From Lytechinus pictus (Eukaryota): a stretch of 64,000 nt of DNA. The stretch lies in assembly GCF_037042905.1 (NCBI RefSeq), contig NC_087252.1, positions 3,970,001 through 4,034,000 on the forward strand, in the 5' to 3' direction. A program made the position numbers and the translations under genes. Below, in pieces: positions 1 to 64,000 of this stretch (position 1 is its first letter; each line of letters opens with the position of its first letter). Under the pieces are notes generated by a model. It had not been told where the DNA came from. It saw only the letters and a list, made by a program, of their open reading frames with translations, and did not search any database.

Positions 1-144
1 AGGAAGGAAACAATCGAATATGCAATATTTATAATTGTTTTACAATGTATTGTAATTAGATTGTAAAACCTGTTTGAGTGAGGTTTTGACTTTGGCTAAA
101 AGTTAAGTCACTGACAATTTTTTTTTTCGGGGGCTCCATTTTTT

Positions 145-931
145 GTCTCACCTGCATAGCAGAGTGAGACTATAGGCGCCGCTTTTCCGACGGCGGCGGC
201 GGCGGCGTCAACACCAAATCTTAACCTAAGGTTAAGTTTTTGAAATGACAGCATAACTTAGAAAGTATATGGACCTAGTTCATGAAACTTGGCTATAAGG
301 TTAATCAAGTATTACTGAACATCCTGCCTGAGTTTCATGTCACATGACCAAGGTCAAAGGTCATTTAGGGTCAATGAACATAGACCATGTTGGGGGAATC
401 AACATCAAAATCTTAACCTAAGGTTAAGTTTTTGAAATGTCATCATAACTTAGAAAATATATGGACCTAGTTCATGAAACTTATACATAAGGTTAATCAA
501 GTATCACTGAACATCCTGCATGAGTTTCACGTCACATGACCAAGGTCAAAGGTCATTTAGGGTCAATGAACTTTGGCCAAATTGGGGTATTTGTTGAATT
601 ACAGCCATAAATTTGAAAGTGTGTTGGTCTAGTTCATAAAACTTGGACATAATAGTAATCAAGTATCACTGAACATCCTGTGCGAGTTTCAGGTCACATG
701 ATCAAGGTCAAAGGTCATGTAAGGTCAAAGAACTTTGGCCACGTTGGGGGTATTTGTTGAATTGCCATCATATCTCTATAAGTGTATTGGTCTAGTTCAT
801 AAAACGTGGAAATAAGAGTAACCAAGTATCACTGAACATCTTGTGCGAGTTATAGTAGTTTTCAAAATCAGCACTGCTGCTATATTGAATCGCGTGATGC
901 AGGTGAGACGGCCAGAGGCATTCCACTTGTT
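145..931 (+). mobile_element. Non-autonomous Helentron-associated (HINE/DINE-1-like) element, copy 1, with internal tandem repeats
   Basis: Inserted in a T-run. 5' GTCTCACCTGCAT is inverted to 3' ATGCAGGTGAGAC (subterminal IR). 5' internal palindrome GTCTCAC...GTGAGAC, then a (GGC)n microsatellite and about 3.5 tandem units (periods 192 and 162 bp). No TSD. Near-identical to 2886-3690. Confidence 0.7.
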
Positions 932-2063
932 TATTTTTTTGTCAAATTTTGGGGCTAATTTTGCATTTCGGGGGCTCTTTTTAAATGCTACTTTTTTGTA
1001 TTTTCAGGAATACCTGTTCACTTATTAATGAATTATTACTTTTTGTTAAATATTGTATGATTTTTAAAGTTATTTTTTCATGCTTAGAATCTTGGATGTG
1101 GGTGTGTGTGGGTGTGTGGCACCGTGCGTGTGTGTGTGACTGTGAGTTGGACTTGGATATAAATGAATTCAATATCTAATTTCTACTCCATCTATTCCAG
1201 TACAATACCCTGTACTCGGCCATGTACATGTAATATAAAAGGCCCACATACCCTAACTTTTCCTGAAGTTCTTTGAAAACGCAGATCTCCACGAAAATTG
1301 CATTTCTCTATGGGAGAGTCTAAATTCGGTGAGAATGTATTCATTAAGAACTTAAATATACATGACAATGAAGAAATCATCAAACTTTATTGGAAGTTTT
1401 GAATAATATACCTGAAATGTAAACTCTGTCTGAAACAGAAAATCACCATCATTGAGGCCTTTACTGAGCGAATTGTCCCCCAGAGCTCTGGCAGAGAGAC
1501 AGAGCTCCGACTGGCTACATGCGCCAATGCGTTCGTGCGTGAGCCTGCCGCCGGCCTTGTAAAATAGATGGAGCTTTGTTTGATGATTTATTTTCTGATA
1601 TTTACCTCATCCCCTAGAAAAACAAAATAAACGATTTTTTAGTTATAATTAATAAATAAGGTAACTTATTTTGGATGTTAATAGGCCGTTTTGAAAAGCA
1701 AAGCCGAATGACAACTCACCAATGCTAGGTTACTAGACTCTGAATTGTGATATCTGTAGGGGAAACATGTGCATTAGAAATTGCACATTGCATGGTGCGT
1801 GGTAGTCATAATGGACCCTATACATGCAACTGTTTCCCAACCGTTGCGTTGATTTTTTTTTCCATACCTGGTACCATGTGTATGGAAATACGTGGTACAG
1901 AAAAAAAGACGCAACTTCGGAATTTGAAACTGCGCTCCTCGCTATTTTCAAGGCTTATTCATGAATTTGAGTGTGGATATTGGATGATTTTTAAATGGTA
2001 AGCGGAGCTCGAACATGGCCGTTGAGTTGTTATCACTCGGCAATGATTTTGGGTGATAATTTC

Positions 2064-2192
2064 GAGGGGGACTTTAGGCATTTCTGCGCAGCTCAGCGAT
2101 CGCGAGGCGCGCTATTAATCGCGCTACCTAAAATGGATTAAGGCGCGCATGTAGCGCGCGATCGCTCTCGCGCGCCTTAAAATCGAGTCCCT
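2064..2192. repeat. CpG-rich imperfect palindromic segment, possibly a hAT-like terminus
   Basis: Dense GCGCGC/GCGATCGC motifs. Ends in ...AATCGAGTCCCTG (CAGGG on the minus strand, a common hAT-like terminus). Confidence 0.3.
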
Positions 2193-2885
2193 GGCCTCTT
2201 CCACTAGGGAGGTCTCTTTCTTGGGACAATCTTTTCTTAAAAAATCATTTTTCTTCAACCAGATGAGAAGCTTTCCTCAAGGCCATTTCAGCAATTGAAT
2301 GGTCAATGTGAAATAAGGATCTGAAAACAATTACCTGTTTTGGGATGTTTTTTTTTTAAATAACATCTTGGATAAACATGTATATTGAAGTGGTTTAGAA
2401 TGGTTAGTTCCTATGACTTTCATCTCAAGAGATTGAAGAGAATAAATGAAGTAAAATTTCAAATAGTTTCACTCTTGCTGCAGAATTTAACTCTTTGCAA
2501 ACTGAATTCAATTGTTTCCATGTTATTTTCTTTAATTCAAGATTTCCATATTGCACCATTGATACTTATTATTGCATAGATATTATCCGGGAACTATTGC
2601 CTTTTATCAGCATATCTAATTTGAATGTAGGGGATAAATTTAATTTTTACGATTGTTGAATTAAATTGTATGAATGTGCAAGATTGCAACATCAGCACGT
2701 GAAGGGTTAATCTATTTAATTCATAACAAGCATTTTAAGAGTCTTAAAAAATGCTTTAGTGAATAGTTTCTGCACTCTATAAATTCATGTATTATTATTG
2801 TTATTATTGTTGTGGTAATCCCATTCTTTTCATATCATTTTTAAAGAATCATTATTCTCATCAATTATTATTTATTTCTGTTTTT

Positions 2886-3690
2886 GTCTCACCTGCATAG
2901 CAGAGTGAGACTATAGGCGCCGCTTTTCCGGCGGCGGCGGCGACAGCGACGGCGGCGGCGTCAACACCAACACCAAATCTTAACCTGAGGTTAAGTTTTT
3001 GAAATGACAGCATAACTTAATAAGTATATGGACCTAGTTCATGAAACTTGGCCATAAGGTTAATCAAGTATTACTGAACATCCTGCCTGAGTTTCATGTC
3101 ACATGACCAAGGTCAAAGGTCATTTAGGGTCAATGAACTTAGACCATGTTGGGGGAATCAACATCAAAATCTTAACCTAAGGTTAAGTTTTTGAAATGTC
3201 ATCATAACTTAGAAAATATATGGACCTAGTTCATGAAACTTGGACATAATAGTAATCAAGTATTACTGAACATCCTGTGCAAGTTTCAGGTCACATGATC
3301 AAGGTCAAAGGTCATTTAGGGTCAATGAACTTTGGCCAAATTGGGGTATTTGTTGAATTACAGCCATAAATTTGAAAGTGTGTTGGTCTAGTTCATAAAA
3401 CTTGGACATAATAGTAATCAAGTATCACTGAACATCCTGTGCGAGTTTCAGGTCACATGATCAAGGTCAAAGGTCATGTAAGGTCAAAGAACTTTGGCCA
3501 CGTTGGGGGTATTTGTTGAATTGCCATCATATCTCTATAAGTGTATTGGTCTAGTTCATAAAACGTGGAAATAAGAGTAACCAAGTATCACTGAACATCT
3601 TGTGCGAGTTATAGTAGTTTTCAAAATCAGCACTGCTGCTATATTGAATCGCGTGATGCAGGTGAGACGGCCAGAGGCATTCCACTTGTT
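2886..3690 (+). mobile_element. Non-autonomous Helentron-associated (HINE/DINE-1-like) element, copy 2
   Basis: Same termini and tandem-unit layout as 145-931, with different flanks and a longer GGC tract. Confidence 0.7.
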
Positions 3691-3839
3691 ATATAATTAT
3701 ATAGCTTTATTATCCATACATGTGAATAGACCCTCAATAAAACATTGCATGGTTCGACCACTGATGATTACATTTATTATGATCTTAATCCAAAGCCTTA
3801 ATATCTGAGTTAAATTTATGTTTTATTGTTTCTTTGCAG

Positions 3840-3886
3840 ATATGACATCTAATGCAGTAAACATCTCCAGTACGGCACAGTAAAAG
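3840..3886 (+). other. Candidate short exon (47 nt)
   Basis: TTTTATTGTTTCTTTGCAG acceptor and AAG|GTTTGC donor. All three frames contain a stop over the 47 nt, so likely non-coding. Confidence 0.35.
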
Positions 3887-4168
3887 GTTTGCTTCCACAT
3901 TAAAAATACAATTCATATTTTTATGTTATTGATTGATTGATATGTAATGTCATGCATTGAATAGTTTTTGATAGGGTTTGATAGAGGTCTGTGAAAGAAA
4001 CCTAGAAAATGTAAGGGAAGGTAGCAATAGAGCGAAAAAATTAATGAACTTTGTGTATTTTACTGAAAGCGTGGTATCCAATGACACATCAATAGAGAGA
4101 GGATTGTTCGTGAAGGAGTTAGCCTAGTGACCAAGCCAGAAATATGTCTTTTCAGCACAGAAACTTAA

Positions 4169-4760
4169 AGGGATGGTCCAGGCTGAAAATATTTATATCT
4201 CAATAAATAGAGTAAAATTCACAGAGCAAAATGCTAAAAACTTGATCAAAATCGGATTACAAATAACAAAGTTATTGAATTTCAAAGATTTGCATTATTC
4301 CGGTGAAACGGTTCTAGGCTTGTCTTTATGAATATTCATTAGGTGGACTGATGATGTCATATCCCCACTTGTTCTTTTGTATTTTATTATGTGAAATTAG
4401 GTTTATTCAAAAATTTTCTACCAAGAAGTAAAACAATTGGATTGACAACTGATTAAGTGCATTAGTTATTCATAACAACAACTTATTTCATCATAATGGA
4501 GACACATCATTTACACCTTTATGAAAAAATTAAACATTTATGATAACATAAGAAAAGGGAAAGTGGGGATGTGACATCATCAGCCCACCTAATGAATATT
4601 CATGATGATGTGCATATAACTGTATTCACAAAATATTGATAAACTTTAAATTTAATAACTTTGATATTTGTCAACCAATTTTGATGAAATTTCAGCATTT
4701 TGCTTTGTGAATTTTACTCAATTTATTTAGATATAAATATTTTCAGCCCGGACCATCCCT
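4169..4760. mobile_element. TTAA-flanked MITE (Kolobok-like AG..CT termini)
   Basis: TTAA at 4165-4168 and 4761-4764. TIR AGGGATGGTCC(A/G)GGCTGAAAATATTTATATCT, with inverted similarity extending over most of the element. Confidence 0.85.
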
Positions 4761-4886
4761 TTAACCCACAACACAGTATACCCCATCTTCCATTTTTGGT
4801 CACTTTTTGAAATTTCTAATTTATTTTGTTAGTTGTTCCTCATTGGAGCTGCTATTGTATTGTTGTTTGGTGTTGAGTGGACTGTG

Positions 4887-5334
4887 ACACCGTTCTCACT
4901 ACGTTCCTAAAACTAGTTTACTGGAAACTAGTTTACTGGAAACTAGTTTGACACGTAGTGAGAACGGTCGAAGCGGTCTTGGAAGCGATCTTCCAAACCA
5001 GTTTAGAAAACCACTTCGCGATGTAGTTTTCAAGATCTCTTTGCCTCGTTAAACTGGTTTTAGCGTAAGTGAGGACTCAACCGTTCTTTGCACATTTTGA
5101 GTGTGCTACTCCACACGACAGGTGTAGAATGCCTACGCTGCGGTTTTGAATTTCGCGTGAAAAGTGTCACCCCACTGAGAGCGTTTCCACAGCGACAAGA
5201 TCGCTTTACGTGAAGTGATTTTGAAAACGACTTTGGTGTGATCAAGTGGGAATACTAGCAAAGCGATCTTCCAAACTGGTTTCCTGAATCGGTTTCCAGT
5301 AAACTAGTTTTAGAAAGCGTAATGAGAAGGGCCT
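4887..5334. mobile_element. MITE (probably PIF/Harbinger-like), family A copy 1
   Basis: TIR of about 40 bp: CCGTTCTCACTACGTTCCTAAAACTAGTTTACTGGAAAC versus GTTTCCAGTAAACTAGTTTTAGAAAGCGTAATGAGAAGGG. Related copies at 32797-33256 and 50004-50200. Confidence 0.75.
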
Positions 5335-5504
5335 CTGTCTTTAATACTTCACTATAACTGCTCTACGTGTACATGCGTAGAAGGTGACACTAACAATGAA
5401 CAAAGTCACTGAAATGTTTAAAACTCCTCCAAACAGACTTAACTCTAAGTCTGACACTACCCACCAGGGATAAGAAATATATTTAAATCTGTGGAAAAAT
5501 GACT

Positions 5505-5978
5505 AGGTGGTTTCAGACCGCCTCAAAGTTCGTCAGTTCCAGGTATTCTCTGATCGGGAAATTTACCCCGATCAGAAAATACCAGGTATTTTGGTAATGT
5601 GAAAGCAAACTACGCGTAATTTCCCCGAAAGAAAATACCCGCTAAATAGTAGGTACTTGGCGAAATTACGAGAACTTTCGCGGGGATTTTTCCAAGGTCG
5701 CAGGTATTTTGGCGATGTGAAAGCAAATTACGGGAACTTTTAGCCCAGCGTGTCGTTGGGTGCGGCGCCGTGGGTGGCTGCTGGGCTAGTAGTTTTGAAT
5801 CTCGCGCCTTGCCTGCTTATTAGACCATACTGCGCATGCTCCTAACTTCAGGAATTTATCCCGAAGTGTATGTTTCGGGCGGTCTGAATGCAGGAATAAT
5901 TAATGGGTATTTTTTAGCCTAAAAATGTTCTTGTTATTTAACGGGGATTCTTGTGATCGAGGCGGTTTGAAACCACGT
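5505..5978. mobile_element. MITE (PIF/Harbinger-like), family B copy 1
   Basis: TIR AGGTGGTTTCAGACCGCCTC / GAGGCGGTTTGAAACCACGT, with 3-bp ACT on both flanks. Second copy at 38836-39314. Confidence 0.85.
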
Positions 5979-8589
5979 ACTGAGTATGGGAGTAAGCCTA
6001 GTCAATTTCATGCTAGGTCTCCATTCTGTGCTTGGTTCATTATCATGAGGCACCACAGAGATTTCATCAAGGCCAATATTGTTTCTGAGAACCATTTTAT
6101 TATACCTATAAGATCATTGTTAAGACTAGCAGCTGAAAATAATAAAGATAACAACATAATCAAAAGTCTCATGCATGGAGGGGGGGTTAAAATCATTCCC
6201 TTTTTTCACTGCTGGAGCATGCTCTATTGATTAGTGTGGCCAAAAAAAAATAGAGAAATGGTTTTTATTAACATTATGTTTGAATTAAGAAAGGCCAATT
6301 AGAGAATAAAAAAGTTTTGAAAATTGAAATAGAATGACAATGTGTTGAGAGAAGTAGGAGATCTGAACGATAAGGGGGCAGTGGAACAGAATGATTAGGA
6401 CAATATGAACAAGAAAGTTGAATTAGGTCAGGCAAGGTTGTGGAGTGGCAAGGCTCAACAATCTTGTAGCGTGAGCCGCCAACCAATCGCAGGTGTGGAG
6501 TGATTTGCCTCTCTGCCTCATATCGTTAGAATTTAAAACAAGAGAGATTAAATAATCGTTGATGACATCAATAGCAAGCACCAAGAAAAATTAAAGCCTT
6601 TTTCTTTGGGGACCAGAGCTGGCGGTATGGGCGAGAGTGAAACTATTTGAAATTTCGCTTCGAATCATGGTCTGGAGATGCAAGCGAAAGGATGTTGTCA
6701 TCCCTAAACCACTTTAAAGTTCCAGTTTATCCTAGATTTTATGTAGGTGGAATTGCCATGATTTAATGTAATTTTCATGATCATGTAAAGTTACATTTAT
6801 GCATGCAGGTTCATATTTGCCTATACACAACCAAATTCTTACTTTAGTGTAAAAAACCCCAACAAAGTGAACCATAACACTTTATACACTGTAAGTGTAG
6901 GTTTTGATTATCAGTGTTATAGCTACAATGGATGGCAATGGTTGGGCCCAACAGCCATAGAAGATTTCTGACCACCACTCATGATAAAAACTGCTTCTGT
7001 CCTCCTAATTTCAAATGAAAAATATAACTAAGTCCTTGCAAAGAAGAATTGCTCTTGCGTTCATTTTCATTTTTAATCTTGTTTTAATCAGATTGTTATT
7101 ACATTAATGTTCCCTCACTTTGGGCTTTATAAAGCTTGGCCTGAAATAATGAAAAAAAAAATTATAATGCCGTGAAATAGCGGCCACCACTAACATGGGT
7201 CTAGCTAGAACACTGATAATTATGAAAATTAGAACATACCCTTTTCAGGCCTGTTTGTTCCCTTGCCAAAATAGTATTCATGCCATTGCTATGAATTATT
7301 CCTGAACAACATAAAAAAAGGGGGGGGGGGGGTTGGTGCACGTGTTTGAACTATGTTCAAAACAACACGTAGATAGATGACCTTTACCTCCTCAGTCCAG
7401 TACAATTTATGTATCAATAAATTTACAACATAAAGAAAAGTCATTTAAAGCCTTTGTTCTTGTACATGTACATGTATATTGATGTAAAACATTAAACTTG
7501 AAATTTGTTGCATTGTGATATTACACATGAAGCTATGTTTGATCGTGAAACTATTTAATGGTTGATAGCATTCTATAGAGGAATTTTCATTGCAGTTTTT
7601 AAAAATTAAATGTTAGAGAAGAGTGCCTGGGATTTGTTTTCTGTCTATATCTTGTTGTAGTTCCTTCTTCGCGATGAAACTTTTGTTTGTCATTCATGAA
7701 GGTTAGCTCTTGTGCAGTTTGAGAGTATTCAATAAGTTAACATTTATGTAATATCTTCTTAGTTTTCAATTCGGTTTCATTTTATTTGCTCATAAGATCT
7801 GTACAAACATTACATACATGTATACAAAGAATTGAATCAAAACAAAACAATAAGAAGAACTTTGGATTGAATATGAGAGGGACAGCAAGATTGGAACAAG
7901 CCTTGTGATTAGGTGGCCCCACAACAGAAAAAAATAATAATGATAAAAACAAAAGCACTATGCAAAGGGTTACCTATATTAATGCCTAAATAGTATTTTG
8001 ATGTAGTTAGTCTGTACTCTCTGAGGTTATTATTTCCCAGGAAAAGGAATAGTTTGTATGTTCAATACTTCAAATCACAAAGTACTGTTGAAGATCTATG
8101 AATCATCCATGCAGGTATAATAGTTTCATTTGTGATAATCTACTTGTGTCAAAAGTGCACTTACAATTTGTGACCTTTGACCTTTACGAAAATTACACTT
8201 TCCCCACAGGCTAGGAGAAATAGAATGAGTGCTTGATGTGGGTATATGGATGATGGTTGTTAACACGCACGCCCTTCCACATTCGTGCCGTTTTGGCTTG
8301 CGGAACCGACCTAGCGGGCGGCTTCATTATCTTCTCCACTTGTAACTGTAGCGCCAATATTGGTTTTTCTAGTTATACCCCCCAGTGGGTCAACGGCCTT
8401 TGAATAGGTTCTCAGTTGCCGCCGCCTCCACTGTTGCTGCTGCTGATCACGCTGGTGATGCTGTGACGTACGCCCTTTCTCTCCCTATCTCCCTGCATCA
8501 TGGCTACCCTGTTGAGGCAGCATCAAAAGTGCAGTCCCGCCCCCATTCCTGTGTTGTTCAGATTAGGAGACAGTAGTAGATGGAGAGGT

Positions 8590-8745
8590 TGTGAAGAAAA
8601 GAAGAAAGAGAGAGGAGAGAGAGAAGGAGAGAAAGGAGAAAAAAGGAGAAAAGAGGAGGAGATAGAGACAAGGAGAAAGGGAAGGGAAGGAGAAATGTAG
8701 GAGAGGGAGACAGAAAGGAGGGAAAATGAAAAATCAGAGAGAAAT
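8590..8745. repeat. Purine-rich (GA) low-complexity tract
   Basis: AGAGGAGAGAGAAGGAGAGAAAGG-type sequence. Confidence 0.8.
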
Positions 8746-9905
8746 TGATCGGAAATTAGATATTCAAAACATTGCAGTTCATTTATTCTTAAACTATCAC
8801 TCGATCATCTAAGCCTACTAGTAAATGTGTAAGCATTGTTTTGAGTTCAATTGAATCCAAGTCGTTAAAGTGAAACTACCAAATTATTAATCGCTCTATA
8901 ATCATAATGATATGGCAACCAAGTTAATACTAAAATCTAGTATCAATATAGTAAACACGCTAATTATTTTTTACAATTAAAATCAAACATGGAGATTACA
9001 TGTAGATATTTATTTTTCTAGCTTTGGATTGTTATACCTATACCATATCATTTTTTTTGTTTCCCTTATTCGGAAATCATTTGCACTCCAGCTGGGCAGT
9101 TTGGGTATTTCCAATGACCTTTGACCTTGGATGCTGTACTCTTGGTACATGAGGTCTTCATTACTGTATTTTGAAGTCAATTGGAAACAAAATTCAATTC
9201 ATATTCGGATGGCTTTGAAACAGAGGGTCGTGGATTCAAATCCCAACCAGGAGTTCCTTGATATACTTTTGTGTTGTAATACCAAAGCAGGCGTAATAAT
9301 AATCATAGTTCATCCGGAATCCTGTGGAGTAATACGTCTCCACTGAATCTACCCTTTATAATGGATTTGGAGCTATAGCCACCATTCCTTGGAAGCCTAA
9401 ATCTCCCTTATTAAATGATTATTTTAGTTCCCACTACTTCCCAGTCTGTTTCCCCTGTCAGAGATTCCAATTGTTCCTTTTTTGCAGTATTTTTTTTCAT
9501 TTTAAGAAAAAGTAGTGGAGATTTAATATGAAAAATTATTATTTTCAAAATGGCTTTTGCATAAAGCGGAAAATAGTCCCTTTTCACATCAAACCTCCCT
9601 TTTTCATCTCTCAAAATACTGCGATTCCTCTCATGGGGTTGCCATCCCTGCCCTGTTGTCATAAAGGAAGCTGATTTTAATATATTTCTTTCTATGAATT
9701 ATTTTGATCCAAACTTAGCATGTGGGTCTGAACGTGGTGTGGTCGTCGCGGATGAAGATCGTCTGGTTCTCTTGTCAAAAACATTAGCGGGACACATGTT
9801 AGATAATCAGGGGTAGATTTAACAAGAGCTCCTGCTGTTTGATCCAACTAGATTTCCTAGTCTCAATCCGGCTTTGATTTGCCCTACATCTTGTTCAGGT
9901 ATGTC

Positions 9906-10049
9906 TAGGAGAGAACTTTACACAACAAATACTTAGTGAGGTTTCATTGACTATTTGTTACAAGCTACCGAAATGCTTGCATCTGATTGGCTGAGAGTAA
10001 TTTGTTGATGAAAATAAATATTGACAAGATACTTAATGAAACACTCCCC
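9906..10049. mobile_element. Degenerate short MITE, family C (GGGAGYGTTTCAT TIR)
   Basis: Right end ATGAAACACTCCCCAG and central CTGATTGGCTGAGAG. Resembles the reverse complement of 20571-20708. Confidence 0.55.
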
Positions 10050-11693
10050 AGGTAGTTCCCGATATCCCTTCCTGTCCTGTCCCGTGCCATCTTGTCATCT
10101 CTTGCTGTCTTTTACTTTCGTATTGCTTTTTAAGATCATATAGAATGATTCCAATGTAGCGAAAAAGCCTCAGGCTTACTGAACAGTGCAGAAGGGGAAC
10201 CAGCATTACACTTGAAAAAAAAAAACCTGTACATTGTACAAATTCTGATTAAAGATTAGAATTCACTAGTCAAAGAGTTTACTATAGGTAACTCTGCCTA
10301 AGACAACTTTCCGTAAGTCGAATATTTGCCTTAAGTCAAAGGAATTTTTACACCAAATTCTTAAGAAAAAAAAAAGTTAGGCGTTGTATAAAGGTTTTTC
10401 AGTGTCAAATTTCTCCAAAGTCAAAATGGTCCAAGAAGATTTCATTTAAGTCAGAGTTACCTGTTTGTGTACATGAATTCATGTATCCTTTCTCTTTGTC
10501 CTTTCTCTCTATCCTTCATATATTCTATACATGCATGTATACACCCCTTTCCTTTCTCTTATCCCCTATATTTTTATGTTATTTCTTATTTTCAGTCTTC
10601 GGGTTAGCCTTTATATTCTTCTTCACAGCTTTTTTGTCTGTCTTTTATTCTCAAGCTGTTATGTGTCCACGATATCTTTGTGGATTGATGAGAACTATTA
10701 AAGATGAGACAAACAGAATAATCCTCTGAAATAGAGTTAGATGAAGGAAATATAGTCTTTAAGCCTGTAAATTCAGCCTTTTGGCTGCGAAGTGCGAAAA
10801 TATTGCAATTTCAATTTTCAATGATGATTTTTATCTTTCAAATATCTTTGAGCACCTGGGATTCACAGTTTTCACCTCATACATGTATTTTTGACAAAAA
10901 GAATAGAGCACAGCATAATTCTGCCTTAAAGAAGGCAATAAAAGGCTAGAATCCAAACACTTGACTTACCCATAATCCATCACTGTCAGTCTACCATGAG
11001 TTCTGGATCTAGAAAGCCAGAACAGTTGTTCTCTAAAAGACAAAAAGACTGATTACGAATGGCGAGACATGCAAGATTGAAAACAAGACTGGTTATTTAT
11101 ATATAGTCATATCAGCTTCTCGCAAATATGATATATTTTTCAAATTGATTAAAATATTTTTTTTTGTTCCATACAAGATGACAGAAATTCACAATAATGT
11201 TTACATTTCAGTAATGAAATTCAATCAGCAAATTCTTGTATGATGAGAGTCCATTGTACTTTGTCAAGACTGTAAATATCTTAAGGGGGTATAAATAGTA
11301 ATCTGGGACAATTTTGACACAAAAAAACATTTTTTTAATTTTTGGATCATTGGAATAAGGGATATCTGAAATACCATAATCTAAATTTTTATGTCAAATA
11401 AATCACTAGAAATATGTTAAATTCAAGTTCAAAGTCAAGGATTTCACAGCATTGAATTACCTTTTGGCGCTCCCTTCACACGAAAATCGCATTATTTTCT
11501 TTGAAAATTCATTAAAAATAAAATTGTAAACCAAAACCTATCAAATAAGGTCTCAAAATGAAGAGGAGAACAAGGTCTGAATTCCTAGACTAGTTTTATA
11601 CATGTGCAATACTGCCATCTAGAGGCGGAGACAGAACAATCACTTTTCTTCAAACTCATGTGATCTTGGCTGTGTGTGGATACTCGACTCAAA

Positions 11694-11967
11694 ATGCCTC
11701 GCAAAACCCCAAAATACGTAAAAAAGAAGAACTTCTTTAGAGGAACACCATACCATGTCATGAAAAAGCTGGAAAATAGAGAAGAGGAGGAGGAGGAAGT
11801 GATAACAGCATCAGAAAGAAAGCTATCTCTCAACAAAACCAGTGAAAGCCCAGATCTACAAAGCGGTCCCACATGTACAGATTCACGTAGGGATCTTGAA
11901 GGTTTTTACCTGATCAGTGGCAAACAGCTTGCTTCTACTTTGCAAAGGGCTCATGTGTGCCAGGGAG
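11694..11967 (+). CDS. Transposase exon 1 (MPRKTPKYVKKK...RAHVCQG, basic NLS-like N-terminus)
   Basis: AAAATG start at 11694 and GAG|GTATGT donor. Length 274 nt, ending in phase 1, which matches exon 2. Confidence 0.8.
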
Positions 11968-12507
11968 GTATGTACTTCTTATTGGTTGTTATTTTTGATA
12001 ATTCACATTTCATGAATGTAGCTCTTACCCATTTCAAAATGCAATATTTTGAGATACATGTGCATGTACAGACACTACTGCCATATGACTGCCTGGCAGC
12101 AAAAAAAAAAAAAAATGAAATAAAGTAAAGACTGAAGTCTAATTATAAGAAATAATAAAAAGACTGACAAATGTTGGGTTACAAATCCACCATTGTTTGC
12201 AAAATCATTATCAAAGTATATCTATAACTTGATATTATTGATCTGAAATGGTTTGCTTTTTAATTTAGGGTAGGCCTAGGAGTATATTCTGAATTCCACA
12301 ATTTTTTTTCTAAAAAAATAAACTGAAAGTTTGGGTTTACATAATCCACTTTAAATACAATAACATATAGAATAAGTCTAGTAAACAATAAAAATCCTCA
12401 TTTTACTATAATATTGATCCTATTCTTCTCAAAATTGCAGATGTAATGTCAACCTTTGATTAATTTTAGTTAAACAGCTATTCCATAATCCATATTTTCT
12501 ACTATAG

Positions 12508-12797
12508 GGCATCTGATTCCTTTTGAAGACTCATCGAAGAGGGAGGGGCTGAGTTGCACCCTGGTCTTACGATGCTCCATCTGCAGCAAAGAGGAGGAAT
12601 TTTGTACCTCAGAGAATGCTTGTGAAGGGCCAGGGAAGTCTGCCGAGATAAACAGAAGAGCTACGCTGGCGGCCAGTGAAGTTGGACTAGCCCGTGAGGG
12701 ACTATGTGACTTCACAACAATCCTGGGTACTTCGCCACCAGTTACAGCCCCATCCTATGAACGCCATCTGGCCGCTTTGTCAAAAGCAGCACAAGAA
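12508..12797 (+). CDS. Transposase exon 2 (GHLIPFEDSSKREGLSCTLVLRCSICSKEEEF...EINRRATLAASEVGLAREGLCDFTTILG...KAAQE)
   Basis: Not in the ORF track because it lacks a start codon. TTTTCTACTATAG acceptor, GAA|GTGAGT donor, 290 nt open in phase 1 to 0. CxxC and INRR..G..G.L..F motifs resemble the N-terminal part of Mutator-like-domain transposases. Confidence 0.85.
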
Positions 12798-13031
12798 GTG
12801 AGTCATTATTCTTTCACGCTTTCTCATAATTATCTAAAATCTATAATTAACCTACATTTACATGTACTCCAAAGCTATAATTATATGGTTGAGCATCGTG
12901 ATATAGTGATATCCATTTCTATGATACAAAAATAATTCACTCAGTGCTGAAAACATTTTTTAGTGAAGCCTATAAATGACTAAAGACTAAGTGTTCATGA
13001 AATCCATTTTCTCACTATTTTTATTTTGCAG

Positions 13032-14315
13032 GCCACTGAGGAGCACATGAAGATGGCGGCAGAGTGCCTAAGGAGGAGGGCCATGGATAAGGACCCATCG
13101 ATAAAAGAGGATGACTTTGTGGAGGTGGCAGTGTCCTACGATGGTACTTGGCATAGGCGTGGCCACACATCGAATCATGGGGTGGGGGTGGTGATCTCAA
13201 TAGATACTGGGGAGGTTTTGGATACTGAGGTACTGTCAAAAACATGTAAACAATGTGAGTATAGGAAGGGCTGGGATAAAAGTAGTGATAAATATAAGGC
13301 ATGGGAAGCTAGTCATAAGGATGTTTGCTTAGGGATTCATAAAGGGAGTAGTGGAAAAATGGAGGTAGATGCGGCTGTTAAAATTTGGGGTAGATCTGAA
13401 GATAAATATAAATTAAGGTATAAGTATATGTTAAGTGATGGGGACAGTGCGGCATACAAAGCAGTTAAGGATATATATGGGGATGAATGTACAGTACATA
13501 AATTAGATTGTGTAGGGCATGTGGGTAAAAGAATGTATAAGGCACTTGATAAGGTAAGGAAGGATAACAAGGGTAAGTTAGAGGATGGGAAGGGGGTAGG
13601 GCGGGCTAAGGGTAGGCTAAGAGGGACAGCAGATACAGGGTCAATTGGTAGGTTATGTAAATTATATAGGTCAACGATTCGTAGTAATACAATTAATATG
13701 AAGGCTTTAGATAATGATAATGATAAGAAAGAGGCAGTGGAGAAGATGCGCAGGGCAATACTGGCTATTCTCTATCATTCAGTCACTTTGTCTGATAGTG
13801 ATGTGCGCCATCAGTATTGTCCGGAAGATGGTTGGTGTGAATACAAAAAGACAGGAAAAGAGAAGATGAATGAGAATCACTTGGATCCCGTGTTTCTCGA
13901 GCTTCTACTTCCTACATTCACGCGACTCAGTAATCCAGATCTCCTTGAGAGATGCCTCCCAGGTATCACCCAGAACCAGAATGAGAGCTTCAATGCTCTC
14001 ATCTGGAAAAGGTGTCCTAAACACCTGTGGAGAGGTCCACGTGTTGTTCGCAATGCAGTCAACCTTGCAATTCTTGCGTTCAACTGTGGCGCAGAGTCTA
14101 GTCGCTACAGAATTTTCAAAAAACTAAATCTCAAAATGGGGATTCACACTACCATTTGTGCGCAGATTAAAGATAAATATAGAATAAAGAGGGCAAGAAT
14201 TAGGGCAAGGGAGGTCAGTAAAAGAAGGAGGAAGGCACTTAGGGCGTTAAGGAAAAGTAGGGATGAAGCTGATGAAGAAAGGGAAGGGGGGTTGTATTCG
14301 ATGGGTGGCTATTAA
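13032..14315 (+). CDS. Transposase exon 3, RNase H-like DDE catalytic domain
   Basis: TTTATTTTGCAG acceptor in phase 0; 427 codons plus TAA. Motifs VSYDGTWHRRGHTS (D1), CKQC, LSDGDS (D2), DCVGHVGKR (CxxH of the Mutator/hAT/P/Kolobok group), HQYCP..WC and TQNQNESFN (E). Confidence 0.93.
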   Translation, partial: ATEEHMKMAAECLRRRAMDKDPSIKEDDFVEVAVSYDGTWHRRGHTSNHGVGVVISIDTGEVLDTEVLSKTCKQCEYRKGWDKSSDKYKAWEASHKDVCLGIHKGSSGKMEVDAAVKIWGRSEDKYKLRYKYMLSDGDSAAYKAVKDIYGDECTVHKLDCVGHVGKRMYKALDKVRKDNKGKLEDGKGVGRAKGRLRGTADTGSIGRLCKLYRSTIRSNTINMKALDNDNDKKEAVEKMRRAILAILYHSVTLSDSDVRHQYCPEDGWCEYKKTGKEKMNENHLDPVFLELLLPTFTRLSNPDLLERCLPGITQNQNESFNALIWKRCPKHLWRGPRVVRNAVNLAILAFNCGAESSRYRIFKKLNLKMGIHTTICAQIKDKYRIKRARIRAREVSKRRRKALRALRKSRDEADEEREGGLYSMGGY

Positions 14316-14733
14316 GCTAAGGGAATTGTCATAGTACATGAATTTTTGAGGTGTAAATATCGCCCGCATGATCATATTCCCTTACTGCGCATGCGACAAT
14401 TGATTAATTTATGATCATTTATTTTCCTGTTGTAAATATTCGTTAATAGTTATATCTAATGTCCAATTTTGATTCAAATTATTTATATGAATTTGGATTT
14501 TCCTTTTAATTTCTAATTCTTAATCTATGAATTAATTTATTACGTATTTCATTCATTTTTTATATGTTTTTATTATTTCAATATCTTCTTTTATTTTTTA
14601 TTATTTATTATATTTTATTATTTATTATTCATTATTTTTATTATTTTATTGTAGCAATTAATGACGACAATTGGTAGATCACTGCCACTGCCTGTCAAAT
14701 AATCACTTTCACTGCCCCAGCATCATATATTCA

Positions 14734-14783
14734 GGAGGGTCCAGTAGCATTATCAGATATTAACGCTGGCTGCTGGACCCTCC
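14734..14783 (+). other. GC-rich stem-loop inside the transposon 3' region
   Basis: GGAGGGTCCAGTAGC pairs with GCTGCTGGACCCTCC (15 bp including one G-U pair), with a 20-nt loop. Confidence 0.6.
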
Positions 14784-15769
14784 CATTTTGTGCAATATTT
14801 TGTTATCAATTTTAATGATCATAAATGTGTAAATATGTAAATATTTTGTTGTAAACTTGTATATGTATGTAAATATAGCATTTGTAAATATTAAATATGT
14901 ATATATTGCATATATCAGCTTTCTGAAGTACTTATTATGTCATAGAGATGGATATAGGGGTGTTTGATACATGCGTTACTACGTACAGTGAGTATGAGCT
15001 TTTTATTTTCTTTGTTTTCTCAGAATAGTGATTTTGTGTGTTGGTGTGACACTGTGGCCAAAGATTGAGACTGAAGAAAAAGGTGTAGAGTGCTCAAATT
15101 TGGTGTGTAATGTCAGTGGTATATGTGCTACAAGTCTATTAAGGAGTTTTTTAAATATCTTATTGTTTTTTTTAATTATTGATGAATGAATACATAATTA
15201 GCCCCTCTTACGTGCAATCAGAAAAATAAAGAATAACAAAAAATAAAAGAAAAATTCATATAAAAAAAAATAATAATTTTTTCATCAAAAGCTCTCATGG
15301 ATGGATGTATATCTTTATATGGAATAGATATACCAAATATCAAATGAATCTGATGAGTAGTTACTCTGAAATCTTGTCCACTTCCTTTTTCTTATGTTTT
15401 TCTTTATATGCAAATTAGGGATTAATTGTGCTACTTTTTGTGTGCGTGAAATTATACCTTAAGAATATGACTATGAATGTATAAAAAAATTACTGAGGTA
15501 AATGCCATCAAGTATTGAAAAAATGCACTGAAGCACAAATTTGTCACAAACTATATAAATCACCTTAATGCTCATTACATTTGTTAAAAGAGAATTGGTC
15601 ACAAATTGTCACCTTGGGGAACCCCACCATTAAATATTGGAATGTACATGTATTATTTGAAAGTCCAGCTTAAACTTTAGCAAAGTGTCAATCATGTGAA
15701 TTATACTCACTCATCATCTAACATTCAAATCATACATAAAAATGTGTATTCCTTTTCCCCCTACCTTAA

Positions 15770-16262
15770 AAGTCAAGTCCACCCCAGTAAAATGCTGACT
15801 TGAATCAAGGTCCATGCTTGAATAAATAGAGAAAAATTAAACTAGCATAGTGCTGAAAATTTCATCGAAATTGGATGTAAAATAAGAAAGTTATGAGACT
15901 TTAAAGTTTCGCTTATTTTTCACAAAACAGTGATATGCACAACTAGATGAGTCAGTCGATGACTGAACCATATAGTATTAAGCAATGCTATTTCTACATG
16001 CTCAGGAATTGATCGCTGTATCACTTGACAATGAGGAGAAAATTAGAATATTTCATATAATAAAATACAAAAAAAATAGTGAGTGGATGACGCCATAGTC
16101 TCCTCATTTGCATACCAGCAAGGATGTGCATATAACTGTTTTGTGAAATTAAGCGAAACTTTATAATGTCATAACTTTCTTATTTTACACCCGATTTTGA
16201 TGAAATTTTCAGTGTTATGCTTGTTGGATTTTTCTCTTTTTATGTTGGGGTGGAGTTGTCCT
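15770..16262. mobile_element. Kolobok-like MITE, family D copy 1
   Basis: TTAA|AAGTCAAGTCCACCCCA ... TGGGGTGGAGTTGTCCT|ATAA, with long internal inverted similarity. Shares subterminal motifs with 4169-4760 and 48507-48678. Confidence 0.8.
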
Positions 16263-16553
16263 ATAAAAATTGAAATACATGTATGTCAGTATTTTATGTT
16301 GCTTTCTTTGAGAACTTGTCTTACATATTTAGTGGTCGGGAAGCTATTGGCAAAAATGATATACTAAAATATTTAGGCCATTCCTACTTCAGAATAGCTT
16401 TTATATAAAAAAGAAAAAGAAATTCAGATATGTTACTTTGATCCCGAACCTTCAATATATTATTTTTGAAATCATAAAATTGATCCTATAATATATTAAA
16501 AATTTTCCTTTCATATGTCTCATATCATAACTGTTTTACATCATAAAAATTCA

Positions 16554-16865
16554 GGGGCCCGTATTCTGAAGTCGGGCTTAACTTAAACTCAGGTTTAAAG
16601 TTGTGGTCTAAGTATGGGAAGCCAAGAGTATCCAAATTTTTATTAAGTTGTATGTTTCTTATGCTTACTGTGTTCTTTCCTGATTCATCGATGGTGAAGA
16701 CAATCATCTATTTATACTTCCTACACAATTATGAATGATTTGAGAGCCGAATGAGCTGAACTATGATATCTCTACTGTTAGTGATTATGTAACAATTGGC
16801 GGTCCATACTTAAACCACAACTTTAAACCTGAGTTTAAGTTAAACCTGACTTCAGAAAACGGGCC
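16554..16865. mobile_element. Harbinger-like MITE, family E copy 1
   Basis: TIR GGCCCGTATTCTGAAGTC..AACTTAAACTCAGGTTTAAAGTTGTGG and its reverse complement at the right end. Confidence 0.85.
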
Positions 16866-17030
16866 ATATAATCTAGTAATGAATTGGAATGATTGGGGGA
16901 GGGATATACCAAAGCTAAATACAGTCTTTAAAAATGGAATTAATATAATGTAGTAAGTACCCAAACTGATGTACATAAATGCAGACATCTGTAAATCCTT
17001 GTATGGAAGTGAAAAATGAGTTTGGACATT

Positions 17031-17342
17031 GGGGCCCGTATTCTGAAGTTGGGTTTAACTGAAACTCAGGTTTAAAGTTGTGGTTTAAGTATGGATGGCC
17101 ACATTTTACATAAATCACTAACAGTAGAGATATCACATTTCAGCTCATTTGGCTCTTAAATCATTCATAATTGTCTAGAAAGTATATATAGATGATTGTC
17201 TTCACCATCGATGATCAGGAAAGAGCACAGTAAACATAAGAACCATTCAACTTATTTAAAATTTCGACACTTTTGGCTTCCCATAATTTTAGCACAGAGT
17301 TAGACCATGGCCTAAGTTAAATTCGACTTCAGAATACGGGCC
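17031..17342. mobile_element. Harbinger-like MITE, family E copy 2 (inverted relative to copy 1)
   Basis: Same TIR. The internal sequence is the reverse complement of 16554-16865 (e.g. ATCGATGGTGAAGACAATCATCTA versus TAGATGATTGTCTTCACCATCGAT). Confidence 0.85.
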
Positions 17343-18521
17343 TGTGTGTTGGGGGATGGCAAAGTTTGCAAAATTGTTCCTTCTTCCACATTGCATCAAA
17401 GTTCATGACTATTTCATACTATAGTCAGCAAAATATCTTGACCAGACATAACCATTTTATACTGATGATGTTGTCACATTGATGTGACAGACTAACAAAC
17501 AAACTGTCAAATGTCATACCTGCTGTAATGTGGCTGGTTATTTGCAGTAAACAATGCTGTGACACGCAAATCTTATCGCACTAACCCTTGTCTGCACTTT
17601 TACTATATGGTCTGTGTGTATACAAAATGGAACCCTAACATGTATCCCATTTTGTACTTGTGAATCCTGAATATTCCTAAGTTTAAAGCACTTCTTAATC
17701 CTCCTAAAATGTAATTGAATACTTCTTGCTCGTCGCAGGAATCTGTCTTCATTTCTTTTTAATACCCTTCACTTTGTTTTATTGAACAGTTGTGACTATA
17801 AAATGTTTTCTAAAAATGTAACACATAAATTTTGTTCAGTCAGTTTACCATTCAATAGCACATCAATTATGTCAATTCATTTGTAAAATTCACACAATTT
17901 TTTGACATGGTGTGCGTGTGAAAGCACAAAGTAAAATTCAGAGTGGACCTGAGATTTCAGTGCTGACACGTACATCAATAGAGGTGATATTTTTTCCTTC
18001 TACTTAATATCTTTTCTTTCTTGCACCCCTTTTTTTATTCAAGGTGTTTTATTAAAAAACAGTATCATAGTACTGTATAATAATATCTCAAAATAATTGA
18101 AGTGGCTTGGTAAAATATGACATTATTATTATCATTATTATTATCAAAATGAGTTTAGTTTTTATGAGCAGAGGATGACATATTTCATAAATTGTGCAAC
18201 CAGCATTTGGGCAGACCACTAGCCTACAGTGTACCTGGAAAATATGACAGTGGCTGAGGAATTTTTTCCTCTCCTCTTAACTTTCCTGGTAATTATACTC
18301 TTATTGAAGAGGGGAAAGGGGGCAGTTGATAGAATCATTTGTCTTGTTGAATAGTAATAAAGTTTTGATGATGTTTGAAAAGAATGAAAATAAATCTTCC
18401 CCATCATTTAGCCATGAACTTGCCTTTTTTCCACTGAGCAGCTAATAGCAATATCTTTCTAATTCTGACTATTATTTTATCCAACTGTCATTGAATCAGG
18501 AAAAGTTCTTCAAAACATTGA

Positions 18522-18737
18522 TTCTATGGTGACATTTGCTCCTGCAACATTTTCTCCTGTCTCAATATTTCAGAGGGCAATGGGTTTATAGAGTTAAGAT
18601 TGTAATATAGTTTTTGGTTCAGAATAATGTCAAGATAAGGATTAGGGTATTTAGTATTGGAGATTAGGTTTTATGTTTGGCCTAACATGCAGATTTTCCA
18701 TCGGCGTAATTGTCGCTGGAGCAAATGTCATGGAACC
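18522..18737. mobile_element. Degenerate MITE
   Basis: TGACATTTGCTCC ... GGAGCAAATGTCA inverted ends, with TTAGGG-like internal sequence. Confidence 0.6.
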
Positions 18738-20422
18738 CGCTCCTATATTAAATGTGATCATCGATAGACCCCAAGAAGGGACCTTGAACATCGGTGTGAA
18801 ATATGCCAGGAAACAATATCAATTTCAAAATTCCCTGGCATATCTCAATGATCCATGAAGCTTAATAGCACATGTTTGCTCTCAACTGAGCTAAGACTTG
18901 TTTGTTTCTTTGCAAGAATATTGACAATCCCCTTATTTGTTGTCACAAGTTTTCATTCCATGTATGCTGCATTCAATCTATACATTTTCAGCCGAGAATC
19001 ATGATTTGAAACTTGTTATTTTTTCAAGTTTTGTTGATGCAAACTATCCATTGAATCATGATTGAGAATCTTATGTTTGAACGTTCAAATTTTGGTCGAA
19101 ATCTTAAGAATTAATTTGAACCTAAAATTGACTACAATGGATTGAAAGATTTGTGCAATTCTCTGATCAGGCTGCAGTATGATTAAGCCACAAATCACCA
19201 TTTGTGGTCAGTCACCCCAAAACCAACGAAAAGTCGCCCAAAATGAATTTTGAGATTTGCATTGATCTTGAATATGCACACTATCTGCTTTAAAAATGAT
19301 AGCTTATCATATTTGAGTACAGAAGAAGTTCAGCGAGAACTTAAAAAAATAAAGAAAACAAGGTTTGAATTTTTGAGTTCACTCAAACATGAGATTGGCA
19401 CTCTGTATGAATTTAATGAAACTTCCAAGTAGTCTGCAAAATAGAATTTAAAAGAAACTTTTTTCATCATGTCTTACATGCAACTTTACAACTTCAAACT
19501 TTGGCAGTATGTAGAAAAGGATATCATATCAGATAAGATAGTTTTCTTATTTTGGCTCTTGAAGGCCAAAATACTACTTTGGCTATAAATTACATAAGCT
19601 TCCCTGATGACTTATTATTGGTTATGGGGGTATCTGGTCACATTTTATTAATTACATGTTTGTATTGTGATCTCTTTCATATTCATGATGACATTATACC
19701 CCCTCCCTTTTTTAATGTAAAACAACATATGATTTTAGTCTTGGCCAAGAATCAATGTTGAAGTAATATTGCATGAACACTCTCCAATCTTTATCAAGTC
19801 TTACAAAAATATTTAAGCAAAAACAATTGTTTTTCTGTAGGGGCTAAAAGTTTGTATGAACACACACCCATAGTCCTCCATAAAGCTGTGATATCCACAC
19901 GCCTCTTTCATTTCATCCTGAATTAATATTTTGGGCCACAATCTGGAACGGTTTTGATCTCAAGGTAAGATGAAAATATGGAATGTTTCGGCAATTGAGA
20001 ATACAGAGAGGAGTCGGCTTAGCTTGTTGTAAAGCAGAAAATCAATCATAATGTGTTGCCAATTTGCTGAGGTGATGAGAATCTGTGTTCGGATCACTTT
20101 GTTCCTTCAGCAAGTCTTTGACAAGAGTTAACACTTTTAGCATTTGTTGAGGGTTCTTAGATGCTGGGCATTGGTCAAAATTATCATTTTCATGAGAGCT
20201 CTTTTGTTGCTAATTGTATAAAAACAACAATATTTCAGGAAGTTAATGTTTCTTCACTGGGCTCTTTGCCATCATGGGATTAAATTCCTGAGCCTCTGTG
20301 TATTGTCAGCGCTGATGTTGGATTCTGTTGAACATTGTTTTCACTTTTATGTTTTACCTTATTATCTTGTCTAGCTTCTATTTTCTTTTGTAAACTAATT
20401 TCATTTTTTTTGTTTACCTCAG

Positions 20423-20458
20423 CAAGCACCCAATACCGCTAACACCACCCATCGTAGA
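20423..20458 (+). other. Candidate microexon (36 nt)
   Basis: Strong acceptor TTTCATTTTTTTTGTTTACCTCAG, weak donor AGA|GTACCC. Reads QAPNTANTTHRR in phase 0. Confidence 0.25.
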
Positions 20459-20570
20459 GTACCCTTGGGGGAAGGGGCATTGCCCCTCTTCCTTCTTGTA
20501 CGTTCAGCAGTGCATTGGACTGCATCCACTGTACCACTCGCCCCTCTCCATCCTCCAATCCCTGGAGCTG

Positions 20571-20708
20571 GGGTGTGTCTCATGAAGCAACTTGTCAGTG
20601 ATTTTCCACTGACAAACTTGCTCTGAGCCAATCAGATGCATGGATTTCAGTAGCTTATAACAAATGGTCAATGAAAATCACTGACTATTTATTTCATGAA
20701 ACGCTCCC
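20571..20708. mobile_element. Short Harbinger-like MITE, family C, CTG TSD
   Basis: CTG|GGGTGTGTCTCATGAA ... TTCATGAAACGCTCCC|CTG, with central GCCAATCAG. Confidence 0.75.
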
Positions 20709-21094
20709 CTGATTGTCAGATGAAGACCAACAACTAGAGGTGAAAATACACTTCAAGCTTGCCAGGTGTTGGTTCCGCGAATTCCATTTTATTCGTACCA
20801 TCTGGGACGTCAGGCAAGGTACGCTCACCCCGCCTCACGACTCGTTCTCTTGTCGGGCCATAAGATGTCTCTCTATCAGTCCAAAGAAGGTTTTTATATT
20901 TGTGGCACAAGAAGAACAGTGTCAGGGTACAAGAACAGTGTTGGGGTAGAAGAAGAACAGAAGAGTGTCTTGCGGAGGGGAATCAAAGCTGTCACAATCA
21001 TACTGATTTTTAGTATTGAAAATAACATGCAACATTTGCTTCGTACGTAGAACGATGTTTCCAAAGGCTGCATACTTTTACTCTGGCTTTTTAG

Positions 21095-21280
21095 CACAGC
21101 TACCCTGATCAGGTGCTAGAGCATTCAACCAATTCTTTCCTACCGGGCACCCATTAACTAAATCTGGGTTGAAAGTTGCAAATGTAGATGAACACCTTGC
21201 CAAGAGGTGTGAATGCTGCAGTGGAAATTGAAACCTGGACCTTGGGATTCAAAGTCTGGAGCCTTATCTACTGAGCCACA
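21095..21280 (-). mobile_element. tRNA-derived SINE remnant
   Basis: The minus strand reads TGTGGCTCAGTAGATAAGG (A-box-like) ... GGTTTCAATTTCC (B-box-like), then TTGGCAAGG..ACCCAG..AATGGGTGCC, a central domain shared with 25255-25433 and 42233-42425. Confidence 0.7.
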
Positions 21281-22084
21281 GAATCTCTACACACCCTCTA
21301 TTAAACCAAACGTTGTATTCTGACCGAAAAATTAAGGCTAATGAAAACGGGCCTTTTTCTCTTGTCGTCCATTGTGACATTGAACTCACCGTTGAATCCT
21401 TGGTGTTGCATAGCCCCAACAAGAGAGGTCCCTGTGGACCCCAAATTTTGATGGGTTGGGGTGGAAATTTGAGAGGTGCAATTTTGCGGGCTTGGCAACA
21501 TGGATGTGCTGACGAAGAATGGATGTTGATGGAATGTTTACTCTCTCATGTTTTGGCAGAATGTAGATAGCCGAGATTCGTCTGATGTGTCTTTGTTCTT
21601 GTGCAAGGGCCATGAGGGATTACCCTATTATGAAGTCAAGAGGGATCATAATAAAAATTGTTGCAATTTGACAATTTCTGTTCATAATTCCTAATGACAC
21701 AGTGAGTTATATCTCCATCAACATATCAAAGAGGAAAACTTTTATGCAGTCGCAAAGCAATGTCTGCATTTTCTTTGAATGATGCAGCGATCGTTCTTTT
21801 CAAAGACATACAAGAAACATGGCTGGGCTCTGAATGTATACAGTGCGTGCCAACCTGGGGTAAAATACCAGACAATGGCTGCTAGAGTCGTGGTTCTCTC
21901 ACACATTTCGTGCCTTGTGCAAATAGGGGGTCAGGCCCCGGAGGACCAAGTGCCAGGACCCGTTTTCAATTACTAGACAGGACCAATGTTCAGAATCAGA
22001 AAATGATTTGAGGTTGATGGTATTTGAAGGGGAGGTATTTGGACCTCATTCACACGCTTTGATTCCTACAGGGTTTCTGGTATG

Positions 22085-22262
22085 AGAATTCCATTGTGCT
22101 GAGCATTATCAGAAGACTCATCTTGATCTCCATCAACATCGTCATCACCATCATCATCATTATTATCAACATCATCATCATCATCCTCATTTCCATTACC
22201 ATCATCACAATCATTATCAACACCATCTTCTTCTTCATCTTCATCACCATCAATATCATCAG
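22085..22262. repeat. Degenerate (CAT)n microsatellite
   Basis: CATCATCAC/CAT runs. Explains the poly-M, poly-D and poly-I ORFs. Confidence 0.9.
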
Positions 22263-23199
22263 GAAATTTGTAAAATGTCCTTTGTAAACAAAGCAAAACA
22301 CACCAAATTGTCAAGAAATCAAATGAATTTGTGGATATACATTCATATCTAGAACAAATTTCGAACAAACTTGCATTTTATATGTTGACTTTCCTGGCTT
22401 TCCATAGTTGCGATTGATCGGGTCAATCGCAACTCTTTGTAAGACGCAGCCCTGGTTTATTAACCGATCCATCAAGCCACACATAACACATCATATACTT
22501 TAGCATGCTCATCTTATAAGCCTCCCGAATTTCACAATCAAGATATTGTGCTTGTATCATTTTTCGCGGTTATCATTGTTATCCGCAAACTATATCTCTA
22601 TCCATACAAGTCTTTCTTTCTAAGAAAACAACCTCATCCAAATACAAACACATGTATGCCCTAAGGCTCTCTCCATCCTCCTCTCACCCTCGCTAACCTT
22701 GCACTTGAAGACGTGTGGATATGGGTCTATTGCCAACGACTTATTCATCTCAGTTATTCCATCCCTTTCTACTCAAAATTCTCTTACTATCTGTTACAAC
22801 TTCTCTCTGTCCATATTGTGTCTTTTCACATATTATACCTTTTCACTTATCTAATTTCCCCTTCTCTATTTTTTTTCCCTCTAAGATCACATTCAGTATT
22901 CTCTTTTTTCAATGGTCATCTCTCATTCTCTCTATCACACCCTCATCATGAATGTCATTCCATCCTTTTCTCTGAATATGAGCTTGGAGACCAGTTACCT
23001 CTCCATCCTTCTCTCCTTCTTTTCAGTATATCCTCCCCCTTTAATTCACTCATCACTTCTTTATCTCTCTCATTGTCATCTTTGCGTATCCTGCAATCAA
23101 AGCAATCTCTTTCGTGTGTACTTAACAACTGCTTAATTTTTAGCATTCATTTCTCAATTTCTCTTCATGATCATTCAGTTACCTCGCCGTCTCCCCATT

Positions 23200-24010
23200 C
23201 TCTTTTCTTGCCTTCTCATTCTCTCCATTGTGAACTTGTAGACTGCATCATCTCCATCCCTCTCTACTTTCATTCATTCATCCATTCTCTTTCTCCACAT
23301 TGTCCTCCCTTCCACCTCCCCTTCTCTGAAGTTTGGACCTGTATCATCTCCACCCCTCTTATCTCCACCTCTCCTTTTCATCCATTCATTCATTCTCTCA
23401 TCCCCCATTCCCCATCATCTTTGCCTGTCCTCATTTATTCCTCCCCTACTCTAACTTTGGGACTGCATCATTCTCCACCCTTCCTGATCTCTCCTTTCAT
23501 CCTTTCATCTATTCATCCATCCCTCTCTCCCATCATATCAGCCTGTCCTCCAATCATCCTCCCCACTACAAATTTCAGGACCGCATCGTCTCCACCCCTC
23601 TTCTCTCCACCTCACCTTTCATCCTTTCACTCATTTGACCATATCCTGCTTTCCACATCTCTCTTTGTCCTCCCATCATCCCCCTTCTCTCAACTTCTCC
23701 TTCCATCCTTTCATTCATTCGTCCATCCCCCTTCTCCCCCGGCATCTCTGCCTTTCCACCCATCATCTTCCTCCCATCTTGGGACTGCATCATCCCCCTT
23801 CTCTGGACCCCACCTTTCATCCCCTCGTTCATTTGTCCATCCCCCTTCTTCACATCCTCCTCCCCTACTTATAAACTTTGGGACTGCATCATCTCCACCA
23901 TTCTTCATCTCTCCTTTCATCCTCTCATTCATTTCTCCATCCCCCTTTTCGCATTGTCCTTCCATCATCCTCTCCAAGTCTGATCTTTGGGACCGCATCA
24001 TCTCCACCGG
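23200..24010. repeat. Degenerate pyrimidine-rich tandem repeat (about 100-120 bp units)
   Basis: Recurring GGAC(T/C)GCATCATCTCCACC motif near 23240, 23336, 23460, 23578, 23781, 23880 and 23990. Confidence 0.8.
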
Positions 24011-24385
24011 TTCAACCCACAGGCACCATCGTAATCCCACCGCAAATCTCAGTCCCAGTTTCTGAGCTGTCACAGGTCTAGCTCCCATGACTTAGCCGCT
24101 CTTCAAGGCACCCAGCATCATCTCTCCCCTGTATTGGAAATACATGAGACAACATGCGATTCCGTCCTTGTGATAGCCAATATCGCCCCCAGAATATTGA
24201 ATGCTCCACAAAGCAACAATGACAAAATAGGACTGAGATTCTCTTAAACATGATTTGCAACCCCCAGCCCAAAAGTCCCCTCAAAATCGAAAAATACAGG
24301 CACAAAACTGTTATTTTCTCTGTAGATCTTCTGTATTTCCTGTTCTGGGAACAATTTTAGTTTTTCTAGTAGAAACAAAGTTACA

Positions 24386-24595
24386 ATATAAATAGATTTT
24401 TTATTTTGAACAAGTTCAGTAAATATGAATAAGTGAGATCTTAAGTAGATGTAGAATAATTACATTTCTGAAACCATTTGACTTTCTACCATATAAATAT
24501 ATTTTTTATTTTGAACAAGTTCAGTAAATATGAATAAGTGAGATCTTAAGTAGATGTAGAATAATTACATTTCTGAAACCATTTGACTTTCTACC
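24386..24595. repeat. Direct tandem duplication, 2 x 105 bp
   Basis: 24386-24490 and 24491-24595 differ at one position (ATATAAATAG versus ATATAAATAT). Confidence 0.95.
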
Positions 24596-25254
24596 AGTTG
24601 GTATATATTCCTGATCAGTTAACATATTTATGGCATACTTATTTTGCTCACTATAATTGCCATTTGGTCTAATCATAACTTGGTCCAACATCCACTTCTG
24701 CGAACCAGTCGCATATTGAATTGTATAATTTTACAACTGGCATTGTGTATAATGTCCCAAATTGGTAAATAATCGAACTGTCACTCTTGGTGCTTGTTTA
24801 TCATCATTGGATAATTATTATTTTGGATAGTTTTGGATTATATAGCCGTAGTTAGTATCGTTAAGTAGATATTGGATAAAAATCAGCATGGAATAATCAG
24901 AAATAAGACAAAATGGGAAGTGGGCTAAGTTGCAATTAGACCAAATAATTAAAGATAAACTGGTAATGAAACAGGGAAAAAATATCTTATTTTCAAGGAC
25001 TTCTTTTAACAACCCACTACTTAAATCTACAGCATTGTATGAGCTTTAACATTGCAGTGAATGGGTAACTTCGGGGGCTCTTCTTTTTATTTCCAGGGCT
25101 CTTTTAAGTATTTTGGGGGCAAAATCACCCTGAGCCCTCTGTAATTCCTTCCCTGTTATGGAAGGACACCATGGAAAATATCACACAAAGTGTAATTCCA
25201 CAAAAAAAATTGCCATACATGTATTTAAAAAAAGTATAATAATAACGGTATATT

Positions 25255-25433
25255 AACCCAGGGTAGCCTCTTCCAGCGGGCCCTGCTATTATTATTACCT
25301 GGCTAAACTAGGCCACCTGTTTAGGTGCACACGGCTTTTTGAGGAATTACTTCCTGCCGATACCCATTTACCTCACCTGGGTCAAGTGCAGCACACTGTG
25401 GATGAATTCCTTGCTGAAGGAAATTACGCCATG
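25255..25433 (-). mobile_element. 5'-truncated SINE body
   Basis: Minus strand CCTTCAGCAAGGAATTCATCCACAGTGTGCTGCACTTGACCCAGGTGAGGTAAATGGGTATCGGCAGG, homologous to the 21095-21280 core. Confidence 0.65.
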
Positions 25434-27399
25434 AAGAATGAAGAATGGTTTCCCCCTACTTTTTTTCACTTCTCTATTTTTCCTTTCTCCTCATTTGCAG
25501 CTTGCAGTTTTCACATCAATAAAACACCCACAGTCTTATATGAGACTAGTTTGATCATCTCTCTCAATCATAGCACAGTGTATTGTAATCCACGTGTCTG
25601 TGAACACCAAAAACTTTATAGGTCACCGTTTATTTCAAATTTTTCAACCCTCTTTTGCTCTGGCATTGGTGAGCCCCTATGCTCAATAGCTGATGAGTGA
25701 TATTTTTATTAACATGTTCAAATATTATCACATACAGAGGGGTGACTGATATTACTTTATACATTAATCAATCATAATTTTAGTAATTTCTTATCTTTGT
25801 CAGGAATTTAACTTCAATTTCTTGGGTCTGGGTCAGTGTACATGCATGGTTATCGTCAGAAAGACAGCAAAGATTTGGTATACAAATATTGTATCATAGG
25901 CTATTTTTTCATTTGAACTTGTCATCTTCAACCAAATAAAAAAATATTTGATTTTCTTGATATTTCCTTTTTTTATTTTCCCCTCTTTTCTTCTTCTTGG
26001 TATATTCTGTTTTTTCTTTAGGGTATATCCTTGCACATGTAATAAAAATTATTATAACGTGTACAATGTGACAAATTTCAAATGGATTATTTGGTTTAAC
26101 GATTGCTTTAATGATCTCTTAGGTATATTAAATTGACTTAAGCATCAATGTGAACAAATAGGCATGGAGAAAGAGGTGTGAACTTGGCCTATACATTGTT
26201 GCTGGACAAAATATTTTGCCCCTATTTGTATTGAAAAGTAACGCAAATGAAAATTGTACAATTTAAATATTTTCATAAACATTTGAAGAAGAATAGCCTG
26301 TCTTCCATGAAAATGAGTTTCCTGATTTTCTTTTTCACCAGTGCTGAATTTTAGTGAATGAAGTAATGTCTGCATGCTTTTATTGATGAAAATTTTACAG
26401 TGAGATGGCGCTAGATATCTATGCCATTAAAATATTAATTTTTTACAGAGAATTAGTAAGATTCTGTGGCTATTGCACCATTGTATAATGGAATATTTGA
26501 TGATACTCTAGTATAATTCACATTATTGACCCACACAGGCTATAACTGTTAGACTCTGAAGTATAAAATCACTTTATTCTTTAAAATAATAAAATATATA
26601 TATATATATATATATATATACTGTATATACATATATAAATTTATTTATCAGCTTGTGTTTTTTATTCATTTTTTCTTGGGGGGGGGGGGGGAGGGGAGAG
26701 TGGATATAATAAATATTTCCTCCTGAAAGTCAGGCTATTATGAACGCTTTCTGATCTTGACAATCACCAGCACTTAAACCAAACTTGTGCTGTAGAAGCA
26801 CTTGACCTTATCTCAGGTCACAACCTTTTGACCATAGTAGAGTGAGTGAGAGAGAGCTTGGGGTTGGTGTGGAGGAAATGGTTGAAAGCTTTATCCTTGG
26901 CCATGGCCTTAAAATAGTCTTGATTCCTAGACACTTTAAACATTTACAACCTGGCTAAAAATACATGTACATTGACTTCACTGTCTTTGGCACTATCGAA
27001 TTGATCCCTACCGATTTTGTCATTAGATGTTTTTCATCATGCTTGTCAGAGATATGCTACAAAAAAATAATGAAATGCAGAAAAAAATGTGAAGTTATCT
27101 CTTTGGTACTTTATAGAAGGAATGAAATTTGCCAAAAAAGTTTACAATAACCTGTAGAATGCAATCATTTTTTCCAATCACTGAACAATAGGAGTTTACT
27201 TATTAGTGACCCATTTACAGGTCAGTGCAATTTCTTGCTGGGAGTGAATGATAATGTCCCAGCTGTTGCACTGACCGATTGACCGGCTGAATGGACCAAC
27301 TGATGGAGCTTCTTGGTCAGATTGTATTATAGGACATTCACACTGCAGAATAAAGACTTTTGTTGAACTATGCATGTTATCTTGTGTTTATGTGTAATA

Positions 27400-27595
27400 C
27401 CATCACTATCATTATCATGAATGTGATGATCCTCCTCATTGCCACTTCATCGTCACCATCAGCACCACCACCTTCATCATAATTATTATTACCATCAACA
27501 CCATTATCATCAACATTATCATCATCACCATCACCACCACCGCCACCATCATCATCATCATCATCATAACTATCATCACAGCCATCATCATCATC

Positions 27596-27692
<97 letters not shown>

Positions 27693-27848
27693 CCATCATC
27701 ATCATCATAACCACAACTATCATTAAAACCATCATCATCATCATCATCATCATTATCATCATCATCATCATCACAACTATCATCAGAACCGTCATCATCA
27801 TCATCATCATCATTGTTCTCCTCCCCCTTCTCCTCCTCCTCATCATCA
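27400..27848. repeat. Long (CAT)n microsatellite
   Basis: Extended perfect and imperfect CAT arrays. Explains the poly-His and poly-Met ORFs. Confidence 0.97.
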
Positions 27849-28466
27849 AAAACCTACACAAAAAAGTGCAAGCGATACATTTTGCATTTCACTTGACTGT
27901 CAAAATAAGACAAGATGTTTAAGAAAATGATGATGCCATTGCTCTACCACAATGCTTATAAAAAATAATTTTTCTCAATAGTCTGAATGGGAGTTTGTAG
28001 GGGAATTTTGTGGAAGCTGGGGCCTAATGCCCTCGACTGGCAGGGGGCTTGCTTCGGAATGCAATCAGAGATGGTGAGGGGTGAAGCGGGATTGAAATCG
28101 GTACGCAAACGAAACCCCTGCAATGGCATGCTGAGTCCGCTATTAGCAACGGCAATTCTGGGACGTAGCGCAATGTTTATTTTCGTAGATGGATATTTCT
28201 GTATTACATTTCAATTCTTCTCCATCATGTTTACATACAATTCAATAATGTAATTGTATCCACTTGTATTTCACATCGGTGCTTTTTTTCAATACTTGAG
28301 GGTGTAGGTCTAAGTTGTATTTGTGTTGTCTGTGATATCACATTGAGCAAACATTCATTAAACGGTATGTTTTATGAATTGAGGAATACTTAAATGAACG
28401 ACTTCAAGATTATTATGATTGCGTGAAAAGAACTTCTGAAGTGATTTTTATAAGATTTGACACCTG

Positions 28467-28702
28467 GGTCCTGTTTTATGAAGACTTGTTATATCAACAA
28501 ATGCAAAAATTCTATAAAAAATTTACTATCAACTAATCAGAATATAGGATTCCATTAGCTTTTAACTGCAAACTATAATAATGATTAATATGCCTAATTA
28601 TAATGCGCCTTGAGCATCTAATCAAGATGGAAAGTGCGCTATACATATCTCTTGCATTATTATAATTTTTCATAATCATAACAAGTTTTATGAAATTGAC
28701 CC
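28467..28702. mobile_element. Harbinger-like MITE with CTG TSD, carrying a nested retroposon 3' tail
   Basis: CTG|GGTCCTGTTTTATGAAGACTTGTTAT ... ATAACAAGTTTTATGAAATTGACCC|CTG. Internal GCGCCTTGAGCA...GTGCGCTATAC..CATTATTAT resembles an L2/SINE tail. Related shorter copy at 33698-33800. Confidence 0.65.
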
Positions 28703-30162
28703 CTGGCAAAGTGATGTCGTCAGTGTGAACAATTATTTTATGATACATTTCATCAAGTGTAGCTGAAAACTATTTCCTGCATTATTTCATTTTGCTAAAC
28801 CCACATCTTTGTCTCCTAACAACACTCTTCCTTCCCCTTGGAAAATAAATAAACAGTATGAATATATTAAATGTTGTATTTATTATCATAAATTATTCAA
28901 TGCATCATTTGGCCCAGTTATGGCGAACAATATTCGAATAAATTTTCATCCTACCGGTACCCACAAACAGTACGCATTCTGAACCTCCCCCCCTCCCTCT
29001 CCTTACTAAAATACAAATCATACAGTGCAAAAATGATTGATCTTTAAAACTTCTGTCAAGCAAATAGTGCAATGATTATCGGACCCTATGCCATTCTTTA
29101 TAAGTAAGTCTATATGAATGCCTCATCCTCAAAAGTACACAAACAAACCCTGCTAAGTGATATAACATGTTGCTCAATCTTAAAACATACAAACAAACAA
29201 GTTTGATGATATACTAGCTATCTCACCCCTCCAAACACACAAACAAACAAACAGTTGACATTCCTCCACCACCAATCATACTGTAACAATCGGCTAGGTC
29301 AAGGGAATGGCGCAACCCTACCAAGCGAGGGCTCCCAACATTAGTCTAACCCTTGACCCTGGGATGAATTCCTGCTCTCCTCCTCCAAGCTTCGAGCTAG
29401 CTCTCCTCAAGTTTGGGGCAGTTTCAGGTTCACTCAGCAGGCCATCGTCTCGTAAATTTTGGTTTCGTGTGACATGTAATTGTGCTTTTTTCCCCACCCC
29501 TAGCATTCCAAGATCATTTTTCATGGTTTAGGAAAGAAATATATTTCTATCACATCTGCTTGTGTGCAAACTGAAGTACATGCTAGGATGCAAAAAGTTC
29601 AGGAATCTGGGTTGCATGGTGTAAATCATGTTTTAGAGAACTTAGGAAATTGCTGAATTTTTAAGACAAATCCTAGTTTGATGCTAAACTTGAGTAATGG
29701 CAGTTAAAATAGTTTTGAAGAGAAGGGTTTGAAATCAGTTAATTGTTATAGTTGCGTTAAGAGAATGGTTTTAGATGATGGAATGTATATGTAGACTATA
29801 AAACCCGAGTACAGTAACAATCAGCAATACCTGGTATGTGTGTTAGAATTTATTATATGACACCTAGATAGATCCTTGGCATTTGATTGGTTGTTTGATA
29901 TCGACCATTCAGACCATTTTACAATGACGTCATCGACCGTGCAATTTAGGATCCATTCATCATGCAATTTTGGATCCATACGGTTTTGTCCATTGCACGC
30001 GGGCATTGTACGCAACATACGCGACAATCAACAGACCGAGACTCATAAACATTCATTACTTGTATATTTCAAAATTATAAATGTATAGAGGATTTATTAT
30101 TATTCAACATTCTATTTAAATATGTTAAAAGAGAAATGCCCCTTTTCTATCATTTCTTACAG

Positions 30163-30206
30163 ATTTTCCAGTCTTTTACATAGGTGGAATGAAGATGTAA
30201 AGACAG
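30163..30206 (+). other. Candidate short exon (44 nt)
   Basis: CCTTTTCTATCATTTCTTACAG acceptor and CAG|GTAAGG donor. One open frame (FSSLLHRWNEDVKT). Confidence 0.5.
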
Positions 30207-30345
30207 GTAAGGTCATTCTTGTGGGTGAAAGAAAATTAAGACTCAATGCTCACAATTTCCACATTAAAAAGATAACGTGAACAATGGGTGAGGATGTGTA
30301 GTGGAGAAAAAGAGGGAGGGGTTGATATGATCATTGATCAAGATA

Positions 30346-30605
30346 AATAATAATAGTAATAATAGTAATTAACATTATTTGTATAGCGTTTATCACAAAA
30401 CATGTCTCTAAACGCTTAGGATAAAATAGAAAGAGAGAAGGAATTTCAGCAAAAAACTTAAGTAATTGTATAGTTCACAGTAGACTGTAGACAGTTGAGG
30501 GGCTTCACATGTGAAGGGAAAGGCTATTTAACAAAACAGTAGGTTTTTTAACATGGATTTGAATTTCTCTGTTGAATCCGCTTGTTTATTCTTTGTGGTA
30601 GATTG
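30346..30605 (-). mobile_element. 5'-truncated LINE (L2/CR1 group) 3' end
   Basis: The minus strand encodes frameshifted NLPQRI..ADSTEKFKSMLKNLLF, resembling the NxLP..I..A.S...FK..LK..LF C-terminus of CR1/L2 ORF2. It is followed by an AAGCGTTT..AAACGCTATA stem-loop and a (TAT)n tail. Confidence 0.7.
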
Positions 30606-31286
30606 CTGATATGGGTTTAGGGTATGGTGGTACACTTCTGCCAAATCAAAATTCATAAAGATAGGGCTTTCATAGAATAATATTCATACATATGTCATTT
30701 TATGATTCTGCCCCCATTCTGTTGATCAACTCTTTAAGCCATCTAAGGGCACACAAGGGGGGGGGGGGTAGAAGAGAAAGAGGAGGGAGGGAGACAATTG
30801 GCACATATCAATACATACAGATGCATTCAGCTCTTTCTATATTCTCAGCAATTTTAACATTTATTTCTACTTCAGAGAGTCCCAAACTAGACTTTCTTTG
30901 ATCTTATCTAATATAATCAATTTAATAATGTACTCCAGTCGTTGTTATTGTCTCTTTGTTTCTCATAACCTGTCTCTAATCTGTCAAGAGTCTCGTAATT
31001 AGGCCAATAGAGAGGGGGCGGGCCAGGGGATGGAGAAAAAAGTCAGAATATTAGATTGGGCAGGTGATGATGATTTTAGTGTCTTTTGTCACCTCATTGC
31101 TGAGAATTGAATTCCATAGATTAAAATCTGGTGGAGGTCAGTTCATATTCAACGCTCTATGACGTTTTCAATTTTCAACCACAATCTATTGCTACTTTTT
31201 AGTTACGTTTTCAGCTACGAAACTTAAAAACTTATTGATCAGATGTTCAGAAGTTATGTCTGCATTAATTTAGAGATTTATCAAAG

Positions 31287-31401
31287 CAGAGGCGGCGGAA
31301 CATCAGGCTCGGACAAAGAAAGTGGAGGCGCACCTTTTGTCTGACAAACAATAGGTGCCCCTCCACTTTCATTGCATGAGCCTGACGTTCCGCCGCCTCT
31401 T
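31287..31401. mobile_element. 115-bp hairpin MITE, hAT-like, 8-bp TSD
   Basis: TATCAAAG on both flanks. CAGAGGCGGCGGAACATCAGGCTC pairs with GAGCCTGACGTTCCGCCGCCTCT, and inner arms GAAAGTGGAGG/CCTCCACTTTC also pair. Confidence 0.9.
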
Positions 31402-32796
31402 TATCAAAGCATTAAAGATACTGTGTCAAAATCATTACAGAAAAAGTGAAAAACAGTAAAATTGCTATGTCGTGTCTGCGTGCTCCTGAATCTGTTTGGA
31501 GGTAGTACTCACTACGTAGGGAGCCCCAAATTTTGCACATGGTTTTCCAACTATACAGCACGCACTTGCAAGTATGGCTGGTTGGGACGAAGCCTTAAAT
31601 GTGAACTATTAAAATGGTTGCTCTGTGATGTAACTTACATGAATTTACTACTTTTGATAAAAGTTTTTTATTGAAAAGTATGGATACATTTGAATTCATG
31701 GACTTCCCTTTGTGAAATGTCAAAGGGCCATGTGTGAGGTGAACGGTGGAGGAAGATGCGGGCCATTGGGATGCCATCCCCAATAGACAATTCCCCCTTG
31801 CCTCGGTCTCGATCGGTCGGACGATAATCGTCGGGCCTCAGAGCACTTTCTAAAATGCCATTAAGATCTGCAGATATCAAAGCTGCTTTTGTAAGGTTCA
31901 TCTAAGTCATATCTATCATTATTGTGTGATTTTTATCACTGCCCTTCTCTTGCTTCCAATGATGTGATGTTGAAGAAAAAAAAAGTCACATGGGATCCCC
32001 AAAATCTACTTGATTTTTTTTTTATATCAGTAAAATTCTAGATCTAATTATCAAAGTGATGTTAATATAAATTAGTTAAACTTAGAGAATTTGTGATTTT
32101 CATCATTTGACTTCAGGAACAATCTAAATTCAAACTGATCTCTCCTTTGTTTCTAACAAGCATTGAAGTATTCATTAATTTATTATTCATTAAACTTGTT
32201 TTCTATATTTTAATACTGCAGCGTTGGCCTATCCAGTTTTATGAAAGCTTTACAAAGATGCCGCGCAGTTTAACATACATTATTATTAATATACATTTAA
32301 GCTTACGCTATTGTGTTTCCCTTTTTGCAAATTTTTGCCAGTCTGCATAAAAACATTACTATAAAACAGTAAAAGATTGAAAAGTGAATAAATGAAAAAA
32401 GAGGGGTAGGGGAGAGAGAGGGAGAAAGAGAGAAGGGGTGGGGGGGGGGGGGAGTGAGAGACTCTCATCGCAGGGTAGATATAATTTTGATAAAGTAATG
32501 ATCTGGAGTTGTTTAGGTTCATTGCCCCACCGCGAGAACAATCATTTTTGAGCGGTGAAGCGTAACCGCCGCCCTGTCGGTTCTTCTTCCCAATAGGTTC
32601 CATGTCGGCATCGTCTATTCCCCTGTCTAACATAAGTCCCTTTATGGGATGTCCCTTGTTTACTGATCATTTCCTTTTCCCCTTTCAACCTCCCCCCCTA
32701 TCAGATCTTCTTTATTTATGAAACTCCTTTTTGGTTTTATACTTGATTTTTAACTGTATTTACACGAAATATTTTATTAATATCCTTTGTAATCAT

Positions 32797-33256
32797 AGAC
32801 CCCATTCTAATTCCAGTCCTAAATCTAGTAGTGGAAACCAATTCATAGTGGAAACTAAAATGTGAAATGGGAACGCTCTGAGAAGCAGTCTTGGTAGCGA
32901 TCTTCCAAACCAGTTTGGATTTGGAAAACCATCTTGCAATGTGGTTTTCAAGACTGCTCTGCCTTGTTAAACTGGTTAAAGCATAGGTGAGGACACAAGT
33001 GTTTTTCAGGAAGGGATCTTTCGCACATGTTGGGCGTGCTACTTCACGCTCTGTGTGGAGAATGCCTACGCTGTGGTTTTTAAATTTCGCACGAAACATG
33101 TGACCCCACTGACAGTGTTTCAATAGCAGCAAGATCGCTTTACCTGAATTGGTTCTGAAAACCAGTTAAGAATTGGTGATGAGAACATCAGTGAAGTGAT
33201 CTTCTAAACTGGTTTAAGGAAATCTAGTTCAAGAAAGTATCATGAGAACAGGGTCG
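32797..33256. mobile_element. MITE family A copy 2 (diverged)
   Basis: Shares GCGATCTTCCAAACCAGTTT, TTAAACTGGTT, AGAATGCCTACGCTG and CAAGATCGCTTTAC with 4887-5334. Confidence 0.75.
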
Positions 33257-33545
33257 TAGACTCTCAAATTGGATAAAGTAAATTGAGCAGTACCACTAAA
33301 CTGGCTTTAGACCAAACGGCATTAGACTAAAATGCATTAGACCAAGTGGAATTAGACCAACCAACAGTTTGCCTTGAAGACATGGTATTCTGAAAGGGCC
33401 TATCATCAAGACTTCAGTCTTAATCCTTCCTCTATAAGCTTAGGATCTAGACCAACCTTGGACTCTAGAACACTGCGAAAATGAAACAGTATGGACAAGT
33501 TGACATCTTTTGTACGTGTAATGTTGCAGTCAAAGGCAACTCCTG

Positions 33546-33694
33546 GGCTCCGTAAAACAAAGATCAATCGCTAAATGAACTGACCAATCAAGATCAACAT
33601 TACACATGCATTTGGCTCAAAATACTGACCAGGAACCAATCAGAAGTGTTCTCTCATATTTGCTATTCATCGCTAATCTTTGTGTTACGGAGAC
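33546..33694. mobile_element. Harbinger-like MITE, family F copy 1, CTG TSD
   Basis: CTG|GGCTCCGTAAAACAAAG ... CTTTGTGTTACGGAGAC|CTG. Second copy at 51099-51254. Confidence 0.85.
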
Positions 33695-33697
33695 CTG

Positions 33698-33800
33698 GAT
33701 CCTGTTTCATAAAGACTTGTTATAATATCAAGTTTACTTGAATAATTTCAGTAGGCTTAAATGGTTATTGCTTTTTTCTATAACAAGTTTTATGAACCTT
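33698..33800. mobile_element. Degenerate MITE directly abutting family F copy 1
   Basis: GATCCTGTTTCATAAAGACTTGTTATA ... TATAACAAGTTTTATGAA, same ends as 28467-28702. Confidence 0.6.
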
Positions 33801-34862
33801 GGTCGGGTTGAAGTCTGTTCCATTGACGTGACTTTCGCATATGAATGGTAAAATTGGAGCATTTTTCTTATGTTAAAGGCATCTCAATATGTATTTTTGT
33901 ATAAATCTACATGTAGGCCTATATGTTATACCATGGAATAAGTATCTCCATGGCTATATTCTTCCTGGAATGTAGATGAAGACAAAGGCCTGGCAATGAT
34001 CCAGTGGGTTTTGAAAGACGCTAAGTGCATATTAGTAATCTCTAGACTCCAAAAGTCCTCCAGATTCCAGGAACAGAAAAGTTAAGAAAAATTCTGTGTC
34101 ATTTTAATACAGTTTATCATTTTTCAGACAGATGAGTAATAGTAGAATGGTTGCGATTAAAGTGATTACAGCACCAGCTTTCTTAAGACCTTCATTTTCA
34201 ATATATTTTGTGGAATTCTCTTATTTTCCTGAAATTCTTCGAGGGGGGGGGGGCTTGTTAAAGAGAGAATAAGAAAGGGGAGGAGGGGAGGAGTTGCCTT
34301 ATACATTTGCAATATATTCTCTTATTTTTGTTTTCTCATTTTATTTGGTATACTTCTGATTAGAGCAGGGGGAGAATTCAGTCATAGAACAGAGCAGGGG
34401 GGGAAGAAAAGAGTGAAAGATTTTGAGAGATTCGGAGAGCGAGAAGGGAAAATGGGGCAAAGTCGGAAAACAAATCCATACACGCCGCTTCTGAGTGATG
34501 ACAGGCCATTTCATTACTGAAGTAAATTGCTTTACAATGGCTTTTGGATAGGGAATAGCAGCCTGGCTGCGACTGTGAGGAGAATGCTTATATTGCGGGA
34601 TTGTGGCTCCAAATTGTTCTCCCCTTTGCAAGTTTTCCTGATCCCTCTTTGTTGAGTTCATTTTCATTAAGTTGATTAGTCAATTTTTAATAGTCTATGT
34701 TTGAATGAGCCTACAAATATCTGAATACCCTCTAAAAATGAAAGGGTAGAATTAAGCTATAAAGGCAGAGGAGTGCCTTTTTTTGACGGGTGGAAAACAA
34801 TTCACTCCTTGATTAGTTCTTTTCCATTCTTTTTACTGTTTCTGCTCTTTGTGATTCAAGAT

Positions 34863-35124
34863 TAGGGGCGGATCCAGGATTTTCCAAAAGGGGGGGGGCA
34901 CATTTTTCCTAGGAAAAATTTGACAAGCAAAAAAAAAAATTTAATTACCAAAATTAAGGAGATTTCGTCCAAGAAAAATGTAACAAAGCAAAAAAAATGT
35001 CTTCACTTTCAAAAGGGGGCACACTTCTGTTTCAACGGCATTCTTATATTACAAATTTTGATTTTGCTTCTCAAAGGGGGGGGGGGGGGCACGGGCCGGC
35101 TGTGCCCCCCTGGATACGCCAGTG
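34863..35124. mobile_element. hAT-like MITE
   Basis: TAGGGGCGGATCCAGG ... CCTGGATACGCCAGTG TIR. Flanks TTCAAGAT/TTTAAGAG match at 6 of 8 positions (decayed 8-bp TSD). Poly-G internal motifs. Confidence 0.75.
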
Positions 35125-36624
35125 TTTAAGAGTCTTTGCAAGGATTATGAATAATCAAATTGTGGTTTGTAATCTATATGCCCCTTATGTGAGCCTTTTT
35201 TTTTTTGGGGGGGGGGGTGAAAATCTTATCAAGCTTTGAACGGAATTTTGATCAGATAGGCCTATGTATAACATTTGGTACATCACACCTGATATCTATC
35301 TAACCTCTGAGTAGCTGTGACTCCCTTTTACAAAATATATCATATCCTTGTTTTTACGCCAAATAAATCGTTGAACCTAATTTATTGCCTGAAGTTATTT
35401 TTTTGTATACACTGTAGATATTGCCTAACTTTAACTTTCAACTTCATTACTATCATCTTTCTTGTTACAACAGCAACAATTTTTTTTCACACCATTTATT
35501 CTTTATACGGTACATTAATAATAGCCCTTTTAACAGCTTTTTTAATCGTGTAATTCAATCAATTTGCACAGGTAATCAGATATATTATTTCATCTTCCCT
35601 CAAATCCCCTTTATCTTAACCTAGGAAAGAGCTAATTACTCTCTTATGTAAAGAGCAGTTTTCTTTATTTTCCAAAAGGTATATTCTTAAGGAATAATTC
35701 CCCCCCCCCGGAAAAAAGAAAGAAATGAAATCCCATTCCTCGTGCATTATTCCAATTACTGCCGTTTCTTTGAAAATCAAAGTCAAATATATTAAATTAC
35801 CTATGTCAATACCAGTTAGCCAATTGTGTAAGGCAAGAACTGGTTTGACATATTTTAAATTTGCTAAGCTTGCAGCTTGGATTCGCACCGTGCCTGGAAA
35901 GTGTCAATTGAAATTAGCAGGATTTTACTTTTTCAGATGTGTAGCACTTTGGAAATGTTTGGGTCTTTCTCCGACCCTTTTCTGCCATTGTGATCAAACC
36001 GTTCTGACCTATATTTCCTTGGGGTTTTGAAGATGCATTTGTAAAAATTAGATTTTCATGTATTTTTCTTCGTTCCTTATATATACAGTATATATGTTGT
36101 ATTCTTTTTGTTTTCATGGTGTAAGATAAAAATGGTCTGAACAACAATTTCAGTATATATACATGTAGGTTTCAATAGCGCTAGTTGGCTTTAATCAGAA
36201 TCAGTTGATTGCATTTTAACAGTAGCTGTACTCTTAGCCTTTAAAGCTTGTTCCAATTATTCCATATCATATTCAATTTACTTGTGATGTGACTATCGCT
36301 GATTGTAAATGATTTAAGCTAGTGCTGTTGTGTAATACTGGTATACCGGCAATCTTAAGCCAACAAATCTTGAAGATTTGTAGTCAGAGAATCATTTCAG
36401 ATTGTAGATTTTCTTGTCAAGAAGATGATATCTGACAATATTAATCTATTTTGATTCTTAAATCTAGCATCATCTTGTCAGAAGCTAAATTCCTAGGAGT
36501 GGCTGTCAGGAAAACGCAAACAACTTCTTTGAAGAGGACAAGATGGGTTATTTTTGTAATGATATAGTTACATCTCATTTAAAGTGAATGTTAAACATTG
36601 GAGATTTTTTAGAAATGTAATCTG

Positions 36625-36806
36625 GGGCTGTTTTATAAAGCTGTGCGTAAGTTAAGAGTGTCTTTAAGAACGACTGGTGATCCTTTCTAGTGGTAAATGA
36701 TATTCACCATCAAATTATCATTGGTGATTATTTAGCGCGTAAGAAAGGTTCACCAGTCATTCTAAAAGTTGCTCTTAACTTACGAACAGCTTTATGAAAC
36801 ACCCAC
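36625..36806. mobile_element. Harbinger-like MITE, family G copy 1
   Basis: TTTTATAAAGCTGTGCGTAAGTTAAGAG / CTCTTAACTTACGAACAGCTTTATGAAA inverted arms. Confidence 0.8.
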
Positions 36807-36834
36807 TTGATGCCTAAATTTTTATTAATACCTG

Positions 36835-37006
36835 GGGGCCGTTTCATAAAGCTATTCATAAGATAAGAGCAACTTTAAGAACGACTGGTGATCCTTTATT
36901 GTGGTAAATGGTATATTCATTGGCGATGGTTACGAGCGTAAGAAAGGTTCACCAGTTGTTCTTAAAAGTCGCTCTTAACTTACGAACAGCTTTATGAAAC
37001 ACCCAC
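36835..37006. mobile_element. Harbinger-like MITE, family G copy 2 (direct orientation, 28 bp downstream)
   Basis: Same arms and the same right end GCTTTATGAAACACCCAC, with a slightly different centre. Confidence 0.8.
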
Positions 37007-38835
37007 CAGTATTGTTAATTACAATATTTGTAGTTTAAGAATCTGAAACTCTCATAATGTAATGTCCAGATGAATCTTTAATAGGGAAAAATATTTGAAA
37101 ATGGTTTTACATGTCCCATGCTGTTCGAACTTCTGGTTCTTGCTCTTTTGATGTGAAAAATAAATCATCCTGGTAGTGAAACATTATAAACATTGTGAAG
37201 AACATTATGTAAATATTAATATATAACAACATTACGTGACAACAATTTTTAAAAGGAATCTTGATGATATACTCTTTAACACAAACAAAAAATAATTGCC
37301 TAGGGATTTTCTAAAAATGAATAAGTACAGTAAATTTATACTTTTTCATTTCTCTTTCCATTACATTTTATTTTACTGATAATAGTTTTTCAAATTATGA
37401 TGTCTATGCTGAGAAGTATTTTTGAATGGAGAAAAATCGATCCGTGAATCGAATTAAATCAAATCAAATAGTGAAAATATTAAAATACCTACGACAGATG
37501 AAATGACAGTACTAAATTTCGTCTTTTGACGAGAACACATGTATGCAGTATATTGCTGAAATCTCTGTAAACTACATTGTATTAAACACATTTGGAATCT
37601 CAACTTATTTTTATGGGTTTAGGGTTTATTTGTTAGTCAATATTATATAATCATATCTTTTATATATTTCTAATCTTGAAATGCCATTGTATATCCAGCC
37701 TAATATACTATCTATTTTCTGTTTGCTTTATTGTTCTTGAGACTGATATAGAATATTGGATTATGTAAAGGTTGAGATGATTAAAAAAATAAATTATTGG
37801 CCCAGACAGCTAAGTGATTTATATTTCAAGACAATGTTTTTTCCCCCTCCTCCTTTAAAGCATAAAACAGAAACCACAAGTCAACCACACTTTTTAATAC
37901 TTCGAATTACCTTTTAGGGTTTTCCTTAAAAACGTGATAAAAATTGCTATTGTACAAAAAGAAAGCACTGATGTACAATGATGTTGCATTTTAATTCTGG
38001 TTTCATCCTCAACTCGCACTGAATCCCACCTGGTTAAGGTATAGAAATGTAAAACAGATTTTTATATTATTGAAAATAATGTTATTTGTCTTCACGTTTG
38101 AGGAAGTCGAGTCTACGATTGTATCTTAGATGCTGCAGGCAGTTTGGATTTCAATGACTGTTTCTTTTGCTTTTCAAAGAAATGTTTGGTTTAGATAAAA
38201 ATCATATGATTTTGAATGATCCTTTCCTTTGAAATCCTCATAGAATTTTATGGGACATCATGACCGAACAATATTGTTTTGTATGTGTAACCCTTCTGAG
38301 AGTATCGCAATATTATCAAAATTAAGCTTGGGGGAGGGGGGGGGGGGTATATTATGAAATAAAATTGTTTGTCATTAGTTTAATACCATTATTTTTAATG
38401 CTTACCTTTGGAGGATTTTATCTCAGAAAATAATTCCCTATTGATCTTGCATTCATCTTCTCATGAAATCATGTCCTATCATTTTTATGTTCATCTTTCA
38501 TGATGCCATTTCATATCTTCCGTGGTCATGTCATGATAATTATTATTCTGTGGCTTTCTTGCAATCATTTTTAATGACCCACCAGTCATCTTGTCATGAA
38601 TTCATCCTCTGTGATCTGTTCTGCCATCATCTTGTGAAATGAGCCCGATTTGCCTTGCAATGATGACATAAGTTATTCTCTATCTAACATGCGATCATCA
38701 TTCCATGACATCATTCCATGAAATCGTTCCCTATCTAACCCAAAATAAGTTACTAAATTCATGAATCCACCCTGTGATCAGCTTGTCAATATCTGCCTTG
38801 CAATCATGTAATGTAATCATTTCCTATCTATCAAA

Positions 38836-39314
38836 AGGTGGTTTCAGACCGCCTCAAAGTTCGTCAGTTCCAGGTATTATCTGATCGGGAAATTTACCCC
38901 GATCAGAAAATACTAGGTAATATTGGCAATGTGAAAGCAAATTACGCGTAATCTCCCCGAAAGAAAATACCCACTAAATAGTAGGTACTTGTCAAAATTA
39001 TGAGAACTTTCGCGGGGATTTTTCCAAGGTCGCAGGTATTTTGGCAATGTGAAAGCAATTTACAGGAACTTTTTTAGCCCAGTGTGTAGTTGGGCGCGGG
39101 CAACTTAGGTGGCTGCTGAACTAGTGATTTTGAATCTCGCGCCTCACTTGCTTATCAGACCATACTGCGCATGCTCGTAACTTCAGGAACTTATCCCGAA
39201 AGGTATGTTTCAGGGCGGTGTGAATGCAGGAATAATTAATGGGTATTTTTTAGCCTCAAAAAGTTCTCATAATTTAACAGGGATTCTTATGATCGAGGCG
39301 GTTTGAAACCACCT
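38836..39314. mobile_element. MITE family B copy 2
   Basis: Colinear with 5505-5978. TIR AGGTGGTTTCAGACCGCCTC / GAGGCGGTTTGAAACCACCT. Inserted in a degenerate CCTATCTATC/ATCATC repeat region. Confidence 0.9.
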
Positions 39315-41070
39315 ATCATCTATCTTTCCTGTTATCATCTTTTTGTGAAATCATCCCCCTTCCAATTCTGCGATCACCCTCTCACAAGAACATCCCCTAT
39401 CTATCTTGCGATCATCTTCTCATGTCATTGTCCTAGAGAATGAAACTAGCCCCAGGGCTATCCAGTGCGGTGGTGACTGGGAGAGACCGAAGGGAGCCCG
39501 CATACTCTGCTTGATTCTCTCTACAAACACAACACTGTGCCTTCTTGTCAATTTGTATTAAATCGCTCTCTTGCACCTCAAAATCTAGAGCTATGCAAGG
39601 TGACGTTTTGCTTCATTTTATACCACAAACTTTGTGGCAAATGTTTGATACTAAGTGACTATTTGAACTCTTGTTGTTTTGACTCATTTTAGCTTTTAAG
39701 GTGAATCATTTCTTGATTTGCAGAATTCTTTATGGCTTTGCCTGAAAGTTACCTTCACAGTTGTGGTAATAATGGAAACCAAGATTGAAATGACAGAAAT
39801 TTATTTACAACCCAACATATTTTAAATAGATTAAGATGATATGCAGTTCTTTTTTTACTGATCATACAGAGAGTTCAAACTCAGCTTCTAGCTCAAATAT
39901 GTGTAGTCTGAATGTTACCCACTATGCCTGCATTAAAATGAATGTCTAAAGAAGTTCAAACTAACCATATTCAGTTAATGTATATGTCATAATTTCAGCA
40001 GATTTGGCACAATTAACAAAAGTTATTTGACCCATGGCCCCCTTGAACAGAGTGGTCCCTGTAAAAACTGTATGGGAATTGTGTAAATTCAGTAGTCAAA
40101 GGGGTAAGCCCCCCCCCCATTGTTCTTTCCCTCCAATACACTGATTAATTTCACATTTAAATTGAACCTTGAAGCAGATTAAACAGAGCTCGTTTCAGAC
40201 TACTTTCTTGTCTTAAGTCATTGATGACATAATCGACAGGAGAATCGTAATTAATTATTCATTTCCTTTTAAATCAGGAACTAATTAATGATTAATTGTC
40301 TGATTTAATCAGAGGAATGCTGTACCTCGTAGAAAAGGTCATTCTTTTTCAGCTGTCTCCCATTAAATTTCATCTACTGAAAGGTAAAATGAAAAGTAAA
40401 TGCAGTGAATGGTCATACGTTCAATTCTTATGCCCATTTCAAAAGAATGTATGGTGTTTTCTCTTTGAAAAATGTGCTGGAGATTGTACAGCCTAAACTG
40501 AAAGTTTTATGCAGTTTCTAATAAAAAAATATATATAAAACAAAGGCTTTCATCCCCAAAAAGGTTCAGAAAATTTCATATGCCATGAGGAGATTTGAAT
40601 TTTGTTTTCTACAACCAAGATAGGGCTGTAGTCAAGTTTATCTTGTCATATTTTTAGTGTAAGAAGGGCATTGACTATGTGCATTGATATAGCCATAGTG
40701 TCTCCTGGCCTCTCACGTATGATATGAAAAATCCTCAAGGAATTTCGGGCCTGTCAGTTCTCCTTATTTCTTAAGCAAACATTTTGGTTGAAGTTTGCTT
40801 GTTTTAGCCAAATAAAGGCCGGAAGTGAAAAAAGAAAACATGATTGTTGCTACCGACTTTGACTTTGTCTTGTAAGGAAATTGTCTCAATTGGTAGACGC
40901 GTCTATGATGGTCGCTGGAGATGCCCCCTTCTCAACTTTGACTGTGTTATACCCTAGAAACCTACATAATGGTTGGAAGGCAAGCTATCACAAGACAGAA
41001 TATTAATAATAGCATGTCATCAGTAATCTACCTTTAATATGCACAATGTATCTTATATATTTCATTGCAG

Positions 41071-41140
41071 GTGAGCTGATGTGGCTTAGAGGTTCAGCTA
41101 GAGGGTACTCAAAGAATAAACTCAATGGTTCATATCCCAA
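41071..41140 (+). other. Candidate exon beginning with a juxtaposed AG|GTGAG (possible recursive splice site)
   Basis: TATATTTCATTGCAG|GTGAGC with a downstream donor CAA|GTATGT. Confidence 0.4.
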
Positions 41141-42232
41141 GTATGTAGATGGTATCCCCTTTTCTGTCATTCCTTTCCTCTTGACCCTTAAAATATGAGA
41201 TTATTATTTGATGTATCAAAACCTACCTGAATAGGATTAAGTTCTTTTTAGTTTATAAACAAACTTTTACATTCTTATTTAGAAGTATATGCATTTCAAA
41301 AGTTCTACCCTCCCTCCTTCCCCCTTCAAACCTCGAGCTTCATTTTGCCAATTTCTTGATATGCACTTATTTTGTCTGAATTAAGTAATCAATGCATAGG
41401 TGACTGAGTGTAAATGAATTGATGGGGATGAATGAATAGATGAAAAAGTGAATGAATGGATGGAGGGAGGGATGGATGAAAAAAATGAATGGATGAAGAA
41501 AATGTATCTTACATACAAATTATTAAGTAGATGTGCAATTATCCGCACTGAAATTATCAGCAATATAATATGTTTTAAACCCCTAAAGAGAATGGAGCCT
41601 CAAACAAAGTGTAACCAAAAAATAAGATGACACCCATATTCTTGCAATAGGATTTGAAAATAAAAGCAAAAAATATTACTGAAATCACTTAGAATATCCG
41701 CAAGTCTATGAATCACTCAATTAATAGCGAATAGAATATCAAATTTAACTGTTTCCCCTCCTAAAATGCAGCTAGATGAAATTAAATCATGTCATTCATT
41801 ACTTCCTTGAACTCATTAGAGAGCACATTAACACAGATTAGATGGCTCTATGGAATTGATTGGATGATGACTAGTCTTTGGGTCAAAGGTCATTTCTGAG
41901 ATTGGTCGTTTTGATGTGACATTCATGGGCAAAGTCAATGACTCTCTTGGCAGTGCCATTCATATGAAAGTCTATGGAAATACTGTCCCTTGAAAACGTT
42001 CAAGTGCTTAATTCTGTAAAGTCCTTTTCAAATTGAAAAAAGAATGATGAAAAAAATCAAATACATAATTATATCTAAGAAATGTGAAGAGACATATATC
42101 CAGATTGACTGTAGGTAGGCCTATAGTCCAAATAAATTTTTGATTTAATTTGATTGTATGGGAGGTAAACAAGTGTGTTGATATGTTGGGCAGAAAAGGT
42201 GTTGAAAAGTTAGAATGTAATGGATTGCTTTT

Positions 42233-42425
42233 ATCCCAGCCATGGTGTTATTACAGTCACCAATAAATTTATCCACTTTTGCTGCACTCTACCCAGGTTA
42301 TTTATGTAAATGCAGGAGAATGCTTAATAGCTGTACTGCTGAAGTCAGGGTAATTATTTTACATTGTTGTAGAGCACTCGGACACTACTGATAATAGCAC
42401 TTTATAGTATGAGTAGGAGTAGTTA
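42233..42425 (+). mobile_element. Degenerate SINE remnant
   Basis: ATCCCAGCCATGG..TTTATCCACTTTTGCTGCACTCTACCCAGGT, homologous to the 25255-25433 core, with an L2-like tail. Confidence 0.5.
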
Positions 42426-43089
42426 TTGATATTATTTTGATTTGTGCTTTCAGAATTACATTTTTGATAGCTTCGAATGGATCTAGCATTAGAGGAAAAG
42501 AGGACACATTTACTTCCCGCCGACTGGTTTTGATGAGATGCATTAAAGCCAAGAGAATGTGTCCCTTGCTTATAAGTGTCTTCAGCGTGTCTATGCCAAG
42601 GTCCTAAGTGACTCTTAAAAATTGAGGTTAATATCAGTGTGAGGAAAATAACACTTTGAAATTGAGCCTTTTTAGGTGTGTTCATTTGAGCTTTGTAAGA
42701 GACAATTACAAGCATGAATCACAAATCATAGATGCAGCATTTATAATGTAGTCAAATCTAGTAAATGTAGGTAAATTATTCTGAGACGCAAATATTAACC
42801 ACTTAACGCTAAGCACTAAACACAAACACTAAAAGGAAACACTTAACACTGTCAGTGCAGGCTAAAGTGAATTACTTTTATTTATAAACACTAAAAACTG
42901 AACACCAAACACATAAGAGAAACTCTAAGCAATGTCACTACAGGCTAGAGCTTTCTTTTTCTTTCATTATTTCTCACTTTGTTCTTCGAGATGTTATTTT
43001 ACATTGTATGTTTTGCTGAAGTTGGAAAATTAAAGATCTCAAACTTAAGCTGAAACTGAAATACTTAAATTATTATCTCTCATTTTCAG

Positions 43090-43112
43090 GGAAGCAGTTT
43101 GATCAAGGAAGT
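43090..43112 (+). other. Candidate microexon (23 nt)
   Basis: TTATCTCTCATTTTCAG acceptor and AGT|GTAAGT consensus donor. Confidence 0.55.
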
Positions 43113-44622
43113 GTAAGTTAATTTGGAATCATGTGTTGCATTTTATCATGTCTTCTGTTTCTTTTTAAACTATTGATATTTGGGGAGCGTTTCATAAACA
43201 GACTTGCCAGAATATCGGATAGGTACTAGTACCATTGTTACAATGCTTAGCCAATCAGAACCAAGGGAAGTTGATTGACGCCTTCAAAGACATTTTTATT
43301 TCTATGACCGACAGAAAATCGCTTCAATACGATTGTGATTTGACCTAATAACATCTTCATCTTCAAAATCTGTATTTTGGGTTGAATATTGTCAGGACAC
43401 ATCCAACTGTGGATTGGGGTTAGAAATAATGTTGAATGAACACACCCTCTCAAAGCTGAGTTTGTGGGTTAAAATAAGGCCGAGTGACCATAATGACACC
43501 ATCAGTAAACCATTTTCATGGATTAATACGTGTGTCAGATGAGCATACAGCTGTGTTTCTGGTTTAAAATAGAGTGAACACGCCCTTTGAGAAATGAAGA
43601 CCCGAGTCGGTTTCTCCAACAACCGGCACCTCCTCGCATTTTTCTCTGGTGATTATTTAATTATTCCTAGGTCAGCCATTATTTCCAGGACACTCTTGTG
43701 AAGCCTAGATCCCACTCTAGGGTGAGATCTGTTTGTATTGGAGAGCATAAAATGTTATCTTTCGGGATATTAGCTGATGGAATATGAAAATACTTTCAGG
43801 GCATTTGGCAAATTGGCATCCCCAATGGTTCCTGAAGTGTGTTAAAAACATTTCAGGTAAGGATTCTGCTAGGATTATCTTTATGTAGGAATATTCTTCA
43901 AATAAGTAATGTCCCTTTATTGTTTCTTGTTTGATATGCATATTAAAAGTATCTGAAAACAACATACTGCTTATCAACATGACTGTTCAGTTGTAATTTT
44001 AGAGTTTAGAGTATTTTTTGTTTTCAATATTTGATGCTTCCTTTCGGCCCCACGCAGAAAACAATTTAGCTAGAGAGCAAGAGAGTTATATATTTGTTTA
44101 TTATTTGGTATTATATCTTTGTGTGTGTGAAAGAGAGAGAATGAGAGAGACAAGAGAGAGAGAATAAGAAATTCAAGGGGAAAATCTAAAGACTTAACAT
44201 TTTTACATTGATGAAAGTTGAGTCAGAATGAGTGAGATTGAGAAAGTAAGAAAGCGAGAGGATTAGAAAATGTCTCAAGGGCCGTAATAAGTGTGACATT
44301 AGATCTATAATTCATCAATTTGCTAGACAGTAATGTGTCACATTCACAGCTGTGTGATGAGAATGTTCTTCGTCATGCTCTGGAAACTGGCCCGCTTTTC
44401 CTCCAAACCAATTCTGACACACTCCTTTCATGTAGTTGCTAATTTTCAAAGGAACTGTAAGAGCAATGTCCTCAGTTTTCTGCTATACTGGAAACAAACT
44501 AATTTCAAGAAATATGGGAAGAACACCAAATTCACCATGTTAACGTATGAATGTATAAGCCCCAAATTATTTGGCTTCATGCATGATGTATAATTTAATT
44601 TGAGTATCAGTTTAAACTAAAT

Positions 44623-45261
44623 CGTTGGCGGTCATCCAAACCGTCGTATCAGTCAATTTTGGTCAAAAAATCAATTTTGAGATTTTTGCAGAAAATGAAA
44701 GTACAAGTCCTACTCTATATATATCTAAATTTTTAGGCAGTAATTTATTGTATTCTCTGAGATATGAGAGGATTTTCACAGCGATGCCATACAATTTTTT
44801 AATAAAACGCGCAAATCCCATCGAAAAAACGTGTACTGTAACAGAGCGATACAACGTTTTGACTGACCGCGATTTCAATGCGCGTGGTCAACCAAACCAT
44901 CATATCGGCACTGGGCACTGCATTGACTTTGCACGTGAAAATGCGTGCGATCAGTCAAAACGTCGTATCGCTTTTTCCCTATGGTGTTTTTTGTACAGGG
45001 AAAATCTAAGTCGCTCAAACCGAAATTACATGCATGTAGCTCTTTTGCCGTATTTTCTTGGATCCTCACTTTTGTGTAAAATTAAGATACCAATGTCAAG
45101 CAATTTTCTTGGTCTTTCCAACCATGTATTTTCAAGCAATGAATATGTTGTAAGGCTGGGGAACTAAGTGTGCAAATAATAATAAACTTTGTAGTCGATT
45201 TTCTCTGAAATGGGTTTTCACCGTCGTATGTGTGATATGACGGTTCGGATGACCACCGACG
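44623..45261. mobile_element. Non-autonomous DNA transposon with 4-bp AAAT TSD (Sola1-like)
   Basis: AAAT|CGTTGGCGGTCATCCAAACCGTCGTATCA ... TGATATGACGGTTCGGATGACCACCGACG|AAAT (29-bp TIR, 4 mismatches). Internal inverted repeat GCGATACAACGTTTTGACTGA/TCAGTCAAAACGTCGTATCGC. Confidence 0.8.
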
Positions 45262-46514
45262 AAATAAATGAATAAGCTGGTCAGTACTAAGTATTTTTTT
45301 TATCCAATGCAAGACTCAATTATTGCACTACTGACTACTACTGTACATGTACCTTCCATAATGTTCATATTTTCACAAGTTTTGCAGATAAATGAGACAA
45401 TTTCATCATGTATGTTAAAAAATGTAAGTAAAATGCCTTGAAATGCTATCATTAAACTCTTCTTTTTTTCATCTGGAATTTTTTTAAATCTGACATAAGT
45501 CATACATGATATAAATGGTGCAATAGCATTCAGAAGGAGTTTTCAGATCATGATGTAAGCGATTGTGATGATCACACCTAGGTCTTTTGTGCATCACGGG
45601 GTAAGGCAGTGACCTATATGTATCTCTGTGAGTCCTGTCCCACCTGCTTTAGGCTTGGCACCTCTAAAGATTTAAGATACTTCTGGGAACTCCTCACCGT
45701 TTGCTGAATTTTCAAGATTACTCCTGTGGATAGAATCCCAGCCAAGTTTGCCTCATCTTTAACTCTGAACCTGCCAGATGACTTGCAGCTCTATTGGATT
45801 TTTATGTAGTATTTGGTGTTATTTGATGACTGCAGTATGTTAAGAGTTAACCCTCTCCTTGTGATTTATACTCGCAGAGGTGTCATTTTCAAGCCAAATG
45901 TTATTAGGTGAACATCGGTTTGGAAGGATTCTACTTCATCAAATAATGTAGGTCCTTCAAATAGTATGAGATGGAGCTAACTAGTGAAATCATGTGGAAA
46001 CAATGGCCTGTGAAGAAGAGTTAGAACTTCCTTTATCTTTCCTCTACCTGTCTGTCTTCTTTTCCATGTACATCCTGCATTTTGCCATTTTCCTTCATTT
46101 TCTCCCCTTGCTTTTCTCCAATTTTTCTTCTTTTATTTACTTTGTTTCCTGTATGACATATTTCATTTTGAACTTAAAATGAAGCCCTTTTGGGAGTTCA
46201 GTTGCACTCTCTAAAAGTACAACATTTACCCATTTTTTTTTTAATTCCACACCTAACAATCTCTCACTATACATTGAACTTTGAACCCCACCAAACCACT
46301 GTACATAATTGTTGCTTGAATTGTCCAGTTATTAATAAACTTTAAAGCTGTTAAAGTTATCAAGAAAGTGGTGAGGTGTCATTGAAATTTATCTTCAACC
46401 TGTGAATTCTGCATTCACTGCCATTGCAATTCATTTCACCAACAGTTGAGGTTGCACTTTTGAATTCATTTGATGCGGTTCACCTCGTGATGTAGACTTT
46501 AGCATTTCTTTTTG

Positions 46515-46680
46515 CAGTAAAGAGAGAGATAAAGAGAAAAAGAGAGAGGTAAAGAGAAAGAAAGAGATAAAGAGAAAGAGAGATAAAGAGAAAGAGAGAG
46601 AGACAGAGAGGAATGATAGAGAGGGGGTGTGAGAGAAGGAGAATGAAAAAGATTGAGAAGTGAGAGATAGAGAGAAAGAG
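46515..46680. repeat. (GA)/(AAAGAG) low-complexity repeat
   Basis: AAAGAGAGAGATAAAGAG arrays. Confidence 0.9.
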
Positions 46681-47160
46681 TAACACAGACTTGGAACGAG
46701 AAGTGAAAATGAAGGTCTGTAAAATGTGTTTACACTTGGTAGAGCCAAGATTAGATCAGAAATATGTAATGACTTGTTATGTTACAGTGTTGAGTTCATG
46801 CTATTTACTCTTAAAAAAAAGATAAAATAAGAGAATTCTGGATGAAATAGTGGATACAGAAGGTAAGGGTAGTATATTAACAACAGAAAGGACTTGGAAG
46901 CTTTCTAAAAACAACTATCAGGGAGAAAGTATTGCCTCTAGAACAATAAGTCCACATCTTTATTAGATCCCATGCACCCCAAGACTACCCTGCCCTATCT
47001 TCCACGTAGATTACATGCTTATACTCATGGTTTGTGTATCATCAAAGCAAGTAGGAAATCATGCTAGAATTCTAACAATACCCATGTAGATTTTAAAATT
47101 AATAGGTTGTTGATTGCTGTGATAATGATGCTTAAGTTAATAATGAACTGTTACTTGTTA

Positions 47161-47439
47161 ACGCCTGGTTCCACTGGCCGACGGACACAAAACGTACTCA
47201 TAACAGATACAGGGACAAGCTAAATTTTGGGGTATCTTCATCCGTTTTCATCCGCTCCAGACAATGTACAAAATGGGTGAACCATTAAATCACAGTAAAT
47301 GGATGCTCGATGGACATAGAGCATATGAAACATGTATGCAAAGAGTACACAACGGATACATCACATTTTCCAATGGATGGCAAGATTCTTTTCCGTTTTA
47401 CATCCTCTCTGCATCGGTAAGTGCAGTGACACCAAGCCT
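47161..47439. mobile_element. Degenerate Harbinger-like MITE
   Basis: GCCTGGTTCCACTG ... CAGTGACACCAAGC inverted ends, with internal ACGGA/TCCGT repeats. Confidence 0.55.
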
Positions 47440-48506
47440 TTAGTAACATTGTGTGAGTATCAGATTCAATGAGCAATGTGAACAAACCTATTGATTGAAC
47501 TGCTACTCAATTAGATAATATTGTGTGTGCAACAGAATTAAATTACCCATGTGAATCAACCCTGTGATCTGACCACCTGAACTATATGTAATTGATGGCT
47601 GCACAAGTGTGAAAGCTTGGAGTGGGGTGAAAAACACTGCTATTTGGCAGGTGAAATAATGTAAATCCAGCCCAAAATAAGTTACAGCTCAACAACTGTT
47701 CAGATAATTCACACCCGGGGTAATGAGAAGATTATAAAGTGTCCTGTAGTTAGGAGTGTCAATTCAGGTCCCTTTCACATCAAAATGTTTATCAACCTGC
47801 CTATACAAAAAGTATTAAAGGGATTGAGTAACTTTGTGGAGATTTGCAAAGTTTGAGCTGTTGTGTTCTACGTGCTATCAGTGCATATTGATTAAAGAAA
47901 CCCTCAAAATTTCATTATATAAATACCATTACATGCTTCGCAATTAGAAGGAAAAAACTATTATTTTCCCTACACAGCATATATTGTTATTTCATGATAT
48001 TCATTCAGATTGATAATTTGTTTAATCTAATGCGAGCACTCTTTACAGGAAATCTTATGCAATAACATCATGGATAATAACATTTCTATCCAACACTGCC
48101 TTTGAAAAATACATTTAGAATTTGTTTTAGCACGATTTTCATTCAGCATATTTTCCATTCTGATCCTTCAGTTTCTGCAGAGACAAATAATGTGACATCA
48201 TGAGAGCTGACAAAAAAATTCAGCTTGTAACAAAGCTGTGCACTCAAGAAAATATTTGTAGTCGGTTCTTCAAACTGAAAAATACACATTCCTGCTTTTA
48301 AACCGTAAAATCTAATGCTATAATAAAGGGCAAGGATCATTTTCTTCACTTTCAACATTTCTGTCCAATTGGTTTCCAGAGCTACCTGGAGCATTATCAC
48401 TCCACTCCTACACCTGGGACCTGTTTGCACAAAGAGTTATGATTGATTACAACTCACAAAATCACATGCAAGTCCCAAAGCATGCATCTGATTTGTTGAA
48501 TATTAT

Positions 48507-48678
48507 AGGACAAGTCCACCCCAACAAAAAATTGACTGTTTTGTGAAAAATAAGCGAAACTTTAAAATGTCATAACTTTCTTATTTTACATCCGATTTTG
48601 ATGAATTTTTCAGCACTATGCCAGTTTGATTTTTCTCTATTTATTCAAGCCAGCATTTTCCTGGGGTGGACTTGACCT
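48507..48678. mobile_element. Kolobok-like MITE, family D copy 2 (internally deleted)
   Basis: TTAT|AGGACAAGTCCACCCCA ... TGGGGTGGACTTGACCT|TTAA. Matches the ends of 15770-16262 in opposite orientation. Confidence 0.8.
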
Positions 48679-50003
48679 TTAAGTAGTGTTGGAATTTGAA
48701 TGTTGCATTTGGTTGCAAAATTCTTCTCCAGGGACCCTGAAATGATAGTATCAGTTGTCTTGAGGTGGATACAATTAACTTCAGCCCATCAAATAGGAAA
48801 GAAATTAGTGTTGTGTACCCCTTTCTGTACAATATTTGTAATTACTGAAAGAGTCAGGCCAAAAAAGTCTGTGCTGAAGAAGCATATAATGCAAGACAAA
48901 TCAAGAACAATATCCAAGAGTCCTAAACACATTTAAATCATGTCATTGTAAACACATTTCCAATTAGATTGAGATCACAAAAAAGCAATGTAATACTATT
49001 TGCAAAAGGGCACCCAAGTTGATCTCTCATCGGTCATGATAGCATGTGCACTGCAGCTAGCAAAATTTACCTTGAAAAAAAAAAAGAACATTTAAGATGT
49101 GTGTTTCAAAATATTTTGCATTTGCGAAGGAAGCATAAACGCACCCTTAGACAGCATTTGTTACTCTTATCACCGGCTTTGATGGAACGGAATGAAGCGA
49201 TGACATTTTTCCACGAGCTGTCTTATCAAAGTTATCAAACTTGTTGTTATTGCTTGTAAGAAATAGCTGCTTATCGTACATGAACCAAGAATGAAATTAA
49301 AAAGACAGGTGAATTGGAAGAAGGTTTATCATGTCAGTCGTTATCACAAGGGAAAGTAGAAGGGGAGTGGTTAGCCGTCACAAGTTTGAAATAGAGATTG
49401 ATTGCCTACAATTCTAAATTAACTGGACAACCACCAATTTCTTTATCAGTAAATATTTCATTTCCTTTTCTCTATCTAATAAAATATGAATTCTCTCTCT
49501 CGCTTTATCAGTTAATACCAAAGCATAAACAGTGATGACAATGTGATAACTGAGTAATTTCCACATCAAGAACAGATTTATTGTGAAAAATGTAAATGAT
49601 CAAAAACTTTTGGTAGTGGTTTCATACCAATATGGTCTGAATGGAATAGGTCAAGTTTAATGAGCATTTCACAATAAAATCTAAGAGAGCAGATGAAGCT
49701 TTTAAAAGAAAAAAAAAATCAAGATAAACAACTGATCCTGTGACATATCATGCAAGCAAACTTTTTAAAATAATTTTTCTACCAAAAGTGTTGCAAAGCA
49801 TTTTTTCTCCTTGTAACTTTTCTTGATAACATATTCCTACATGTGTATTTATGGAAAATATATCTTATCATTCACCCAGACCCTGTCATGTATATCTTTT
49901 TAGGGAAGTAATGCTCTGTGATGAAGATGAATTGCTTTGTGATAATAGTGATTAGTACAGAAGGGCTGTTCTACTTCTCTCCACCTTTTAAAAACAGTAT
50001 CTA

Positions 50004-50200
50004 AGGCCCTGTTCTCATCTACTTTCTAAAACCAGTTTAGTGGAAACGAGTTTAATGTATAATGGGAATGCTCGAAGCAGTCTTGGAAGCACTCTTAAAT
50101 AGTTTTCCGAACCAGTTCGAAATTCACCTCATGATGCGGTTTCCCAGACTGCTGTGCCTCCTTTATTAAGCATAGGTGAGGACATATAGTCGTTCTTCGG
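50004..50200. mobile_element. MITE family A, truncated copy
   Basis: GGCCCTGTTCTCATCTACTTTCTAAAACCAGTTTAGTGGAAAC..GAAGCAGTCTTGGAAGC..AGCATAGGTGAGGACA, matching the left half of family A. Confidence 0.65.
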
Positions 50201-51098
50201 GATGATGAGAGATGATGTGAATCTTGATAAATGTCTTGTGGACTGAGATGCGTTCAATGTCTTCGGCATCAGATCTAGATGTGAACTTGTTTGAAAAGCC
50301 AACATACAGAGAGCTTTGGGGTTGGCATAGACATTACTCCCATAAACTTTCAGGTAATCTCTAACTGATCAATACTGCAATCGCTAATATAAAACATGTG
50401 AATCATGACACAAATCTGGTGGACTACATGTATACTGCAAAATATACAGGTGACTCTACCAAGTCAAATCTCCAGGGACTACAGAAATGTAGTCTTTGTA
50501 AGGCAAGATTAAAGTTAGAGGATGTTATTAACACATGTTTTGCATATTCTGGCCTGAAATTCTGCTTGAAGTTGGTTGATCAGTCAGCTTAAAAAGTCAA
50601 CTTACGCATAATGCATGGTGTACTGTATCTATACTGAGATGCATTCATTGTCTTCAGTATCTGAACTAGATTGACATTGTGAACTAGATCTGAACTTGTG
50701 ACCTTATGAGAGTGACCATGTCCTTGATCACTCTTAACCATGACCAGATCTTACAACCTTCTTGTTATACCCTTTTCACATTCATCACTTCAGTTGTATC
50801 AAATCTGGATCAAATCTAGACTAAGAAATATTCATGTGAAACAATGATAGAGTGGTCATATATTCAAATGACTATTTCATCAGAGTTGTTACCAGTGCCT
50901 ACATACTGATCCACGGACACAGCCATTTTAAGAATAATTTCCTTCTTATATTTGACTAGATTGCAAGTACATGAATAGTCAAGTTAAATTCCAACCAGCT
51001 GATCCTTAATCTAGTCATTTAAACTACCACTAGTCTGTTTTTAAAGTGTACCTTGTAAGGTGTATTTGTCCACACACGAAATCCAGAATAAATACCTG

Positions 51099-51254
51099 GG
51101 CTCCGTAACACAAAGATTAGCGATCAATCGCTAAATGAACTGACCAATCAATATCAATGTTACAGGCGCATTTGGTTTAAAATCCTGACCAGGGACCAAT
51201 CAGTGTGATTATTTCATATTTGCAATTCATCGTAAACCTTTGTGTTACGGAGCC
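51099..51254. mobile_element. Harbinger-like MITE, family F copy 2, CTG TSD
   Basis: Perfect 17-bp TIR GGCTCCGTAACACAAAG/CTTTGTGTTACGGAGCC with CTG on both sides. Confidence 0.9.
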
Positions 51255-51899
51255 CTGATCATTTTGTTGATTTTTATACTATGTTCTGTCAAGAGATTTC
51301 CAGCTTTTTTATAAACATTCAACATAATGAAAAGACCTTTCAATTTGTTTCCCAGGAACATATTACAAGATATATATATATATATTTTTTACAGTGATAT
51401 CTGTCAATGTAGAGTTATTTCTGTTTAGCTTTGCAACACATATTGTCTGTAAGGGGAAGAAGGAGTTAAATTTGTTCATGGTACGTAGTTAACCCGTTAA
51501 ATACAGAAACCTCTAATCTCTGTACAGAGACCACATGGTATCCATCTAGAGGCAAATGGGTTAACTGTTTTGTTTTGGGGAAAAATTGTTTTATATGTAA
51601 TTCTGTGAGAATAAAAATGTTTAACAGTGAATGGGTAGATATCTTTTGGCCCCAAAGAGTCAGGTGTCTAATGAGATATAATCATAATAGTGAAAATATA
51701 TTGAAATATTGCACATTATCATTATCCTTCCTGAAATGGAGACTATTTAAAAAGGGCATCACTGAGTTTGAGTCGGCTGTACATAAATGATGACAGGCTT
51801 TGAAGAGAGGCTAATTCATCCAGCATAAATTTCATAAAATTAGATACATGTGGTCCTACCATCAGGTCAACCTGGCCCAGCATGTCATCTTCTCTCATA

Positions 51900-52300
51900 T
51901 AACGCCTCATCCTATTGGCTGTTCTCCACCTCCAGCCGTTAGCTTTGATCAATCACAGGCCTCAACAGATCCCCTCTAGGCCATGACTCAGGGGGGAAAC
52001 CTAGACTGCCTTCTCTCAGCTTGAGTCTCGGTGCAAGGGATCGAGCTCTCTTGATTGAATTCTGAAATTGTTTCTCATTCTCAGTTCGGCTTGCCTCGCT
52101 GTGCGTGTGTGACAGTTGAACGGTAATAGCGTGCACGATGGGAACCTCTACGTAGCAGACGCATGCTTGCCGATCGCTGTTTTCAGCGCCTTCATCACCG
52201 TCCTCGTACCCTAAAGCCGTGGATAAACATTGCCGTGTACCATTGGATCGATGGGAAGCTCTGGCCTGCTGCATGCCTTGAGTGTTCATTCATAATTACA
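51900..52300 (+). promoter_or_regulatory. Candidate promoter / alternative first-exon start
   Basis: Local rise in GC and CpG, ATTGG (CCAAT box) near 51914, Inr-like TCAGTT at 52081, and a downstream donor ATT|GTAAGT at 53023/53024. Confidence 0.35.
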
Positions 52301-53909
52301 CATTTCATCCAGTTTGTTTGTAAATTCTAGCAAGTTTGCAGATGATGTTTCCGCTATCATTCTGCTGTATTGGTGATTAGTTCGTGGAACTTTTTTGTTG
52401 CTTCAACAAGAATTTTCTTGATTTCATAACTGCAACATGTTTTGATGTATAATTCAAAGAGCTTGCAATTTTGATGTGCTTCTAGATGAGTTTCCATCTA
52501 CTCACATCAACAAACTTGACCCCAATCACTCTCAAGAGTAGAGGCCATTGTTAAATATTTGTGGAATCCATAGGACGAACTTGGCTGTCATTATCGACCT
52601 ACAAAGCAGTGGATAGTCATTATTATATACCTGTGCTAGCTGTAAGTCATATTGTTTGTCAATTTTACGGGAAGCTTGTGAATTACATCAAAGAACCTTG
52701 AGGTTCAATTTGTGCTACCATTTGGAGGGCATAAAATCTACACCAGTGAAATTGTAAAACTCCTTCAGAAGGTCATACATCATTTCATTCTCATGGAAAG
52801 GAATATTTCACTTTTTTGGTAACTAAGATTGAGGAAGTTTGAATTTTACCTGTGCAGTGTCTCGTAGTGGACGTATTTAAACAAGAGCTGAATATTTGTG
52901 ATTTTTCAATGAGATTTGTGCCCCAACATTACAAAATTGAAGGCTCTTGCAGGAGTGAGGACAGACAGGAATTTGTTTAGATTTGAAGTTATCTTACAGC
53001 TTGTTTACAACTTGTTTTAAATTGTAAGTTTTGAAATGAAATCGGATTTTAGCATAGCCAAAATTTTGTTAATGCTACATATATATTTTTTGGAATTTGC
53101 TTGGGCTTAGGCGTGCATTTGCTGTTCCTTTATAATTAATTCTTTCTTTGATTCACTATATGAATGAATGAACTGGTTCATCCAATTCATTTTTCAGTGG
53201 AGGGTTATTGAATATCTGTGTATTTATAATCTAATTCAAAGTATATTTTGCCATGTTTAGATATGTTAAACAGGTATCAACCTTTGTTATTTCAATATTT
53301 CATGATGCATTGTGAATAGTCATTGTAGTATGCAGGCCTAAATTATTAATGTTTGATGATAATTCTGATATTGATATTTGTGATTCTGAATTTTCAAACT
53401 CACAGAATGTACAAAGTATATTTTTGGAATTAACTGTCTCATCTTTTTTTGTTTATATAAGTGAAATACATGTAGTAGGGTTACTACTATCTTTTCCAAT
53501 TAGAAATTGATATTGAAATAGTGTATTAACTTCGGTAAATAGGTAAAAAGAGAGAAAAAAAATGGCCACACATTTATTGCTTCATCCATATCTGAGACTT
53601 TCAATTTTTCACATTTATGTTGACATATTTGAGAAAATGTTAACTGTCTCAAATTTAGAATGATTACTTCTATTTTCTTGCAATGTTATAGTCATATTGG
53701 TCTACTATTTAGTGTATAAACCAAAAAAAATAACATCAATCAAAATAATCAATACAAGAAAGAGGAAAGGAAAAAATGACAAACCAGTAATAATAATGAA
53801 CAGAAATGGAAATAACCTTGAGCACACTCGTTCTTTTGTGATACAATTAGCATTATATATATATATATCATTGGAATTTGTTTGTTCTCTTTGCTCTCTG
53901 TATCTGCAG

Positions 53910-54023
53910 AAATAACGAGATAAGAAATCAAGAATCGTCAAGGAATTACCGCAACCGCCCACTGACTTGCCCTTGGACTAACCAGCATCCAAACCTTGAC
54001 AAGAGAGTGGTAAAAACAATCAG
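53910..54023 (+). other. Candidate internal exon (114 nt)
   Basis: Long polypyrimidine acceptor TTTGTTCTCTTTGCTCTCTGTATCTGCAG and CAG|GTAATT donor. One open frame, phase 2-2 (NNEIRNQESSRNYRNRPLTCPWTNQHPNLDKRVVKTI), product not recognised. Confidence 0.6.
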
Positions 54024-57000
54024 GTAATTTGTTCATCTGTTTGTCCTTAGAGGAGACTGATACACAGCCTCATTTACCCTGCCATTTAAGCTGGCTTTTA
54101 ATCAAAGTTTTTTGCTGAATTATATTTTTGCCCGTCTGAAAGGGGATGCATGAGACAAGTTAATCTAAATTGAAATCTGTGCATCATTTAAACTAGGAGT
54201 GAATTAATACAAAGCCTAGCCATGATGCAGTTAATAGTAAGATACCTGTTTCACAAGAGTTGTACAGTATTAAGTGCATTTTGTTTGATTTGTGTGAAAA
54301 GAGACACTCATACAATGCTTTTTTATTTTAAAAACGTGTTAATAAAAATCATGTGACACAAGATCTTGAATAATGTTTTGCAATAAAGGGACTAAAACTG
54401 GATTGATAGAGTGTCTTTATTTTGTTGCTTAAAGATTAGGTTTATGTTAAGAAGTCTGGAAATTGGAATCCTCCACACTAATGTACTGTATTAATAGTTG
54501 GTATCAAAAAATTTGTAACATAGGTGAAATTAGACCTTGTGCAACATGGTTGCAGAAAGAATGGATTTTAAACTATTAATTACTGAACAATAATTTTCTA
54601 CTGCAGTATTTAACCTGGAGGCCTATATTACTCTGAAATGGGGGAAAAGGAATAGCAACAGGAGCAAAAAAAAAAGAATGAGTTAAAATTCCATACCAAT
54701 TATATAGTTGTAAAATATAGTCTACATGTACATTCGATTAGGGACCTTAGTCCAATGTTTCCAACACCATGATGTTTGTTACGCCTCAATTATGAAATGA
54801 TAGCATGAAATTTTTTTTTTCACAAACTAAAAAACAACAGAAATAGAAACAAAGAAAAATAGGTAAGGAATAACTAAAGTAACTTCATTTTAAAAAGACA
54901 GTCAAGTCATTCTGTTATACCTCTAGTAAGATGGTAGTTTTATGACCAATTAAAATGGGAAATTAGTAATTACAAGGCACTTCTAGGTATCTACTGTGTC
55001 ACGTGATAGGTTCTGTCTGTATAGTAGGTAATATTGGATATGTTTGAGTCAATGAAATAAGAATTTATCAACAAAGTCTTTAATCAACTTGTCTTATAAT
55101 TTTTAAGATGCTTGTTGAAGCTTCACCCTTGTTGGGTTATGGAAATATCCAATTTATTCTGTATAGGCCGAACAAAATTGTAAGTCGGGTTAAGATATTA
55201 ATAGCTTTGTATTACTTAAAAGTATTGAATTCAATTGAAGAACATAGGTTTAAATACAATTATATATTTATTTCAAGAATACACACGTATTCTTATAAGT
55301 TAAAATTCAATTTCAATTTTCTTTGTCCACTGTTACATTGAAATGCAGCATGAACACAACACACATATTTGAAGAGAAATTCAACAGTTATTAGCAGATT
55401 TAACAAGTTAAAAATCTTTTTAAAATATAAAATGTTCAAATTTCTACTATTAAAAATACCCTTTATCATTACTGGGCTTGTATTTCAGGATTTTTTAAAG
55501 GGCCGCTCAAAAAAGCTTTATTGGGTGGGGTTTAATAAAAAAATCTTAACTGTTCATCAATTACTGAAATTAATTTTCAGTTTGGTAGCATAAATTTCCA
55601 GAAATCTCCAATATAGGTCAAGACTCCCCTAAAAGTTTCTAGGTGAAGTATGTTTTTGTGATTTCCTTTCTCGGAGTTCATGGTTCAACTCCGTTCAGAG
55701 CGTTCTCAATGAGATAACCCGACTCCCTTTTCTTGCAAAGTGTTGGAATGAGAAAAACACATTTTCGCGATGGGGAAAACATCTCGGGTAAATTTATGAA
55801 GTGGATAACAAACAAGGGTAACTAGCATATTGGTCATATAAAAGGTAAACAGATTGGTGTAGTAAATGTGCAACAAGTTGGTCTAAGCAAGTCGAGGGAA
55901 GTTACCAAAAGAATAGCCTACACAAGTTGAAAGGCAATGGGTGACTTGCCCCAAAAATGTATTTGAAAAGCCCACAGGGGTTGTAAAAGAGCCCTTTCTC
56001 CCATGAAAGGCTCATTAGTTCATTGCAGTTCATTACTTTGACATTACAGAAGTAGGACAAGAGCCCTTTGTTAAAAATATGTATATTTTGCCTCAGTAGA
56101 AGTCTATGATAAAGCCTTAAGTTTCTTAACTTTTCACATTTTCTCTTCAAAAAGGGTAGTAAACTGACCATTCCAATGAAAAAAAAAGTCATCTTGAAAT
56201 GTTTAGTTGTAAATCTTTTTTCCTTAAATTCTTGTGCACCTTTAAATAAAAGTCAAATTTGACTCCTACTCATTATTGCAGAGAAAATAGTAAATCATTC
56301 TCCCAAATGGGACAATGTTTGATTTTTTGGATGAGAAATATAAAGAATATATTTTAATGTACATTATTATGAGTATGTTATATGTGTATGCATTTATCCA
56401 ATGCATATATACCTGTCAAGTTCTTCTTCATGAAGTGGAGGGAATATATATAGCATTGCTGTCAGGCCAAGTGTCCATCTGTTCCCAAGTACTTGATCTT
56501 GAACCAATGTTGAACGTTTGAGGTTGCTTTGAAAATAAACAATATCTGTGTAAGTGATGATAGTTGGTTTGGAGACCATCTTTCATTCCGCCTCGCCCCC
56601 TCCACCACTAGCTAAAGGCTGAGTGCGTCATCTTTGACTGGCCTTGTGTTGCAGGATTCTAATGCACATTGCTGTTGGGGGAGCAAAGGTATTGATGGGA
56701 CTTCGTGCTGTGGGGGTTGAAAAGTTGTTAAAACAATTAATTTATTGCGTTTTAAGATTTACTTTAATACCAACCTGTGGTGTAAATAGCTGAAACTGTG
56801 TGTCACCTTTGGCTTGCTTCGTGTGGAAGGATTTTAATGCACATTGCTTTTGGGGAAAGGTATGGGTATGACATTGATAAGGGAATAAGAATGATTTCTA
56901 TCTCTCTCTCTCTCTGGATTAAAAAGAGATTGTAATAATTTGTTTTTAAGAACTTGTAACTGATGTGTACAATGTCTAGGCCTATGGTGGGGAGGCAAAG

Positions 57001-57230
57001 TGTGTGAATAGTATGATTCTGAATAAATTTAAAAAATCAATATTTTCATAAAGGGTAGCTTGAATATTTATTAGTTTCTAACAAATTTGTTTTTGTCTTC
57101 AAAAACATCTTTTTGAAAGTATTAGGCCTATTACAAAACCCTAATGAAATGAGGCACATCAAGCTGGGATCAGAATGACAAATTTATTTTGTATGTAACT
57201 CAAAGTAGGTCTACATGACTGTATAATCTG

Positions 57231-57387
57231 GGGGGCGTTTCATCAACATTTTCGTCCGACAAGTTGTCAGATCTGACAACTTTCCTTGATAATGATTGGC
57301 TGAGAGTCACTGTTACCATAGTAGCTGTCGGATAAAACAGTACTTGTCGGATAAAACGTCTGACAAGTCCTTTCACGAAACGCTCCC
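57231..57387. mobile_element. Short Harbinger-like MITE, CTG TSD
   Basis: CTG|GGGGGCGTTTCAT ... ACGAAACGCTCCC|CTG, with internal TCCGACA/TGTCGGA repeats and TGATTGGCTG. Confidence 0.85.
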
Positions 57388-58345
57388 CTGATGTTTACTC
57401 ATAAGAAAACAAGAAAATTATAAAGTGTGAAGTGGTTATCTTGCTGGAAAACTCTTGTGACATGTTATAAAATGAAAAAAAAGGGGAAAAAAGTGATTGA
57501 GAATACATTGAAATCATTCAAATTTTAACATTTTTTTACCTACAAAAGTTATTCAAGGTAGTCAAATATAAGGTTTTTACTTGAGGTTTTGCATATATGG
57601 AAGCCCTAAACAAAAATGTTTAAAAATTCAGTGCAAAGAGAAATGTGAGAGTCTGGCCAGGTATTAGATATGGGGAAACATTTATCCTTATATTACATTT
57701 GTGCGAGTATAATGTGTCCCCCAAACATTTTACTCCTAACTGATTTGCTGGGAGGAAAGAATGGTGAAAAAGTGTCTGTTGATACCATATTTTATCCTTC
57801 AATAACCATGAACTGACAAAACCTAAGTATAACAATCCTCTCTTGTAATCAAATTACATCAAGGTCTGACAGCTTTTCACCATGTAAATTTGATTGTAGC
57901 CATATTTCATGCCATTTATGTTTCATATCTGGCTTTGTGTAGTTTAGTTTCAAGGCAGTATGATTTTTGTCGCTCTCTGCTTCCCCCTCCGGCTACATTC
58001 AAAATCCCAACTGACCTGGTCAGGCTTATGTAGGAAGGATTGTTGAAATGATAATGCAAGGGTAATTTTGCTCTATTCTGTTTAAAAATATATAAATAGT
58101 TTTAAATAGCATCAATAGGGTTAATTACAATTTAAAAACACACACAAATGATGAAACTTTGAAAGAACAAAATTGCAAGGTAGAATCTACTAAGCTACAA
58201 CCCACAGTACAGTCCTACACTCATCTTATTTCAAACAACCCTGTGCTCTTTCCAACACTATGTTTCGCATTCTACCCAACAACCTATCACATAATAAATA
58301 GCATATTGCACACCAAAATCCACCCTCCATCCCACATTCCATTTC

Positions 58346-58550
58346 TAGAGGCGGTGATTTTTTGTTTTAAAAAATTGTCTTTTCCGTTTCTGAAAATCTG
58401 TAATTCCGTTTCAACTTAATCTAAAAATGGAAATTCTGTTTTGTCACTGGAAATATACACAGCAAAAACCTGAATTCCGTTTTGCAAAGTATAAGAACCA
58501 AAAGGATTTTCCGTTTCTTTTACCTGTAAAACGGAAAATCACTGTCCCTA
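58346..58550. mobile_element. MITE with TAG..CTA termini and 6-bp TSD (hAT-like)
   Basis: CATTTC|TAGAGGCGGTGATTTT ... AAAATCACTGTCCCTA|CATTTC, with internal TTCCGTTT repeats. Confidence 0.7.
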
Positions 58551-58559
58551 CATTTCATA

Positions 58560-59320
58560 CCTTACCACACTCTTTTCCATACTCTATCCCCACTCCATCC
58601 TACACTTAATCCCATCCAACCCTCAATTCCTCCCATGCTCCATCTTACACTTCATTCATACTCTAACCCTCACTCCATCCCACATTTCACCCCACACTCC
58701 ACCACACACTCCATCTCACACTCCACCCCACACTCCACCACACACTTCATTCCACACTCCACCCCACACTCCATCCAACACTCCACCCCACACTCCACCC
58801 CACACTCCATCCTACACTCCACCCCACACCCCACCCACACTCCATCTCACACTCCATTCCACACTCCACCCACACTCCACCACATGCTCCTTCTCACACT
58901 CCACCCCACACTCCAACCCACACTCCACCCCACACTCCATCCCACACTCTATTCCACACTCCACCCCACACTCCACCACACACTCCATTCCACACCCCAC
59001 CCCACACTCCACCCCACACCCCACCCACACTCCACCCACACTCCATCTCACACTCCATCCCACACTCCACCCAACACTCTATCCCACACTCCATTCTACA
59101 CTCCACCCCACCCCACACTCCACCACACGCTCCATCTCACACTCCACCACACAAGTCCATCCCACACTCCACCCCACACTCCACCACACACTCCATCTCA
59201 CACTCCACCACACAAATCCATCCCACACTCCACCCCACACTCCACCCCACACTCCATCTCACACTCCACCACATACTCCACCACACATTCCATCCCACAC
59301 TACATCCCACACTCTGACTT
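58560..59320. repeat. C/A-rich minisatellite (about 15-bp unit CCACACTCCA(C/T)C..)
   Basis: Dozens of CACACTCCACCC/CACACTCCATC units. Explains the H/S/T/P ORF. Confidence 0.95.
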
Positions 59321-59764
59321 ACATTCTATTTAGACCACAGTTTTCATGTTTGAAATCATATTTTCATGCACAGGAGAGGTATTAATAATAAGACCACACA
59401 CACTTCAAAACCCACCCCACCCAACCCACCCTACCATATATGCTCCGACCCAACTCCACTCTCTACCAAGGGTTAACAACCTCAGCTTTGTTCTTTTTTC
59501 CCTGTAATTTAGGTTCAGGTTTACAATTAATGTGATGTGGAAAACATCTCCCACCCCCTGTTTATCTCCCCCCCCCCCCTCTCTCTCTTTCAGAGAGTGT
59601 GTTCAGATAGCTATCTATGGTGTTTTTAAGACTGCCTGAAATGCCTTTATGCACTTTTTGGCTATTCTGGAGGATATATGTAGTAGGATCAATTGCGAAA
59701 CATCATTTTTTCTCATTCACTTTTTGTTGTTGTTGTTGTTGAATATTTTCCCCTACTATTTCAG

Positions 59765-59784
59765 ATGTATCTAGGCTCATTCAG
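59765..59784 (+). other. Candidate microexon (20 nt)
   Basis: TTTTCCCCTACTATTTCAG acceptor and CAG|GTCAGT donor. Confidence 0.45.
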
Positions 59785-62092
59785 GTCAGTATCAACTAAT
59801 TCAGATAAATAACTAATGGGAATATCAGATTTATCTTAACTAATTCAAATTAATTTTGACTAATTCAGATTAATGTCTACTTCCCAGTCGCCACTCGATC
59901 TCTCAAAAGTATTATGAACACATCATTATTCTTGCCAGTTTGTTGCCCTATAATTTGGTATTTATTATTTCAATTTACCCGAAAGAACCTTGTAACATCG
60001 TAGGGGTGTACCACATATGGATCAGAATGTTTGGGGATGCATGCATGCTACTGTGATTACTTTAAAGCCAAAGGGAACATGAGCATGTAATTCATAAAAT
60101 ATCCTAGTCATGATGAAATGGAACCTTGCAAACCTTGAAATAATATAAAAGCAAAGAATGACTGAAGTGCATTGGACTTATTGGTAACAAATAGACTTGT
60201 CAGGTATGAACGCAAAGAAAACTCAACATGGATTGTTGGTATCATTGCCAATCAATGTTCAAGTTTACTCTATTTGAATATCATTTGCATGGATAGAGAT
60301 AAAATTTCACATTCAGTATTTTTTTTTCTACTTTAACTAAATGTTTGTACCATTTAGGGCCTAAAGTATAAAATCTAAGGAGGAAATCTAAACTTATGAG
60401 GAAAGAAGAAGATTCAATACTTTTTTTTTTTGGGGGGGGGGAGTATTTTGCTTAATATAAGATGGGCACGGGTGAAGTAAAAATGTTACTGATATTCTGA
60501 TTATTTAGCCATACCTTTACTGCCTGTGTGAAGTAATGGTAAATACAATGTATTATGGAGCTAATGGTATTAATATTTTTCGAACTATACTCATTCTTTT
60601 TTTTTGTCTGCTTCGAGAAAGAGCAAGTATTCGCTTTTCTCTTGTATTAATTCAAAACTATGTGGAATATTTTTGCCTCTGTTTTATTTGCCACCTCCCG
60701 TAACTATACTGCTTCTGCAAAGGTGAACAAAATCCTCCCATGGACCCATCTAAACCTGTTATTTCTTTCACTTGAGGCCTTTCCATTTCTTTACAAAGAT
60801 AGAAAAATCCATGTTTTGACTTCCTTTTGTTCTTTTGTTTCTTTGCCAGCATTCCTTTCAATTCCTAATCCTTCTTTCTCTTCCTTACATTAACTTTCCC
60901 TTCATTTCAAGAACACTTCCATGGTTTCCTTGCATGAGATTCTGGGGATGATTATAATGCTATCTGCTTTTTCTGTGGCTTATTTCACAAAAGGGCACCC
61001 CGAAGCTGCAAGAAAAATTACATTTTTGAACAATAGTCGATTTATATTGTGAGGTCGGTGAATCTTTTGTGCATGTGTGAGTAGTAATTTATTCAATTTA
61101 CTGCTCAAAATATTTTTGAAAACAAGATATCAAATGGGTTATTTTGTGCTTGATGATGAGGGGTGTTGCTGGGGGGCAAGAGGACACCCATGGTATTGAA
61201 TTAATTGGAGCACCTGTGTAATTCATGTAACCATACAAGTGTGATAACACATTCCTCCCAATATTTTGCATAATCTGCTTTATAATCAAGTCATCTCTGT
61301 TTAGTCAGGTGTAGTTTTTCATTTTGTTGTGATAATTGTATCTCACTATTAATTTTGATAAAAAGAAAGGTGAAATTATAAATGATTATTATTTTGAATT
61401 TATTTATAATAGTAATTCATAGAGGCACTCACACTATTTTCATAACGACGAGTAGTAGGCCTACATAAATACACTGTACAGAATAAGTCCTCCAAAAGAC
61501 TTAGTTATATCGTAACTGACATATCCTACAAATAAGTTTTACTTCATTGGATACAAAAAAACATAAGTTGTGAGCCCTATTTCTGTCTTTTACCCTTCTA
61601 TATACTTTGTTATGATTGATGCTTGCTTTTGAAATATCTTAAGCAACTCCAGTGTATATTACTGCATCTTGTAAGATGCTGTTCTTCATATTCCCCATGT
61701 CTTCTCTACCCAAATGAAATGTACTTTTTCCACACCCTGGGGAGGACTTTAGCCACTGTTCAACCAATTTTGCTGAACAATGGAAGTAGTACTTGCATCC
61801 TGAAAAGAACCCATTTATGCACCCGGGTGAAGAGGGGTATATTGGGATCAGTGTTTAGCGAAAATTTACATGAGGGGACAGGTGCCCCAGAAATGCTCAA
61901 ACAAGCCCTGAAAATTGATAAAAATAAGCCCCGGAATTAAGTGGGAAATTCTCATTCCCTGCAATGTTAATGGCAAACCATTGTTGTAGATATCAGGCAA
62001 TAGGTTGTCTAAAATAGCCCCCGAAATTGAAAATGTTGGTATTTAGCAGCTGTCTTGTATAGAATCTATCCTGCAGATTCATAGTTAAAATT

Positions 62093-62232
62093 TGGGGAGT
62101 GTTTCACGAAAAGGAACATACAATGAATTCTATTGACAACTGCAATATGTTACTGCTATACTTGCATGTGATTGGCTAAGAGCTAATATGTCGAGGAATA
62201 TCAGTCACAAGATACTAGATCAAACACTCCCC
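62093..62232. mobile_element. Degenerate short MITE, family C
   Basis: GGGGAGTGTTT ... AAACACTCCCC inverted ends, with central GTGATTGGCT. Confidence 0.6.
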
Positions 62233-63381
62233 AGTTCATTACATTATGAAGTCCGCCTAAGAGAGCAATATCCAGTCATCCATCATACCTTTGCAATATC
62301 ACATAGAGTGCATTGTTGATTTTAACACCTTTTTGTTAATAGTGTTTCTATAGTGAATGAAGCGACTTAGAAATGCTACTAAAAGCTCCCTTTCTCACTC
62401 TCAAGTTATTGTTGTAGAAAGGGCATAAACCATACTAAAAGCTGTCTATTATGTGCGTGTCACATTCAACATTCATCAGTGGTTGTTACTATTTCGTTCC
62501 CTTTTTGTGATGGTGGGAACTTTAGATGGAAAATAAAGGGATAGGATTTTTAGATGGATCCCTTATATGGATTAATGTGCAGTTTACCAAATAGATTCCG
62601 GGGAGATTTTAACACTTGGGTCTTTGATCGATTGTGACAGATTGAAAATTGTATTAGAATTCTATAGACCTAACGCATGTTGTTTGGAAAGATGACTATT
62701 ATTAAATATTATTTACTATTAGTAATTGTAGCCAATATTGAAAGACAAACCTTGCAAGATCACATAGAATTTATTAACTTGAAATAGGTCTACTGTGTAT
62801 GATCATATGAGAGTGGAATACCCTAATAAGCTACTTCACTCCTATTCTATATAGATTCATACATTGTATAATACAACTCCACTTAGTGAATATACATGTA
62901 GGCCTATAAACATTCATTTGGTTCTGCCCGTACTTGACCAAATCATAAGACAGGCCAGGCAGAGTTTTAATTTTTCAAGTGTCTGCTACAAAAATTGAAT
63001 TGACACTTTTTGGAATGTGAAAGGAAATAACCCCTGTGATCTTAACAGCTGGTCTTCATTATCTTTTTCTGAGGAGGAAAGAGGGAAGGGGGTGGTAACA
63101 AGAAAATAGTAAGGAAAACTAATAAACAAACACTCTCAACTAGAAAAATCAACAAGTCTTTCAAAGCAATGATGAAACATCTTCCTAGATTGTTGCAGAA
63201 ATCAATTAATATTGATTGTTAAAAGGCCAGTGGTTAACTTTAGGTTGTTACCGTATCAATTGATTCTTCTTTTGAATGAAGGGATACTGACCAGAGGTAA
63301 AGATGTAACAGTGGCCGAAATGACAGGCCTTCTTTTAAAGCTCCTTAAATCCATCTATTCACTGTGGATCTTTTTCTTCAG

Positions 63382-63631
63382 AGCATCCTTTCAGACACCC
63401 CCAAATCCTCCTTCAAAGAATTTTCGCTTTTATTAATGCGGGGAAGGAGGGAATAAAGAAAAAACAGAGAAGTCGAGTTAAGAATACGACTCATCTTCTT
63501 TGCATGATCAATTCCCAAGCCGCTCAAGCCCCGAAAGCCTGGACACTCAACCCCAAAGCTCCGGCCAGGGACATTCTCTATCCCTATTGTTCGGCCGCTT
63601 CTTAGGCCTTTCACCGCCCTTCAGAGGTGAG
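63382..63631 (+). other. Candidate exon (start uncertain)
   Basis: GC-richer segment ending in GAG|GTAAGA, with an alternative donor GAG|GTGAGG 5 nt upstream. Possible acceptor TCTTTTTCTTCAG at 63381. No full-length open frame from that acceptor. Confidence 0.4.
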
Positions 63632-64000
63632 GTAAGAGATGTAATTGAAACCATGCTGCGTTACAGATGTATCAGAATCCAAAATCTATTTCTTCCCTCT
63701 TCTTTTTGAACTCTTTACTTTTACTTTATGCTAGGGAGGGGGGGGGGTAGATAGAGGGGTGCAGGTTTTTACCCTTAGGTGTTGAATAGGAGGATAGAAA
63801 GAGGGTCTTTTTATGATAAAGTAGAGGGTATTCCTAGCTTATCCATTCAAAAGGGATTTCATTGGGGGTAAAATCTTCAGAGTTGTCTGACCGTTTACTT
63901 GATGAATTAGTGGTGGACCCTCAGACTTTAATGTTTGCTATAGGAGACTGTCTAACTGGAACTTAATATTCAAATTTGATAGGTAATTGTTAAAGCCAGT

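Follow-up and report, generated by a model that had tools for sequence, protein, structure and literature searches.

The window, that is, the whole stretch of 64,000 nucleotides of Lytechinus pictus DNA that was analysed, carries what is very probably a complete Kolobok element of 4,280 bases on the + strand (11285..15564), which starts with 5'-GG, ends with CC-3' and is enclosed by TTAA target-site duplications, read directly from the sequence, at 11281..11284 and 15565..15568. The sequence-only reading had placed the ends at TTAA/GG..CC/TTAA and had described imperfect terminal inverted repeats (TIRs) of about 55 bp, and both descriptions held, with the repeats being weak: the left TIR (11285..11342, + strand) pairs with the right TIR (15509..15564, - strand) at 36 matches over 58 bases with gaps and at 11 of the first 16 bases. 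The local score of this pairing is reached by 9 of the 2,337 pairs of TTAA-RR and YY-TTAA lying 2-8 kb apart in the window, and the element's pair is the only one among the 2,337 that combines that score with 11 of 16 terminal matches; taken alone, the TIR is only modestly beyond chance. Because the TIR is weak, the ends needed outside evidence. The longest direct repeat within 10500-16500 is 35 nt. Located 200 bases to the right of the transposon, a 493-base MITE-like element (15770-16262) has TTAA on its left and ATAA on its right, its purine-purine ends resemble each other across ~16 bases and its interior contains a long inverted repeat; it is likely a non-autonomous Kolobok of the T2 type, with ends unlike those of the transposon. 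Two further regions with long open frames, 22665-24091 and 58495-59385, are strongly skewed and of low complexity and are probably simple repeats. As for host genes nearby, 45 of the longer ORFs of the window gave no Pfam match above cut-off, a search that small exons could escape.

The element carries one transposase gene on the + strand, in which coding exon 1 (11694..11967, residues 1-92), coding exon 2 (12508..12797, residues 92-188) and coding exon 3 (13032..14315, residues 189-615) are separated by intron 1 (11968..12507, 540 nt, phase 1) and intron 2 (12798..13031, 234 nt, phase 0). As had been predicted, the three exons join through GT..AG sites into 1,848 nt, encoding 615 amino acids plus stop with no internal stop. 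Exon 1 encodes a low-confidence basic N-terminus and the first half of an N-terminal Cys/His cluster. The middle exon, which had been called invisible in the ORF track, actually sits inside a 148-aa stop-to-stop frame (12489-12935) and matches Pfam PF20700 on its own. The proposed Pfam search of the spliced protein returned this family, 'Mutator-like transposase', as the sole match, with exon 2 covering positions 36-121 (E 3.5e-13) and exon 3 continuing consecutively over positions 121-357 (E 1.6e-38).

Exon 3 encodes the catalytic core, and the D-D-E residues and CxxH motif that had been noticed are indeed present, as D225 (13140), D324 (13437), E506 (13983) and C348xxH351 (13509-13520). Across 28 homologues there is no variation at D225, D324, D326, H351 or E506 and next to none at C348; the CCHC finger after the first D is likewise conserved at C260, C263 and C287 and nearly at H283, while a second finger between C/DxxH and the catalytic E (H437, H448, C451, C457) is invariant. 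Two zinc fingers, one of them in the latter position, have been described for Kolobok transposases (PMC9587614), and both are present in the window protein. A protein search found 92 proteins at E 1e-20 or better, the top match being P0001 of Lytechinus variegatus (615 aa), which is identical to the spliced window protein at 607 of 615 residues over the full length. The structural model of P0001 (pLDDT 83.8) has ISCth4 (E 3.6e-5), Hermes and P-element transposases as its best fold matches, all with low TM-scores, and no Kolobok structure is among these matches.

The two predicted splice junctions were searched for in contigs of run X2, which were taken as RNA by guess. Junction 12797/13032 is supported by one contig, which skips 12798-13031 without other letters. 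At junction 11967/12508, the 540-nt skip was seen solely in a contig that is about 90% alike, differing at 31 of about 306 letters, and that at this distance comes from a relative. A relic on the - strand of another chromosome (L036:6200-8110, G000:C2:37.88 Mb), which retains only the 5' part and exons 1-2, may be its source. Since the letters upstream of this relic match a loose end in the DNA of organism B, a related organism, the relic probably predates the separation of the two organisms. The raw RNA run X22, of which 6% was read, yielded 45 reads, only 4 of them at 99% or better, with no splice joint; expression of the window copy is low or absent in this run. An unspliced contig across intron 2 is present in run X1, and a transcript contig extends to 14429, 114 bases beyond the stop. 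Run X1 also holds a contig over the left flank and the first 480 element bases (11000-11764) with a depth roughly nine times that of the remainder, which is perhaps a transcript across the left end. The position of intron 1 is common to the sister family described below and to distant relatives: the sister's introns (510 and 257) interrupt the same codons in the same phases, and an AG acceptor occurs at the place and phase of residue 92 in all of the 11 metagenome loci that were selected for having a match starting at that residue, which indicates that intron 1 is old.

The copy number that had been called for was determined as one complete copy in 812 Mb, where genome counts are to be read as lower bounds. 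The two ends of the element have no match elsewhere in the genome besides contig C349, and no MITE with these ends was found there. A second intact family is represented by a sister on C14 (L033:3884-8117, G000:C14:13111883-13116116), which has an open spliced frame and TTAA at both ends (TTAA/GGGGG..CCCCC/TTAA), and whose protein is 62% identical to that of the window; its spliced product equals P0004 of Lytechinus pictus at 615 of 615 residues, a protein annotated only as uncharacterised. A C3 copy of the C14 family is 97.7% alike; it carries a stop and an internal duplication and lacks TTAA at its flanks. The right end of a third family reads CCACC/TTAA. TTAA was found at 5 of the 9 element ends examined in the genome, the ends lacking it being both of the C3 copy, the right end of a C10 copy and the left end in C349. 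Decayed relatives of several families are scattered through the genome. A tandem array on C11 (G000:C11:10994000-11019300, L011-L030), made up of at least 10 units of 1,099 bases that each contain a piece of a related transposase gene, is a satellite grown from this transposon group.

Outside this genome, a metagenome set of 80 loci at 35-50% identity was available, of which 28 were tested for ends. Twelve of them are whole TTAA/GG..CC/TTAA elements, 3.0-3.4 kb long, whose terminal 16 bases match at 13-16 positions, better TIRs than those of the window element, while the other 16, many on short contigs, gave no TTAA-bounded pair. Near-identical metagenome copies in several families diverge at TTAA/GG or CC/TTAA. 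In a quick tree, built without named Kolobok or MuDR rows, eight TTAA-bounded metagenome relatives directly surround the echinoderm group that includes the window protein. Relatives were absent from viral contigs (none among 23 candidate stretches), and prokaryote genomes gave one related 2-kb contig (L203) in a bacterial genome bin, with a transposase of 34% identity, which is probably host animal DNA contaminating the bin.

The proposal of a single spliced ORF with no partner was borne out as well. The three small ORFs downstream of the transposase had no match in a Pfam search, the element's ORFs contained no His-Me, PD-D/ExK, DEDDh, RecQ or KolX partner, and the 3' part holds no conserved downstream frame, the best tblastx value being E 0.013 over 6-12 residues, a comparison that very small exons could escape. 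A second gene in the 3' part was accordingly rejected. A splice-acceptor-like pyrimidine tract with AG (15000..15035, + strand) is retained in the sister family in the 3' alignment and is followed by no conserved reading frame. The 12 whole metagenome elements likewise have no downstream ORF longer than 80 aa; the 3' parts of the metagenome relatives are 640-780 bases long, as against 1,250 in the window element.

Aligning the 3' parts revealed a conserved hairpin 420 bases 3' of the stop (14734..14783, + strand), which is composed of a 15-pair stem, a 5-nt bulge, a 3-pair stem and a 9-nt loop and is followed by a short T run. It folds at -33.6 kcal/mol (z -5.3, with 0 of 200 shuffles as good), and the hairpin of the C14 sister has z -4.2. 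In an alignment of five rows, namely the window, three C14-family copies and one decayed C10 copy, which count as roughly three independent sequences, pairing is kept in 95.6% of cells, and both partners differ in 7 of the 18 pairs, as against 0-2 in slid controls; related rows can beat shuffles without any structure, and one of the seven double changes falls in the C10 copy where its base is frayed. When the window is compared with C14, six stem pairs have changed on both sides and two on one side, and 15 of 15 are still paired. Two C14 copies retain the 5' half of the hairpin only, and the decayed C10 copy has four true mismatches outside the inner 12 stem pairs. The loop pattern occurs at five places in this genome, all in these elements, and at none in the control. 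Just upstream (14690-14720), three CACTGCC words are present, one or more of which are kept in relatives; CACTGCC corresponds to the seed match of miR-34. An Rfam search of 14300-15570 gave two weak matches far below cut-offs and no hairpin family, and a SECIS element was rejected for want of an AUGA/GA core and of an in-frame TGA.

The hairpin likely falls within the 3' untranslated region of the transposase mRNA, and one may tentatively suggest, short of calling it probable, that this echinoid Kolobok branch carries a conserved structured RNA, preserved through compensatory changes, that would control the transposase mRNA or be produced as a small RNA with its end at the T run. The same pairing could arise in a DNA inverted repeat whose arms are kept matched by template switching or conversion, with neither selection nor RNA involved, an explanation that we also regard as possible rather than probable. 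It agrees with the restriction of the hairpin to two intact families and one decayed copy, and with the minus strand folding nearly as well (-29.1 vs -33.6 kcal/mol). A covariance model from the five rows also found nothing in 52 other loci, including all metagenome relatives tested, and a strict hairpin scan in the 3' parts of 46 metagenome loci found two, both just outside the element end. On the other hand, all seven non-Watson-Crick cells within the inner 12 stem pairs, which represent five independent changes by our count, are G-U when read on the + strand, with not one A-C among them, a pattern that favours RNA on the coding strand and is not one that a DNA repair process would favour. 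Moreover, the letters of the loop and flank are conserved while those of the stem turn over, which also argues against a repeat maintained as DNA.

As to whether the element moves, both a still-active family and a domesticated gene had been considered; the former is now moderately supported, by the C349 copy and the flank in run X7, and the latter is disfavoured. Contig C349 (17.9 kb) contains an exact copy of 11295-15258 of the window (0 differences over 3,964 bases), and the remainder of the contig matches 8.3 kb of C2, a different chromosome, at 98%. The two parts meet at a shared AT, 10 bases in from the left end of the element, so that the first 10 bases and the TTAA are missing from C349; on C2, a TTAA follows 11 bases beyond the joint. 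This fits insertion at that TTAA followed by a short deletion over the element end. TTAA falls within 17 bases at 11% of places in that region. C349 stops within the element, has the size of one long read and could be a chimeric read; since a break this close to the element end would be rare in a random chimera, it is read as a sign of transposase activity, germline or somatic. In the DNA of organism B (run X7), a flank contig leaves the window sequence at 11283 and continues with 535 other letters, while a separate element contig starts at 11281, the first base of the left TTAA; this suggests that the insertion site is unoccupied in organism B. Within this assembly, a search for paralogous flanks revealed no second full match and hence no empty site. 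A contig of run X1, which may not be independent of the assembly, spans the flank and left end with no differences.

Domestication or semi-domestication, in which a low-copy transposase gene is kept by the host, perhaps to serve non-autonomous elements, would agree with the single complete copy and with the protein being 98.7% identical to that of L. variegatus and 67.6% to that of Diadema. In the longest pieces of run X7, coding sequence differs at 7 of 740 letters vs 21 of 434 at the 5' end. In the quick tree the Lytechinus and Diadema genus pairs are sisters; the interleaving of several families across urchin genera in that tree speaks for mobility. Passages in PMC6004289 propose many Xenopus Kolobok genes as domesticated, with DDE retained, and report both mobile and domesticated states. 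The sequence conservation across species and the sister pairs would fit long vertical survival and keep domestication possible. Against this stand the intact state of both ends and both TTAA copies, the identical copy joined to DNA of another chromosome, the seemingly unoccupied site in organism B and the decayed relatives of several families across the genome, and domestication is therefore considered rather unlikely.

The most credible interpretation, held with good confidence, is a complete TTAA-bounded transposon with one twice-spliced transposase gene, which is likely an autonomous, transposase-only Kolobok that likely moved recently. By analogy with its family, the 615-aa protein would bind both ends through its zinc fingers and the helical C-terminal part, its D-D-E centre would cut, and the element would insert into TTAA and duplicate it. 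The family would persist with one or two intact copies in each genome, their reading frame maintained by selection. The hairpin would most likely fold in the 3' untranslated region of the transposase mRNA, where binding by a host double-stranded-RNA-binding protein might determine how stable the mRNA is or how it is translated; this final step is guesswork, as tentative as the structured RNA itself, and stands outside the confidence placed in the transposon. As a transposon, the element is ordinary, being another family of a described superfamily, one that Pfam labels 'Mutator-like'. As an intact and probably active Kolobok whose splice pattern is defined, it is nevertheless a candidate for excision and insertion assays, and also for TTAA-directed gene transfer in sea urchins. 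The one feature that may be new is the conserved hairpin. If it acts as RNA, a DNA transposon would here contain a regulatory element, easily tested with a reporter, and eukaryotic cut-and-paste transposons would gain a cis-acting RNA not described before; it could also explain how families last at one or two copies.

The assignment to Kolobok rather than Mutator, as first proposed from the sequence, is upheld by TTAA/GG..CC/TTAA at this locus, in the C14 sister and in metagenome relatives that part at TTAA, and relatives with such ends and no second gene point to a transposase-only Kolobok lineage, not Mutator. MuDR, hAT and P elements make target duplications other than TTAA, which in Mutator are about 9 bases long. 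The flanks of the element share TTAA only, with no ~9-base duplication of the Mutator type. A Mutator (MuDR) element with TTAA ends by coincidence, for which the name of the only Pfam match, PF20700, and the best fold match, ISCth4, would speak, is extremely improbable, as boundary comparisons have already largely refuted it. Users of TTAA can be separated by their termini, piggyBac having others than the RR..YY of Kolobok (PMC9587614), and the element has the Kolobok type, GG..CC with inverted repeats.

Among known systems, MuDR/IS256 (ISCth4), hAT (Hermes) and the P element share the C/DxxH DDE class with the window protein; ISCth4, Hermes and the P element are its best structural matches (E 3.6e-5 to 2.5e-2), with TM-scores of 0.30 or less over the query and 10-13% identity. 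The Xenopus XKol genes and T2-MITEs, as presented in passages of PMC6004289, are TTAA-specific Kolobok with low-copy intact genes under purifying selection; unlike them, the present element gives no evidence of a fixed orthologous locus, and no MITE with its ends was found. KolobokP, KolobokE, KolobokD, KolobokH and Kol0 belong to the same superfamily as the element, and the CCHC finger after the first D is common to the element and to KolobokP, KolobokE and KolobokD. The element differs from KolobokP in having no long terminal direct repeats and no His-Me nuclease found, and from KolobokE, KolobokD, KolobokH and Kol0 in that no accessory nuclease, helicase or KolX protein was found for it. 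The only Lytechinus family in the table of PMC9587614 is a KolobokP, and the element is not that family. Transposase-only Kolobok lineages with a CCHC finger have already been described (Kojima and Bao 2022, PMC9587614), and the lack of a partner gene is therefore no novelty. Among the rows of Data S5 of that paper, Kolobok-1_LHu, Kolobok-24_HMa, Kolobok-3_DeSi and Kolobok-3_Aplcal are the closest by eye rather than by computation, sharing the motif strings around each catalytic residue. The element's own family may well be unnamed. Narrow searches of the open-access literature, whose scope excludes Repbase Reports and Dfam, found no description of the family or the hairpin. With the transposase-only Kolobok, the element shares TTAA duplication, RR..YY ends, DDE with C/DxxH and both zinc fingers, while it is set apart from them by its echinoderm branch, two introns, degenerate TIRs and conserved hairpin.
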